A DNA stretch of 64,000 nucleotides from Bryobacterales bacterium (GTDB lineage Bacteria; Acidobacteriota; Terriglobia; Bryobacterales; UBA6623): the NCBI GenBank assembly GCA_963422375.2, contig OY729428.2:1856001-1920000 (forward strand), in the 5' to 3' direction. This document shows, in pieces, positions 1 through 64,000 of this stretch. The position numbers and the translations under genes were made by a program. Position 1 is the stretch's first letter; each line of letters opens with the position of its first letter. Under the pieces are notes generated by a model. That model saw only the letters and a list, made by a program, of their open reading frames with translations, ran no database searches and had not been told where the DNA came from.

Positions 1-1
1 C

Positions 2-52
2 GCGGAGGTCGCGGCGATGGAGACGGCCGTCCGCAATGCGATGAAGCGCTGA
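2..52 (+). CDS. Probable 3' end of a gene entering the window (…AEVAAMETAVRNAMKR*)
   Basis: Open frame from the window edge to TGA at 50-52 with GC-rich third positions; too short to identify. Confidence 0.3.
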   Translation, partial: AEVAAMETAVRNAMKR

Positions 53-251
53 AGTGAGCGTGCGGCGCGCGGGTGCCGGAACTGCGCCCGATTGGACGCT
101 GCATGTCTCCGCGCCCGTCCGAGGCAGGGAATAGCCGGGAAATGGCTCGGCTCTCGGATCTGCTGCTACGCGCCCCGTAGGGTCTAGGCTAGCCGGGTGA
201 TTCCGTGTCGGCGATGCCGTCTGCGACGATGTACACTTGCCGGTGCGCGCC

Positions 252-1868
252 ATGAAGAGCTACGCGGCAGGCCCTACGATTCCTCTGCTCGGCAAGCCGA
301 TCGGCGAGGTTTTCGATGACACCGTGGCGGCACATCCCGACAGGGAGGCGCTGGTCTCCCGGCACCAGTGCTTGCGGCTGACCTTCCGCGAGCTCGCGGA
401 ACAGGTCGAACGGACCGCGGCCGGGCTCTGGGGGCTGGGCATCCGCCCGGGCGACCGCGTCGGGATGTGGGCCTCCAGCTGCGCCGAGTGGATTTACCTG
501 CAAGTCGCGACCGCCAAGATCGGCGCGATCCTCGTCAACGTCAATCCTGCCTACCGTGCGCACGACCTCTCCTACATCCTCGAGCGCTCGGCGATGAAGG
601 CGATCTTCCTGCACGAGAGGGACGCGCGGGTCAGCTACGCCGAAGTGCTGGAGCAAGCCTGTGAGGAAGGTCCGCAGTCGCTCTCTGCGTCCGTGCTCCT
701 CGGTACGGAGCAGTGGCGAGCGATGCTCGACGCCGGTGTCCGCCCCGAGCCCGGCCCTCGGCACCGGGACGACGTCGTCAACATTCAGTACACCTCGGGC
801 ACGACCGGCAGTCCCAAGGGCGTCCTCCTGACCCACCGCAACATCGCCAACAACGCCTACTTGGTGGGACGCGGGATCGATTGGAAGTCCGCGGACAGCC
901 TCTGCCTCCCGGTGCCGCTGTACCACTGCTTCGGCTGCGTGCTCGGGTCGTTGCAGGCGATCGTGTTCGGCGCGAAGCTGGTCCTGCCCTCCGCCCAGTT
1001 CGATCCGCTGGCCGTCCTGCGCGCCATCCACGAGGAACGCTGCACGACCGTGTACGGCGTTCCCACGATGTTCATCGCCGAACTCAACCATCTCGAGTTC
1101 GCCCGATTCGATACATCCAGCCTTCGCACCGGGATCATGGCGGGTTCGCCCTGTCCGGTCGAGCTGATGAAACGGGTCGTGAGCGAGATGCATTGCGAGG
1201 AAATGACGATCGCCTACGGCCTGACCGAAGCTTCGCCGGCCATCACGCAAAGCATGTGCGACGACTCTCTCGACGTGCGTACCAGCACCGTAGGCCGGGC
1301 CATGCCCTGCACGGAAGTGAAGGTTGTCGACCGCGAGACCGGCGAGACCGTCGATGTCGGAACGCAGGGCGAGCTGCTGGCAAGAGGCTACCTCGTGATG
1401 AAGGGCTACGACAACGATCCCGAGAACACAGCGCGCGCCGTCGATAGCGAAGGCTGGCTGCGGACCGGCGACCTAGCGACCATGCGCGAGGACGGCAACT
1501 TCCGTATCACCGGTCGCGCCAAGGAGATGATCATTCGCGGCGGGGAGAACATCTATCCCCGCGAGATCGAGGAGTACCTGCACGGGCACCCCGATATCGC
1601 CGACGTTTACGTGGTCGGGGTGCCGGACGAGCGCCTCGGGGAGCGGCTTCTTGCTTGGATCAAGGTTCGCGACGGCAGCGAGCTGACGGAGGAGGGCGTC
1701 AAGGCCTACTGCCGCGGCCGGATCGCGCACTTCAAGGTTCCGGAGTACGTCCGCTTCGTCGACGGATTCCCGATGACGGTGACAGGCAAGGTCCAGAAGT
1801 TCGTCATGCGGCAGCGCGAGATCGAGCTGCGCGGGCTCGCCCGGCCGGCCGGCCTAGTGACCGCCTGA
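252..1868 (+). CDS. AMP-binding acyl-CoA synthetase (fatty-acid--CoA ligase family)
   Basis: Adenylate-forming motifs QYTSGTTGSPKG, YGLTE, LRTGDL, GRAKEMIIRGGENIYP and C-terminal TGKVQK; ATG at 252 preferred over TTG at 237. Confidence 0.92.
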   Translation: MKSYAAGPTIPLLGKPIGEVFDDTVAAHPDREALVSRHQCLRLTFRELAEQVERTAAGLWGLGIRPGDRVGMWASSCAEWIYLQVATAKIGAILVNVNPAYRAHDLSYILERSAMKAIFLHERDARVSYAEVLEQACEEGPQSLSASVLLGTEQWRAMLDAGVRPEPGPRHRDDVVNIQYTSGTTGSPKGVLLTHRNIANNAYLVGRGIDWKSADSLCLPVPLYHCFGCVLGSLQAIVFGAKLVLPSAQFDPLAVLRAIHEERCTTVYGVPTMFIAELNHLEFARFDTSSLRTGIMAGSPCPVELMKRVVSEMHCEEMTIAYGLTEASPAITQSMCDDSLDVRTSTVGRAMPCTEVKVVDRETGETVDVGTQGELLARGYLVMKGYDNDPENTARAVDSEGWLRTGDLATMREDGNFRITGRAKEMIIRGGENIYPREIEEYLHGHPDIADVYVVGVPDERLGERLLAWIKVRDGSELTEEGVKAYCRGRIAHFKVPEYVRFVDGFPMTVTGKVQKFVMRQREIELRGLARPAGLVTA

Positions 1869-1897
1869 GCCGGTCCGTGGCCGGGACAGCCGCTCGG

Positions 1898-4800
1898 TCA
1901 GCCGCCCTGCAGGCGCGCTTGGTCGAGCACCCACTCGCGAATCACTTGGTAGCTGGGGTCGTCGGGCTCGTAGCGCACGCCTCCCTGATGTCCGTCCTCC
2001 TCGCCCGACTGGATGTTCAGGGGCTTGCGCAGGAACTTGCTTCGCTCTACGTCGTGCAGGTCCACGCGCTGCTGCATGCGGCGGTAGTTCCCCAGAAGCG
2101 CCTCCGGTGGAATGTAGCCCGCGGCGTCCGGAGCCTCTAGATACAGCGTCGGCACGCGGCCCGGCACGCCGTGGCATGAAATGCAGGCGCGGTTATCTCT
2201 CGGGTCGATCCGGGTCAGCTCGGTGAAGACGTAGTCGCGGAAGCGGATCAAGTCGGCGATCCACTCGTCCGAGTCGCCGAGCGGACGGACTTCGCCCGAC
2301 TGCTGCTCGGCACTCTGCTCCCGGATGAGACCGCGTAGCCGCCGACCGTAAATCTTGTCGTCGCTGTTGAGAATATTCTCGATGCGCGTGCGGTAGACCG
2401 GGCTGGGCTCGTGTTCGAACCAGGCGCTCAGGGCCTTGAGCACTTCCGGGTGGCGTCGCAGGGCGGTCTTGTTCGCTAGGTTGATCGCCTGCTTGCGCAC
2501 GTCCTCCGGCGTGTCCGCGGAGAACCAGGATGTGAACATTCCGACGAGCCGGTCCTTGGCTTCGACTATCGGGTCGATCACGTCGATGCCGAGATCGTCC
2601 TTCGTGAAGAGAGAGCCCGAGCTCTCGCCGGGCACGAGCTTTACGTAGTCCAGCCCGAAGATGTAGTTCTTCTCGGCGTCCAGGTTGGCCCCCGTCATAC
2701 GGAACCCGAGGCGGTTCGCGCCGGCCTCGAACTGGTGGACGCCGAGCGACACCGGTCCCGGGGCCGTCAGGTCGGGGCGGTAGTAGTCGATCGGATCGCC
2801 GATCGGATCGCCGTTCAGGACGGGCTGGACGATCCCCATCTCGCGGTCGTGGAGAAACGCCGCGACGATCTCGTAGGGCCCGGCCTCGGGCGCCTCGACC
2901 CCGAATTCCAGGCGGTCTCCGGGCAAGCCCTCGCGCCACCACAGGATGGTGTTGCGGCTGGTCAGGCCGTCCGGCACCAGCTGCTCGGTGGTTCGCCCCC
3001 CGGACAGCTCCAGGACCGTCAGCTCTTCCGCCTCGGTCGCGCCCTCGACTGCGTCCTCGAGGGCCGGGCCGCCTTCCTGGAATCGCAGCATCCATTCGGT
3101 CGAAGGCAGCCAGAAAAGCGCGTCCCCGCCGACGTGGTCGAAGGCCGCCCGGCGGTGGAGCGAGGGATTGGCCCCCAGCACCGTGCCCAGCAGCGTCGCG
3201 CGCTCGCTGCGGACGGCGGCGCTGTCCTCAGCGGATGGCGCCGGCCGGCCCAGAAAGCTCGACACGGCCGCTACCGGCCTCGCCTCCTCGCGGGGAACGA
3301 GCAGATCGAAGAAATCCCGCTCGGCGTCGGCGTCGCCCTCCGGGAACTCCCACCGGACCCTCGACAGGAACCGCACCAGCGCATCGGCGTCGTCCCTGCG
3401 CCCGGTCGCCAGGAAGGCGTCGAGCTTGGCGAGCAGCGGGCGGATCGTGTTCCGCGAGGCGCTGAGCCGCAAGGCGCTCGGGTTGGCTAGGGCCTTGGCC
3501 GCGGCGGCGACCTGCTCGAGGTCGTCGCTTTGCAGCAGGCCTAGAAGGTGCTCTTGCAGAGGCAGGAAGTTGACGTTGGCCGCGCCCTGCAGCGCGATCG
3601 ACTGCCAAGGGGCCGCCCCGCTGTCGTCGCGGTCCCGGTACACACTCAGAAGGATGTCGCCCAGCAGCTGCGTGGCGCCGGGCGTCGAGTAGCCGAGCTG
3701 GCCAGGACCGCCGTCGTTGCCGCGCTCTTGGAAGTGCGTCGCTGCCACCGCGGCCAGCCGCTGCTCGAACAGGTCCCGGCGGTCCCCGGCGCCGCTCCGG
3801 GCGGAGGCCAGCATGCGGTACAGATCCTCCAGCTCGCGGTACTGCTGCTCGCGGTTGCCGACGCCAGTTTGGTTCGCGATCTGCCCGTTGACGATCAGCA
3901 GCGAGGCGGTGGAGTAGCGCAGCGCGTTCTCGGCGTGGGCGCTGGCCTCCTCGGTCAGCAGCGCCCGCACCCAGGCCTTGTTGATGCGCTGGCGCAGCGG
4001 CGGGTTCCAGACCCACCAGTGCCACGCTGCCTTGAAGGCGTAGGCCCTGACTCCGGCGAAGGGGTCGCGCATGGCCCGGGCGAGGAGATCCGCGAGCGCG
4101 TTGCGGTCCGCCTGCGAGCCAGGTCCGACTAAGTCGACCCGCATCACCAGCGCTTGCAGGAGCGACTGCCGCGTGCGCTCGTCGCCGCTCCGGTAGGCCG
4201 CGAACACAGCGGGCCAGCCTTGATCGTCGATCAGCAGCTGGCGCAGCGACCAGAAGGCAGCCTCGCGGCAGGCCTTGACCGGGTCGGAAAGCCCCGTCAC
4301 CAAGGCCGGGATTCCGCTCGGCGCGAGCGCGCCTCCCAAGCCGAGGTAGGCGAAGTAGCGCACTTGGGGCAGCGGGTCGTCCGCGACGTCCAGCATCAGG
4401 TCGGCTAGGTCGGCCCGGCCCGTCGATTGCAGGGCGCGCACCCGCGACAGCCTCTCTAAGGGCGTCTCGCCCGGGAGCGGCTCGAAGTCGCTCCGCTCGA
4501 ACGGCTTGGCGTCACCCGGGAAAAGCCTGCTCAGTGCCCGGACCACGTAGGCGTTGGTCACGAATCCGGTCTGGGCCGACCGGTTCCACAGGCCGTATTC
4601 GAACTGCGCCCGCAGCAGCCAGTCGACAGCCCGCCGGACCGGCGGGCTGTCGGGGCCGTGCCCGGCCGCTCGCAGCGCGAGCAGCGCGACCGCCGTCGGA
4701 GCGGGATCTCCCGGCTCGTCGATGCGGGACCACGTGTCGGCGGATTCGTCGTGGACGCCGAGATCGAAGCCCCACGAGCCGTCTTCCTGCTGCAGCGCGA

Positions 4801-6742
4801 GGAGCCGGCGGAGGTCTCGCCCGACTTGGCGCTGGAAGCCGGGCAATAGCTCGGCATAGCGCTTGCCGAGTTCCGATGCGGGATCCAGCTCCGCAAGCTC
4901 GCTGCGAGGCAGCAGGTCGTGGAAGAACTCGATGCGGTGGCCCAGATCGTCGGAGACCTTGATCTGCACGTCCCCCGTCGACACGATCTTCTCGGCCTTC
5001 TCGAGTACGCCCGCGAGGTATCTCTCCTCGCCGCTGTCGCGCCAGGCGCGCTCGAGGATCTCGGCGGCGAACTTGAACACGACGTTGGGGCCGAAGTTCG
5101 ATCCCTTGCCTGCGGCGTTGATTCCCCCCGGGTCGGCCGTCTGCAGCACGTAGTTGGCGGTCCTGCGCTGCTGGTAGGAGTGCAGGCGCTTCGGCTCGAA
5201 CGTGCGCTCGTGCAGCACGACGTTGCGTCCGGCGACGCGGCTCCCGGCCGGGGCGTCGCCCAGATCGTTCGGCGCGAGCGAGGTGTTGACTGCCGCGTCG
5301 ACCAGGTGGTTGGTCGGGCGCAGGCTCTCGTACATCGTGTTGACCAGGCGGCGGTGATTCTGGATCGTTCCGTCGGGCCGGTAGCCGTGTCGCAGCGCGT
5401 CGGCTACGCCCCACACTCCGCTCTGCGTGTGGCAGCTCATGCAGTTCTCGCCGAAAAGGCTCGATCCGTCCCGCACTCGCCGATGGACGGCGATATTCCT
5501 GGGGCGGTGGATCAGCCACGCGTCGATCTCGGCTAGGTGGTAGTAGATGGATTGCTTGAGAGCGCGCTGGGGCGTCTCGTAGGGAGCCGGATCCACGAGC
5601 CGGACCTCCAGCTCGTAACCGGGCTGGTTCGCTTCCACGCGCAGGAAGTAGGTCCCGCCCGGCTGGACCCGACGCGTCACGAACGAGCGGAAGTTGTCGT
5701 CCTGCTGGTGAATCCTCTCATTGACGTCCCGGCCGTCGTAGTAGGTGTAGACCGGTACCGGCCCCGGGATCGCCTCGGTGTCCGGGTGGATGTAGGGGAC
5801 GGCGTTGTTGTTTCCGAAGTCCTCTCGCTGGGCCGCCTTGCGCGGCTTGAGCTCCTCCGGTGTCGGGACGCCCGGCTTATAGATGCGGATCCTGGCGCTG
5901 ACGACCGGGTCGGGCAACTGCAGGTTCGCCGTGAACAGCTTGACGCGGTCGCCGCGATACTCCAGCCGGTACCAATCGTCCGGCGACCTGCCGGAGTCGG
6001 CGTTGTCGAAGTACTCGAGGTCGTCGGCCCCGCCTACCACGCGCAGCACTTGGTCGCCGCTGCCCGGCAGGAAGGGAAGCTTGACGGCGTGCTCGGGCTC
6101 GTTGTTCGGCTCGGTCTCGAGAACGATGTCGCGGGCCTGGGTGGCCTCCACCAAGTCGACGTCGACGCGAATCTCGGCGCCTTGGATTGGGGGTGTTCGG
6201 GTCGGCTTGACCGCGGCGAGGGACGCGAGTCCCGTGTCGCGGTGGTACTGCGACAGAGCCTGCTCGCGGTTCACCACTGTCTCGAGCCGGAGCTCGTACC
6301 GTCCGGGAACGGGGGCCCTGTACAGCAGGTACACGTCTGGGTCGAGGGCGTGGAGGATCTTCGTCCACCCGTTGTCTATGCCGGTCACTAGGTCGCCGCG
6401 CCGCTCGGGCCCAGCCGTGTCGTCCGTGGGCGGGCCGCTCCAGCGGGCCTCGATCCTGGCGTTGTCCGGGAGGCGGCCCGGGCTCACGATGCCGACTCGG
6501 ATCTGCACCGTCTGGAGGGACTCGAGGTCCCACGCCTTGGACCACGATCCGTTGAATTCAACGGTCTCCCCTGAAGCCCGCGCCGGAGCGAGACAGCACA
6601 ATGCGGCCGCGACCAACACGGCCGGGCCGATGCCGAACGATGAGTGGCTCGCTGCGGGCCTGCTCCGACACTCAATGGGCGCTCCCTCGAGCGCCGGGCG
6701 CGGGATCGAATGGCAAGCAGAGAGAAGGCTTCGTATCGGCAT
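1898..6742 (-). CDS. Large exported multidomain protein: two CxxCH motifs, prenyltransferase/squalene-cyclase-like repeats, HEAT-like repeats, beta-sandwich domain
   Basis: 1614-aa ORF; hydrophobic signal-like segment; CMSCH and CISCH; LLALQQEDGSWG and WLLRAQFEYGLW repeats; HEAT-like DPLPQVR/DPVKACREAA/DPFAGVRAYA; true start may lie slightly downstream. Confidence 0.8.
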   Translation of the reverse strand: MPIRSLLSACHSIPRPALEGAPIECRSRPAASHSSFGIGPAVLVAAALCCLAPARASGETVEFNGSWSKAWDLESLQTVQIRVGIVSPGRLPDNARIEARWSGPPTDDTAGPERRGDLVTGIDNGWTKILHALDPDVYLLYRAPVPGRYELRLETVVNREQALSQYHRDTGLASLAAVKPTRTPPIQGAEIRVDVDLVEATQARDIVLETEPNNEPEHAVKLPFLPGSGDQVLRVVGGADDLEYFDNADSGRSPDDWYRLEYRGDRVKLFTANLQLPDPVVSARIRIYKPGVPTPEELKPRKAAQREDFGNNNAVPYIHPDTEAIPGPVPVYTYYDGRDVNERIHQQDDNFRSFVTRRVQPGGTYFLRVEANQPGYELEVRLVDPAPYETPQRALKQSIYYHLAEIDAWLIHRPRNIAVHRRVRDGSSLFGENCMSCHTQSGVWGVADALRHGYRPDGTIQNHRRLVNTMYESLRPTNHLVDAAVNTSLAPNDLGDAPAGSRVAGRNVVLHERTFEPKRLHSYQQRRTANYVLQTADPGGINAAGKGSNFGPNVVFKFAAEILERAWRDSGEERYLAGVLEKAEKIVSTGDVQIKVSDDLGHRIEFFHDLLPRSELAELDPASELGKRYAELLPGFQRQVGRDLRRLLALQQEDGSWGFDLGVHDESADTWSRIDEPGDPAPTAVALLALRAAGHGPDSPPVRRAVDWLLRAQFEYGLWNRSAQTGFVTNAYVVRALSRLFPGDAKPFERSDFEPLPGETPLERLSRVRALQSTGRADLADLMLDVADDPLPQVRYFAYLGLGGALAPSGIPALVTGLSDPVKACREAAFWSLRQLLIDDQGWPAVFAAYRSGDERTRQSLLQALVMRVDLVGPGSQADRNALADLLARAMRDPFAGVRAYAFKAAWHWWVWNPPLRQRINKAWVRALLTEEASAHAENALRYSTASLLIVNGQIANQTGVGNREQQYRELEDLYRMLASARSGAGDRRDLFEQRLAAVAATHFQERGNDGGPGQLGYSTPGATQLLGDILLSVYRDRDDSGAAPWQSIALQGAANVNFLPLQEHLLGLLQSDDLEQVAAAAKALANPSALRLSASRNTIRPLLAKLDAFLATGRRDDADALVRFLSRVRWEFPEGDADAERDFFDLLVPREEARPVAAVSSFLGRPAPSAEDSAAVRSERATLLGTVLGANPSLHRRAAFDHVGGDALFWLPSTEWMLRFQEGGPALEDAVEGATEAEELTVLELSGGRTTEQLVPDGLTSRNTILWWREGLPGDRLEFGVEAPEAGPYEIVAAFLHDREMGIVQPVLNGDPIGDPIDYYRPDLTAPGPVSLGVHQFEAGANRLGFRMTGANLDAEKNYIFGLDYVKLVPGESSGSLFTKDDLGIDVIDPIVEAKDRLVGMFTSWFSADTPEDVRKQAINLANKTALRRHPEVLKALSAWFEHEPSPVYRTRIENILNSDDKIYGRRLRGLIREQSAEQQSGEVRPLGDSDEWIADLIRFRDYVFTELTRIDPRDNRACISCHGVPGRVPTLYLEAPDAAGYIPPEALLGNYRRMQQRVDLHDVERSKFLRKPLNIQSGEEDGHQGGVRYEPDDPSYQVIREWVLDQARLQGG

Positions 6743-6913
6743 GATCGCGATTTGCCCGGGCGTCTCCGCTTCGCGGCCGCGCTGCGCCTCCCGCGATTTT
6801 GGCCGGCTGCGAGAGGGACGCCGTCCTGACCGTTTTCGCAGTCTATTATATCCGCGCCTATATCCGCGCCGGACGCTGTCCGGCGCGCGCAGCGCCGCTG
6901 CCGCTACCGACGC

Positions 6914-7978
6914 CTAGCGGACTCTGGCGCCGAGCCTGGCCGCGATGTCGGTGGCGATCTGGCCTCCGTGGAATCGCCCGTTCTCGATGAATATCTCGTT
7001 GGTGTGCATGCCCGCCACGACAACCCCGGCGAGATAGACCCCGGGACGGTCGCTCTCCAGCGTCTCGGGGTTCGTGCGCGGCTTGCGGGCGCTCTCGTCG
7101 AACACGATCCCGACGCTCGCGAGGAACTCGGTGTCGGGCTGGTAGCCAGTCATCGCGAGGACGAAGTCGTTCGGGATCATGACTGGGCCCTGGGGTGTGT
7201 CGAGATGCAGGGCCTGCGGCTCTATCCTCGCGACGCGGGTTCCCAGATACGCCCGTATCTCGCCGTGCTTGATACGGTTCGAGATGTCCGGCATGATCCA
7301 GTACTTGATCTTCGGGCTAAGCTGGGGCTGGCGGTGGATCAGCGTCACGCGGGCGCCGGAGCGATAGCACTCCAAGGCGCAGATGGCAGCGGAATTCTGT
7401 CCGCCTATCACGGCAAGATCGCAGTCGTAGAACGGATGCGGCTCGCGGTAGTAGTGGCGGACCTTGGGCAGGTCTTCGCCTGGCACGCCCATGCGAACTG
7501 GGATGTCGTAGAAGCCGGTCGCGAGGATGACCTTCCGCGCCGCGTACTGACGCGCTCGCCCGGTCCGGTCCGTGGATGAGACGAGGAAGTCTCCGTCCGT
7601 GCCCGTCACGGTCCGGACCCGCTCGTACTGGTTGATGTCGAGCCCGAAATGGCTCGCGACCCGGCGGTAGTACTTCAGCGCTTCGCCGCGAGTCGGCTTC
7701 TCGCGGACAGCCGTCATCGGGATGTCGCCGATCTCGAGAAGTTCGGGCGTGGTGAAGAAGGTGAGGTTCGTGGGGTAGCTGTAAAGCGAGTTGACGACGC
7801 AGCCTTTCTCGATCGTTTTTACCCGGAATCCCGCCTTCTGCACCTCGATCGCGCAAGCCAAGCCAGTCGGCCCAGCGCCGACCACAATCACGTCGACCGA
7901 CTCGTCTGGCACCGCGCGCGGCAACTCCCAGTATAGGAAGGGCTCGGCCGTCGGGCCTGCCACCGGCGCGTGGGACAC
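6914..7978 (-). CDS. ypdA: YpdA-family FAD/NADPH oxidoreductase (putative bacillithiol disulfide reductase)
   Basis: GAGPTG FAD motif, IEKGCVVNSLYSYP, FFTTPELLEIG, KPTRGEALKYY, GGQNSA, FIENGRFHG. Confidence 0.88.
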   Translation of the reverse strand: MSHAPVAGPTAEPFLYWELPRAVPDESVDVIVVGAGPTGLACAIEVQKAGFRVKTIEKGCVVNSLYSYPTNLTFFTTPELLEIGDIPMTAVREKPTRGEALKYYRRVASHFGLDINQYERVRTVTGTDGDFLVSSTDRTGRARQYAARKVILATGFYDIPVRMGVPGEDLPKVRHYYREPHPFYDCDLAVIGGQNSAAICALECYRSGARVTLIHRQPQLSPKIKYWIMPDISNRIKHGEIRAYLGTRVARIEPQALHLDTPQGPVMIPNDFVLAMTGYQPDTEFLASVGIVFDESARKPRTNPETLESDRPGVYLAGVVVAGMHTNEIFIENGRFHGGQIATDIAARLGARVR

Positions 7979-8019
7979 TATACGGGCGCGGTGCCCGGCA
8001 CCGGTGCGGGAGGAATGCG

Positions 8020-9189
8020 ATGAAGCGCTTCTTGAACTTGGATCTCATCGCGGGTGTCGCGTGTGCTGCCTCGATTTGCGCGGCGGCCGACTGGGACCGT
8101 CACGTGATCGCCACGGGCTTCCCGTGCCAGACAGTCGTTGCGGCCGACTTCACCGGGGACGGTCGGCCCGACGTGGTCGCCGACGCGCACGGCGAGACGC
8201 ACCTCTACGTCGCCCCCGACTGGAAGAAGGTCGTGATCGACGGGAAGTGGCCCTTCCGGTCTGGCGAGCGCAACACGATTCACAGCGAGGTGATGGACGT
8301 GGACGGCGACGGCGACCCGGACTACATCGGGGCCGTGTATTCGCCCGGCCCGGTGTTCTGGCTGGAGCGTCCCGACGATCCCCTGCGCGACCGCTGGACG
8401 ATGCGCATCGTCGACGGGGAGGTCAACGGCACGCACGGCTTGGTCACGGGGGACATTGACGGCGACGGCAGCACGGACTTGGCGGGCAACAGCGCGCAGC
8501 CCAAGGATGCCTACCCCAATTCGCTCGTCTGGTGGCGCGTGCCCGAGAACCCCCGCTCGGCGGAAGCCTGGGTCCGCTACGTTCTCGCGGACCAGGACGC
8601 GCCCGGCCTGAGCCACTATCTCGGCATCGGGGATCTGGACGGTGACGGCAGGGCGGACGTGGTGTCCGCCGGCAAGGACGCCGTGACGGGTGGAGGGAAC
8701 TGGTTCGCCTGGTGGAAGCAGCCTGCGGGCGGATCGACGCCATGGCTGAAGCGGACCATCGCCGTCAACCAGACCGGTGCCACGAACGCGCTGCCCGCCG
8801 ACCTCAATGGCGACGGCGCGATCGATATCTTCGCGACGCGGGGCCATGGCAGGGGAGTGCTCTGGTTCGAGGGACCCGACTTCGCGCTGCATGAGATCGA
8901 CGGCGACCTTCAGGGGCCCCACGACTTGGCGATCGGCGACATCGACGGGGACGGCGACACCGACGGCGTAACCTGCGGGAAGGACAGCTTCGAGGTCGCT
9001 TGGTACGAGAACGACGGCCGAGGTACGTTCCGGAAGCACGTGATCCACGATGACCAGGCGGCCTACGACATCCGGCTGGCGGACATGGACGGCGACGGCG
9101 ATCTTGACGTGCTGGTAGCCGGCCAGAATTCGCGGAACGTCGTCTGGTACGAGAACGCGGTCTCGCTTCGTGAGACCGCGAACCGCTAG
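8020..9189 (+). CDS. Secreted FG-GAP/VCBS-repeat beta-propeller protein
   Basis: Signal peptide; seven D-x-D/N/T-G-D-G-x-x-D repeats; GAGGA RBS before ATG. Confidence 0.88.
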   Translation: MKRFLNLDLIAGVACAASICAAADWDRHVIATGFPCQTVVAADFTGDGRPDVVADAHGETHLYVAPDWKKVVIDGKWPFRSGERNTIHSEVMDVDGDGDPDYIGAVYSPGPVFWLERPDDPLRDRWTMRIVDGEVNGTHGLVTGDIDGDGSTDLAGNSAQPKDAYPNSLVWWRVPENPRSAEAWVRYVLADQDAPGLSHYLGIGDLDGDGRADVVSAGKDAVTGGGNWFAWWKQPAGGSTPWLKRTIAVNQTGATNALPADLNGDGAIDIFATRGHGRGVLWFEGPDFALHEIDGDLQGPHDLAIGDIDGDGDTDGVTCGKDSFEVAWYENDGRGTFRKHVIHDDQAAYDIRLADMDGDGDLDVLVAGQNSRNVVWYENAVSLRETANR

Positions 9190-9377
9190 GACGAGGCGCT
9201 ACGAACGAAGCCGATCAGAGGCCAAACCAACCAATATCACGTCGGCTAGGACCGGTGGCGATCCGTTCCCACTGTAGTCAACTCCAAGTATCGGCCGGCG
9301 CGATCGTCAAGATCCGAGCTGCCATTTAGCCGCGACCTTACTTCTCGAAGTGGACGCGGAAACCAATGCTTGCAAGA

Positions 9378-9767
9378 CTAAGCTACGTCTGGATCTACCC
9401 CTTGTCTTCTCTCGAAGAGATTTGAGACTGCTAGGTCCTTGCGCGGGAGAATGCGGCTAATCTTGGCCAGTCTAAATCGGTACCGTCCTATTCCAACTCC
9501 TCGAATGATCCATTCGAACCCCTGTGGCTGTATTGCAAGGATGCTTTTAGGAAGCTTTCTTCGAAAGCGAAACGAATAGACCAGATCGTCAAGGTTCTTC
9601 GGGATTTCAATTGCAAGCGATCTTGCGAAGCTAACGATTTCATTTCGATTAAATTCAAGAACTTGAGCGCTATTCACTCGATCAGATTGATGAAAAGTAT
9701 TCTGATTGAAGTGATTGAAGAAACTCGCCTCAATGATCATGGCATAACGGCTCCTAGACTTAGCCAT
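9378..9767 (-). pseudogene. Truncated putative type II restriction endonuclease (N-terminal part only)
   Basis: Low GC; overlaps the stop of the C5-MTase; PKNL(G>D)DLVYSFRFR…EWIIR…GRYRF resembles endonucleases I recall adjacent to C5-MTases; similarity ends after ~115 aa. Confidence 0.6.
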
Positions 9768-10646
9768 GGATTGACATCCTCTCTAGTCTCTCTCGTTCAA
9801 TATCGGCCTGTCTTCGTTTCCGTACGCCACTCTTGCGGTCTATCCTGCCAGAAATCGGCTGAGCCTTGAAAACTTTGGCGGCTTCAGACATAGAAAGAGA
9901 GAGCAGCTTGGCGTCACCGAGGGCCATCGTGTGTCGAGGCCGAACAGGCTGAATGTCAAGTGCTCGAGATACTTCGGTCGCGATGATGCGCCCTAGCGGT
10001 GGCGGGATTGCATTGCCGATCTGCCGAGCTCCGTGCCATTTGGTCCGACTAAATCTATACCAATCCGGGAAACCACGTAGACGTGCCATTTCTCGAACTG
10101 TTATGCACCGCGGGTAGTCATAGTGAATCGACCTTGGACTAGTAAATCCGCCTCGCCTTCGGCCCGAACCCGCTCGAATAGTGTTGGCCACTCCGTTTCG
10201 AGGAAGCTTGAAGAAACGCCTAATTGGCGCCACGGTACCCGGAATTGTCTCGGAAAATCTCTTTCGCGAGATATCTGTGTGCTCAGTTCTTGCACTTGAT
10301 GTAAGAACGGATGGAACCCATTCACGCACATATCCAAAGTGCCAAGAGTCTGAATCAATGCAACGTAATTTGGCGACGTAAGGTGATGGAGTTCCGAGGA
10401 ATTCTATGTTGACACTGTCCGAGAACGATAGATCCGAGAATTGATCGACGTCAGGAATATCTGCCAGGGCATCAGGGCCTGTTGGCTACTAGGTAGGTTA
10501 GATCCATTGTCTTTTCTACCTGAGATCCTGGTAGTATCTTCTGGATATAGCGGAAGTATTTGTCCTCATATTGCCCCAATTAGAATCAACATTTCTCGCG
10601 ACTTTGGTACACCGAACTCTCCTGAATTCAGCACTGTATATGGCTA
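9760..10646 (-). pseudogene. DNA (cytosine-5) methyltransferase pseudogene, C-terminal part
   Basis: Motif VIII-like VLNSGEFGVPKSREMLILIG, then in-frame stops/frameshift, motif IX/X RCITVREMARLRGFPDW…QIGNAIPP; low GC. Confidence 0.85.
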
Positions 10647-11694
10647 CCTGATTACCAACGAACGTCAGCCGAGGATATGGTATACTGAAGGAGGTCGGAA
10701 ATCTCTGATAGGAAAGGGGCTAGCAGCTGAAACGCAATCGCGTGCAATGCCAGAAGGGACTCAGCCCGGGCAAGTTCCTGCAGCGCTACGGCAGCGAGGG
10801 GCAATGCGAGCAGGCCGTCTTCAACGCCCGCTGGCCGGACGGCTTCCGCTGCCCGGAGTGCGGCTCCCGACGGCACTGCCGCATCCGCTCCCGCAAGCTC
10901 TGGCAGTGCCATGCCTGCCACCGCCGGACCTCCCTCGTCGCCGGCACGATCTTCGCCGCCAGCAAGCTGCCGCTGACCGTCCGGTTGCTGGCGATCCACC
11001 TGCTGACGCAGGGCCAGCACGGCGTTGCGTCGCTGGAACTGGCGCGGCAGCCGGGGGTCAGCCGGAACACGGCTTGGAAGATGAAGCACAAGCTCTTGCA
11101 AGTGATGAAGGAGCGCGACGAGCGCGTGCCGCCGGGCGGCATCGTGCAGGTGGACGATGCCTACTGGGGCGGGGAGCGGAGCGGCGGCCAGCGCGGTCGC
11201 GGCGCGGCGGGCAAGACGCCGTTCGTCGCCGCCGTGCAGGTCACCGCCGTGCAGGTCAGCGCCGCCGGCCAGCCGGCAAGGATGCGCATGAGCAGCGTGG
11301 CGGGCTTGCGCAAGAAGACGCTGGCAGCGTGGGCCGGGCGGCACTTGCAGCCCGGCACGGAGGTGCATGCCGACGGCTTGGCCTGCTTCCGGGGCGTGGC
11401 CGACGCCGGCTGCGAGCACGTGCCGACCGTCACCGGAGGCGGGCAGCGGAGCTGCGCGGATTCCCGCTTCTTCCGGGTCAACACGATGCTGGCGAACGTC
11501 AAGCAGTCCCTGGCGGGAACCTGCCATTCGTTCGACGGCAAGCACCTGCCGCGGTACCTCGCCGAGTTCCGCTACCGCTTCAACCGCCGCTACGATCCGG
11601 AGGTGCTGGTCCCCCGCCTGCTCCACGCCTCCGTGCGCACCCCGCCCATGCCTTACCGCCTCCTAACCTTGGCTGAGTCTTGTGGGTAATCAGG
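10647..11694 (+). mobile_element. IS1595-family element (CCTGATT-ended group), 1048 bp, inserted in the C5-MTase gene
   Basis: Imperfect terminal IRs CCTGATTACCAACGAACGTCAGCCGAGG / CCTGATTACCCACAAGACTCAGCCAAGG; 8-bp TSD TATGGCTA at 10639-10646 and 11695-11702. Confidence 0.95.
10727..11689 (+). pseudogene. IS1595-family transposase, degenerate copy
   Basis: Zn-ribbon CPEC…CHAC, VQVDDAYWGG, RYLAEF; relative to the copy at 59771-60718 the start ATG is CTG, there is a 15-bp duplication (AVQVT-AVQVS) and several L>P, W>R, Q>R changes. Confidence 0.85.
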
Positions 11695-12160
11695 TATGGC
11701 TAAATTATATCAAATTCTCTGGTCGAGAACTTCGCCATCATCTCTTCAAGAATCACTCGGTTCCTGCCAACTGTAAGTCCCTTTACATTCTCGAAGACAA
11801 ACGTACGGACGTCCAATTCGACGATGATCCTGACAAAGTCGTTTACCAAGAGATTCCGTGAATCTTCTAGTGTCCGTTGGCCGATTAGCGAGAATCCTTG
11901 GTACGGAGGGCCGCCGAATACACAATCTGCTGTACGGTTCCCAATTCCCGAGAGATATCTGATGATGGCGCCGGAAAGGTCTTCGACAGGTCGAGCTATC
12001 ATTGAGGTCGCGGGAAAATTGAACTTGTGGGTAGCACAGCGTACAGGGTCTACCCCGACCGCGGCGGCTATATCGAAGCCTGCCTGCTCAAACCCTAGAG
12101 CCAAGCCACCCGCACCCGCGAAGAGGTCAATGCCAAGTGGACGGACAGTGCGAACGTCTA
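11695..12160 (-). pseudogene. DNA (cytosine-5) methyltransferase pseudogene, N-terminal part
   Basis: Motif I IDLFAGAGG, motif IV GGPPYQGFS (catalytic Cys replaced by Tyr), motif VI FVFENVKG; TAG at 11700-11702; start codon not identifiable. Confidence 0.87.
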
Positions 12161-12598
12161 AATTCGCAGGATGGGGATCGATTAGGGAATTATATATCTG
12201 AGTGCCGACAACGCCATATCCGACTAGAACTGCTGTGAGCAGGGAGGTGGGTGTCGAGCTGGGGTCATGCGAGTGCGGCCGCGGGCGGGCACAGAGGGGT
12301 GGGGTGTGGGATCGTATCTGAATCGAGCCTGCCAGCGGATTGGACGAGGAAGGGACTAGAGAGGCCGCCTCGCATGCCCCGGTGGAACCCGGTTGGCGGT
12401 GGCAGGGCACGCCTTGCAAGCCGCTTGCAGGCCCTGCGAGGGCCGAAGACAGCGGATCCCCGGCGCTCGACGGCCTGCATGGACGGTCCGGACCGGACCG
12501 GGGTCGCGCCGGGGCATGCCGGATCCGGTGCGACCCTCGTACCGAGCGTGAAGCGCGCGCCCGCAGCGGGCTGCCGCGCTCGGCGCGGCGGGCGCCGC

Positions 12599-13550
12599 TC
12601 AGGCCGCGACCGCGGCCTGGCCGGTCAGCTGCCGGCAGGTCAGCGTCCGGCCGACCAAGCCCCGCGCCATGCGCCGCATCCGTTCCGCCGTGTCGCAGTC
12701 GCGGTCGTTGCGCCGTCCCGCGAACTCCGTGAGGTAGCGGCCGAGATGACGGACGCTCATCCGGTGATAGGTGCCGTACAGGCCGCGCTTGAACAGGGAC
12801 CCAAACGACTCGATGCCGTTCGTATGCGCTGCCCCGCGCACGTACTCGCCGCCGGAGTGCCTGACGGCTTCGTGCGCGAACTCCGCCATGCCGGCGCAGG
12901 CCGCCGCCTCGTCGGAGCGGAGCTGCGCCCCCGGCGCGGGCGCGCACGAAGCCCTGCAGGTCGCCCTTGGCGGTGCCCGGCAGCGGCCGCGCGGCCACTG
13001 CGTTCGTGGCGCGGTCGCGCGCCCCCGCCACGGGCGTCTTGCCGACGGGCCCGCGCCCGGCGCGGGCCTTCTTCCTCTCGTGCTGGTTGCGTTCCTTGCC
13101 GCCGACGCAGGTCTCGTCCACCTCCACCGGGCCGGCGAACAGGCCCCGATGCCGCTCCCGGCACGCGCGGATGCGGTGCGCCAGGTGCCAGGCCGACTTC
13201 CGGCTGACGCCCGGGTCGCGGTGCAGCTTCATGCTCGAGACGCCCTTGATGCCGGTGGTCAGCAGGAACAGGGCGACGGCCCGGGTGCGGTAGCCGAGCT
13301 CGGTGTCGGCCATCACGCTGCCGGTGCGCACCGAAAAGCGCTTGCCGCAGCCGCGGCAACGGTACGGCATCGAAGGGTGGGCCGCGTCGGACTGCACGCT
13401 GGAGCCGCGGCAGCGGGGGCACGCAGGACCGTCCGGCCAGCGCATGGATGCGAACCACTTTTCCGCGGATTCGTCATCGGGGAACATGGCGATCACTTCG
13501 ATCATTGTGATGCCTTTACGGAACCACTTTCCGGGACCTTGTTTCTTCAT
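12599..13550 (-). pseudogene. IS1595-family transposase, frameshifted
   Basis: CPRC…CRGC Zn ribbon, VEVDETCVGG, HTNGIESF, RYLTEF; frameshift near 12935 by comparison with the copy at 30156. Confidence 0.88.
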
Positions 13551-13573
13551 TTACGGTATCCCCTACTGGAACT

Positions 13574-13603
13574 ATTCTACCAAGAAACACCACAGAATGT
13601 CAA
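13574..13603 (-). promoter_or_regulatory. Sigma70-type promoter of the IS transposase (TTGACA-18 bp-TAGAAT)
   Basis: Consensus -35 and near-consensus TG-extended -10 just upstream of the ATG at 13550; hexamers conserved in the related copies at 30103 and 61110. Confidence 0.7.
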
Positions 13604-14080
13604 CGGAAATTCGGAAGAAATATGAAATCTTATTATGGCTTGATAATTTTGCCGACTTGATTCCCTCGGCACTCAGATATATAATTCCCATCGATTACGG
13701 GTAAGTTCTTTTCGCAGAGGGCTGCGGGTGCCTGGTCAACGGGACGGGGACCGACCACAGGCGGAGCAGATTGATTCGACAGGCCGCCCGCTCCGTGGAA
13801 TCTCTCGGTCCGTCGGGACCACTCGGAATTGCGCAGAGGGTCTGCTGACTGTGTCTCGCTTGGTCTTGCTTGCGGGGCCCTGGGCGGGTGTTCGATCTGC
13901 TCAGATTGCGAACGCATTGAGAATCTATACCACGAGCATCGCAACTGCGAGGGGCATCGGCAACCTCTTGCCCATCAGGGAGTGATGAATCAGCTGAGAG
14001 TCTTGCGGGCCGACTCTGCAATTCCAAGTGATCCTTGGTGAGTCGGACCATTCCGGTTTCAGACACTAGATATACCCCAT

Positions 14081-14175
14081 CAACCGCCACTACGACCTGA
14101 AGGCGCGCAGGCCGCGCACTGCGGGCGGCTGCGGCAACGCTGCAGATCCTGTACCCCCTGTTGACCGCCGCGCCG
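14081..14175 (+). pseudogene. Possible highly eroded C-terminal fragment of an IS1595 transposase
   Basis: CAACCGCCACTACGACCTG (NRHYDL) resembles CAACCGCCGCTACGATCTG (NRRYDL) of the in-window transposase, followed by a YPLLT similar to YRLLT. Confidence 0.3.
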
Positions 14176-14460
14176 TCCTGCGGGCGGGCGCGCGCGAGCC
14201 ACCCCGGGCGGGGCCGGGGCCTGCCCGGCAGCGCAGGATCGACAGACGGACCGGTCCCGCGGCCCCCTCGCCGACGATGGCTCGAATTCCGTTGGAACGG
14301 ACGTGCCGGGCAACCGCATGTCGGCCTGCTAGGAGCACCTCCCGCCCTCTAAAGGCACGCCTGCTGCCGCCCGTGGCATTCCGAGCCGCGGTTTGGCGCA
14401 GGTGATTCAAGCTCGAAATGAGTCGCCCGTCCATCCGGATTGGAATACGATGGGGCTGCT

Positions 14461-16689
14461 ATGCGACCGAGCGTGCGGCGGATTCTGCCTTGGAGACTCT
14501 TGAGCTCCGTGCTTCTTCCTGCCGGTATCGTCTTCGCGATGCCGCTGGAGTGCGATTTCACCGACTATCGCCCGAGCGGAGGCCTGCGCGCCGAGGCCGT
14601 GGACGGGGACTTGCTCCTCGAGTGGGTCGGGGCCCCGCCTCGCGGTGTCGCGACGCCGGCGCCGGGCATGAGTCTGCGGGCGACCCTCGGTCTCGACGGC
14701 GGAGAGCCGGTCATCCGGCAGATGGCGGCCTTGTCAAGGGCGGGGCATTGGGCGCCGCTCGTGCGGGACGCCCGCCCGGACTTTCACGTCGTGGAAGGCG
14801 TCCGCCGCATCTCGAACCAGCAGATCAATCCGATGCGCGACTTGGGCCGGGAGGCGACGCCCGAATTGGTCGAGGCCGAGAAGTGGAAGGTCTTCTGGGA
14901 CGCTCCCCTCGTCCTACCCGGGCTCGCTGGTGTGAATCCCGGCTTGCCACGTGACCCGGGCGAGATCATGCGCAGCGATGTCGAGTACGACATCAACGCC
15001 TGCAACGTCCGCCGCGTAGGTGCCCGCTTGGAGGTCTCGTTTGAATCGCTGAGGCTGGGGTCGTTTGAGGGCCTGCTGCGGTTCACGGTGTACCCAGGGT
15101 CAAGCCTCGTGCGCCAGGAGGTGATCGCGGCGACATTCAAGCCCTCGGTCGCCTACGTCTATCGAGCTGGCCTGAGCGGACTCAGAAGCGACGACTACCA
15201 GCGAATGCGCTGGCGGGACGTGGCTAGGGACTGGCAGCAGTACCGCTTCGGGGGAGGCGCGAACGACGGTCCCGTGCCTCTGCGAGCCCGCAATCGGGTC
15301 CTGCTGCTCGAACAGGAGCGCGGGGTTCTCGCAGTCTTCCCGCCGTCCCACAAGTTCTTCTTCGCCCGCGAGATCGAGATGAACCTCGGATACGTGTGGT
15401 ACCGGCAGGGGGGCGACGGCCGGTTCGCGGTGGGCGTTCGCCAGGCCGAGCGCGAGGGAATGTACCGCCCGTGGGGCGCTTCGGATGAAATCTGGGAGAA
15501 GCGCGCGCGGCAGTCGCGCCGTTTCGCGCAAGGCAATTTCGCCCTCTTCAACGCGCCGCCGGGCACTCGGCAGCGCATGGCTGTCTACTACTACCTTGGT
15601 TCGGAGGGCGCGCAATCGACATTGGATAGTGTCTTGGAATTCACTAACGGCGACAAGTTCAGGCCGCTCGACGGATACCAGGTGGCGGTCAGCCACTTCC
15701 ACACTCATTTCGCCGAGCAGCTGATCGACACGGGTTCCTTGGACGCCCGTCCGCCGTGGGTCTCGGCGCTCCGAGGCCTCGGAATCAACATCGCCATGAT
15801 GTCGGACTTCCACGGCGACGGCCATCCCAACGACGCGGGGGACCTCCGTTTCCGGGAACTCGGAGAGTACTTCGAGGCCTGTCGAAGGCACTCTGACGAG
15901 GGCTTCCTGCTGATGCCGGGCGAGGAGCCGAACGTCCATTTGGGCGGACACTATACGCTGGTCTTCCCGAAGCCGGTCTACTGGTCGAAGGTTCGCGCGG
16001 CAGACGCCGCTTTCCGCGGCAGTCATCCGTCCTACGGCCGGGTCTTCCGGGTCGGTTCGGCCGAGGAGATGCTCGCGATGGTCGAATCGGAACGGGGATT
16101 GCTCTGGCAGGCACACCCGCGGACCAAGGGCTCGACGTCCTGGCGATCTCTCGCAGGCGCGGATCTGCGAGGAGCGATGCCTTGGAATTCTCGACGACAT
16201 GAACAACTGGGCCGGGCCCAAGTACATGATCGCCGAGGGCAATACCTATACCAAGTACCCGGAGGACGAGATCTACCCGCACCTCATCGTCAACTACGTG
16301 CGGCTGGACTCTGTGCCGCGCTTCGACGACGACTGGAGTCCGATCACGGAGGCGATGCGGAGGGGCGATTTCTTCGTGGCGACGGGAGAGGTCCTCATCC
16401 CTTCGTTTCGGGTCGACGGTCACGAGGCGCGCAAGATGCTGGAAGCGGAAGTGGAATGGACGTTCCCCCTGGAATTCGTCGAGATCGCGAGATCGTATGG
16501 GGCGACGGCAACTCCACGGGGCGGCAGATCCTGCCGACTCCCGAGCTCGGAACGTTCGGAAGCAAGACGTTTCGCATGGACTTTAATGCGACCGGAAGGA
16601 AGTGGGTGCGCTTCGCGGCTTGGGACTCGGCCGGAAACGGCGCGTTTACTCAGCCCGTCCACTTCGACGCGGCTGCTGTCGGACGATGA
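14461..16689 (+). pseudogene. Secreted PHP-like metal-binding domain protein, probably disrupted by two compensating frameshifts
   Basis: HFHTH, DFHGDGH, GEEPN, GGHY, AHPRTK motifs; protein-like sequence moves to another frame from ~16138 (…CLGILDDMNNWAGPKY…) and returns at an 8-bp duplication at 16480-16495. Confidence 0.65.
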
Positions 16690-16709
16690 GTCTCATACGA
16701 TAGGAATTC

Positions 16710-17441
16710 ATGTCCGTCCCGCACCTCTCCACGGATGAGCTCGCCAAGCTCCGTCGCTACGACACGCCGACTATCTGCAACGTGATCGAACTTTTCGCGG
16801 TGCGCCCGCAAACCGACGGTTACATGGACGCGCGCATCCGCTCGTGCTTCCCCGAGATGGGACCGGTGTGCGGCTATGCCGCCACGGCGACCTTCCGGTC
16901 GGCGCTTGCACCGAAGGGGCCCGCGGCCTACGGCAGCCTGTCGGACCAGGTAGCCCGCTTCAGCGAGATTCCCGGCCCCCCGTTCGTAGTGATCCAGGAC
17001 TTGGACGTGCCGACGCAAGCGGCCACGTTCGGCGAAGTGATGGCCGCGACATACAAGGCCTTCGGCGTGGCCGGACTCATCACGAGCGGCGCGGCGCGCG
17101 ACCTCGACCAAGTCCGCTCTGTGGGCCTGCCGTGTTTCGCGGACGGCGTGATCTGCTCGCACGGCTATCCCCGCCTGATCGAGTTTCTGGTCCCGGTTCA
17201 CGTCGGCGGGCTGGCGGTCTACGCGGGCGACTTCCTGCATGCCGACCAGAACGGGGTGACGAGCATCCCGGGCGAGATCCTCGGCGAAGCTGCCGATGTC
17301 TGCGAGGAGTTCTGCGCTGCCGAAGCCGCCGTGCTGGACTATTGCGCCGCAGGCAGCGTCACCAAGGCCGGTTATGCGGCGGCCCTTAAGGAACTCGGGG
17401 CAACAATCCGGGCGCTCAAGGCCCGGTTGCGCCGGTCCTAG
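16710..17441 (+). CDS. RraA/HMG-aldolase family protein
   Basis: DTPTICN, GYAATA, ATFGEVMA, GAARDL, GDFLHADQNGV. Confidence 0.88.
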   Translation: MSVPHLSTDELAKLRRYDTPTICNVIELFAVRPQTDGYMDARIRSCFPEMGPVCGYAATATFRSALAPKGPAAYGSLSDQVARFSEIPGPPFVVIQDLDVPTQAATFGEVMAATYKAFGVAGLITSGAARDLDQVRSVGLPCFADGVICSHGYPRLIEFLVPVHVGGLAVYAGDFLHADQNGVTSIPGEILGEAADVCEEFCAAEAAVLDYCAAGSVTKAGYAAALKELGATIRALKARLRRS

Positions 17442-17474
17442 CGCCGCTGCCCGGCTGAGCCCTCGCGTGGCATC

Positions 17475-20033
17475 CTATGCGGGGGACGCTGCTTGGCCCT
17501 TCAGTTCGGTGACGTCGCCGGACGATCTGTCGATCACGCGCACGGTGTACGAGCCGGCCTCGCGAACCGTGGGCGTGAACTCGCTGCCCCGGATGCGCAG
17601 GGTGTAGACCACTTCGCCGTCGGACTCGGCGATGACCTGGACCACCGGATCCTCGGTGTCTCCGGCGTTGATCGCGGGGAGCGCGAACTCGGTCGGAAGT
17701 CCGTTCTGCTCCTGCTTGATCCGGATGGGCCATCCCGGATAGGGATTGGCGTCCGGGTCGGACGCGTCGACCCAGCGAGGCCAGTTGGCGAATTCGATCG
17801 CTCGCTCCGAGCGGTCGAACTTGATGATCCCGTAGCCGGGCGCGCGCTGGAACAGCGCGGTCGGCTCGATGCCGTTCGCCTCCGGGTTGGAGACCGCGTG
17901 GATCGTGACCCGGTTTCCGAAGCCGTCGCGATACTCCCCCGTGTTGCGCGGCGCGCCGGGCTTCCGGTTGCGACCCGGCTCGGCCGGGAACCAGCGCCTC
18001 GGGAAGATGTTCGCCACGGACGGCACGCAGATCGCCCAGCTGGCGTCGTCCCACTGGTCGACTCCGTATTGGACGGTGCTTCCAAGGTGCTGGTCCCCCG
18101 CGATGTGGACCGCCAGCGCCTTACGGAGCAGCCGCACGGCGCGGTTCCGTCCCGATTGTGGCCAGCCGTTCGAGTCGTGATCCTGCACCGGCTCCTCGCC
18201 GGGCGCATACTCGCCGGGCGCGTTGACGCGCAGCTGCCCGGTCACCGCATCGGTGGTCGTGTCTTTCGGAAGCGTGGCGACGTTGGCGAAGATCGTCTGG
18301 GAGATCACCGCCTTCATCGAGGCCCCGTCCCAGTCCTGCGCCCATGCTTCGAGGAACTCTTCCTGGCGGTCGCCCAGCAGGGGGAAGGCGGGGTTGTCCG
18401 AACGCCTACGGGCGTCGTAGCGCGGGTCGTCCGCCCAGCCGTTGACGATCCCGGAATCCGGGAGCAGTGCCGTCGCCGAGTCCTTCCACTTGCGGTCCTC
18501 GATGATCGCGAAGCTGATCCCGCCGTACAGCAGGTGCGTGTAGTAGACCGCGATGCCTTGGTCCACCGGTGTCGGGTCGTAGGGGTCGGGCATGTTGGCG
18601 GTCTGAGTAGTCTGCACGGCATGCACGAAGCGCGGATCCATGACGTAGCCGCCCTGGTCTTGGCCGGGCTTGCCGTATCCGTGAGCCTTGCGGCCTCCTG
18701 CGCCCCAGATATTGCCTTGGTAGACGTCGTGGTCATCGGGCAGGGCCACCGCCGGAATCTCGCGCAGGAGTTCGCCGTACTCCCAGCCGAAGATGTACCA
18801 CTTGCGCAGGTAGTCGAGAATCGCCAGATCGGTCGGTTCACGGACGATGCCGTACTCGCCCACGCGCTCGTACACGTTGTCGCCCGTGAATGCCATCAGG
18901 TCGGGCCTGTGGAACTGCATGTTGCGCACGACATCGGCGTGGGGGAAGCCGAGGTCGTTGTTGCCCGTGAACGCCGCGACGACGACTTCGTCCTTGTCGG
19001 TCGGGTTCCTGCGGATGACGCCCTCCCACGTGTCGTCCTCGTAGACCACGCGGTAAGGCGTGTCGACGCTGTCGTCCCATTCGGGCACGCGGAAGGTGAC
19101 TGTCCTGGCTTCGGGATCCAGCTCGGCCCTCGCCACCTCGCGCCACTGGCCGTGCAGCACCTCGAGCGAGGCCGCCCGCGGGCCGTTCCCGACCGGAGCG
19201 ATCAGCGCGTTGAGCTTGAGGACTCGCTCGCTTAGCGTGTGCATGGCGAACATGATCGGCCCGTAGGCCCGCTCGGGATGCGCGGTCACCTTGCTTCCGG
19301 AAACCTGCCAGTCCCGGAACCAGATCCGCATGTTCCCGCCTCGTGCCGTGCCCGGCTTGAGGCGCCACCCAGCCTCGCGGACCTGCCGCTCGCCCGGAGG
19401 GGAGTCCCGCACCGGGCCGGCGCTGGAGACCAGTGCCAGGCCGCCGACCAGCCAGCCGGCGTCCACTTCCTTGGAAACCGCCTGGCCGCCTGCGTCCGTC
19501 TCGGCGCGCAGCGTCAGGGAGTAGCGCTCGCCCCGCGGCTCGGCGGTCAGCGTCAGACGGGTCTCGCCCTGTAGCGCTCCGGCCGCGACCGCCGCCGACT
19601 CGGAGAGCGATCCGATAAACAGGCGTCCGTCCGACGCGAGGCCGCAATTCAGGCCAACGCCGCGAACGGCGCTGTCCCGGTAGTCATCGAACGAACCGCG
19701 GATGCCGACCCTGAATCCGGTCCAGCCTTCGTCCAATGGCGTCTCGCCTCCATCGAGCCGCCCGAGGACGACGGACATGGCAAGCGAGCCGGCGTGGGGA
19801 CCGGCCTCACGGGTGAGCAGGAAGACATTCCTGTCACCGCCCGAGCCGAAGTTCTCGATCCGCCCGTTGCTGACGCGCCAGTCTTGGAGGGGGTTGGACC
19901 AGTAGTCCGAGCCCGCCCACGGACGCTCGACGCTTGGGTCCCAATGGCTCTCGAAGGAGCTCTGCGCCGAGCAGCCGAGCAGCGCCATGCAGGCGACAGC
20001 GCAAACCGGCAGGCTGCGCGGGGAGGTATGCAT
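17475..20033 (-). CDS. Alkaline phosphatase D (PhoD) family metallophosphatase, probable lipoprotein
   Basis: Lipobox-like LLGC; FTGDNVYE, PDDHDV, DSNGWP, GDQH motifs. Confidence 0.82.
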   Translation of the reverse strand: MHTSPRSLPVCAVACMALLGCSAQSSFESHWDPSVERPWAGSDYWSNPLQDWRVSNGRIENFGSGGDRNVFLLTREAGPHAGSLAMSVVLGRLDGGETPLDEGWTGFRVGIRGSFDDYRDSAVRGVGLNCGLASDGRLFIGSLSESAAVAAGALQGETRLTLTAEPRGERYSLTLRAETDAGGQAVSKEVDAGWLVGGLALVSSAGPVRDSPPGERQVREAGWRLKPGTARGGNMRIWFRDWQVSGSKVTAHPERAYGPIMFAMHTLSERVLKLNALIAPVGNGPRAASLEVLHGQWREVARAELDPEARTVTFRVPEWDDSVDTPYRVVYEDDTWEGVIRRNPTDKDEVVVAAFTGNNDLGFPHADVVRNMQFHRPDLMAFTGDNVYERVGEYGIVREPTDLAILDYLRKWYIFGWEYGELLREIPAVALPDDHDVYQGNIWGAGGRKAHGYGKPGQDQGGYVMDPRFVHAVQTTQTANMPDPYDPTPVDQGIAVYYTHLLYGGISFAIIEDRKWKDSATALLPDSGIVNGWADDPRYDARRRSDNPAFPLLGDRQEEFLEAWAQDWDGASMKAVISQTIFANVATLPKDTTTDAVTGQLRVNAPGEYAPGEEPVQDHDSNGWPQSGRNRAVRLLRKALAVHIAGDQHLGSTVQYGVDQWDDASWAICVPSVANIFPRRWFPAEPGRNRKPGAPRNTGEYRDGFGNRVTIHAVSNPEANGIEPTALFQRAPGYGIIKFDRSERAIEFANWPRWVDASDPDANPYPGWPIRIKQEQNGLPTEFALPAINAGDTEDPVVQVIAESDGEVVYTLRIRGSEFTPTVREAGSYTVRVIDRSSGDVTELKGQAASPA

Positions 20034-20486
20034 AATAGATCAAGATATCAGTCGCGCGCCAAGTACCGCAGCCGGTCCCGAACTCCTGCCGGGGGGCGGG
20101 TCGGCTCAGCGAATGCCCACCCGCTGCCGCGGCCTGCCCAGGAGGTCGCGCCCGACCCGAGTCCGCGGGCGAAACCGAGAGCCCACGCCGGCAGATCCGT
20201 TGGCTCGGTGCGGTTTGACCAGGTACCTCGGCGCTGGCGGATCGTCCCGGCCGGGGAGCGAATTCGCACCGCCGGTGCTTCGCGCCGGCCCTTCTCGCTG
20301 TGGCGGCCGGTGTCGATGGCTGCGTCCGGCGTGTCGGGTGCCTCGGCGAGGCGGACCCGCATTCCTAATTGTGCAGCGTCGCATCGGCCCGGGGCCGGGC
20401 CTCGCCGGCCAGGGTCCGCCCGCGGGTTGCAGGCCGTTCGCGCCTACCGACGTCGGTGATGGAGTGGAGGGGAGGCTGAGACAAGC

Positions 20487-20940
20487 ATGCTGCTTGGAGG
20501 ACGGCGCGCGGCCATTGTTTCCGTTGCGCCCGCTTCGGCTGAACAGCCGCGGTCTCACGCCCTGCACGACGTGATCGATCATGCTGCCATCGACAGGCTG
20601 GTCGGCCTAGTGGAGTCCGGGCACGACGCGAAGGAGCTGGGCGTGCGTGGCCGGACCCCGTTGAATCACGCGGCTGCGACGAGCAGGGACGCGGGCTACC
20701 TTGACGAGTCGGAGCTACTCCGGCTCGGAGCCGACCCTTTTGCTCGAATGCCACGGCGCGGCGATCGATCCGCGCGTCAAGCGGACGCTGATGATCGTCG
20801 GCAACGTCGGCAAGGCTATGCGCGAGGAATTAGGCGTAGCATGGATCAGCGAGACAAGGTCGCTCTTGTCGGATTCAATATGCGCAAGATGCGCGATACT
20901 CGGGACTTGGAGCCGAGCTTGGCGACGACTGCATCCGTGA
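20487..20940 (+). pseudogene. Possible eroded ankyrin-repeat protein gene
   Basis: ALHDVI…GRTPLNHAA…LLRLGADP resembles the ankyrin consensus; RBS-like GGAGG upstream; the frame degenerates afterwards. Confidence 0.35.
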
Positions 20941-21047
20941 CCCTGTCTTGCCGTATTCCAGCAGCTATCTTCGCTGCAGGAAGAGTGGCGAGTGCTCGAC
21001 TGGACCGGCCTGAATCCCTTCACTCGAGAGGTTCCGCCGCCGGTCGA

Positions 21048-23306
21048 TCAATAGTCCAGCAGGTAATTGAACTTGACGAAGAAAGCCTGCGTTTCGAGCC
21101 GTCGCTCGACACTGTGAGGATCGAAGTAATCGCGCATCAGCATCCCCGTGTTATATACCACGAACAGGCCCGTGCTGGAAGTCGAGAGCAGGCCGAGGCG
21201 GATGTTGTGGGAGATCTGGTTCGTGCGGTTGCTGTACTGGCTGAGTGTTTGGAAATAGCTCTTCGGCGTGATTGACCAGTTGAACCGCAGGCTCGCCAAG
21301 TCCGTGTGGAACTCGCCCGTCGGCAGGTCGATGTTATTGCGCGCCCAGGTGAGCGTCCAGGTCAGGTTCTGTCCCTTGCGGACTCCACCGGTGAAACTGA
21401 ATGCCTTGATGCTGCCCGAGTAGAAGTCCCCGAGGGCGAACGTCCCTCCGCCGAACAGGGTGGCGCTCGGGTCGCTCTGGAAGTTGGCGATGCTCTCCCC
21501 GAACTGGTACGCCCCGACGGGAATCCTGACGCCGGGAAACACGCCGAACGGCACGCGCAGCCTTTCGAAGTTGCGGTTGTAGGCCAAGCCCAGCCGACCG
21601 CCGTTCTGCAGGCGGGAGTCGAGATGGTAGTGCTCGAAGCCCGACTCCTTCTCGTTCGAGCCGAGGGTGTACCAGTTCTGGAAGAACGCATGGGGCTCGA
21701 TCGTGCGCCAGGCCCCGTTCTGCGGGTAGTAGGTGTAGCGGTACGAAGCGCTCGGCTTGCGGAACTTCACGCGGCGCACGAAGCCGACTTCCGGATTGAA
21801 GTTCTCGCCGACCTCGAGGTAGCTGACGCTGACTCGGTGCGTGGCGTCGTCGTAGTCGAACCGGCTCGAGTATGCATGGGCGTCGCCGTCGAGACCGGGC
21901 GTCTGCGTGGCCGCCGCGTAGCTGAACCAGTTGCCGAACTTCCCGATGCCTATGTTGGCGTCGGCGCCGAACGTGCGGTTGTACTCCCTTGCGCCCTCGG
22001 ACTCTCCCGCAGTCTGCCTGCTGACGCCGATCAGGCCGATCGAGCTACGGTTCGGCAGCTCGCGGCTCACGCGCCCGACGGCGTAGTTGTTCGCCGGCGT
22101 CCGCCCCTCCACGTGTCGCGTCTGCATGTTGAGGACGCCGACCTGGTACTTTCCGACCTTGCCGCTCATGCGCGCCCCGGCGTCGATCGGCACTTCCCGC
22201 CTGTGCTCGTCGAGTCCGATCCGTCGCGAGAAGAAGATCTCGACCTCTCGCGGTGACCCGAATTCGAAAAAGCCCGAGTTTTCGAGGAAGAACGGCCGCT
22301 TCTCCGGGAAGAACAGGTCGAAGCGCGTCAGGTTGATCTGCACGTCGTCGACCTCGACTTGCGCGAAGTCGGTATTGACCGTACCGTCGAGGGTCAGTCC
22401 CGGCGTGAGGCTGTACTTGATGTCCAGACCGCCGTTGATCTTGCGATTGACGCGGTCCTCGTCCAGGCGGAAGTCTTGTGACACGCCGCCGATCACGTAC
22501 GGCAGCAGCTTCAGGTTACGGTGCGGCCTCGCCTCGATGCCGCGAAGCTGGCCCGCGATCTCGATCTGCGTGAACTCGAAGGCGCGCGAAACGGGAGACC
22601 AGAACGACAGCTCGTTGCGCCGTCGCAGGTTGCGCGAAATGTTCAGCCCCCAGGTCTGGTCCGGACCGGGCTTGTAGCGGAGGGTGCGGAACGGGATGAC
22701 GATCTCGCTCTCCCACCCGCGCTCGGTGACCTGCGAGCGCACCCGCCACACCGCGTCCCAGTTGAGATTGAACGCGGCCGCTCCGGCGCGCTGCGCCCCG
22801 CCGCCGCCCGCGCCGCCGGCCCGGGCCGGTCCTCCCCCGGACCCGCGCGTCTGGCCGGCCTTGGTCACTTGGGCGTCGAACTCGATGCCGGTCGGGCTGG
22901 TCCCGAAGACGAAGGCGCTCTGCCCGTCGTTGTAGGTGTCGATGAGCAGCTGGATCGAGTCCGTGTCGTCTAGGCTGCCGTCGCGGCGGTTCTGGGTGAC
23001 GACAATGTTCTCCCGCTGGCGGTCGTAGCAGATGATTCCGAAGTACAGGTTGGAGTCGTCGAAGGCGACGCGCACCTCGGTGCGCTCGGTAGCCGGCTTG
23101 CCCTCGTCCGGGTTCTGCTGCACGAAATCGCTGGCTGGCTCGATGCTCTCCCAGAGCGGGTCGTTCACGAGCCCGTCGAAAGTCGGGGCTGCTGCGACGC
23201 GCACTGCGAGCGCCTCCGGCAGGCCCTCCGTGGCCCGCTGGCCCGAGGCGGCGCCCAGGAGACCGAAATGGGCCGCCAGCAGCAGGGAGGCACTGCGCGA
23301 GTTCAT
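21048..23306 (-). CDS. CBM9-like/DUF5916 outer-membrane protein
   Basis: Signal peptide; FVQQNPDEG…TERTEVR, NTDFAQVEVD…NLTRFDLFFPEKRPFFLE, FFSRRIG; C-terminal beta-barrel-like FFVKFNYLLDY. Confidence 0.85.
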   Translation of the reverse strand: MNSRSASLLLAAHFGLLGAASGQRATEGLPEALAVRVAAAPTFDGLVNDPLWESIEPASDFVQQNPDEGKPATERTEVRVAFDDSNLYFGIICYDRQRENIVVTQNRRDGSLDDTDSIQLLIDTYNDGQSAFVFGTSPTGIEFDAQVTKAGQTRGSGGGPARAGGAGGGGAQRAGAAAFNLNWDAVWRVRSQVTERGWESEIVIPFRTLRYKPGPDQTWGLNISRNLRRRNELSFWSPVSRAFEFTQIEIAGQLRGIEARPHRNLKLLPYVIGGVSQDFRLDEDRVNRKINGGLDIKYSLTPGLTLDGTVNTDFAQVEVDDVQINLTRFDLFFPEKRPFFLENSGFFEFGSPREVEIFFSRRIGLDEHRREVPIDAGARMSGKVGKYQVGVLNMQTRHVEGRTPANNYAVGRVSRELPNRSSIGLIGVSRQTAGESEGAREYNRTFGADANIGIGKFGNWFSYAAATQTPGLDGDAHAYSSRFDYDDATHRVSVSYLEVGENFNPEVGFVRRVKFRKPSASYRYTYYPQNGAWRTIEPHAFFQNWYTLGSNEKESGFEHYHLDSRLQNGGRLGLAYNRNFERLRVPFGVFPGVRIPVGAYQFGESIANFQSDPSATLFGGGTFALGDFYSGSIKAFSFTGGVRKGQNLTWTLTWARNNIDLPTGEFHTDLASLRFNWSITPKSYFQTLSQYSNRTNQISHNIRLGLLSTSSTGLFVVYNTGMLMRDYFDPHSVERRLETQAFFVKFNYLLDY

Positions 23307-23469
23307 CCGTTGGAATGACTTTCCGCCAAGGAACGCGGATTCGGGACAGGGCAGCGACGCGGGGAGCGCCGACGATTGCACCATCGTTGCACACGCCTGC
23401 AGGCCGTCCGGCCCCGCGCGTGCGGGCATCCGCTACCCAGCGCCGCGTCCCGGGTAGGCCGGCCAGCCG

Positions 23470-25014
23470 TCAGTAGGGGCGGATCCGTTCCGGCAGCGGG
23501 TCGCGCGCCTGGATGATTTTCCTGATCAGCCTGACCCGCATGCTGTCCAGCAGATCCCTGTGAGAGGCGGACTGGGCCACGTTGCGCAGCTCGTGAGGGT
23601 CCGAAGCATAGTCGAAGAGGACCTCTTCACCGTGGCCGTCAATCCAGTACTTGGCGCCCTTCGTGCGGACCATTCGATGGTTCGTCCCCTGCATGTAAAT
23701 CAGCTCCCGGCCGGGCTTGCCGGCCAGCACGGGCACGAGCGACCTGCCCTGATTCCCCTCGGGGACCGGCAGCTCCAGCAAGTCGAGAAGGGTGGGCATG
23801 ACGTCGACTATCTCGACCAACTCGTCAGTGGCGACGCCCTCGGGCACCCCCGGTCCCCGCATCAGGAGCGGGATGCGGAGCGCCCCGTCGTAGGGCCGCC
23901 CGCTCTTGCTCGTCAGGTTGTGGTCGCCGAGGTAGTCTCCGTGGTCGCTGGTGGCTACGAACAGGGTCCGGTCGGTGATGCCGGCCCGTTCGGCGGCCTC
24001 CATGATGCGGCCGATGTTGTGGTCGAGGTGGGTCACCATCGCGTAGAAGTGGCGGCGATAGCTGTCCCAGGTGTCTTCCGGGGTCTCCAGCAGGGCCGTC
24101 ATCGTCCCGGCCAGCCTTCGCGGGAGGCGGGAAATCTCGCCCGGGGAGTGCCTCCGGGGAGGGAGCGGTCGACCGTGATACGGCTCCAGAGCCGAGGCCG
24201 GCGGGTTCAGCGGGGGGTGCGGGGCGTAGAAGCCGGCGTGGACGAAGAAGGGGCGGCCCGGATGGCGCGCCAGCGCGTCCTCGATGAAGGTGACCGTCTC
24301 CGTGGCGACCCAGGAAGAGTGCGTGGTGCTGTCTTCGCCCTCGAACACGTAGTGCTCTAGCCGCGGACGCTCGCCGGGCATGTTGACTCGGGCCTTCTCC
24401 CGCGCGTCCCTGCCCTGCGCCCAGAGCCATCGGCCGTAGGCGTCTTCGTACGGTCCGGGCTCGTCCGAGAGCCGCATCTGGTGGAACCCGTAGGGCGGAT
24501 GGGGCTCGCGGTGGTTCCGGTCCTTGTGGGGCCAGAAGTGCAGCTTGCCCATCTGGCCGGTGTAATAGCCGGCGTCCCGAAGGACGTGTGTCAGCGTCAC
24601 TTCGTCCCGAGGCATCTTGATTCCGTTGCTGATCACTCCGTGCGCATGCGGATAGCGGCCGGTCATCAGCGAGGCGCGGTTCGGTGCGCACGCGACCCCG
24701 ACCGTGAAACTGGCCCGGAACGTCGTGCCCTCCCGCGCCAGCCGGTCCATACTGGGCGTGATGATCGCGGCGTTGCCGTTCGCGGCGATGTGATCCCACC
24801 GCAGGTGGTCGCCGGTGATGAGCACGATGTTGGGCGACTCGCTCATCTTCCTGCCTGATTCGGGCGGGAAGAACTCGGCCTGGGCGGCAGCCGCTGGTGA
24901 ACACAGCAGCGCGGCGGCCGTTGCGAGCGAGGTGAGCAGCGCCAGCCGGCGATCCGACCGGCTCTTGGAGGGCGTGCGCGTCGGGTCGCAAGGACCCTGG
25001 ATGGCAGCTGGCAT
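23470..25014 (-). CDS. Sulfatase (arylsulfatase/choline-sulfatase-like)
   Basis: PNIVLITGD, formylglycine motif CAPNRASLMTGRY, GKLH, TSDHG; start uncertain. Confidence 0.9.
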   Translation of the reverse strand: MPAAIQGPCDPTRTPSKSRSDRRLALLTSLATAAALLCSPAAAAQAEFFPPESGRKMSESPNIVLITGDHLRWDHIAANGNAAIITPSMDRLAREGTTFRASFTVGVACAPNRASLMTGRYPHAHGVISNGIKMPRDEVTLTHVLRDAGYYTGQMGKLHFWPHKDRNHREPHPPYGFHQMRLSDEPGPYEDAYGRWLWAQGRDAREKARVNMPGERPRLEHYVFEGEDSTTHSSWVATETVTFIEDALARHPGRPFFVHAGFYAPHPPLNPPASALEPYHGRPLPPRRHSPGEISRLPRRLAGTMTALLETPEDTWDSYRRHFYAMVTHLDHNIGRIMEAAERAGITDRTLFVATSDHGDYLGDHNLTSKSGRPYDGALRIPLLMRGPGVPEGVATDELVEIVDVMPTLLDLLELPVPEGNQGRSLVPVLAGKPGRELIYMQGTNHRMVRTKGAKYWIDGHGEEVLFDYASDPHELRNVAQSASHRDLLDSMRVRLIRKIIQARDPLPERIRPY

Positions 25015-25224
25015 CGCGGATATGGTATCCGAGCAGGTGCCGGAGCCGCTGCGAGGTCGGTCCCTGCCGCGAGCGCCTCGCACGGGCGTTGTAGCGGGGC
25101 TCGGAGCGAAGTCGGGTTGAATGGTGGGGCAGGCCTTGCGGCCGTTGATCGGGATTCCTGCCGCTGCGAAGCGCTCCCGGCGACCTGATTGAGAGCACCC
25201 CCGCACCTGCGTGCATAGCGCGAG

Positions 25225-26112
25225 TTGTCCGTGCAGTCCCTCTCCAACCCTCTCGATGCCCGGCTCGGCTCGCCCGCGCCGATCCGGCTGGAGGACCGTC
25301 CTCCCCGTCTTTCCGAGCTCGACATGAGAAGCCGCGTCCGCTCGAATGAGTCCGAGCTCGACATGAGAAGCCGCGTCCGCTCGAATGAGTACGACCGGGA
25401 ACTCCGTCGGCTGCAGGCGCTGCTCAAGGAGGCGGCTCTCTCCTACTTCGCGCAGGGGCTCCGAGCCGTCGTCGTTTTCGAAGGCAGCCACTCTGCGGGC
25501 AAGAGCGGCGTCATTCGTCGAATGAGCTGGCCCCTTGATCCTCGGATCCTGAAAGTCTGGCCGATCGCGGCGCCGACGGAAGTCGAGAAGGGCCAGCACT
25601 ACCTCGATCGCTTCTGGCGGAGGCTGCCCCGACCGGGCCAGGTGGTCATATTCGACCGCTCGTGGTACGGGAGAGTCCTCGTCGAGCGCGTCCAGGAGTT
25701 CGCGACACAAGCAGAATGGCGCCGTTCCTATTGCGAGATCAACGAATTCGAGCGGATGCTCTCCGTCGACGGAATCTGCTTGGTGAAGATCTACCTCCAC
25801 ATCACGCCGGACGAACAGATGGCACGCTTCCGGTCGCGTTTTCGGGATCCGCTGAAGCGCTGGAAGCTTACCAGGGAGGACCTCCGCGACCGCGACCGGT
25901 GGTCCGACTACGACGAGGCGGCCGACGACATGTTCCGCCTGACCTCGACGGTCGCCAACCCCTGGATCGTGATTCCGTCCAACGATAAGCGCTATTCGAG
26001 GCTCGCGGCGATCGACGCGGTCGTGCGGTGCATGGCCGAGGGCAGGGAACTGGCGCCGCCCGGCATCGACCCGGCCTTTGAGGAGGAGCTGCGCGCGACG
26101 CTCGCGCTATAG
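25225..26112 (+). CDS. ppk2: Polyphosphate kinase 2 family protein
   Basis: VFEGSHSAGKSG (Walker A variant), FDRSWYGRVLVERV, DPLKRWK, NDKRYSR; start uncertain. Confidence 0.88.
   Translation: MSVQSLSNPLDARLGSPAPIRLEDRPPRLSELDMRSRVRSNESELDMRSRVRSNEYDRELRRLQALLKEAALSYFAQGLRAVVVFEGSHSAGKSGVIRRMSWPLDPRILKVWPIAAPTEVEKGQHYLDRFWRRLPRPGQVVIFDRSWYGRVLVERVQEFATQAEWRRSYCEINEFERMLSVDGICLVKIYLHITPDEQMARFRSRFRDPLKRWKLTREDLRDRDRWSDYDEAADDMFRLTSTVANPWIVIPSNDKRYSRLAAIDAVVRCMAEGRELAPPGIDPAFEEELRATLAL
25312..25389 (+). repeat. Perfect 39-bp tandem duplication inside ppk2 (SELDMRSRVRSNE x2)
   Basis: TCCGAGCTCGACATGAGAAGCCGCGTCCGCTCGAATGAG at 25312-25350 and 25351-25389. Confidence 0.95.
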
Positions 26113-27331
26113 CCATCGCGACTGACGTCCGGCCATCGTGCGGGCCGTTGCGAGCCGCGCGGGCCTTCGCCGCAGACACCAGACTTCCCGAGGTCGAGGG
26201 GCGGAGCGAGCCCAGGCCCTGCCGGGCGTCCTCACGGAGCGTGAAGAGTCTTCTCCGAGGGCTCGCGCGATCCAATCTACATCTTGTGGTTCTCTGCAAC
26301 ACGTACCTATATGGAAGACAGGACTCTGAAATCACGTGTGACGCACTGGCCAATTTCACAAGTTGTGTCCGGGGTCGGCGGAATGTCACCCGTCTCATCT
26401 GACCTGTCGCGGATTCGGGGCGGATGCAACTTGCTGGAGCCCTCGTCCCAGCCGTCGAACCGTCGCTGCCGCACCGAGAGTCCGTGCCGGGGCTGTCGGG
26501 CCCACTCGCGGCAGGCGCGATTCTCCCGGTCCGCGGGAGCCGTCCCATCTTGCGACAGCGCTAGTGAGACGACCACGGCATGTCTGAGACACCGGGTTCC
26601 TTAGGGAATGGCGCCCCGGCCCGGAAGTTGTACTCGCGGGCCGGATGCGACGAGATTACAGCTGATGCTGTCTTCAAGACACAGCCCGCGATAGGCCGCG
26701 TCCGAGCGTCAAGGGTGGCCGTGCCTCGATTGTGCGGGCTCGGCAAACGCTCCTCGGGCTCGAGCCAGGGAGACCGTGCTAGGCAAGCCGGGCCGTCTGC
26801 TTCGAGAGCGCCATGGCCGCGACGACCAGCGGCGGGGGCGACGGCTGCCGTTCAAGCCCGTCGCGGGCCCGGTCGGCATGCACCTTGCGCACGGCGAAAC
26901 GGTGCGGTAACCGCATGGAAGGCCGAGCCATTGCGTGGTTCACATCCAACCCCTCGGCAGGGAGTGCTCCGCCGCAATTGCGAGCGCAACCGATGCCGCG
27001 GGTCGGCCTTGGACGGGTAGGCTTGCTCTTGCTCTTGGATCGGTCCGAAGGCGCGCGATGCGAAGGCTCGCCGGTCGCTGGCCGGGTAGGCGCAGTTCGT
27101 CCCTTCCTAGGATGCGGAGGGCGTCTTACCTTCCGGTCTTGCCGACGGACTCCGAGGGCCTGTGACCCGGCCGCGACCGTGGGTTGGGCTCGCGCTCGCG
27201 AGTCGCCCCAGCCCGCGGTCCCACGGCCCTTGCCAACGCCTAGCCGGAATGCGGCAGGGGACGCTCGCGTACCATTGCGGTGTAATGCGCCACCGTCGGC
27301 GGGCGCGGGCGCTAGCTCAATGGGAGGAGCA

Positions 27332-29146
27332 GTGAGAGACTTGAACGCCGTGTTTCGCCGGCACTTCGCCGGGATTGCGCTCTCGGCCTTGGCTGCGGGC
27401 ACCGCGGGCGCGGGCCGGGCGCAGGAATTCCCGACCACGCCCCCTCCCCGCAACGACATAGAGGTCCGGAACCGAGTCCCCGTCCCGATGCGCGACGGAG
27501 TGACTCTGTACGCCGACCTCTACCGCCCCGTCGGAGACGGCCAGCACCCGGTCATCGTCTCGCGCACTCCGTACTCCACGGAGCGGAGTCCGAGCGCCTA
27601 CGCCTCGGCCGTCTATTTCTCCCGCCGGGGCTACGCCTACCTGTTTCAGGACGTGCGCGGGCGGCACGAGTCGGAGGGCCGCTGGGAGCCCTTCCGCGAC
27701 GATCTTGAGGACGGATACGACACTGTCGAGTGGGCGGCTGTCCAGCCTTGGTCGAACGGCAAGGTTGCCATGGAAGGAGGCTCCTACCTAGGCCACGTGC
27801 AATGGCGGGCCGCGCAGGCGATGCCTCCGCACTTGGTGGCAATCTTCCCCCGGGTCGCCTCGACCAGCATTTACCACGATTGGATCACGGTCAACGGCGG
27901 TTGGAGGCTGGCGTTCAATTTCGGCTGGGGGCCCGTCCGCCAGGAGTCACGAATTATGCAGAACACCGGGCCGCACACGATGGATGGCGGTCCGGAGGGG
28001 ATCAGCTATGACCAGGTCGTCTGGCACCTTCCGCTGAGGGAGATGCAGGCCTTGGTCGGCCGGAACGCCCAGTTCTACAGCGACTGGCTGGCGCATCCGG
28101 AATACGACGACTACTGGCGTCCGCTCAACGTCGAGGAGCACTTCGACCGGATCCAAGTTCCCGTCCACACGATGGGGGGATTCTTCGACATCTTCGCCCA
28201 GGGAACCCTGCGCGGGTACACGGGAGTGAGCATGCAGGGAGCCACCGCGGAGGCGCGGGACGGGAGTCACATGGTCATCGGGCCGTGGGAGCACGGCGTG
28301 TCCCGCAGGGTGGGCGACATGGACTGGGGCGAGGCAGCGGAAGTGGACACCAATGCGCTGGCGCTGCGCTGGTTCGACTACTGGCTCAAGGGCATCGACA
28401 ACGGGCTGCTCGACGAGCCCCCGGTCAAGATCTTCGTGATGGGACGCAACGAGTGGCGCTTCGAAAACGAATACCCCCTAGCCCGCACGGCCTACACCCC
28501 CCTGTACCTGCATAGCGGAGGCAGGGCGAACGGTTCTCGGGGCGACGGTCGGCTGTCGTGGAAGAAGCCGGCAGCGGACTCGCCCCCTGACCGTTACCGC
28601 TACGACCCCGCCAGCCCCGTCCCTAGCTTGGGCGGCGCGAACTGCTGCGGCGTCGGCACGCCGTCGGGCGCGAGGGACCAGAGGCCCATCGAGCATCGCG
28701 CGGACGTACTGGTTTACACGAGCGAGGTCCTTTCCGATCCGGTCGAGGTGGTCGGGCCCGTCAAACTGATTCTGCACGCGTCGTCGAGCGCGGCCGACAC
28801 TGACTTCGTGGCGAAGCTAGTCGACGTGTACCCGGACGGCCGCTCGATCAACGTGGCGGAAGGCATCCTTCGCGCCCGCCATCGCGAGGGCGTGGACAGG
28901 CAGGTGCTCCTGGATCCCGGGACCGCGTATGAAATGGAGATCGACCTAATCGGAACGGCGAACCTGTTCCAGGTAGGGCATCGCATCCGCGTGCATGTCA
29001 CGAGCAGCCATTTCCCGCAGTTCGCCCGGAACCTGAACAACGGCGAGCCGTACGGCACCGGCGTCGCGTCGGTCGTCGCCGAGCAGACGCTCTATCACAC
29101 CTCGGACCGGCCGTCGCATGTTCTGCTGGCCGTAATCAGGCAGTGA
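27332..29146 (+). CDS. CocE/NonD family hydrolase (exported)
   Basis: GGAGGA RBS before GTG; VPMRDGVTL, RTPY, DVRGRHESEG, nucleophile GGSYLG, GPWEH, SSHFP. Confidence 0.92.
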   Translation: MRDLNAVFRRHFAGIALSALAAGTAGAGRAQEFPTTPPPRNDIEVRNRVPVPMRDGVTLYADLYRPVGDGQHPVIVSRTPYSTERSPSAYASAVYFSRRGYAYLFQDVRGRHESEGRWEPFRDDLEDGYDTVEWAAVQPWSNGKVAMEGGSYLGHVQWRAAQAMPPHLVAIFPRVASTSIYHDWITVNGGWRLAFNFGWGPVRQESRIMQNTGPHTMDGGPEGISYDQVVWHLPLREMQALVGRNAQFYSDWLAHPEYDDYWRPLNVEEHFDRIQVPVHTMGGFFDIFAQGTLRGYTGVSMQGATAEARDGSHMVIGPWEHGVSRRVGDMDWGEAAEVDTNALALRWFDYWLKGIDNGLLDEPPVKIFVMGRNEWRFENEYPLARTAYTPLYLHSGGRANGSRGDGRLSWKKPAADSPPDRYRYDPASPVPSLGGANCCGVGTPSGARDQRPIEHRADVLVYTSEVLSDPVEVVGPVKLILHASSSAADTDFVAKLVDVYPDGRSINVAEGILRARHREGVDRQVLLDPGTAYEMEIDLIGTANLFQVGHRIRVHVTSSHFPQFARNLNNGEPYGTGVASVVAEQTLYHTSDRPSHVLLAVIRQ

Positions 29147-29270
29147 CGCCGGCCCTGATGCGCCGACGTCGCCCTTCCGCGCCCATGCCCGACGCCGGCA
29201 CACGGCGGAGAGTCGCCGTGCCGTGCGCGCGGCCAGGCTGGAATTGTGGTCTGCATGAACATCTTGCGTT

Positions 29271-29639
29271 GGGAATTATATATCTGAGTGCCGACAACGC
29301 CATATCCGACTAGAACTGCTGTGAGCAGGGAGGTGGGTGTCGAGCTGGGGTCATGCGAGTGCGGCCGCGGCGGGCACAGAGGGGAGGGGTGTGGGATCGT
29401 ATCTGAATCGAGCCTGCCAGCGGATTGGACGAGGAAGGGACTAGAGAGGCCGCCTCGCCTGCCCCGGTTGCCCCGGTGGAACCCGGTTGGCGGTGGCAGG
29501 GCACCCCTTGCAAGCCGCTTGCAGGCCCTGCGAGGGCCGAAGACAGCGGATCCCCGGCGCTCGACGGCCTGCATGGACGGTCCGGGCCGGACCGGGGTCG
29601 CGCCGGGGGATTCCCTCGGCACTCAGATATATAATTCCC
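29271..29639. mobile_element. Non-autonomous (MITE-like) derivative of the GGGAATTAT-ended IS1595 element, 369 bp
   Basis: Both 24-bp IRs present; interior matches the non-coding 3' region of the copies at 12185 and 31450; transposase entirely deleted. Confidence 0.92.
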
Positions 29640-30102
29640 ATTCGATGAGGGCGAACGGTTGAATGCCCCGAGCGGCGCTCCAGCGGGCACGCTTGCTCCC
29701 AGTCTTGCGGGACGAAGGGAGGTCCCGATGCCGATGACGTAGTTCCTGGTCACGGACCAGTCGGCAATTTCGGACTGCCGGTAGCTCGAACGTCGCGACC
29801 GTCCGAGGTGCCATCGACTCCCCCTATGTCCAGCATTCGCTCCCAGCTATCGACGGCAAACCGGGAGAAACACAACGGTCACTCGCGTGCATTTTGACTT
29901 CCACGTGAGCGGCTCGGTTCTCGCAGGGCCCTCGAATTCCTCGATCACCCGGTCGCAGTCGATGGAGCCGAAGTCACTCCTGTACATGGCCTCGACCTAA
30001 CGCATCCCCCAAGAGTAGGGAATTATATATCTGAGTGCCGAGGGAATCAAGTAGGCAAATTATCAAGCCATTATAAGATTTCATATTTCTTCCGAATTTC
30101 CG

Positions 30103-30132
30103 TTGACATTCTGTGGTGTTTCTTGGTAGAAT
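30103..30132 (+). promoter_or_regulatory. Sigma70-type transposase promoter TTGACA-18 bp-TAGAAT
   Basis: TTGACA at 30103-30108, TG-extended TAGAAT at 30127-30132, ATG at 30156. Confidence 0.7.
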
Positions 30133-30155
30133 AGTTCCAGTAGGGGATACCGTAA

Positions 30156-31036
30156 ATGAAGAAACAAGGTCCCGGAAAGTGGTTCCGTAAAGGCATCACA
30201 ATGATCGAAGTGATCGCCATGTTCCCCGATGACGAATCCGCGGAAAAGTGGTTCGCATCCATGCGCTGGCCGGACGGTCCTGCGTGCCCCCGCTGCCGCG
30301 GCTCCAGCGTGCAGTCCGACGCGGCCCACCCTTCGATGCCGTACCGTTGCCGCGGCTGCGGCAGGCGCTTTTCGGTGCGCACCGGCAGCGTGATGGCCGA
30401 CACCGAGCTCGGCTACCGCACCCGGGCCGTCGCCCTGTTCCTGCTGACCACCGGCATCAAGGGCGTCTCGAGCATGCAGCTGCACCGCGACCCGGGCATC
30501 AGCCAAAAGTCGGCCTGGCACCTGGCGCACCGCATCCGCGCGTGCCGGGAGCGGGATCGGGGCCTGTTCGCCGGCCCGGTGGAGGTGGACGAGACCTGCG
30601 TCGGCGGCAAGGAACGCAACCAGCACGAGAGGAAGAAGGCCCGCGCCACGAACGCAGTGCCCGCGCGGCCGCTGCCGGGCACCGCCAAGGGCGACCTGCA
30701 GGGCTTCGTGCGCGGCCGGGTCGCGCCGGGGGCGCAGGTCCGCTCCGACGAGGCGGCGGCCTGCGCCGGCATGGCGGAGTTCCCGCACGAAGCCGTCAAG
30801 CATTCCGGCGGCGAGTACGTGCGCGGGGCAGCGCATACGAACGGCATCGAGTCGTTTGGGTCCCTGTTCAAGCGCGGCCTGTACGGCACCTATCACCGGA
30901 TGAGCGTCCGTCATCTCGGCCGCTACCTCACGGAGTTCGCGGGACGGCGGAACGGATGCGGCGCATGGCGCGGGGCTTGGTCGGCCGGACGCTGACCTGC
31001 CGGCAGCTGACCGGCCAGGCCGCGGTCGCGGCCTGA
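30156..31036 (+). pseudogene. IS1595-family transposase with internal deletions
   Basis: 51-bp in-frame deletion (GRGPVGKTPVAGARDRA) and a frameshifting deletion near 30945 relative to the copy at 12599-13550. Confidence 0.88.
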
Positions 31037-31814
31037 GCGGCGCCCGCCGCGCCGAGCGCGGCAGCCCGCTGCGGGCGCGCGCTTCACGCTCGGTACGAGG
31101 GTCGCACCGGATCCGGCATGCCCCGGCGCGACCCCGGTCCGGTCCGGACCGTCCATGCAGGCCGTCGAGCGCCGGGGATCCGCTGTCTTCGGCCCTCGCA
31201 GGGCCTGCAAGCGGCTTGCAAGGCGTGCCCTGCCACCGCCAACCGGGTTCCACCGGGGCATGCGAGGCGGCCTCTCTAGTCCCTTCCTCGTCCAATCCGC
31301 TGGCAGGCTCGATTCAGATACGATCCCACACCCCACCCCTCTGTGCCCGCCGCGGCCGCACTCGAATGACCCCAGCTCGACACCCACCTCCCTGCTCACA
31401 GCAGTTCTAGTCGGACCATGGCGTTGTCGGCACTCAGATATATAATTCCCCTTGCGTTCCTCGCGTGTCGGAGCTCCATCGCTTGGATGCCGGTAGTTCA
31501 CGATGCGCGGACGCAGGGAGCGCTTCGGGCCTTGGCAGGCCGACTTGGTGGCGCTCTCGAATGCTCCGGGTCCCGGGGCGCGCCGAGACGGGACGTCCGC
31601 CGCCGTCCCGGGCATGCACTGTGCGCCCGGTGGCGGGCAGATCTCCGGACGTTCCGCGCGGTCACTCTTGAAAGGCCGATCCGATCCGAACCCGGCAAGG
31701 CCTTCCGCAGCGGTCTGCCAATGGAGGGAGCACTGGCCCGCCCGCCCGGGAATTGCTGGCAATCGACGGGAAATCCTGAGGAATGCAGGCGCCGCAAGTG
31801 TGTATGATGCCTGT

Positions 31815-34547
31815 ATGACTCCGTCTAGCGCGACCGTTGCCGCCCTGCTCGCGGGGCTCCTGCTATCGGTGACTGGCACCCCGGCGGCGGCCGACAATGG
31901 GCTTGATTTCTTTGAGTCGAAGATTCGCCCGGTGCTCGTCGCCAACTGCTACGCCTGCCACTCGGCGGAGGCGAAGACACGGATGGGCGGGCTGAGCCTG
32001 GACACCAGGGACGGCATCCAGGAAGGCGGTCAGCGCGGGCACGCCGTGGTGCCGGAGGACGTCGAGTCCAGCCTCATCCTGTCGGTCCTGCGCTACGACG
32101 GGGACCTGAAGATGCCGCCCGGAGGGAGGCTTCCAGACGAGGTCGTCAGCGATTTCGAGCGGTGGATTCGCATGGGCGCCCCCGACCCCCGCGAGACCGA
32201 GGTCAAGGAATCGAAGAGCACCATCGACCTCGAGCGCGGGCGCGGCTACTGGGCGTTCCAGACTCCGCGTCGGCCGGACCTGCCCCGGGTAGCGGACATC
32301 CAGTGGCCGAGAGGCACCATCGACCAGCTCGTCCTCGCCAGTCTCGAGCAGCGAGGCCTGCGCCCCGCCCAGGACGCGTCCAAGGCCGACCTGCTGCGTC
32401 GCGTGACGTTCGACCTCACCGGTTTGCCTCCCACCGCCGAGGAGCTGCAGGCGTTCGTCGACGACCGCAGCGAGCACGCCTACGCGAAGGTCGTCGACAG
32501 GTTGCTTGAGTCCGACCGGTTCGGAGAACGTTGGGGCAGGCACTGGCTCGACGTGGTCCGCTACGCCGACACCGTCGGAAGGACCCGCAACCTGCCGTTC
32601 CCCGTCGCTTGGAAGTACCGGGACTACGTCATCGAATCGTTCAACAAGGACAAGCCCTTCGATCGGTTCATCCGCGAGCAGATGGCGGGAGACCTGCTCC
32701 CGTACGACAGCGCCAGCGAGCGCGTCGAGAACCAGATCGCGACCGGCTTCCTGGCGATCGGCGCCCACGATCTCAACGAGCCAGACGCGAAGCAGTTCGA
32801 CATGGATGTCGCGGACGAGATGATCAATGTCTCGACCCGGTCCTTCCTCGCTCTCAGCGTCGGATGCGCGCGCTGCCACGACCACAAGTTCGACCCGATT
32901 CCCACAACCGACTACTACGCCTTGGCGGGCATCTTCCGCAGTTCCGATCTGCGCAGCGGCCTGCGACGGCGCCCGCGGTTCAACGCGGGCTACTTCCGCA
33001 CGCACAAGCTGATTCAACTGGACGGAGTGCCGGAATTCACTTCCGCGAATGCCGGGGAAGTTCGCGCCGAGCGGGAGCGCCTATGGAAGGCCCTGCAGGC
33101 AGCCGAGAAGGCGGGGGATCGGGCCGAATGCCGGAAGCTGGCGCGGGCGCTCGGGAAGCTCCCGCTGCCCGAAAACCTGGCGATGGGAGTCGTCGAGGCG
33201 CCCAAGCCGGCTGCGACGCGGGTGAACGTGGGCGGCGACCCGCACGCCCTCGGCGTTCCCGTCGACCGCGGTTTCGTGCAGGTCCTGTATCCGGAGCAAG
33301 CTGAGTTGCCGCAGATCGGGAATCGGGAGAGCGGTCGGCTCCAGCTGGCGGACTGGCTGACGCGGCGCGACAACCCGCTCACGGCTCGCGTCATGGCGAA
33401 CCGCGTGTGGCGCCACATGCTCGGGACGGGAATCGTCGCGACCGTCGACAATTTCGGCGCGATGGGGCGCCAGCCCGTGAACCAGGGTCTGCTCGATTAC
33501 CTAGCCGTGCAGTTCACCGACCAGGAGTGGTCTGTGAAGAGTCTTGTCAGGGAAGTGGCGCTCAGCCGCACCTACCGCCTCGCAAGCAGCCCGGTCGAGG
33601 CCAACCTCGAGATCGATCCCGACAACGACTACTTCTGGCGCGCCAACGTGCGCCGCTTGGAGGCCGAGTCGGTGCGCGACTCGGTGCTGCTGGTTAGCGG
33701 CGAGCTGCGGACGGGGGCGCCCCCGCCTTCCCCTGTTCACGGCTTCGACCGAAACCAGCTGATCAACACCGGCAACAGGCAGGTTTCGTCGTGGGAGATC
33801 GACGAGACCTATCGCAGCGTCTACGTGCCCGTGATCAGGAACCAGGCAAGTCGCCTGTTCGAGGCCTTCGACTTCCCCGAGCCGAGCGAGACGCATGGCG
33901 ACAGGGACGTGACGACCAGTCCGACCCAAGCCCTCTTCTTGATGAACAGCGCGTTCGTAAGCGCGAACGCGGACGTCGCCGCCGAGCGGCTGCTGGCGGC
34001 CGTCAACGGCGATGCGCAGCGCGTCCGGCAGGCCTTCCGCCAGGCCCTGTCGCGCGAGCCCAGCCTGCAGGAGGTGGACGCGGCGCTCGGAGCCATTCGC
34101 GACGCGGCGCGAGAGCTGGCTTCCAGCTCCGCTGACCGGAGCGGACGGGTGGCCGCCCGGGCGTGGGTCGATGCACTCGCCTCGGCTGCACTCGAGAGGA
34201 CCTTCAACGAGGACGAGATTGCGTCCGCGATGGACTACATCGAGCGGCACCAGCCGGAAGCCGGGAGCTCGGTCGAGTCCGCGGCCCGGGCCTTCCTAGA
34301 CAGCGACGGGGTCTTCCGGCGCGGTCGCGTGCTAGGGATGCTCCAGTCCGCCTTGGGATGGGATCTGACTCGCCCGGAGAAAGCCGCTGCGTTGAAGAAG
34401 GTCCGCGAGTGGTGGGCCCGGGCGATCAAGACTCGCGCCACAGGCGAGTGGACCACGCTGGCATCGGCTGGCAGCCCCGAGCAAGAGGCGTGGTCGCTGC
34501 TCTATCATGCTTTATACAACAGCGCGGAGTTCCGCTACCGGTTCTGA
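31815..34547 (+). CDS. PSD1/planctomycete cytochrome c domain protein (DUF1549/DUF1553)
   Basis: FFESKIRPVL…CYACH, LLRRVTFDLTGLPP, GERWGRHWLDVVRYAD, CARCHDHKFDPI, NPLTARVMANRVW, RRLEAESVRD. Confidence 0.92.
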   Translation: MTPSSATVAALLAGLLLSVTGTPAAADNGLDFFESKIRPVLVANCYACHSAEAKTRMGGLSLDTRDGIQEGGQRGHAVVPEDVESSLILSVLRYDGDLKMPPGGRLPDEVVSDFERWIRMGAPDPRETEVKESKSTIDLERGRGYWAFQTPRRPDLPRVADIQWPRGTIDQLVLASLEQRGLRPAQDASKADLLRRVTFDLTGLPPTAEELQAFVDDRSEHAYAKVVDRLLESDRFGERWGRHWLDVVRYADTVGRTRNLPFPVAWKYRDYVIESFNKDKPFDRFIREQMAGDLLPYDSASERVENQIATGFLAIGAHDLNEPDAKQFDMDVADEMINVSTRSFLALSVGCARCHDHKFDPIPTTDYYALAGIFRSSDLRSGLRRRPRFNAGYFRTHKLIQLDGVPEFTSANAGEVRAERERLWKALQAAEKAGDRAECRKLARALGKLPLPENLAMGVVEAPKPAATRVNVGGDPHALGVPVDRGFVQVLYPEQAELPQIGNRESGRLQLADWLTRRDNPLTARVMANRVWRHMLGTGIVATVDNFGAMGRQPVNQGLLDYLAVQFTDQEWSVKSLVREVALSRTYRLASSPVEANLEIDPDNDYFWRANVRRLEAESVRDSVLLVSGELRTGAPPPSPVHGFDRNQLINTGNRQVSSWEIDETYRSVYVPVIRNQASRLFEAFDFPEPSETHGDRDVTTSPTQALFLMNSAFVSANADVAAERLLAAVNGDAQRVRQAFRQALSREPSLQEVDAALGAIRDAARELASSSADRSGRVAARAWVDALASAALERTFNEDEIASAMDYIERHQPEAGSSVESAARAFLDSDGVFRRGRVLGMLQSALGWDLTRPEKAAALKKVREWWARAIKTRATGEWTTLASAGSPEQEAWSLLYHALYNSAEFRYRF

Positions 34548-34573
34548 CTGGTAGCGGTCCAAGGAGACGATCG

Positions 34574-35959
<1,386 letters not shown>

Positions 35960-35984
35960 GCTGCAACCGGGAGCGTATCGGCCA

Positions 35985-38260
35985 GGGCATTTCGCAAGGG
36001 CATCGCGCTGAAGCAGATCGTGCAGATGTTTCCTGACAATCACGCGGCGGCGCGGTGGATTGTCGAATCGAAGCTCGGCTATGGAGACTGGATCATTGCG
36101 TCTTATTTGGTCATGATGAGCCTCAAGAGTGTGGCAACCATGAAGCTCCACCTAGACTTGGTCTTCACACCAGCGGTTCTAAATTTGGCCGTCAAGGGGG
36201 TGCGTGAACGTTGTTTCGGAGGATGAGGTGAACAAGTTGACCGAGAGGTTGCGCTCCTGAGGCCGCCCCGCGGGAGCGTCGGACGGCGGGCAGGGCCGTG
36301 GCGCGGCCCACGTCGCGGGTCCGCGGAGTGCCGAGCCCGCGACCGGACGCACTCCGGCGGTAGCCGGCTTTGACGGCCGGACGCTGCCGGCACGAAACTG
36401 CGCGGAGTCCAGGCCTCGGCCGCCCGGCAGCCCGGAGGAGCGCACCGCCGCCAGCAGCGTCGGCCGGTCCGGGAAGCGGAACCAGCGCAGCGCGACCTGC
36501 AGCTCCCGGAACAGGGCGCGGCGCGTGACCGGCTGGCGCCGGCACTGCTGCCACAGCGCGCAGACGCACTGCACCAGACGCACTGCAGCACGGCGTGGAG
36601 CGCGAAGGCGAACAGGTTCGGCACGGCCGGCACGTTGGCCAGCCCTTCCTTGCCGTGCCCGAAGTTGCGCTTGAAGTTGCGGCCGTGCCGCGCCAGGCAG
36701 TTGAAGCCCTCGTTCTCGATCTTCCAGCGCGCCCGGCCGGCCCGCGCGATCCGCTCCGCGTTGTCCGCGGTGACCGCGAGACCGGTGAAGAAGCTGCTGG
36801 CGCAGGTGCGCTTGCCGTCGCGCTCAGTACAGGTCGTCGCCCGGCAGGACGGGGCGGCAGGCCTGCAGCCAGGCGCCGTGAGCGGCGAGCCAGCGCTTGG
36901 CGGCGTTGCCGCTCGCAGTCCCGCTTGCGCTCGTCCTCGCTCATGTCGGCGCGGGTCGCGGCCGCGTCCTGCTGCGGGCACGCGAACTCGGGCATCAGCG
37001 GCAGGACCGTGGCGTGGCCGTCGGCCACCGCGGTGGCCGACGGCCATGGCGTGGAAGTGATGCGGCCGGCGCTCGCTGCCGGCGCGCCGCACCGAGCACT
37101 GCGGGCAATGCACCCTGTCGGAGCGGTGGAACCGGACGCCGTCCGGAGCCGCCGGCAGGCGCTCGTCGAGGCGCTGGAAGGGCTCGAGCGCGCCCTGCGC
37201 GGCCACGGTTGCGAGGCACGGCCGGAACAGCGGGTCGCACGCGGCCGGGTCGAGGTCGTCGAGCAAGTTGCGGATCCGGTTGTCGCAGGGGATGCGGCCC
37301 GCGCCGAACAGGGTCCGGCAGTTGGAGCGGGAGCCGTCCCGCTCCATGCGCCGCTGGAACGCGAGGAACGACTCGCACCGGGTGAAGAAGCAGGCCGGGG
37401 CGCAACCGGCGGCGTCGCTGACCTCGTAGCGCTTGTTGCGACCGTCGCGCCGGTCGGGCCGGCCGGCGGCCGTCTCGCGGAAGGCGCTCAGCAGCGAGTC
37501 CAGGACATGGGGCATACACCCTAGCTCACAAATTCCGCTAGGAAAAGTCAAGTGCCAGACTGCCTTCGACACCTTTCTCAAACACTCTGGAAATCCCAAA
37601 ATGCCCAAATTGAGAATCGCTGTCTTCACACAGAAATCAGCTTGGTTTCCCGCCCGTCGGTTTCTTTCGGTATTGTCTCAAGATGGTACGATGTGCTCGG
37701 GTCCGGTGGAAGTGGACGAGACGTACACGGGTGGGAAGAGTCGCAACGGGAGCAGTGCCAACCGCGATGAGCTAGCCGGGACAGGCTGGAGAACGGCTCG
37801 CGGGACAACAGTTGCGAGTGACAAGGATCGCGAGATCAACAAGGTTGCGGCCAAGTGGGTCGCGCCCACCCACAGGGACAGGCTTCAAGGGTTTGTGAAG
37901 GATCACGCCGAGCCGGGCACGAGGGTCTATATCCACGATGCTTCCGCCGAGGAGGATCCGCCGTTTGCTCACCCTATAGTCACGCAGTCGCTCCCTCAGT
38001 ATGTAGGGAGTGATATACATACCAACAGCATCGAGTCGCTGTGGTCCATGCTCAAGCGGGCGTACAAAAGAATTTTTGACAAGCTCTCTCCCAAGCACCT
38101 TGACCGCTATGTACAGGGGTGCGTGGGCAGGTACAATGCCTGCGAACTAGACACCAACGAGCAGATGAGTGATATCCGGGGCGGGATGGATGGAAAGATC
38201 CTGCGCTACAGGACGCCCATTGCCGATCACGGTCTGTCTTCGGGGGTGCGAACATGCTAC
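35985..38260 (+). pseudogene. Old IS1595-family transposase relic, split by an ISNCY element
   Basis: 5' part FRKGIALKQIVQMFPD…MKLHLDLVFT joins across the insertion to QKSAWF…GPVEVDETYTGG…HTNSIESLWSMLKR…KHLDRY; Zn ribbon deleted; no terminal IRs found. Confidence 0.8.
36171..37622 (-). mobile_element. ISNCY-type insertion sequence, 1452 bp, with a degenerate transposase (start ~37515)
   Basis: IRs CAGCGGTTCTAAATTTGG / CAGCGATTCTCAATTTGG; 9-bp TSD TCTTCACAC at 36162-36170 and 37623-37631; motifs IPCDNRIRNLLD, GRARWKIENEGFN, NFGHG; frameshifts and an internal deletion. Confidence 0.88.
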
Positions 38261-39009
38261 GACGATCTGAGCCTGAACTGCCTTTCTACTCGGAGTCTCG
38301 ACATGTTGAAATCCCGACTGTTGAGATATTGCCTCCAGCAGACGTCGTGTCTACGTTGCAACGTAGTGAGACAATGAAGTGCGTCATTCTTGATCCTTGG
38401 TACAACAAGGGAATTGGCGGCAAGCGTGATGATTATGACGATTGGATAGAAGGTGTGATTAGAAAGTCCAGTCGGATTTCAAGCCATGTTTTTGTCTGGG
38501 GATTCCCGGAGATTTTAGCGAACCAAGTCAATCGAATCCCCGAGGAGTTGCGCCTCCTTGCTTAGTTGACTTGGTATTACAAGAACTGTCCATCCGTAGT
38601 TCTCGGCTGGAGGTCTGCACAGAACACCTGTCTCCACATAGCATCTGAGACGGCACCAATTTACGTTGAGAACTTCCTGAACGGTTCTCAGTTGGATCGA
38701 TGGAACTCTGGGAAAATGCGGTTTGTTCCCGGACCACCATCCGTCTTGGAAGCCCCACTCAACATAGGATTTGTGGGTCGGTGAGAGCAGATGGGACATC
38801 CGGCACAGAAGCCACTTTCAGTGATTGAGCCATTGATCCGCATGGCAACTATGGAAGGTGACTTGGTCTTGGATCCGATGTGCGGGTTAGGAACTACTGG
38901 CGAGGCGTGTATCCGGCTAAATCGTAAAGCAATTCTTTGTGACAATTCCCTTGAGTACTTATCAATCGCTCAGGACAGGATTGCTAGGTGCGGGGCAAAT
39001 GGAAGATAG
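38254..39009 (+). pseudogene. Beta-class amino (N6-A/N4-C) DNA methyltransferase pseudogene
   Basis: Motif IV variant ILDPWY precedes HPAQKP and motif I VLDPMCGLGTT; one reading frame broken by TAG at 38563-38565 and TGA at 38782-38784; low GC. Confidence 0.87.
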
Positions 39010-39648
39010 AAACGCCACTATACGTGGCCCTTATGCACAGCAGTCAATACGTGACCGGATCGAGGCATTCTTCCTTGAGAATCTCGGCGCAAGGTGGCTA
39101 CACGAGAACAACCGATAGAAGTTGCTAGAGATCCTAGAACAGGAAGAGCACCCGAGAACTGGCACCAGAGGCTTTCTGAGTTGCGAACGGACAAGAGGTA
39201 CACGATCCTATCTTGGAGGAATCGGGGAGATTTGAAGGTCAGCGAATACATGATGCCTAACGCTGAACGCAGATCCATAGCTTCAATGAGGAACCGCCCT
39301 AGCGCTTCTACTTGGAAGCGAGTCCTAGCATATCACTACAATAGATGTGTATGGGATGAAAGTGGAATAGTCTGCGGATTACGCAATGGAGAAATTGACC
39401 CTGTAGGCGGTGGAACTGTCAGGCTGACACCGGATCATCGCACACCACACGCCATCTATGCAGATACTGATCCAAGTGACGAAACCAAGTGGCAGCCTCT
39501 CTGTGGACGGCACCAAGTTATGAAGAAGAACTACTGGGACGACGAGACGGGATGGCTCAATGTCATTGCCATAGTGCAGTCGGCATCAGAAGCACAGAAG
39601 CATGAAGTATTCGTGTTTCTCAAGAGATACTTGGGAGAGACATTATGA
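38999..39648 (+). pseudogene. KpnI-like HNH restriction endonuclease, frameshifted
   Basis: RIEAFFLENLGKV…PENWHQRLSELRTD…YTILSWR…GGGTVRLTPDH…LCGRHQVMKKNYWD closely matches R.KpnI as I recall it; a 2-bp GC duplication near 39088 breaks the frame. Confidence 0.85.
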
Positions 39649-40279
39649 GGGGTTAGCCCCTTTAACTCTGCGAATTGAAACTCCCGTATCCCGCCTAACC
39701 AGTCTACAAACGAGGAGAATCCAACAGAAATATCGACTGGACTGGACGTTCGAAAATGCAATCACAGTCTTAGTAAATCCAGTGAAGATTCGCCGCGTCA
39801 TGCCGAAACCGAAGCGGTACTGAGAGGCGCAAAAGTCTTTTCCCAAGATACAGGCCATACTCAGTCGACTTCCGATTCAGGCTGTCATCATAGCAGCCCA
39901 GAGATAGAGTCTTGAATTCTCGAACTTAGGCCTGCATATTGTGATATACCGTAACTATCTACACAGTATATTGCGTACTTGAATTTGGAAGGCCTCCTTC
40001 TTAGCAGACTGCTTGGGAACCCAGTTGCCAGTACATTCTGGCCTGGCCGATCCGAAAAGACTTTTGCGCCCCTCAGTAAGTCAAGCTGAAATCGGGTGTT
40101 TTCGCTGCTTTCGAATTCAATCTGGTTTGAAACCTCGCGCCCGACCGGCAGTCGGCGGAGTTCGGCTTTTATGGTAGCCCGGAGCGCTGAATATCTCGGC
40201 CAGCCGGTCCGCTCGCTTGCTTTCGGTGCCACTTGTCAGGGCTCGACCGACGTGTCGGTCGGTACGTCCCGGCTCGTCC

Positions 40280-43200
40280 CTAGAACAGCAGCTTGAGCCC
40301 GAACTGCAGCTGCCGGTTGTCCTGGGATGTGCCACCGATCGTGCCGGCGTTTCGGTTCCCGATCGAGAGGCCCGGCATGCCGAAGTGCGGCCGGTTGAAG
40401 AAGTTGAACGCTTCGAACCGGAACTCGATTCTCGATGTCTCGCCCAGCGGAGCCGGGAAGGTGCGGTGCAGCGCGAAGTTGACCATGTTCGTCCCCGGGC
40501 CGTATAGGATGTTCCTCCCGGAATTGCCGAACGTGTAGCGCGGCGGGAACGCGAACGCGTCGGTGTCGAAATAGCGGTCGATCGTCGGGCTGGAGAGCTT
40601 GCCGTCCCGAATTCGGTCCGGCCTCGACGTGGTGCCCGTGTTCGCGTTGTCGAAATTCAGGGCCGGAGTGAACGGTATGCCATCCGAGAAGGTCACGATG
40701 CCCGACAGGTCCCAACCGCCGAGCAAGGGCTTCAACAGTCCATCGCCCGACGGCAGCCGGTAGACGCCGCTGAACACGAACCGGTTGGGGATGTTGTGAT
40801 TCGACGGGCCCCAATTCGCCGCCAGGTCGCGGCTGTCCTGGATTCCGCCGTAGTCCCCGGAGGGCCCGCACCCGTCGCAGTTGCCTAGGTTGCTCGCAGT
40901 ATCGAGCGACCGACCGTGCGTGAACGCGGTCAGGAACGAGAGACCGCCGCTGAAGCGCTTCTCAAGGCGGGTCGACACGCCGTGGTAGCTGCTGGTGGCC
41001 CAAGGCTCGGTGCGAATGATGCGGGCGCGCGTGTACTGCCCGTGCGGGCGCCGGTTGTTGGGCGAGCCCGGCCCGGGCGTCGGCTGGTTCCCTTCGTACG
41101 ACGCGTACAACTGGCGGCCAGTGTTGCCGACGTAGTTGACCTCCCACATGATGTTGCCCGGCAGCTGCTTCTGGATGCTGAAGTTCCATTGCTGGATCGT
41201 CGGCATGTCCAGCGTCGGGTACCAGCTGCGCAGCCGGGCGGTCGACTTGGGATTGAGTACGAAGTCCTGCGGCGCGACAGCGTCCGGACGGGGCGGCAGG
41301 GAGCCGCTCAGGGGAATCGTGCTGGAGGGGTTGAGCTGGTCGCTGGGCAGCGAGATGCCGCCGAATCCGAAGAACGGCGGGTTGTTCGTCATGCGGCGGG
41401 CCACTCCGGTGCCTTCGTCCTGGCCGAAGAATACGCCGTACCCGCCCCGAAGGACGAGTCCCTCGATGACGCGGAAGGCGAATCCGAACCGAGGCGCGAT
41501 GTTGTTCATGTCGGTTTCCAACAGGCTGCGGGGCTTGCGGCTGTCGCCGGCGAGGATGAGTTGGCCGAAGAGCGGGTCGTCCGGGTTGAGGATGAAGTTG
41601 GCCATGCGGTTGTCCAGCTCGATGAACGGCTGCGTGAGTTCGTAGCGCGCGCCTAGGTTCAGCGTCAGCCTCGAGCTGACCTGCCAGTCGTCCTGGAAGT
41701 ACCAGTACAGGTTCTGCTGCTGCTCGCGCGCCGTCGCGCGCGTGCCGGTTTGGATGCGGTTGGGCAGCCCGAGGAGGAGGTCCGCCACCGACGAGCCAGT
41801 GCCTGGCCGGCCTTGGGGGTTCTGCGTGAACACTCCGCTGAAGCTGAAGCTTCCGCGGCCCTCCAGGGTGGCCGAGGTCTTCGTGCGGATCATCTGGTAG
41901 TCGAACCCCAGTTTCGTCGTGTGCCTCCCGCGCACCATGGAGAGGTTGTCGGAGAAGTTCCAGACGGCCGAGGACTTCAGCAACGGGAGGTTGCCGAAGC
42001 CCGGAGGCGAGACTCCGATCGAGGTGAGGCCCGCTAGGCCGAACGTCGGCGTGCCGCTCGTGACGTCCGGGTGCAGCGCGCCGGCGATGATCTCCTCTCT
42101 CGGCGTGAGACCGTCCTGGTCGACCCCGATCCGGTTCCACGCGAAGCGGAATTCGTTAACGATGCTCGGCGAGAATGTCCGCGTGTAACCGTAGCCGATG
42201 CTGAAGGCGTCGCCCTCCCGGACGACCGGGTTGCCTGCCGGGGTCTCGAACACTGCGTTTTGCTGGAAGTCGGGAAGGTTGAACGAGTACCTTCCGAACA
42301 TGCTGTCCATGTCGCTGACGCGCACGTCCCCGCGCCCGGTCAAGTTGTCGGTGCGGATGCCGTTGTTGGGCGCTCGCACGAAATTGCGGTTGGAGCGGTC
42401 GAAGACCGGTGCCGGGTAGCGCGCGATGAGGTCGCGGCCCACGCTGTCCATGCGGGACGCCGGGATCTTGTTGTTCGCGAACTGGTCGCGCACGGACCCG
42501 TCGCCGTTCGGGTTCGCTCGCGTCGTGAACGGATCGAAGATGTTCCGATCGCCGAAGGTGCCCTGGCGTTCCGTCGGCAGTGGCACGGTCCCGGTGAGCG
42601 TGGTGCCTTGCGTGATGTGCGTGCGCTGGTAGGCGGCATGCCAGAAGACCCGGTTGCTCACGACCGGCCCGCCCATCGACCCGCCGGCCTGGTGCTGGAT
42701 GAAAAGCGGGTCGACCGTTGTCGGCGGCGCGAAATAGTCCCTAGCGTCCAAGTTGTCGTTGCGCAGGAACCAGAACGCCGAGCCGTGGTACTCGTTGGTG
42801 CCGCTCTTGGTGACAACGTTGACGACGGCCCCCGCGGACGCGCCGTACTCGGCGGAGAAGTTGCTGGTGTTGACCTTGAATTCCTCGACCGCTTCAAGCG
42901 AGGGTCGCATCGCGTCGCGCTGCCTGTTGTCGAGCCCGCGCAGGTAGTTGACGTTGCGCGCGCCGTCCAGCAGGTAGGCGTTCTGGTAGCCGCGGTTGCC
43001 GTAGGCCGAGTACGTCTTGTCCCGGGAGCGGCTGTTCGGGACGGTGCCCGCCGTGAGGTTGCCGAGGTCCAGGTAGTTGCGGCCGTTGAGCGGGAGCTTC
43101 TGGATCGTGTTCTCGCCGACAACCTGGCCGATGCTATGGGTAGTCTCTTCCAGCTGCACCGCCAGCGCCTCGACGGTGACCTGCTCGGTCACCGTGCCGG

Positions 43201-43555
43201 GCTCCAGCACCAATCGCAGGTTGATGACTTCGTCGACGCGCAGGCGAACATCGGACTGCACGAACTGCTTGAAGCCTTCCAGCTCGGTGGCGACGTTGTA
43301 GGTGCCGGGCCGGAGCAGCGGCGCGGAGAACCTGCCGACCTCGTTCGACTCGGCTCGCCGGACCGCTTCGCCCGTCTCGGTATTCGTGATTTCTACGGCC
43401 GCTCCGGGAATCACCGCCCCCGACTGGTCCAGGACGGTTCCGCTGATCTGGCCAGTGGAGGTCTGCGCGCGGACGTGCGGACCAGCAGAGGCCAGCAGGC
43501 CCGCGATCGACAGGATTGAGATGAGCTTGTTTCGCACTGTTGCCTCGGTTCGCAC
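40280..43555 (-). CDS. TonB-dependent receptor with N-terminal carboxypeptidase-regulatory-like domain
   Basis: Signal peptide; GTVLDQSGAVIPGA, LPLNGRNY, FSAEYG, TKSGTN, QDDWQV, C-terminal RQLQFGLKLLF. Confidence 0.93.
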   Translation of the reverse strand: MRTEATVRNKLISILSIAGLLASAGPHVRAQTSTGQISGTVLDQSGAVIPGAAVEITNTETGEAVRRAESNEVGRFSAPLLRPGTYNVATELEGFKQFVQSDVRLRVDEVINLRLVLEPGTVTEQVTVEALAVQLEETTHSIGQVVGENTIQKLPLNGRNYLDLGNLTAGTVPNSRSRDKTYSAYGNRGYQNAYLLDGARNVNYLRGLDNRQRDAMRPSLEAVEEFKVNTSNFSAEYGASAGAVVNVVTKSGTNEYHGSAFWFLRNDNLDARDYFAPPTTVDPLFIQHQAGGSMGGPVVSNRVFWHAAYQRTHITQGTTLTGTVPLPTERQGTFGDRNIFDPFTTRANPNGDGSVRDQFANNKIPASRMDSVGRDLIARYPAPVFDRSNRNFVRAPNNGIRTDNLTGRGDVRVSDMDSMFGRYSFNLPDFQQNAVFETPAGNPVVREGDAFSIGYGYTRTFSPSIVNEFRFAWNRIGVDQDGLTPREEIIAGALHPDVTSGTPTFGLAGLTSIGVSPPGFGNLPLLKSSAVWNFSDNLSMVRGRHTTKLGFDYQMIRTKTSATLEGRGSFSFSGVFTQNPQGRPGTGSSVADLLLGLPNRIQTGTRATAREQQQNLYWYFQDDWQVSSRLTLNLGARYELTQPFIELDNRMANFILNPDDPLFGQLILAGDSRKPRSLLETDMNNIAPRFGFAFRVIEGLVLRGGYGVFFGQDEGTGVARRMTNNPPFFGFGGISLPSDQLNPSSTIPLSGSLPPRPDAVAPQDFVLNPKSTARLRSWYPTLDMPTIQQWNFSIQKQLPGNIMWEVNYVGNTGRQLYASYEGNQPTPGPGSPNNRRPHGQYTRARIIRTEPWATSSYHGVSTRLEKRFSGGLSFLTAFTHGRSLDTASNLGNCDGCGPSGDYGGIQDSRDLAANWGPSNHNIPNRFVFSGVYRLPSGDGLLKPLLGGWDLSGIVTFSDGIPFTPALNFDNANTGTTSRPDRIRDGKLSSPTIDRYFDTDAFAFPPRYTFGNSGRNILYGPGTNMVNFALHRTFPAPLGETSRIEFRFEAFNFFNRPHFGMPGLSIGNRNAGTIGGTSQDNRQLQFGLKLLF

Positions 43556-43802
43556 ACCGTTGGGACGATGGCTCAGTCGCCTGTATTGTATGCCTCCGTG
43601 TCGGGACTGCCGCGTTCGTTGTCGCCGCGACCCGAACGACCCGAGTCCGCGACGGTATCGATGGCCAGCGCGACCGGCTGGAAGGCCCGGGCGCTTGGTG
43701 CGGCGACCGGGTGCCGGGAGGGGGAACCCGGGCCGCTGGCTCTCATCGACCGAGGCCTCTTGTCGCGAGCCGGGCGCGGGACGTGCGAGAATTAAGGGGC
43801 GC

Positions 43803-43879
43803 GGGCCCGTAGCTCAGCTGGATAGAGCGGCCGCCTCCTAAGCGGCAGGCCGGGGGTTCGAATCCCTCCGGGCCCGCCA
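43803..43879 (+). tRNA. tRNA-Arg (anticodon CCT)
   Basis: Acceptor stem GGGCCCG/CGGGCCC, anticodon arm GCCGC-CTCCTAA-GCGGC, GGTTCGAATCC T-arm, encoded CCA. Confidence 0.96.
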
Positions 43880-43900
43880 TCCGGCCAAGGCCCCGTCCGG

Positions 43901-44914
43901 TCAGCCGCCCGCGGCCAGAATCTCGCGGAACTGGCCCGGCTCGATGTTGCCGCCGCTAATCACGCAGACCGCGGCCGACGCGGGATGCCGGTCCCCCGCG
44001 GCGAGTGCCCCGGCGACCGAGGCTGCGCCGCCTGCCTCGACAACCAGCTTCTGCTCGACGGCGAGTGTGCGAATCGCCGTGCGCATGGCGTCTTCGGACA
44101 CCAGAAGCAGGTCCTCGACGAGATCCCGCACCACTGGGAATGTGTTCGAGCCGGGGCGTATCACCGTGAGGGCGTCGGCCAGCGTAGCCGACGGCACGGT
44201 GCGGACGGGCCGGCCCTGCTCCAGCGAGCGCTTCATCGAAGGGTTCGCGAGGGCTTGGACGCCGTAGATCCGGCAGGCGGGGCGCGCTGCCTTGACCGCA
44301 AGGGCCGTCCCGGCAATCAAGCCCCCGCCGCTGACCGGCACGAACAGGCTAAAGTCTCCGGCTACTTGGTCGAGCAGTTCCAAGCCGAGCGTGCCGTTCC
44401 CGGCGATGCTCTCGACGGAATCGTAGGGGTGGACCAGCACGCGTCCGCTCTCGCTCCGGATCCGCTCCGTGGCCCCGGCCCGCGCCTCGAACGTGTCCGC
44501 GCAGAGCTCGACGCGACCGCCGAATGCCCTCGTCCGGTCTCGCTTGAAGGCCGACGCCCCTCGCATCATCACGACGGTCGCGTCGACCCCGAGACGGGAC
44601 GCGGCGAACGCGACCGCCTGGCCGAAGTTCCCGGACGAATTGGTCACGACTCCCTGCCCGCGGCAGCTGGCGAGGTTCGCGAGGATGCTGTTCAGCGCCG
44701 GGCGCACCTTGAACGCGCCGACAGGCTGCTGCGATTCGAGCTTCAGCAGGACTTCACGGCCCAACGCCCGGCTCAGGAATTCCGACCGGACTAGCGGCGT
44801 GGGGGCTAGCTGACGCGCGAGGCGGTCCCTGGCGCGGGCAATTTCCGAACGCCACGCCGACGGAGCCGCCCCAAGCACCGGCTCAAGTTCATGCGCTTCG
44901 CGGGGAGGCTCCAT
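43901..44914 (-). CDS. PLP-dependent threonine/serine dehydratase family enzyme
   Basis: LKLESQQPVGAFKVR, SSGNFGQ, HPYD, PVSGGGLIAG, SGGNI. Confidence 0.9.
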   Translation of the reverse strand: MEPPREAHELEPVLGAAPSAWRSEIARARDRLARQLAPTPLVRSEFLSRALGREVLLKLESQQPVGAFKVRPALNSILANLASCRGQGVVTNSSGNFGQAVAFAASRLGVDATVVMMRGASAFKRDRTRAFGGRVELCADTFEARAGATERIRSESGRVLVHPYDSVESIAGNGTLGLELLDQVAGDFSLFVPVSGGGLIAGTALAVKAARPACRIYGVQALANPSMKRSLEQGRPVRTVPSATLADALTVIRPGSNTFPVVRDLVEDLLLVSEDAMRTAIRTLAVEQKLVVEAGGAASVAGALAAGDRHPASAAVCVISGGNIEPGQFREILAAGG

Positions 44915-45795
44915 TTCGCGTGTCGGATTAGGCTCGCTCGGACCCTAAACCGGCCATCGCCCGGCTTACATGCCCCGGCCCGGCGGCGAGCAGCCTGCTC
45001 CCCGCGCCTTGTGCGCTGGCTCGGTCGGGCATTTTGGGGAAGCGAGGAGGAATCAATGGAAACCCGCCCGCTCGGCGCGAATTGTTGCCGGCATCCCGCC
45101 CTGGCGACCCTGAAGGCGCGGGCGCGTTCGAATGGCCGGTGAAGGGGCGAGATCCCATGGACAGTGTACGACTCGGACCTGCGCCGGCAGCAGGACGAGC
45201 GGGACTCGCATTCCTTCACGCTGAAGACACGCAAGCACGCGGAGCCGGGCGATCCACGAGGCTGCGAGATCCCTTCCCCAACGCCAGCGTCGCGAACATC
45301 GCCGCGAGGCGTCCAGAGCATTGCCCGAGGTCTTGCTGCCGACGCAGGCGAGCGATTCTAGCAAGCTCGCGCCATTGGAGCACATGCCGCTGGGCCGACC
45401 CCGACGTCGACTTCCTCTCTAAAGCAGGTGCACAGTCGGTCCGCGAGCGCGGCTGGAAGGATCCACCCGCACTCTCGCCGGCCCCTCTGCGGCGGTGCCG
45501 GGCGACTACACGCTGGACGTGCCAATGCCCGTCGTCGGACGGGATTGCGATCCGGCTCGGTCCTCCCGGAACGGTCCGCTGACCAGCTGCCAGCGAATTC
45601 GGGAGAGGCGTCGCCCTAGCCCCGGCGGATTGGCGGGACGAAACGACGGCGGCATTCGCTGGCCCAATCGCAAGAGCATCGGCCGCATTCCGGCAGATGG
45701 GCAAGTGCTGCTCCAGCGCGCCCAATGCACCGGATCTGCTCAGTTCCTGCGATAAACTGAGCTGAGCCTTGGAATTGAGGCGCGGAGGTAGGACG

Positions 45796-48700
45796 ATGGA
45801 AACCGAGTCCACTTGGGTCCGGTCGGGCTGGCTGGTCGTAGCGGCTTTTGCCACGGCCGTGGTCGCCAGCGGCCCCGGATTGAATGCCCAGACCAGCACG
45901 GGCAGCATTCGGGGAACGGTCTACGACGAGACAATGGCCGTCATTCCAGGCGTGACCGTCACTGCCGTCGACATGAGCCGCGGCGTCGAGCGCGAGGCCA
46001 CGACGGCCGCGTCGGGAGAGTTCGTCCTGAGCCACGTCGAGCCGGGAACCTACTCGGTCGGCTTCACGGTCGAGAACTTCGCCCCCTTTGAGATCGAGGG
46101 CTTGGATGTCCGTGTCGGCGAGACCGCAACGATCTCGCCCCAGATGGCGGTGGCCGCGACGGAAGACCGCGTGGTCGTCTCGGCCGGAGCGGCCCGGTCG
46201 GCCATCGAGCCCGAGCGCATGCATCAATCCGATCACATCGATTCGGTCCGCATCGCTAACCTTCCCGTCAATCGCCGGGACTATCTCGACCTGGCCCTGC
46301 TGACGCCCGGGGTCGTCAACACGAATTACGTCGCCAACGCCACGGATCGGCGCATCATTCCTACGCCCTCCTCCGGGCTCGGCATCGGAGGCATGAACGG
46401 TCGCGGCAACACGTTCATGATCGACGGGCTGGACAACCTGTACAACTCCGGGGCCGTGCGCTCGTCAATCAGCCAGGAAGCAGTCCACGAGTTCCAAGTG
46501 AATCGTAGTTCATTCTCCACCGAGCAGGGCGGCGCGCCGGGCGGGACGGTCAACATCATCACCAAGGGCGGCACGAACGAAGTTCACGGCAGCCTTTTCG
46601 GCGTGGTCCGGAACCGGAGCTTCCAAGCCCGCAACTACTTCGACCGGGGCAGGGCGGCCTACACCAGGGCGCAGAGCGGAGTCTCGCTGGGCGGGCCGAT
46701 CAAGCGGAACGAGACGTTCTATTATGCGGCCTACGAGCGCCTGGACCGGAACGAGTCGCAAATCGTGCCCCTGCTGGACGATCCCTCGTTCCTGCACACT
46801 TTGCCGAAGTTCCAGCAGGACCTGGCCGACGTGCTGGCCGTGCGGGCGCCGCCAGCCCTGAAGCCCTTGGTGGGGCAAATCTCGGGAGGCCTGACGCCGG
46901 CGAACACTCCCGGAGTGGAAGAGCTGTTCGAGAAGAACAGCGGGGTGTTTCCTTTCAGCGAGCACCGCCAGCAGCTGCTCGCGCGTGCGGACCACAGCCT
47001 CCGCGACGGTCACAACATCTTCGTCAGGGCGAACCTGACGCTGCAGGACGCCGAGAACAGCAATTTCGGGGCCCTCTTGGGCCGTAGCAGGGGCTTCACT
47101 CGGAGCGTCTGGGACTCCGCGCTCGCGTTCGGAGACACCTACGTCATCAGCCCCTCCTGGGTGAGCGAGACGCGGGTCGGGCTCGGCTACCACGACTTCG
47201 ACGTTCTGCCCACCGACTCCCACGGTCCCTCGATCGACATCAACGGCTTCGGCTTCTTCGGCCGCGACCTGATTCTTCCCGCCCGCGTAGTGGAGCGCGT
47301 GTTCCAGGTGCGGCAGAACTTCATGCGGCTCACGAGCCGCCAGACGATCAAGTTCGGCGTCGATTACAACCCGTTGCGCGACTGGGTGCGGTCCGAAACG
47401 TTCTTCGGCGGGCGCTTCATCTTCGCCGAGGCGGTCCCGCTGAGCGCGGTCGTCGACGGGGCCGCCGGGGCGCCGCTGTCGGATCTGGTTCGCACCTCCC
47501 TGACAGCGGCGGGCATGCCCGACCTTGCCGCCACCATCGACAAGCCGATCAGCGCCGTGCAGGCGTATGCTCTCGGCCTGCCCACGATCTATCAGCAGGG
47601 CTTCGGCGATCCGTACTGGATCGGGTGGGCCAATCGGCTCAACTTCTTCGTCGAGGACTCGATTCGCATCACGCGCGACTTCCGGCTGTCGCTCGGGCTG
47701 AGGCACGAATTCGAGATGAAGACGCGCTTCCCGCGGGATTACAACAACATCGGGCCGCGAGCTGGCTTCGCGTGGAGCCCGGACGCGAAGACCGTCGTTC
47801 GCGGCGGGTTCGGCGTGTACTACTCGCGGATCGACGGCCAGACCGCGTACGTCAGCGATCTGCTCGGCAAAAGGGGCCAGATCAACCAGGTGTTCGTTCC
47901 CCTCACTGGCGTTCCGGGCATCACGAGCGCGCTCACCGGCCAGCCGCTCACCTCCGCCGAGATCTACCAGACCCAGCTCAGCCGGGGCGTGCTCGGCAAG
48001 CGTGCGATCACCGCCGACGACCTAGCGATGCACGGCATCGGCACGGGTCCCGGCAATCCGCTGAGGGTCGGGTTCCGCACCGTCCAAGACACGGTCAATC
48101 CGTACTCGACCCAAAGCAGCTTCGAGATCCAGCGCGAGCTCGGCGGGTACGCACTCTCGGCCGCCTACAATTTCAACCGCGGCGTTCACATCATCCGCCC
48201 GCTGGATCTGAACGTGATCAAGGCGGGCACGAACGACGCCGGGCTGCCTGTCCCGGGATTCCGCAACCCGCTGATCCTGCAGGACAACGCGTACGGCAGC
48301 TGGGGCAGGTCCTTCTACCACGCCATGATCCTGCAGCTGAAGAAGCGATTCTCCCAAGGCTTCACGCTGACCGCGCACCACACCTGGAGCAAGGCGATTG
48401 ACGAGGCCACGGACTACAACTCGGCGTTCGAGCCGCATCTCCAATGGGACGCGCGCAACGAGCTCGCGCTGTCGGACTTCCACCGCGGCCACCGCTTCGT
48501 GGCCAACGCGGTCGCCCAGTCCCCTTGGAAGTCGGGCATGGGCCGGGGCTTCGGTCACAACCTGCTGTCGGACTTCACGGTCGCCGGCATCGTGGTGGCG
48601 CGGTCGTTCGCGCCGTTCAACTTGAACGCGGGCTTCGACACCTTGGGGGACCGCCATACCGACACGCACCGCCCGTGGGGACTGGGTCGCAACGCCGGCA

Positions 48701-48966
48701 TCGGCCCGGCCTTCTTCGGCCTTGACGCTCGGCTCGCGCGCACGTTCTCGATTTCCGAGCGCGTGTCGCTGCAGTTCGTGGCCGAGGCATTCAACATCAT
48801 GAACAAAACGAACTTCAAGCAGGTCAACGGCGTGGTGGGCAACATGACGCTCGAGGACCTGCCTGCCCGGCTGGTCGGCAGGCGCAAGCGGGTCACGGAA
48901 CCGCTCTCCTTCATCAACGCCTTCGACCCGCGGCAGTTCCAGTTCAGCTTGCGGCTGGCGTTCTAG
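45796..48966 (+). CDS. TonB-dependent receptor with carboxypeptidase-regulatory-like domain
   Basis: GGAGG RBS; signal peptide; LPVNRRDYLDL, TKGGTNE, NNIGPRAGFAW, C-terminal PRQFQFSLRLAF. Confidence 0.92.
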   Translation: METESTWVRSGWLVVAAFATAVVASGPGLNAQTSTGSIRGTVYDETMAVIPGVTVTAVDMSRGVEREATTAASGEFVLSHVEPGTYSVGFTVENFAPFEIEGLDVRVGETATISPQMAVAATEDRVVVSAGAARSAIEPERMHQSDHIDSVRIANLPVNRRDYLDLALLTPGVVNTNYVANATDRRIIPTPSSGLGIGGMNGRGNTFMIDGLDNLYNSGAVRSSISQEAVHEFQVNRSSFSTEQGGAPGGTVNIITKGGTNEVHGSLFGVVRNRSFQARNYFDRGRAAYTRAQSGVSLGGPIKRNETFYYAAYERLDRNESQIVPLLDDPSFLHTLPKFQQDLADVLAVRAPPALKPLVGQISGGLTPANTPGVEELFEKNSGVFPFSEHRQQLLARADHSLRDGHNIFVRANLTLQDAENSNFGALLGRSRGFTRSVWDSALAFGDTYVISPSWVSETRVGLGYHDFDVLPTDSHGPSIDINGFGFFGRDLILPARVVERVFQVRQNFMRLTSRQTIKFGVDYNPLRDWVRSETFFGGRFIFAEAVPLSAVVDGAAGAPLSDLVRTSLTAAGMPDLAATIDKPISAVQAYALGLPTIYQQGFGDPYWIGWANRLNFFVEDSIRITRDFRLSLGLRHEFEMKTRFPRDYNNIGPRAGFAWSPDAKTVVRGGFGVYYSRIDGQTAYVSDLLGKRGQINQVFVPLTGVPGITSALTGQPLTSAEIYQTQLSRGVLGKRAITADDLAMHGIGTGPGNPLRVGFRTVQDTVNPYSTQSSFEIQRELGGYALSAAYNFNRGVHIIRPLDLNVIKAGTNDAGLPVPGFRNPLILQDNAYGSWGRSFYHAMILQLKKRFSQGFTLTAHHTWSKAIDEATDYNSAFEPHLQWDARNELALSDFHRGHRFVANAVAQSPWKSGMGRGFGHNLLSDFTVAGIVVARSFAPFNLNAGFDTLGDRHTDTHRPWGLGRNAGIGPAFFGLDARLARTFSISERVSLQFVAEAFNIMNKTNFKQVNGVVGNMTLEDLPARLVGRRKRVTEPLSFINAFDPRQFQFSLRLAF

Positions 48967-50251
48967 CGGGCGCTCGGGGGGCGGTCCCGTCGCCGGTGCG
49001 TCGGCCGTCCCGCGCCGCGGAGAGCACGGCCTCGGCCGCCCTGTACCCGCTGCGCACGGCGCCCTCCATCGTGGCGGGCCAGCCCGTGTCCGTCCAGTCC
49101 CCGGCTAGGAACACGTTCGCGTGCGGCGTGCGCGGGCCCGGGCGCAGGCGCTCCATGCCCGGGCGGGCGGAGAAAGTCGCTCTCGCCTCGCGGATCACCC
49201 GGCTCGCGGCCAGCGCGGACCGCCGGGCCTCGGGAAAGAACTCGCGCAGCTCCCGCACGGCGAGTTCGACGATGTCGCGCGCCGGGACCGATGCCAGCTC
49301 CCGCGAGGCGCTGACCACGACGAGGTAGTAGCCGCCGCCCTTGTGAAAGAGCCACTGGATCTGGCGGTCGAGCAGCATGGCGTGCTCCAGCGCCGTGATC
49401 GGCCGGTCGAACCACAGGTGAATGCCGGTGATGGGCGAGTGCTCGAAGCGCGCCAGCTGGCCCGCGATGCCCAGGCCGGGGACGAGGCCTTCGACGCGGT
49501 CGAACGGAACCGCGCTGACGTAGAAGTCGGCCTCCTTGGACGACGGATCGATCCGCCGGACGCGAGACCCAAGGATCACCCGCACGGACGGGCCGAGGCA
49601 GCCGGCCAGCGCGGCCGAGTACAGGCTGTCCAGCGGCACGGTCGGCGTGCCCATTTCGAAGCTGTCGCGACTGCTCAGGAGGCCCTCGGAGAACACTTGG
49701 ATGGCGGGCCGGGCCGAAGCGCGCTCCGGTTCCTCGTTGAGGGCGCTCACGACGAACGGCCTCCAGAATCTGGCGACCGAGCGAGGCGTCGCGCCCCTGG
49801 CGCGCAGCCAGTCGGCGAACGAGACGTCGTCCGGCCCCGGGCGCTCCCTGCGCGCCGCGCGGAGACAGCGGGCGAGCGATAGCTTGTCGCGCCAGTCGAG
49901 GCAGCGCATCGACAGCAGCGAGCGAGCGAGGTGCAGCGGCGCGGGGAGCGGGTCCGCCCTGACTGTGTCGACCGCGCCCCCCGGTGTGACGACATGCAGC
50001 GCGCTGTGGAACCGGATCTTGCTCTCCACGCCGCAGCGGCGGTAGAAGTCGAGCAGTTGGGTGCAGCAGCGCAGGAGGACGTGCTGGCAGTTGTCGATCC
50101 GCCCGGACGCCGTGCCGATGCCCGGGGAGGGAATCGACGAGGCGCGGCCCCCGAGGAATCGCCGGGCCTCGTGCATCTCCACCGGGAGGCCGGCCGCGCC
50201 GAGCCTCGCGGCGGCGGCGAGGCCGGCCAGGCCTCCGCCGACGATCTTCAC
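48944..50251 (-). CDS. hpnE: Hydroxysqualene dehydroxylase
   Basis: GTGA overlap with the hpnD stop; IVGGGLAGL, LGGRASS, IDNCQHVL, LAGDWTDTGWPATMEGAVRSG. Confidence 0.9.
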   Translation of the reverse strand: MKIVGGGLAGLAAAARLGAAGLPVEMHEARRFLGGRASSIPSPGIGTASGRIDNCQHVLLRCCTQLLDFYRRCGVESKIRFHSALHVVTPGGAVDTVRADPLPAPLHLARSLLSMRCLDWRDKLSLARCLRAARRERPGPDDVSFADWLRARGATPRSVARFWRPFVVSALNEEPERASARPAIQVFSEGLLSSRDSFEMGTPTVPLDSLYSAALAGCLGPSVRVILGSRVRRIDPSSKEADFYVSAVPFDRVEGLVPGLGIAGQLARFEHSPITGIHLWFDRPITALEHAMLLDRQIQWLFHKGGGYYLVVVSASRELASVPARDIVELAVRELREFFPEARRSALAASRVIREARATFSARPGMERLRPGPRTPHANVFLAGDWTDTGWPATMEGAVRSGYRAAEAVLSAARDGRRTGDGTAPRAPARTPAAS

Positions 50252-51141
50252 GCTGGGAATGACGGAATTCCTCCCGTGGCGCGCATGTGCAGCGCCCGGG
50301 CCGACAGCCACAGCTTCTTCCACGCAGGCAGGGTCACTGTACGGTCGAGGACCGCGTAGCGGACGCTGCGGATGCGGCCCAGGATGCCCCGGTAAGTCGC
50401 AACCATCGCCCAGAGGGCCGGCCGGCCGGCCGGGCTCAGCAGCTCGAGCAGGCCGGCGGACTCCTCGTAGTAGCGGTCGGCGCGCCGCCATTGGAACGCC
50501 ATGAAGCGCTGGAACCTGCGGTCGTCGGAGGAGATCCTGCGCTCGAGCAGATCCTCGCGGCTCAGGCCGAATTGCTCCAGTTCCACGGTCGGGAAGTAGA
50601 CGCGGCCCATGGCGGCGTCGTCCGCGACGTCGCGCATGATGTTCGTGAGCTGGAAGGCGATGCCGCACTTCTCGGCAAGCGGGATTGCGGCGCGCTGCTC
50701 GAAACCAAGCACGTGGATGGTCGTCATGCCCACGACCGCGGCGGCTTGATAGCAGTAGCCGTACAGGTCGTCGAACGTGCGGTGGACCTTGCCCGCCAGG
50801 TCGCTCTCCATTCCGTCCAGCAGGTCGAAGAAGTAGGCGTGCGGAATCGAGTACCGTTCGGTCGTGTCGCGGAATGCCGGGAGGGCGGCCTCGTCCGAGG
50901 AGCCTCCGGACAGGGTGCCGTGCACCCGCGCGCGCCAGCGGGCGATCTCGCGGCGGCGCTCGGGAACGGGCGCATCGCCATCGTCGGCGATGTCGTCCGC
51001 CCGGCGCATGAAGGCGTAGATCGCGCACATGGCGTCGCGCCGCTCCGGCGGGAGGAGCGCGAACGAGCGGTAGAAGTTGCCCGCCCGCGTCTTGGCGACC
51101 TGCCGGCAGTGCGAATAGGACTGCTCAAGCGTCCATGCCAT
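50248..51141 (-). CDS. hpnD: Presqualene diphosphate synthase (squalene/phytoene synthase family)
   Basis: NFYRSF, YAFMRRADDIAD, GIAFQLTNIMRDV, GRVYFP; lies between hpnC and hpnE. Confidence 0.88.
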   Translation of the reverse strand: MAWTLEQSYSHCRQVAKTRAGNFYRSFALLPPERRDAMCAIYAFMRRADDIADDGDAPVPERRREIARWRARVHGTLSGGSSDEAALPAFRDTTERYSIPHAYFFDLLDGMESDLAGKVHRTFDDLYGYCYQAAAVVGMTTIHVLGFEQRAAIPLAEKCGIAFQLTNIMRDVADDAAMGRVYFPTVELEQFGLSREDLLERRISSDDRRFQRFMAFQWRRADRYYEESAGLLELLSPAGRPALWAMVATYRGILGRIRSVRYAVLDRTVTLPAWKKLWLSARALHMRATGGIPSFPA

Positions 51142-52078
51142 GGGCTTCGGGTGCCTCGGTCGCAGGCCTGGCTAGGCGGCGGAAGGCGGTTGCGAGCGCC
51201 AGCCAGGCCAGATCGAGCTTGCCGATGTCGGGCCTGGAGGCGATTGTGTCGCAGTCCCGCTTCGCGATCTTGGCGAGGACGGTCATGCCGGCTCGGGCGA
51301 ACATCTCGACTTCGAAGCCAAGCCGACCGCCGCAGCGGCCGGCCAGCGGGATGCCGCGCCGGAAGAGCGATGCGGCTCGCCGGGTCAGGTCTCGCAGCGC
51401 CTCGCGGCACTGCGGCGACGCCTTCCCGGCGGCCACGTCCCGAGCGAGCCGGTCCAAGGAGCAGCCGTGCGCTTGCAGCACGTCCAGGGGCACATAGACG
51501 CGACCGATTCTCCAGTCTCTCGCGACGTCCTGGCAATGGTTGGCGATCTGAAGCGCCGTGCAGATCGAATCGGAGAGAGCAAAGAGAGTGTCGTCCTGGC
51601 AGCCGTGCAGCCGCAGCACGAGCCGGCCCACCGGGTTGGCCGAGAAGCGGCAGTACCCCAGCAAGGCCTCGAAAGTGCGGTAACGGCGCACGGTCTGGTC
51701 CCGTACGAACGCCCGAATGAGGTCCTCGAAATCGCTGATCGGCAGTTCGTGGCGGCTCACCGTGTCGCCCAGCGCTACATACACCGGATGGAATGCATGG
51801 CCCCGTGCCATCTCCCGCAGCTGCGTCCACCACCAGTCGAGCAGATCGAGGCTGGTGCGGGAATCGCCCGATTCGTCGCTAAGATCGTCGGCCCAGCGGC
51901 AGAAGGCATACACGTTGCAGTAGTCCTGGCGGAGGCTCTTGGGAACTAGCGGGCTCGCGACGAGGAAATTCTCGTAGTGCTTGCGCGTCAAGGCCCGCGT
52001 GTAGCGTCGCGACTCCTCGATGCCCCAAGCGGGAAAGATCCTGCCGTGGTGCGACAGGAATTCGGTCGGAAACAGCAC
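51125..52078 (-). CDS. hpnC: Squalene synthase HpnC
   Basis: HYENFLVAS, YAFCRWADDLSDE, YCRFSANPVGRLVL, SDSICTALQ. Confidence 0.9.
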   Translation of the reverse strand: MLFPTEFLSHHGRIFPAWGIEESRRYTRALTRKHYENFLVASPLVPKSLRQDYCNVYAFCRWADDLSDESGDSRTSLDLLDWWWTQLREMARGHAFHPVYVALGDTVSRHELPISDFEDLIRAFVRDQTVRRYRTFEALLGYCRFSANPVGRLVLRLHGCQDDTLFALSDSICTALQIANHCQDVARDWRIGRVYVPLDVLQAHGCSLDRLARDVAAGKASPQCREALRDLTRRAASLFRRGIPLAGRCGGRLGFEVEMFARAGMTVLAKIAKRDCDTIASRPDIGKLDLAWLALATAFRRLARPATEAPEAHGMDA

Positions 52079-52088
52079 GCGAAGTGTC

Positions 52089-53852
52089 TCAGAGGCCGGC
52101 TGCCACCCCTTCGCTCCGCGAATCGGCCGCTCCCATGATCACAGCCTCGCCGACCTCGATCGCTTCGACGTGCCCGAGGGAGCGGCCGAAACTCAGCCGG
52201 TGCCCGAACGATTCCAAGGCGTCGCGGGTTTCGGCCGAGACTCCGGACGGTTCCAAGTACAGCAGGTCGGGCATCCATTGATGGTGGAAGCGAGGGAAGT
52301 CCACCGCCTGCTGGACATTCATGCCGAAATCGATCACATCGAGAATCACCTGGGTGACCGAAGTGATAATGGTCGGCCCGCCTTGGGCGCCGATAACGAG
52401 GCGAGTCGTTCCGTCCCGCAGCACTATCGTGGGTGACATGGCGGAAAGAGGCCGCTTGCCAGGCTCGATCGCGTTGCTCTCGCTCTGCAGCAGCCCGTAG
52501 GCGTTGGGCGTGCCCGGCTTGGCGGTGAAGTCGTCCATCTCGTTGTTCAGCAGCACTCCCGTTCCCTTGGCGGTCACCCCCGATCCGTACCCTCCGTTCA
52601 GGGTGTAGGTCACAGCCACCGCATTGCCGGACGCGTCGACAACCGCGTAGTGCGTGGTCTCGTCGCTCTCGTACGCCTGCGGACGGCTATCCCCGACCTC
52701 GGCGCTCGGAGTCGCCCGGCTCTCGCGGATAGTCTTGCCTCGCGCAAGTGCGTATTTCTTGGAAAGCATTCCCTCTAGCGGGATGCGAACGAAGTCCGTG
52801 TCGCCGAAGAAGCGGGCGCGATCCGCGAAGAACCGACGCATGGCCTCGGCGGCGACGTGAATCGTGGCCGCGGATGCGGGTCCGGTGGCCGCAAGGTCGA
52901 AGCGCTCGAGGATGTTCAGGATCTGGATCACGCCCGCGCCGCCCGAACTCGGAGGTGGAGCGCCGAGTATGTCGTGGCCTCGGTAGGAGCCTGTGACCGG
53001 GCGTCTCTCGACGGGCTTGTAGGCGGCGAGATCGTCGGCGGTGATGGTCCCGCCGTTGGCGGCCATGTCCCGGGCGATCATGCGTGCCGTTCGCCCGGTG
53101 TAGAACTCGTCCGGTCCGAGGCGAACCAGGCGGCCCAAGGTCGCCGCGAGATCCGCTTGCACGAGAGTGTCTCCGAGCGAGAGATGCCGGCCGCCGTCGA
53201 GAAAAACGCGCCGGGACTCCTCGAATCTCCGCAGGCGCGGGCTCGCACGCAGGGATCGCGCCAGATCCCAGGTCACGGGGAATCCCTTGCTTGCGAGGCG
53301 CGCGGCTGGCGTCGCCATCGCGCTCCACTGCTTTGTTCCGTAGCGGGCCAGCGCGAGCGCCAGGCCGCGGACGGTCCCGGGCACGCCGGCCGCGCGGTAT
53401 CCAACCACGCTCGCCTCGGTGGCGTTGCCGTCCGGTCCTAGGTACATGTCGCGATGGGCGGAAGCGGGAGCCCGCTCACGGAAGTCGACGAACGAAGCGC
53501 GCCCGTCGGCAAGGCGGAGCAGCATGAAGCCGCCGCCGCCCAAGTTGCCGGCGTTCGGCTCGGTCACGGCGAGGGCCAGGCCGACGGCCACCGCAGCGTC
53601 GACGGCGTTCCCGCCGCTTCGCAGCACGTCGACTCCGACTTCGGTAGCGTGCCGTTCCGCGGTGACGACCATCGCGTCCCGTGCGTAGACGGGTTGCGGC
53701 CGGAACGCGCTCGCATCGGGAGCGATGAGGGCGAGAAGGACCGCGGCCAAGCCCAAAGCGAGGCGTGCCCGAGGCTCGGATGCTCGCGGAAGCGGACTGC
53801 TTCGCAGGCGTGTTCCAAGAGGCGGCCTGTCCCTGATCTGTGCGTCTGGCAT
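52089..53852 (-). CDS. ggt: Gamma-glutamyltransferase
   Basis: GGNAVDAAVA, GNLGGGGF, DFRERAP, ETTHY nucleophile, LNNEMDDF, PGKRPLSAMSP. Confidence 0.94.
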   Translation of the reverse strand: MPDAQIRDRPPLGTRLRSSPLPRASEPRARLALGLAAVLLALIAPDASAFRPQPVYARDAMVVTAERHATEVGVDVLRSGGNAVDAAVAVGLALAVTEPNAGNLGGGGFMLLRLADGRASFVDFRERAPASAHRDMYLGPDGNATEASVVGYRAAGVPGTVRGLALALARYGTKQWSAMATPAARLASKGFPVTWDLARSLRASPRLRRFEESRRVFLDGGRHLSLGDTLVQADLAATLGRLVRLGPDEFYTGRTARMIARDMAANGGTITADDLAAYKPVERRPVTGSYRGHDILGAPPPSSGGAGVIQILNILERFDLAATGPASAATIHVAAEAMRRFFADRARFFGDTDFVRIPLEGMLSKKYALARGKTIRESRATPSAEVGDSRPQAYESDETTHYAVVDASGNAVAVTYTLNGGYGSGVTAKGTGVLLNNEMDDFTAKPGTPNAYGLLQSESNAIEPGKRPLSAMSPTIVLRDGTTRLVIGAQGGPTIITSVTQVILDVIDFGMNVQQAVDFPRFHHQWMPDLLYLEPSGVSAETRDALESFGHRLSFGRSLGHVEAIEVGEAVIMGAADSRSEGVAAGL

Positions 53853-54540
53853 CCCTGTCTGGCTCGGGGCCGACGCGAACAGCCAGGACGCGGGGCCTTC
53901 GTGTCTCGTATCGGGTGTCCGCCGCCGACACTCTCAGAATCGCACGGTCCGCAGATCATGCACCCGTGCCTGTCGCACAGCGCATCGTTCCCGAGCGATT
54001 CCCGGCGCTTCGACGGAATCAGCCGGCGCAACGTCGCGGCGAGGACGGCTGCTGCGAGCCCCGAGGCGCATCGGCTTCCGCCTGCGCAAGCTGCCGGCCG
54101 CCGGCCGGCTTGCTCGCCGCTGCACTTGGCGGCTCACGTGGACGGCTCGGATGCCGGCTACGGGTCCGAGCCGAGTCCAATGCACCGCCGGCCTCCCACT
54201 GGAGTGCTTGAAACCAAGCGGGGATGGGGGCCAGCGCTCAGCCTCGGTCGACAGAGGCCTTCGGCTGGAGTCTGTCAATTCGGATCCGTTCGAGGGTGTC
54301 GTTCAGCCAATCGGACGTCCGATCGGTCCGCGCTGGCCCGACTGGACGGGAGGGCCCAGCAGCCTCGGCTAGGCAACTCGATGCGCTCTCCGCGAGCGGA
54401 GCGGTCCCCGGAATCGATTCGATTTCAGCCACCGGAGCCGACATCCAAGACTTGACCGCACGTGACAACCCGAATGGCGGGTCGATGTCCCGAGCGAGCT
54501 TCTGCGATCGGCCGCCGGGATGTCGGCAGGGCCCCTGGTG

Positions 54541-55011
54541 TCACTGGAAGAGCCTCTCCAGGCGCACTGCCTTGAAGCGGCGCTTGCGGTCCTCCTCCTC
54601 GGAGTCCCACGCTCGCCTGACCGGGACGACCGCTCCGCTAGCGGCGTCCCGGATGCCGGCGAGCTCACGGGTCAGTGCGATCCCCGATTCCCCGACGGTC
54701 CCGTCGAAGCGATAGACCACGAGGTTGATCTGGTTGCCCGCCTGCTCCATCGCCTGCACGACGAACTGGATCGAGCCGTTCGAGACCGTGCCCTCGCTGA
54801 TCTCGTCGCTGGTCCCGTATGCGTTGTATGCCTTCCCCGTGAGCTCCGGCCCGCGCTGCGCGAACCGGAACGCCAAGTCCGTGGCCGGGGCGCGGCCCTG
54901 CTTCGGAATCGTGCCGATCCAGGTTCCGGTCAGGTCGGCTCCGCGGGTCGGCGAGGAAAGAAGCGAGCAGAGAGCTACGGCGGCCAACCGGGCCGCGTCG
55001 CGCCTATGCAT
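54541..55011 (-). CDS. Small secreted hypothetical protein
   Basis: Overlaps the DUF1552 stop; signal peptide followed by ADLTGTWIG. Confidence 0.7.
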   Translation of the reverse strand: MHRRDAARLAAVALCSLLSSPTRGADLTGTWIGTIPKQGRAPATDLAFRFAQRGPELTGKAYNAYGTSDEISEGTVSNGSIQFVVQAMEQAGNQINLVVYRFDGTVGESGIALTRELAGIRDAASGAVVPVRRAWDSEEEDRKRRFKAVRLERLFQ

Positions 55012-56341
55012 GGAGTAGCCCGGGAAGTTGTCCCTGGCTGTCGGCGAATCGATCCACGGGAGCGCCGAAGGCGTCGAGCAGCGCTAGGTACAGGTCCGCC
55101 AAGGGATGGTCTTCCGGGTAGACCAAGTGCCGGCCCGAGTCGATCCGCCCGGCCCCGCGCCCGCCGAGAAGGATCGGAAGCTTGCGGGGATCGTGCCGGT
55201 GGCCGTCGGACAGAGCCGAGGCGAAGACGATCATCGAGTTGAACAGCACGTTGGAGTCGCCCTCCGGCATGGCGGCCAGCCTGCCTAGGAGGTACGCGAA
55301 CTGCTCCACGTGCCAGCGATTGACGAGCTTGTACTCCGCGAGCTTCTCTGCCTTGTTCCCGTGGTGCGAGACGTCGTGGTGCCCGGCAGTGACCCCGTCG
55401 AGGAACCGGAAGCTGACGTTGCTCACGGCGTTGCCGAACATGAACGTGGCGATGCGCGTCGTGTCCGACTGGAAGGCGATGGCGACCATGTCGAGCATCA
55501 GCCTCACGTGCTCTAGATGGCCGGAAGGCTGATCGGTCGGAGCTTCGCGCGGGTCGAAGGTCGCGCGCGCCCTCCACGTCCTGTTCCGAGGATCGGAAGA
55601 CCGCTCGATGCGCTTCTCCAGGGATCGCACCGACGAGAGGTACTCGTCGAGCCGCGACCTGTCGGCGGAGCCTAGCCCGCTACGGAGCCGCTTCGCGTCC
55701 TTCAGTACCCTGTCCAGGAGGAGAGAGTCCAGCCGCGCTTCGGAGCTAGCGGAGCCGCTCGCCGCTCGGAACAGCCTCTCGTAGACCGATCTCGGGTTGA
55801 GCTCGCGAGCCAGCGGCGTAGTGGGCGAGGCCCAGGAGACATGCGATCCGTAGACCCGCGTGTAGCCCACCACCGCGTCGTTTCCCACCGCGACCGGCGT
55901 CACTCCCAGCTCCAGCGAGGGAAGCGGCGTAAGGTCTCCCCGGGCCTTCGCCGCGACTTGGTCGAACGAGATGCCGTTACGCAGATCCGCCCCTTGGGTC
56001 TTCTTGATACGGGAGCACGTGAGAATCGAAGACTCCTTGACGTAGTGTCCGTCGCCGTCCTTGGCCTGCTCGTTCCAGAGGTTGCTCAGGACGGCCACGT
56101 CTCGCCGGACAGGGGCGAGCGGCTCGAGGCTGGGCGTGAGGGCAAAGTCCCGGCCCGCTTCCGCGGGCGTCCAGGATTCCGGGTAGGCCCCGTTCGGCAT
56201 GTAGAGTGCCGCGAGACGGACGGGCGCGCGCTCGGACCGTCCGGGCTTGGCCGCCATGGCCTCGAGCCACGGCAGGCCCAAGGCCAGCCCGCCGCCTCGG
56301 AGCAGCGCCCGTCGCGACATCTGGACGGTGCGAGCGTTCAT
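55004..56341 (-). CDS. DUF1552 domain protein (Tat-exported)
   Basis: SRRALLRGGG, LPWLEAM, YMPNG, SLELG, AFQSDTTRIAT, HHDVSHH; ATGA overlap with the upstream gene. Confidence 0.9.
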   Translation of the reverse strand: MNARTVQMSRRALLRGGGLALGLPWLEAMAAKPGRSERAPVRLAALYMPNGAYPESWTPAEAGRDFALTPSLEPLAPVRRDVAVLSNLWNEQAKDGDGHYVKESSILTCSRIKKTQGADLRNGISFDQVAAKARGDLTPLPSLELGVTPVAVGNDAVVGYTRVYGSHVSWASPTTPLARELNPRSVYERLFRAASGSASSEARLDSLLLDRVLKDAKRLRSGLGSADRSRLDEYLSSVRSLEKRIERSSDPRNRTWRARATFDPREAPTDQPSGHLEHVRLMLDMVAIAFQSDTTRIATFMFGNAVSNVSFRFLDGVTAGHHDVSHHGNKAEKLAEYKLVNRWHVEQFAYLLGRLAAMPEGDSNVLFNSMIVFASALSDGHRHDPRKLPILLGGRGAGRIDSGRHLVYPEDHPLADLYLALLDAFGAPVDRFADSQGQLPGLLHA

Positions 56342-58266
56342 CGACCGGACCTCCGTGCGGTGGCGGGAGTCGGCGCATCGGCTCCTAGGAATGGCTCGCT
56401 CAGCACGATCGCCCGCGCCAGCGACCAAGCCTCGAAATCCTGCCCCTGGACGCTGTCGACAATCGTTTCCACGGTGCAGGAGTTGGCCGGAGTCAGCCCT
56501 CTTCCAAGAGCATACCCCAGCATCCGCTTCGCCAAGTTGCGCAAGAACAGCGTTTTCCGGTCTAGGAGTGCCCTCTTGAGCTCGCTCGGGCCATCGAAAC
56601 CCGTGCCGTCGGGAAGCCGCCCGGATGCGTCCACCGGGACGCCCGCCTGTTCGTCGCGCCACCGCCCGACCACGTCGTAGTTCTCGAGCGCGAATCCGAG
56701 CGGGTCGATGTGCGCGTGACACCCGGAGCAGGCTGCGCTGCGGCTGTGGTTCGCCAGCAGATCCCGGTTGGTCGCGGCATCTTCCCCGCTTGTCGGCTCC
56801 TGCAGCTCGGGTACTTCGGGGGGCGGCGGAGGGGGCGGAGTACCGAGGATCGAATCCAGGATCCACACCCCCCGCAGCACGGGACTCGTCCGATGCGGGT
56901 GGGAGGCGACCGCCGCCACGGCCGGCATGGCCAGCAGGCCTCCGCGCTCGACGCCCTCGGGTAGTTCCATCCAGTTGGGGTTCTTTGCGTCCTGCTGCTT
57001 CTTCATCGGAAGATCCAGGTGCCTGATGAGATTGCTCGTCAGCACCGTGCCTTCGGAGTCGAGAAAGTCCAGCAGGGAGCGGTTCTCGCGGAAGATCTCC
57101 AGGAAAAAGAACACCGGCTGGAGCCGGATGTCGCCACGCATCTCTGCGCTGGCGGCGTATCCGGGAAACAGGTCCGGGTCGGGCCCGCGAGCGCCTGCCA
57201 ATTCCCGCGTGCGCAGCCATTGCTCGGTGAAGCGCGTCGCGAACTCCAGCGCCCGCGGACTTCGCAGCATGCGCGGCACGATCCGCCGCAGCACCTCCGG
57301 ATCGTCCATCCGCCCATCGGCCGCGATGTCGAGCAGGAACTCGTCCGGCATGCTGCCCCACAGGAAATAGGAGATCCGGGATGCGAGCGCGTACTGCCTC
57401 CGCGCGGGAGCGCCGGTGCCGCCGTTGACGTGGAACAGGAAGGCCGGCGAGACGAGCGCCCCGCGCAGCGCGAAGAAGACGGCCGGCTCGAAGGCCTGGC
57501 CCAAGCGCCTCGCCTTGCGGAAGAGCCGCAGGTAGGCCTCGACCTCCTCTCTCGCTACCGGCCGGCGAAACGCCCGCGGAAGGAACCGTGCCAGGATCCT
57601 TCGCGCGGCCTCGCGCTCGGGCACGCCGGGTCCCGGGCGCGCGACTAGGATCCGCCGCTTGGACTTGAATTCCTTGGAGGCGACATCGACGGCGAATCGC
57701 GCGGCGTCGAAGTACTTCTCAGTGAGCAGGGGCGATATGAACAGAGTCTCGGCCGCGTTGTCGAAACCCTCGCCCCCGGGGCCGTCGGCAGGCAGCATTC
57801 CGCTCACGTCGATCTGGATGTCGAGAAGGTCCCGCACGGTCGCGGCGTACTCTTCCCGGTTCAGGCGGCGGTTCAGGGCGGGTGGCGGTTCGAGCCCGGC
57901 TGCGCACGCCTGCGCCCTCCAGGCGGTCCGGGTCCACTCGACGAACCGGAGGCGCTCCTCGAGCGGGGGCCGGGGAGCGCCTGTCGGCGGCATTTCGTGG
58001 TCGGCGACGCGCGTTGACAGCGCGACCCAGTCGTCGGGACGCTCCCGGAACGACGCGACGCTCGCGAGCGTGTCGGTGCGGAACCCCGCCTCGGCGCCCT
58101 CGCCTCGATGGCACGTGTCGCAATGCGCTTCTAGGAAGCGTCGCGCCTCGCCGAATCCGCCGTCGCCTGCGGCGGGACGGGCCGTCGCAGGAACCAGGAC
58201 GAGCAGGCAGGCCGCACCCGCGCCGTTCCGGAACGGGACCCGCGCCAGCACTGCCGACTTCCTCAC
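56338..58266 (-). CDS. DUF1592/DUF1588/DUF1587-type cytochrome c-like protein
   Basis: CDTCH, RRLNREEY, GFDN, ASRISYFLWGSMPD, TSPVLRGVWI, CSGCH…IDPLGFALENYD. Confidence 0.9.
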   Translation of the reverse strand: MRKSAVLARVPFRNGAGAACLLVLVPATARPAAGDGGFGEARRFLEAHCDTCHRGEGAEAGFRTDTLASVASFRERPDDWVALSTRVADHEMPPTGAPRPPLEERLRFVEWTRTAWRAQACAAGLEPPPALNRRLNREEYAATVRDLLDIQIDVSGMLPADGPGGEGFDNAAETLFISPLLTEKYFDAARFAVDVASKEFKSKRRILVARPGPGVPEREAARRILARFLPRAFRRPVAREEVEAYLRLFRKARRLGQAFEPAVFFALRGALVSPAFLFHVNGGTGAPARRQYALASRISYFLWGSMPDEFLLDIAADGRMDDPEVLRRIVPRMLRSPRALEFATRFTEQWLRTRELAGARGPDPDLFPGYAASAEMRGDIRLQPVFFFLEIFRENRSLLDFLDSEGTVLTSNLIRHLDLPMKKQQDAKNPNWMELPEGVERGGLLAMPAVAAVASHPHRTSPVLRGVWILDSILGTPPPPPPPEVPELQEPTSGEDAATNRDLLANHSRSAACSGCHAHIDPLGFALENYDVVGRWRDEQAGVPVDASGRLPDGTGFDGPSELKRALLDRKTLFLRNLAKRMLGYALGRGLTPANSCTVETIVDSVQGQDFEAWSLARAIVLSEPFLGADAPTPATARRSGR

Positions 58267-58358
58267 CTCATCCGGGACGTGGGGCTGGAATGGACGCGAG
58301 GGCGGAGGGCGTGTGATAGCGTAAGGGGAGATGGCGGCCGTGCCGCCACATTCCGCGA

Positions 58359-58434
58359 GCCACGATAGCTCAGCTGGTAGAGCAGCGGTTTCGTAAACCG
58401 CAGGTCGTCGGTTCGAGTCCGACTCGTGGCTCCA
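58359..58434 (+). tRNA. tRNA-Thr (anticodon CGT)
   Basis: Acceptor stem GCCACGA/TCGTGGC, anticodon arm GCGGT-TTCGTAA-ACCGC, GGTTCGAGTCC T-arm, encoded CCA. Confidence 0.96.
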
Positions 58435-58641
58435 TCCCGCATTCCCTCCGATTGTATCCCTTTGCCCCGAGACGGAACGGCTTGGGGAAGTGCTCCAACT
58501 CGGAGCGTGGCGTCTTCCGATCAAGACCGCGGAGGTCCGGGACCGCGCGCGTCGCGGGGCCGTTGGGCGGGTATGCTCGTAGGGCCTTCCCTGTAGGGAT
58601 GCCGGAGCGGTTCCCCTGCATCGAGCTGCACTCCAGCTGGC

Positions 58642-59760
58642 ATGAGAATCACCGACGTCGAAGCCATCTACCTGCGTTCGGAGCGGGTCAGGGAAGTCTG
58701 CGACTCCGGCCAGGACGCACTGATCGTGCGCGTCCACACCGACGCGGGCATCACCGGGCTGGGGGAGGTGGACTCGAGCCCGCTCGCGGCCAAGGGCGCG
58801 ATCGAGGGCCCGTACTCGCACACGGTGACGAGCGGCCTGCGCGAGCTGGTGATCGGCGAGGATCCCTTCGAGACAGAAAAGATCTGGCACCGTATGTACA
58901 CCGGCAACCTCTACGGGGGGCGGCGCGGCGCGGGCTTCCACGCCATGAGCGGCATCGACATCGCCTTGTGGGACATCAAGGGCAAGGCGCTCGGCATGCC
59001 GATATGGAAGCTGCTGGGCGGCGGCTTCCGGGACCGGATTCGCTGCTACGCCAGCTCGCTGTGGGGACCGACGCCCGCGGCGACGCGAGATCTGGCCAGG
59101 CGTTATGCCGACCGCGGTTTCGACGCGGTGAAGTTCGGGTGGGAACCGATGGGGCGCGACGAGGCCACCGACGTCGCGCTGGTCCGCCAGGCCCGTCGAG
59201 GGCTCGGTGACGGTCCCGACCTACTCGTCGACGCCGGCCTCGTTTGGGACGCGAAGACCGCCATACGGCGGGTTCGAGCCTTCGAGGAGCACCGCATTTT
59301 CTGGCTCGAGGAGCCCCTGATGCCGGACGACTACGACGGCTACCGGCGGCTCAGTGAAGCGGTGGACACGCGCATCGCCGCCGGAGAGGAGGAGAGCAAC
59401 CGGGCCTCCTTTCTCGAACTGATGGACCGCGGCAGGATCGACGTGGTGCAGGTCGACCTGACGCGCGCGGGAGGGTTCACGGAGGCGGTCAAGATCGCCT
59501 CGTTAGCGCAAGACCGCGGCCTTCCGGTCGCAAATCACGGCTTCACCACCTATGTCAACGTCGCCGCGGCGCTGCACTTCCTGAACGCGGTTCCAAACGC
59601 CCTCATCGCCGAGTACGTTGCCGAGGAGGAGACGACGCTGCGGGACCGGATCACCAGGCAGCGCATCGTTGCCAAGGACGGCATGCTGGCCATGCCGACT
59701 GAGCCCGGCTTGGGCGTTGACCTTGACGAGGATGCGGTCGAACGCTTGCGGATCGCATAG
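58642..59760 (+). CDS. Mandelate racemase/muconate lactonizing enzyme family protein
   Basis: SGIDIALWDIKGK, LLVDAG, WLEEP, AAGEE, PGLGVD. Confidence 0.92.
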   Translation: MRITDVEAIYLRSERVREVCDSGQDALIVRVHTDAGITGLGEVDSSPLAAKGAIEGPYSHTVTSGLRELVIGEDPFETEKIWHRMYTGNLYGGRRGAGFHAMSGIDIALWDIKGKALGMPIWKLLGGGFRDRIRCYASSLWGPTPAATRDLARRYADRGFDAVKFGWEPMGRDEATDVALVRQARRGLGDGPDLLVDAGLVWDAKTAIRRVRAFEEHRIFWLEEPLMPDDYDGYRRLSEAVDTRIAAGEEESNRASFLELMDRGRIDVVQVDLTRAGGFTEAVKIASLAQDRGLPVANHGFTTYVNVAAALHFLNAVPNALIAEYVAEEETTLRDRITRQRIVAKDGMLAMPTEPGLGVDLDEDAVERLRIA

Positions 59761-59765
59761 GGAAT

Positions 59766-60798
59766 CCTGATTACCCACAAGACTCAGCCAAGGTTAAGAG
59801 GCGGTAAGGCATGGGCGGGGTGCGCACGGAGGCGTGGAGCAGGCGGGGGACCAGCACCTGCAGATCGTAGCGGCGGTTGAAGCGGTAGCAGAACTCGGCG
59901 AGGTACCGCGGCAGGTGCTTGCCGTGGAGCGAATGGCAGGTTCCCGCCAGGGACTGCTTGACGTTCGCCAGCATCGTGTTGACCCGGAAGAAGCGGGAAT
60001 CCCCGCAGCTCCGCTTCCCGCCTCCGGTGACGGTCGGCACGTGCTCGCAGCCGGCGTCGGCCACGCCCCGGAAGCAGGCCAAGCCGTCGGAATGCACCTC
60101 CGTGCCGGGCTGCAAGTGCCGCCCGGCCCACGCTGCCAACGTCTTCTTGCGGAAGCCCGCCACGCTGCTCAGGCGCATCCTTGCCGGCTGGCCGGCGGCG
60201 GTGACCTGCACGGCGGCCACGAACGGCGTCTTGCCCGCCGCGCCGCGCCCGCGCTTGCCGCCGGTCCGCTCCCCGCCCCAGTAGGCGTCGTCCACTTGCA
60301 CGATGCCGCCCAGCGGCACGCGCTCGTCGCGCTCCTTCATCACTTGCAAGAGCTTGTGCTTCATCTTCCAAGCCGTGTTCTGGCTCACGCCCAGCTGCCG
60401 CGCCAGTTCCAGCGAGGAAACGCCGTGCTTGCCCTGCGTCAGCAGGTGGAGCGCCAGGAACCAGACGGTCAGCGGCAGCTTGGTGGCAGCGAAGATCGTG
60501 CCGGCGACCAGGGAGGTCTGGCGGTGGCAGGCATGGCACTGCCAGAGCTTGCGGGAGCGGATGCGGCAGTGCCGCCGGGAGCCGCACTCCGGGCAGCGGA
60601 AGCCGTCCGGCCAGCGGGCCTTGAAGACGGCCTGCTCGCATGGCCCCTCGCTGCCGTAGCGCTGCAGGAACTTGCCCAGGCTGAGTCCCTTCTGGAATTG
60701 CACGCGATTGCGTTTCATCTGCTATCCCCTTTCCTGTCAGAGATTTCCGACCTCCTTCAGTATAGCATATCCTCGGCTGACGTTCGTTGGTAATCAGG
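59766..60798 (-). mobile_element. IS1595-family element (CCTGATT-ended), 1033 bp, nested in a MITE end
   Basis: Same IRs as 10647-11694; 8-bp TSD TAGGGAAT at 59758-59765 and 60799-60806. Confidence 0.95.
59771..60718 (-). CDS. IS1595-family transposase (uninterrupted ORF)
   Basis: ATG with RBS; Zn ribbon, HTH region, VDDAY, HSDG, RYLAEF. Confidence 0.9.
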   Translation of the reverse strand: MKRNRVQFQKGLSLGKFLQRYGSEGPCEQAVFKARWPDGFRCPECGSRRHCRIRSRKLWQCHACHRQTSLVAGTIFAATKLPLTVWFLALHLLTQGKHGVSSLELARQLGVSQNTAWKMKHKLLQVMKERDERVPLGGIVQVDDAYWGGERTGGKRGRGAAGKTPFVAAVQVTAAGQPARMRLSSVAGFRKKTLAAWAGRHLQPGTEVHSDGLACFRGVADAGCEHVPTVTGGGKRSCGDSRFFRVNTMLANVKQSLAGTCHSLHGKHLPRYLAEFCYRFNRRYDLQVLVPRLLHASVRTPPMPYRLLTLAESCG

Positions 60799-60800
60799 TA

Positions 60801-61224
60801 GGGAATTATATATCTGAGTGCCGACAACGCCATGTCCGACTAGAACTGCCCTGAGCGGGGAGGTCGGCGTCGAGCTCGGGTCATTCGAGTGCGGCCGCGG
60901 TGGGCACGGAAGGGTGGGCCGCGCCGGACTGCACGCTGGAGCCGCGGCAGTGGGGGCATGCCGGACCGTCGGGCCAGCGCATGGAGGCGACCACTTTTTC
61001 GCGGATTCGTCATCGCGGAACATGGCGATCACTTCAATCAGGGTGATGCCTTTACGAAACCACTTTCCGGGACTTTTCTACTTTATAGACGACCTCATAT
61101 ATTGGAACTATTCTATCAAAATACCCCACCAACTGTCAACAGATCTCCGGAAGAAATATGAAATTAATTTATGGACTGATAATTTGCAAAATTGGTTGAC
61201 TCGGCACTCAGATATATAATTCCC
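60801..61224 (-). mobile_element. Internally deleted (MITE-like) GGGAATTAT-ended IS1595 derivative, 424 bp
   Basis: 24-bp IRs; retains the promoter and the first ~60 transposase codons; TSD ATCGCATA at 59752-59759 and 61225-61232 (original left end at 59760). Confidence 0.9.
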
Positions 61225-61363
61225 ATCGCATAGCCCGCGGCGTTCGACGCGTCTGGGCGCTGCGGTGGCGAGAGACGCCTCTCGAAATTCGATGTCCGGG
61301 AGCCGATACGGCCCCCGGAAGGCAGCGCTGCCGGCCCGGGCTAGGACCTTCGGACGCGGAGCC

Positions 61364-62188
61364 CTATTCGTCTGCCGCCTCGATTCGGAATGAGTGCTCC
61401 TTGAGCGTCTTGACGTGGTCGCCCTTGGACTTGGCGTTCAGCGGGTTTCCTTGAAGGGAAACGGCCCAGTACCGAGCGAAGCGGCTGTCGCCGGCGATGT
61501 CCTTCTCGGCCATCTCGGCTAGGACGGTGATGTCGCTCACATTGTTGTTGCGCAGCGAAAGCCGCTGCAAGGACGTCAGGCCGGCCAGCGGCGTCAGATC
61601 CGACACCTGGTTGCCGTCGAGGTTGAGCGTCGAGAGGCGCTCGAGGGAGCCCACCGGTGAGACGTCGCCCACGGCGTTGTCCGCCACGTCCAGCGTCCAT
61701 AGCTTCGAGAGACCCTTGACAGGCGTGAGGTCGGCGATCTGATTCCCGGAGAGGTAGGCGGAGTTGAGTGCCTCGAGACCGGCCAGCGCAGAGATGTCCG
61801 CGACCTTGTTGTTCGACAGCTCGATGTACTGGAGCCGCTTCAGGTTGGCGAGCGGCGAGATGTCCTCGACTTGGTTGTCCGTGAGCGTCAGGCTCTGGAG
61901 GAGGTTGAGGCCCGCGACCGGCGTGAGGTCCGAAACCTCGTTGCCCGGGAGCTCTAGCAGCATCAGCCGCTTGCAGTGCTCGAGCCCGGTCAGGTCACGA
62001 ATTCCCTTGCTGCGGGCGGTGATCGTCGAGATTTGCGCCACGTCCTCTGCGGTAATCGGCTCTTCGGTGTTGCGTTTCTCAAACACGTAGTGCCGCACGG
62101 CGGCTTCCAAGTTCTTGTCCGGGAAGATGTCCGCCACGGCGGGCATCGTCATGGCGAGTCCGAGAATTACGGTCGCGGCTAGGCGCAT
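61364..62188 (-). CDS. Secreted leucine-rich-repeat (internalin-like) protein
   Basis: Signal peptide; IFPDKNLEAAVR cap; about eight 22-aa LxxLxLxxNxVxDLxPLxxL repeats. Confidence 0.9.
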   Translation of the reverse strand: MRLAATVILGLAMTMPAVADIFPDKNLEAAVRHYVFEKRNTEEPITAEDVAQISTITARSKGIRDLTGLEHCKRLMLLELPGNEVSDLTPVAGLNLLQSLTLTDNQVEDISPLANLKRLQYIELSNNKVADISALAGLEALNSAYLSGNQIADLTPVKGLSKLWTLDVADNAVGDVSPVGSLERLSTLNLDGNQVSDLTPLAGLTSLQRLSLRNNNVSDITVLAEMAEKDIAGDSRFARYWAVSLQGNPLNAKSKGDHVKTLKEHSFRIEAADE

Positions 62189-62305
62189 GTCGCTTGCTCC
62201 TGATCCGGCACGGGGCCCTTGCATCCTGAACATGATACTATCCCGCCACCCAAGGGGGACGTTCGGCGCTGCTGTCGCAGGCCGGGGCGGCCGTTGCCCG
62301 CGCCG

Positions 62306-63499
62306 TCAGCCGACGATCGCCGAGTAGACGAGCACCCCGAACTTCGCCCTCAGGCTCAGGTCCCCGCTCGGACGCACCTGCACCATCAACACGGCGCAGA
62401 GATCCTCGGCCGGATCGACCCAGAACACGGTTCCCTGCGACCCTCCCCAGAAGAACGATCCCTCCGAATACGGCAGCCCCGCCCTTGCGCGGTCCAGCAC
62501 GACCGCGACTCCAAGGCCGAATCCGAGCCCCGGACGGTAGCTCGTGCCCTCCTCGAGGTGATTCGCGGCCATGAGGGTGACGCTACCGGGGGCAAGCAAG
62601 CGCCGGCCGCGGAATTCGCCGCCGTCGAGCAGCATCTGGCAAAAGCGCCAGTAGTCGGCGGCGGTCGTGTGCAGTCCACTGGCGCCCGAGACGAAGCTCC
62701 TCTGCCGGGACGCTTCGGCCGGTTCTCGCGATGAGCGCTCAGGATCGTCGTTCCCGTCGACGACGAGTGTCGCCCGGCGGTGCTCCTTGGACTCCGGCGG
62801 CCAGTAATGCGTGTCGGACATGCCCAGCGGATCGAGCAGGCGCTGTTGCAGGAACTGGTCGAGCCCCTGCCCGGCCACGCGCTCGACGAGGTGACCGAGC
62901 ACGTCTAAGGAGTCGCCGTATATCCACCTGCTGCCGGGCTCGGCTCGCAGGGGCGTCCTGGCGGATTCCCGCATCAGCTCCTGCATGGTCGGAAAGGCGT
63001 ACTTTTCGACGCGGGTCCGGCCGTCGTCGAAGCCCGACGTGTGAGTGAACAGGTGCTGCACCCGCATGGGGCGCTGCGCGGGCTTGGGCTCGCCGTCGTC
63101 GACCGCAACGAGGCGCCCGCCGAACTCCGGGATGTGCTTCGCCACCCGGTCGGAAAGCATGACCCGCCCTTCCTCGTACAGCATCAGGGCGGCTGCCGCT
63201 GTCAGCGGCTTCGTCATCGACGCCACGTCGAAGAGGGCGTCGAGTGGCATCGGATCGTTGCTGTCCATCCCAAGAGTTCCGGTGGCGCGATGGTGGACCA
63301 CTTTGCCCCTGCGGGCGACCAACGAGACGAACCCGGCGGCTTGCTGGCGTTCGACCATTCCGTCCAGCCACCGCTCCAATTGCGCTAGCCGTTCCGACGA
63401 CATGCCGACGGATTCCGGTTGCGCAAGGCGGATGGGCGGCGGGTCGGCAGCCAGGACGGCGGTCGACACCAGGACCGCGGCGACCAGTCGGGACCACAT
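62306..63499 (-). CDS. Serine hydrolase, beta-lactamase/penicillin-binding-protein family
   Basis: PESVGMSSERL, SMTK (SxxK), LFTHTSG, PLGMSDT, WGGSQGTVFWVDP; start uncertain. Confidence 0.9.
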   Translation of the reverse strand: MWSRLVAAVLVSTAVLAADPPPIRLAQPESVGMSSERLAQLERWLDGMVERQQAAGFVSLVARRGKVVHHRATGTLGMDSNDPMPLDALFDVASMTKPLTAAAALMLYEEGRVMLSDRVAKHIPEFGGRLVAVDDGEPKPAQRPMRVQHLFTHTSGFDDGRTRVEKYAFPTMQELMRESARTPLRAEPGSRWIYGDSLDVLGHLVERVAGQGLDQFLQQRLLDPLGMSDTHYWPPESKEHRRATLVVDGNDDPERSSREPAEASRQRSFVSGASGLHTTAADYWRFCQMLLDGGEFRGRRLLAPGSVTLMAANHLEEGTSYRPGLGFGLGVAVVLDRARAGLPYSEGSFFWGGSQGTVFWVDPAEDLCAVLMVQVRPSGDLSLRAKFGVLVYSAIVG

Positions 63500-63609
63500 G
63501 CGAGACAATTTCTGCTCCTCCGCTACAAGCGCGCCCATCGTAGCAGCGACTGTCTCCCGGCCTGGCAGCAGCCGTCCGAGCGGCCGCCGCGACTCGACGG
63601 CGCCACGGC

Positions 63610-64000
63610 TCACGATTCGCGGAGAACTGCGTTCGGGTCGACCCGTGACGCGCGCGTGGCGGGCAGGAACCCGGCGGCCGTCGCGACCGCGAGTAGCACG
63701 GCCGCCATGAGCAGGAAGTTGCCGACGGCGTCTGCCGGGCGGGATTCGAAGTGGTTCGCCAGCAAGCGGGACAAGGCGTAGGCGCCCATTGCTCCGATGG
63801 CGATACCGCCTGCGGTCACGCGCCAGCAGGAGCCCAGCACCGACGCAAGGAGAAGGGAGCGGTCCTCCCCGAGCGCCAGGCGCACGCCGAATTCGCGCCT
63901 TCGCCGTCCGACCGCATTGGAGACGACACCGTACAGGCCCACCGCGGTGGGCAGCATGGCGAGCAGCGACAGACTGCCGAGCAGCCGCACCAGAGTCCAC
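63610..64000 (-). CDS. ABC transporter permease (FtsX/MacB-like), 3' part only
   Basis: GLYGVVS…RRREFGVRLALG…PATRASRVDP…LR; runs off the window edge. Confidence 0.85.
   Translation of the reverse strand, partial: WTLVRLLGSLSLLAMLPTAVGLYGVVSNAVGRRRREFGVRLALGEDRSLLLASVLGSCWRVTAGGIAIGAMGAYALSRLLANHFESRPADAVGNFLLMAAVLLAVATAAGFLPATRASRVDPNAVLRES

Follow-up and report, generated by a model that had tools for sequence, protein, structure and literature searches.

Directional base changes in insertion sequence copies of a Bryobacterales genome, and short-patch GC-biased conversion as their probable source

Copy A, copy B and the seven CCGG gains

The window analyzed here, the whole 64,000-nucleotide stretch of DNA, holds two copies of an IS1595-family element, which we call copy A and copy B. 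An earlier note on this DNA had remarked that CTGG or CCAG in copy B repeatedly appears as CCGG in copy A and had proposed a CCGG-tuned T:G repair or biased conversion process. The locus thus raises the question of whether these gains are derived, how far they extend beyond CCGG and beyond this pair, and what produces them. We found that the pattern is real, strong, and wider than first described.

Copy A occupies positions 10647 to 11694 on the plus strand, with the ends CCTGATTACC...GGTAATCAGG. It encodes a zinc-ribbon and DDE transposase (Pfam Zn_ribbon_IS1595, PF12760, and DDE_Tnp_IS1595, PF12762; NF033547 at 213.9 bits, cut-off 75). Its terminal inverted repeats and its 8-bp target duplication, TATGGCTA, read from the sequence at 10639 to 10646 on the left and 11695 to 11702 on the right (plus strand), likewise agree with the IS1595 family. 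The transposase frame (10727 to 11689, plus strand) has no internal stop, and its start codon has changed from ATG to CTG at 10727. Copy B lies on the minus strand at 59766 to 60798 and contains a 315-amino-acid open reading frame at 59771 to 60718; an end of an element of a second IS1595 family, F2, directly adjoins it at 60799 to 60915. The two copies differ by 42 substitutions and by a single 15-bp tandem duplication in copy A (11245 to 11259, plus strand). Over 127 conserved codons, 10 replacements fell in copy A and 2 in copy B. Because copy B carries the fewest alterations among 83 full copies in the genome, the pair exaggerates the impression that change went one way in copy A alone.

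Copy A is inserted in a single-copy C5-methyltransferase gene on the minus strand. The 5' part of this gene lies at 11703 to 12131, and the 3' part, which contains a stop and a frameshift, lies at 9760 to 10638 (ends approximate). We counted 34 changes at 237 conserved columns of the split gene; their spectrum is mixed, and the gene offers no testable CTGG site. An F2 copy follows on the minus strand (12185 to 13720, right end approximate), and the F2 consensus carries the same signature as copy A. A 616-amino-acid frame at 11700 to 13550 (minus strand) that resembles a transposase-methyltransferase fusion was rejected as such, since it is the F2 copy whose frame runs on into the methyltransferase gene. 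Copies of these elements have lost stops, and false fusions of this kind are therefore likely elsewhere in the genome.

We confirmed each of the seven CCGG gains of copy A (plus strand). Four of the five CTGG-to-CCGG changes (T>C) replace leucine by proline, at 10767 (Leu14Pro, derived in 51/99 covering copies), 11052 (Leu109Pro, 43/98), 11133 (Leu136Pro, 54/97), and 11598 (Leu286Pro, 17/100), while the fifth, at 10982, gives Trp86Arg (71/99). The two CCAG-to-CCGG changes (A>G) are Gln67Arg at 10926 (72/98) and Gln113Arg at 11064 (92/98). Polarity was taken from ten homologous elements of congeneric genomes, 67 to 75% identical, which share the residues of copy B at the seven sites (L, Q, W, L, Q or Y, L, and L); the state in copy A is therefore derived at all seven. 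It was also borne out that no CCGG became CTGG or CCAG in going from B to A. The gains first reported were thus correct, although their positions marked the first base of each new CCGG word and not the changed base. At the gain first placed at 11597, the adjacent base of copy A, G at 11600, retains the ancestral state. The remaining differences between A and B include changes of the A>C, T>G, and C>G types, which recur just as much and were absent from the earlier list. The second recurrent class, A>C, is represented by Lys97Gln at 11015 (62/99 copies), with further members at 10727, 10749, 11189, 11369, and 11444; the third, C>G, is represented by Phe189Leu at 11308 (55/98), with others at 10825, 10962, and 10987 (all plus strand).

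Direction and context of change in three repeat families

The genome comprises 6.0 Mb at 67% GC in 3 contigs. It holds 113 matches to the element of copies A and B (family F1) at ≥85% identity, 87 of them near full length, and 87 F1 variant alleles occur in at least 8 copies. Both catalytic aspartates are present in all 83 full copies. These contain 6 premature stops in total, and 38 of them are frameshifted. A full copy has a mean of 17.6 CCGG words, compared with 11 in the reconstructed ancestor. A target duplication of 8 bp with at most one mismatch is kept in 48 of the 77 complete F1 copies; its absence from the other 29 suggests crossovers between copies or adjacent insertions. Insertions of 9 to 15 bp recur in all three families described below (108 of the 213 insertions of at least 5 bases were scored as tandem duplications), and there is about one insertion per F1 copy.

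Three families were polarized against outgroups: F1; F2 (main subfamily, 72 of 150 rows kept); and F3, a 1.76-kb repeat (55 of 95 rows kept). Sites that could not be polarized were dropped (47/1033, 92/1537, and 72/1759, respectively). Over the 83 full F1 copies, CTGG or CCAG had become CCGG at 488 of 1651 site-copies, compared with 6 of 904 in reverse. The genome-wide, polarized context test put forward when the pair was first compared gave a clear answer: over the three families, T>C was recurrent at 27 of 58 CTGG sites, as against 40 of the 1178 T sites in other contexts (odds ratio 25, p 2e-21). A general AT>GC bias, which the earlier note had named as a possible refutation, falls short of these 27 recurrent CCGG gains, of which 3.1 are expected without context. 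Among the other T sites, the pooled recurrence of T>C was 13/71 for other TGG, 11/216 for other S-T-G, and 16/891 for the remainder. In paired counts, CTTG was changed at 1/15 and 4/17 sites and CTAG at 0/4, versus 12/20 and 7/13 for CTGG. A>C recurred at 30 of 323 S-A-W sites and at 9 of 913 others. By class, the pooled recurrence was 67/1236 for T>C, 39/1236 for A>C, and 36/2875 for G>C, followed by C>T (18/2875), G>T (4/2875), and A>T (0/1236).

The direction of change depended on allele frequency. F1 changes found in 1 or 2 copies comprised 102 AT>GC and 188 GC>AT, whereas those in at least 5 copies comprised 42 and 4 (p 2e-13). C>T alone made up 147 of 355 changes in 1 or 2 copies; among changes in at least 5 copies, we counted 24 T>G, 18 T>C, 15 C>G, 3 C>T, and 1 C>A. 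The F2 and F3 spectra agree with that of F1. An AT>GC share that grows with allele frequency, over rare variants that are mostly GC>AT, is the expectation under GC-biased conversion. Per site, the F1 change at CTGG reached 106 times the rate of rare C>T. At many F1 sites, the derived allele is the majority; the family consensus is therefore not the ancestor, which is a practical warning for work on such repeats.

Of the process first proposed, the biased conversion part stands: the changes are directional, occur in three families, are strongest at CTGG/CCAG, and replace conserved transposase residues. Tuning to CCGG alone does not. CCGG gains, although the strongest class, account for only 27 of the 164 recurrent changes pooled over F1 to F3 (16%), and we rejected a CCGG-only process on this ground. 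Moreover, 8 of the 20 CTGG sites in F1 are untouched, with no flanking rule seen by eye, and rare C>T was not raised at CCGG in the three families (21 per 130 sites, versus 358 per 1693). Drift toward words common in the genome was likewise rejected, as Markov models of order 2 to 8 brought no improvement over base composition.

Recurrent changes would also arise if the template switched locally, within an element, at direct repeats or imperfect hairpins, and some derived alleles do make short palindromes perfect. However, the length of the hairpin was a weak predictor of which changes are frequent (AUC 0.645), and the longest match within the element gave an AUC of 0.44 to 0.61 after GC matching, which largely refutes this account. 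It also leaves the near absence of A/T-ward changes unexplained, and we regard it as highly improbable.

Short-range linkage, and repeats compared with unique DNA

Alleles at different F1 sites are almost unlinked. Beyond 300 bp, r2 was 0.017, compared with 0.011 expected, and four gametes were present in 94 to 95% of site pairs beyond 30 bp. Descent alone therefore cannot account for the alleles that copies share. At short range, r2 dropped from 0.108 (1 to 10 bp) to 0.018 (41 to 80 bp), F2 and F3 being similar, and the decay length was about 40 to 80 bases in all three families. Copies with a rare substitution or indel in common also share adjacent alleles at less than 20 bases. We followed rare GC>AT markers in a permutation test (251 pairs, whole-element sisters dropped) and found an excess of neighbor sharing at 1 to 4, 5 to 10, 11 to 20, and 41 to 80 bp, with p-values of 0.013 to 0.033 that are modest given the several distance bins tested; there was no significant excess at 21 to 40 bp or beyond 80 bp. 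Short tracts in which linked variants hitchhike are a second expectation of GC-biased conversion, and such patterns are what very short conversion patches should leave behind. At distances below 10 bp, context dependence could account for the sharing. Three rare markers along the element are common to copy B and its sister, which also show nine scattered differences, all AT/GC pairs, near which the variable sites are unchanged. In a toy, context-free simulation, mutation was biased to C>T, tracts were 25 bp long, and the GC bias was set at 15%. It reproduced the class spectrum, including the G/C swaps; without the GC bias, it did not.

We consider short-patch, GC-biased conversion between IS copies, in which mismatches are repaired toward G:C and alleles thereby spread, to be the best explanation, with a probability of roughly 60%. 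The direction and context of the changes, the rise of their GC bias with allele frequency, their short-range linkage, and their enrichment in repeats are observed; the enzymatic steps are inferred. RecA would pair two IS copies that are 90 to 97% identical. A CTGG strand against a CCGG strand would present a T:G mismatch; its correction to C:G by a Vsr-type nick-and-fill would yield the strongest class. A:G mismatches would become C:G through MutY, yielding the A>C class, and the G/C swaps would be mostly drift with a weak lean to context. Ordinary C>T would keep arising and be overwritten, so that stops stay rare and the damage is missense. Vsr and MutY may also bias the outcome of replication errors in single-copy DNA, though to a lesser degree. 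The assignment of enzymes is less certain than conversion itself.

Single-copy DNA bears on this explanation. Sets of 925 and 847 reading frames from relatives were compared with the genome and gave 1018 loci, in which we counted CCGG-making changes wherever a locally conserved Leu has G after it or a locally conserved Trp has C before it. Such changes were found at 26 of 147 sites in 15 broken repeat loci and at 31 of 6028 sites in 902 intact unique loci; 33 broken unique loci, all undated pseudogenes, had 9 of 205. A further 68 loci (intact repeats and truncated loci) lie outside these counts. In the broken unique genes, the CCGG-making change exceeded other contexts (9/205 versus 4/344, p 0.02), and its excess over intact genes was about 3.9%, compared with 0.9% for C>T, a ratio of about 5. 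The ratio of CTGG plus CCAG to CCGG is 0.58 in the repeats of this genome, compared with 1.01 in its genes and with 2.0 and 3.6 for IS copies of relatives. Genes interrupted by an IS yielded 7 usable segments from 97 insertions, too few for the same comparison, and the closest relative, 74% identical at mutS, is too far for a three-way substitution test.

The context excess in the broken unique genes speaks for a genome-wide, context-dependent mutator. Under such a mutator, replication errors would be fixed toward C:G, for example because Vsr and MutY outrun mismatch repair or because G is misinserted in excess, and would be visible only in unselected DNA such as IS copies, each site mutating independently and repeatedly. 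Near linkage equilibrium and sister copies that differ at single sites suit it as well, as do the heavily altered low-copy elements and a GC content at fourfold sites of 88%, versus 80% in two relatives (200 kb each). Overexpression of Vsr is mutagenic in E. coli, according to an excerpt of PMC2715241. However, a mutator predicts an equal ratio of CTGG change to C>T in unique and repeated DNA, and we observed about 5 versus 106. Fourfold sites still hold T in 6% of C_GG contexts and A in 6% of CC_G contexts, and the same short contexts are either frequently changed or untouched. Private variants in repeats of 3 to 8 copies, for which polarity is noisy, are hardly raised at CTGG (15.0 versus 12.6 per 1000). 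The hitchhiking of GC>AT markers at 11 to 80 bp is left unexplained, and MutS is not unusually altered, with 5 changes at 405 conserved columns. We therefore consider a mutator acting by itself unlikely. Tilted mutation input probably contributes in addition to conversion, because the excess in these undated unique genes is significant and elements with 2 to 9 present copies carry the CCGG-making change at 23 of 111 sites. Unless such elements once had more copies, their load counts against conversion alone. A further point against short-patch conversion as the best explanation is that, of 287 segregating C/T alleles (unpolarized) in a short non-autonomous repeat and six further repeat families, only 26 lie in CYGG.

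The load of the elements with 2 to 9 copies is also what one would expect if the pairing of copies itself made new GC-ward mutations, through error-prone synthesis resolved by Vsr and MutY. F1 singletons lean the same way, T>G being commoner per site than C>A (29/329 versus 26/704), and the gene for the DinB polymerase lies 3 kb from vsr (L032 and L209, G000:C2:2575560-2578832), while a second IMS-family gene adjoins a RecA-like fragment. On the other side, biased overwriting would give the singleton skew equally well, and the low-copy private variants show little CTGG excess. Such repeat-induced mutagenesis is, in our estimate, quite improbable.

The counts from intact single-copy genes also speak against errors of base calling or assembly at methylated motifs and against assembler chimeras. 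In addition, contigs of run X1 (2015, a separate study) match the CCGG alleles at 10767 and 10926, and the directionality of the alleles is beyond what an assembler can create. Unique DNA was matched by contigs of 3 to 5 kb from runs of 2023, with no differences in X3 and X4 and at most one in X7. In favor of an artifact, contig support for the haplotypes of copies spans only part of the element, and runs X8 and X9, of which 1/100 was sampled, gave 0 reads. A base-calling artifact is unlikely, and errors of all these kinds together are scarcely credible as the source of the pattern. Runs X3, X4, and X7 yielded no usable polymorphism in unique DNA. At one locus (L330, G000:C1:1675001-1695000), three runs on three samples gave nearly identical unique DNA, and the population therefore looks close to clonal.

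Among orthologues, replacements run on balance toward GC-rich residues, for example, Lys>Arg 315 times versus 127 in reverse. An excess of Leu>Pro in 158 orthologues was discarded as a separate signal, since it came mostly from repeats.

Candidate enzymes and known systems

A search for vsr and C5-methyltransferase genes had been suggested with the original proposal. The genome contains a single intact vsr on contig 2 (a 145-amino-acid open reading frame, TIGR00632 at 154 bits) with 0 private changes at 57 conserved columns. No methyltransferase was found within 1.5 kb on either side of it; the genome has 18 methyltransferase matches elsewhere, several of them broken. In 22 congeners, vsr homologues are 58 to 83% identical, and a methyltransferase lies within 1.5 kb of vsr in 6 of 29 examined. 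One and the same methyltransferase, with identical scores, occurs at three loci of this genome (L033, L034, and L035); its neighbors at L033 are a BbrUII/HgiDII-like gene and another methyltransferase, which is frameshifted. Open frames are present for recA, mutS, mutL, a mutY-like gene, dinB, nth, alkA, two UDG, two Fpg, and a MutT-like protein, although the mutY-like and MutT-like frames score below their curated cut-offs (280 versus 286.5 and 76 versus 97.9, respectively). Loss of repair genes was rejected as the cause, since these frames are open. NucS was not found in this genome, which is 96% complete.

From our analysis, Vsr (for T:G) and MutY (for A:G) are the likely candidates for the agents. 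Excerpts of published work describe the repair of T:G to C:G by Vsr (PMC2715241) and the excision of A from G:A by MutY (PMC12606429). Against Vsr as the agent, vsr is present in 30 of 31 genomes of the genus, including three (G008, G015, and G042) whose IS copies (10, 10, and 15 examined) lack the signature. For the G>C change, we know of no repair agent. A bolder version of the conversion reading has paired repeats driven by MutY and an orphan Vsr, which would convert mismatches, perhaps newly made ones, to C:G, so that whole families ratchet into missense decay; this we hold to be doubtful. If true, it would give bacterial GC-biased conversion a named enzymatic basis.

The field has yet to settle whether GC-biased conversion operates in bacteria and which repair enzymes would carry it out, and the repeats described here would offer a rare record of biased gene conversion within one genome. 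About 100 copies of one element, together with more families, give a frequency spectrum, tract lengths, and contexts that point to Vsr and MutY. The sequences also suggest a route of transposon decay that may proceed through the spread of missense alleles and not through stops. By title and the start of abstracts, we found no prior description of motif-biased conversion among bacterial IS copies in a literature set that includes few subscription papers; Cordaux 2009 may bear on it.

GC-biased gene conversion was proposed for bacteria by Lassalle et al. 2015 (PMC4450053), who, in the excerpted text, compare recombining with non-recombining genes between strains and point to MutS/MutL. As there, a repair bias in recombination would favor G/C alleles over an AT-biased mutation input. 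The present case differs from that excerpt in that the partners would be paralogous IS copies of one genome, about 100 of which supply a frequency spectrum, and in its strong dependence on context (CTGG and S-A-W). Going by its title, Cordaux 2009 (cited in PMC12908729 and PMC3205602) concerns gene conversion among non-functional IS copies of Wolbachia and their maintenance. The two cases would share conversion among decayed IS copies within a single bacterial genome, whereas here, mosaics are left and missense alleles spread.

Repair of T:G to C:G in short patches, as an excerpt of PMC2715241 describes it for Dcm/Vsr of E. coli, resembles the step that we infer here. Closer in context is the gonococcal pair V.NgoAXIII/V.NgoAXIV, since V.NgoAXIV cuts a CTGG/CCGG heteroduplex substrate, according to the excerpted part of PMC6116569. 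Unlike the Dcm/Vsr system, the context in our genome is CTGG and not the CTWGG of Dcm, and no methyltransferase adjoins vsr. Nor is the range limited to T:G, with A>C contributing 39 and G>C 36 of the recurrent changes; a second activity or drift is therefore needed beyond Vsr.

Fungal repeat-induced point mutation introduces new C>T changes, alters repeats preferentially, and leaves transposases to decay. The preference for repeats and the decay of transposases are shared by the IS families described here. The direction is not, since the changes here run toward C/G instead of C>T, and alleles already present appear to be copied. Should the tentative drive by Vsr and MutY be true, it would form a bacterial mirror image of the fungal process, a passive mechanism against transposons.
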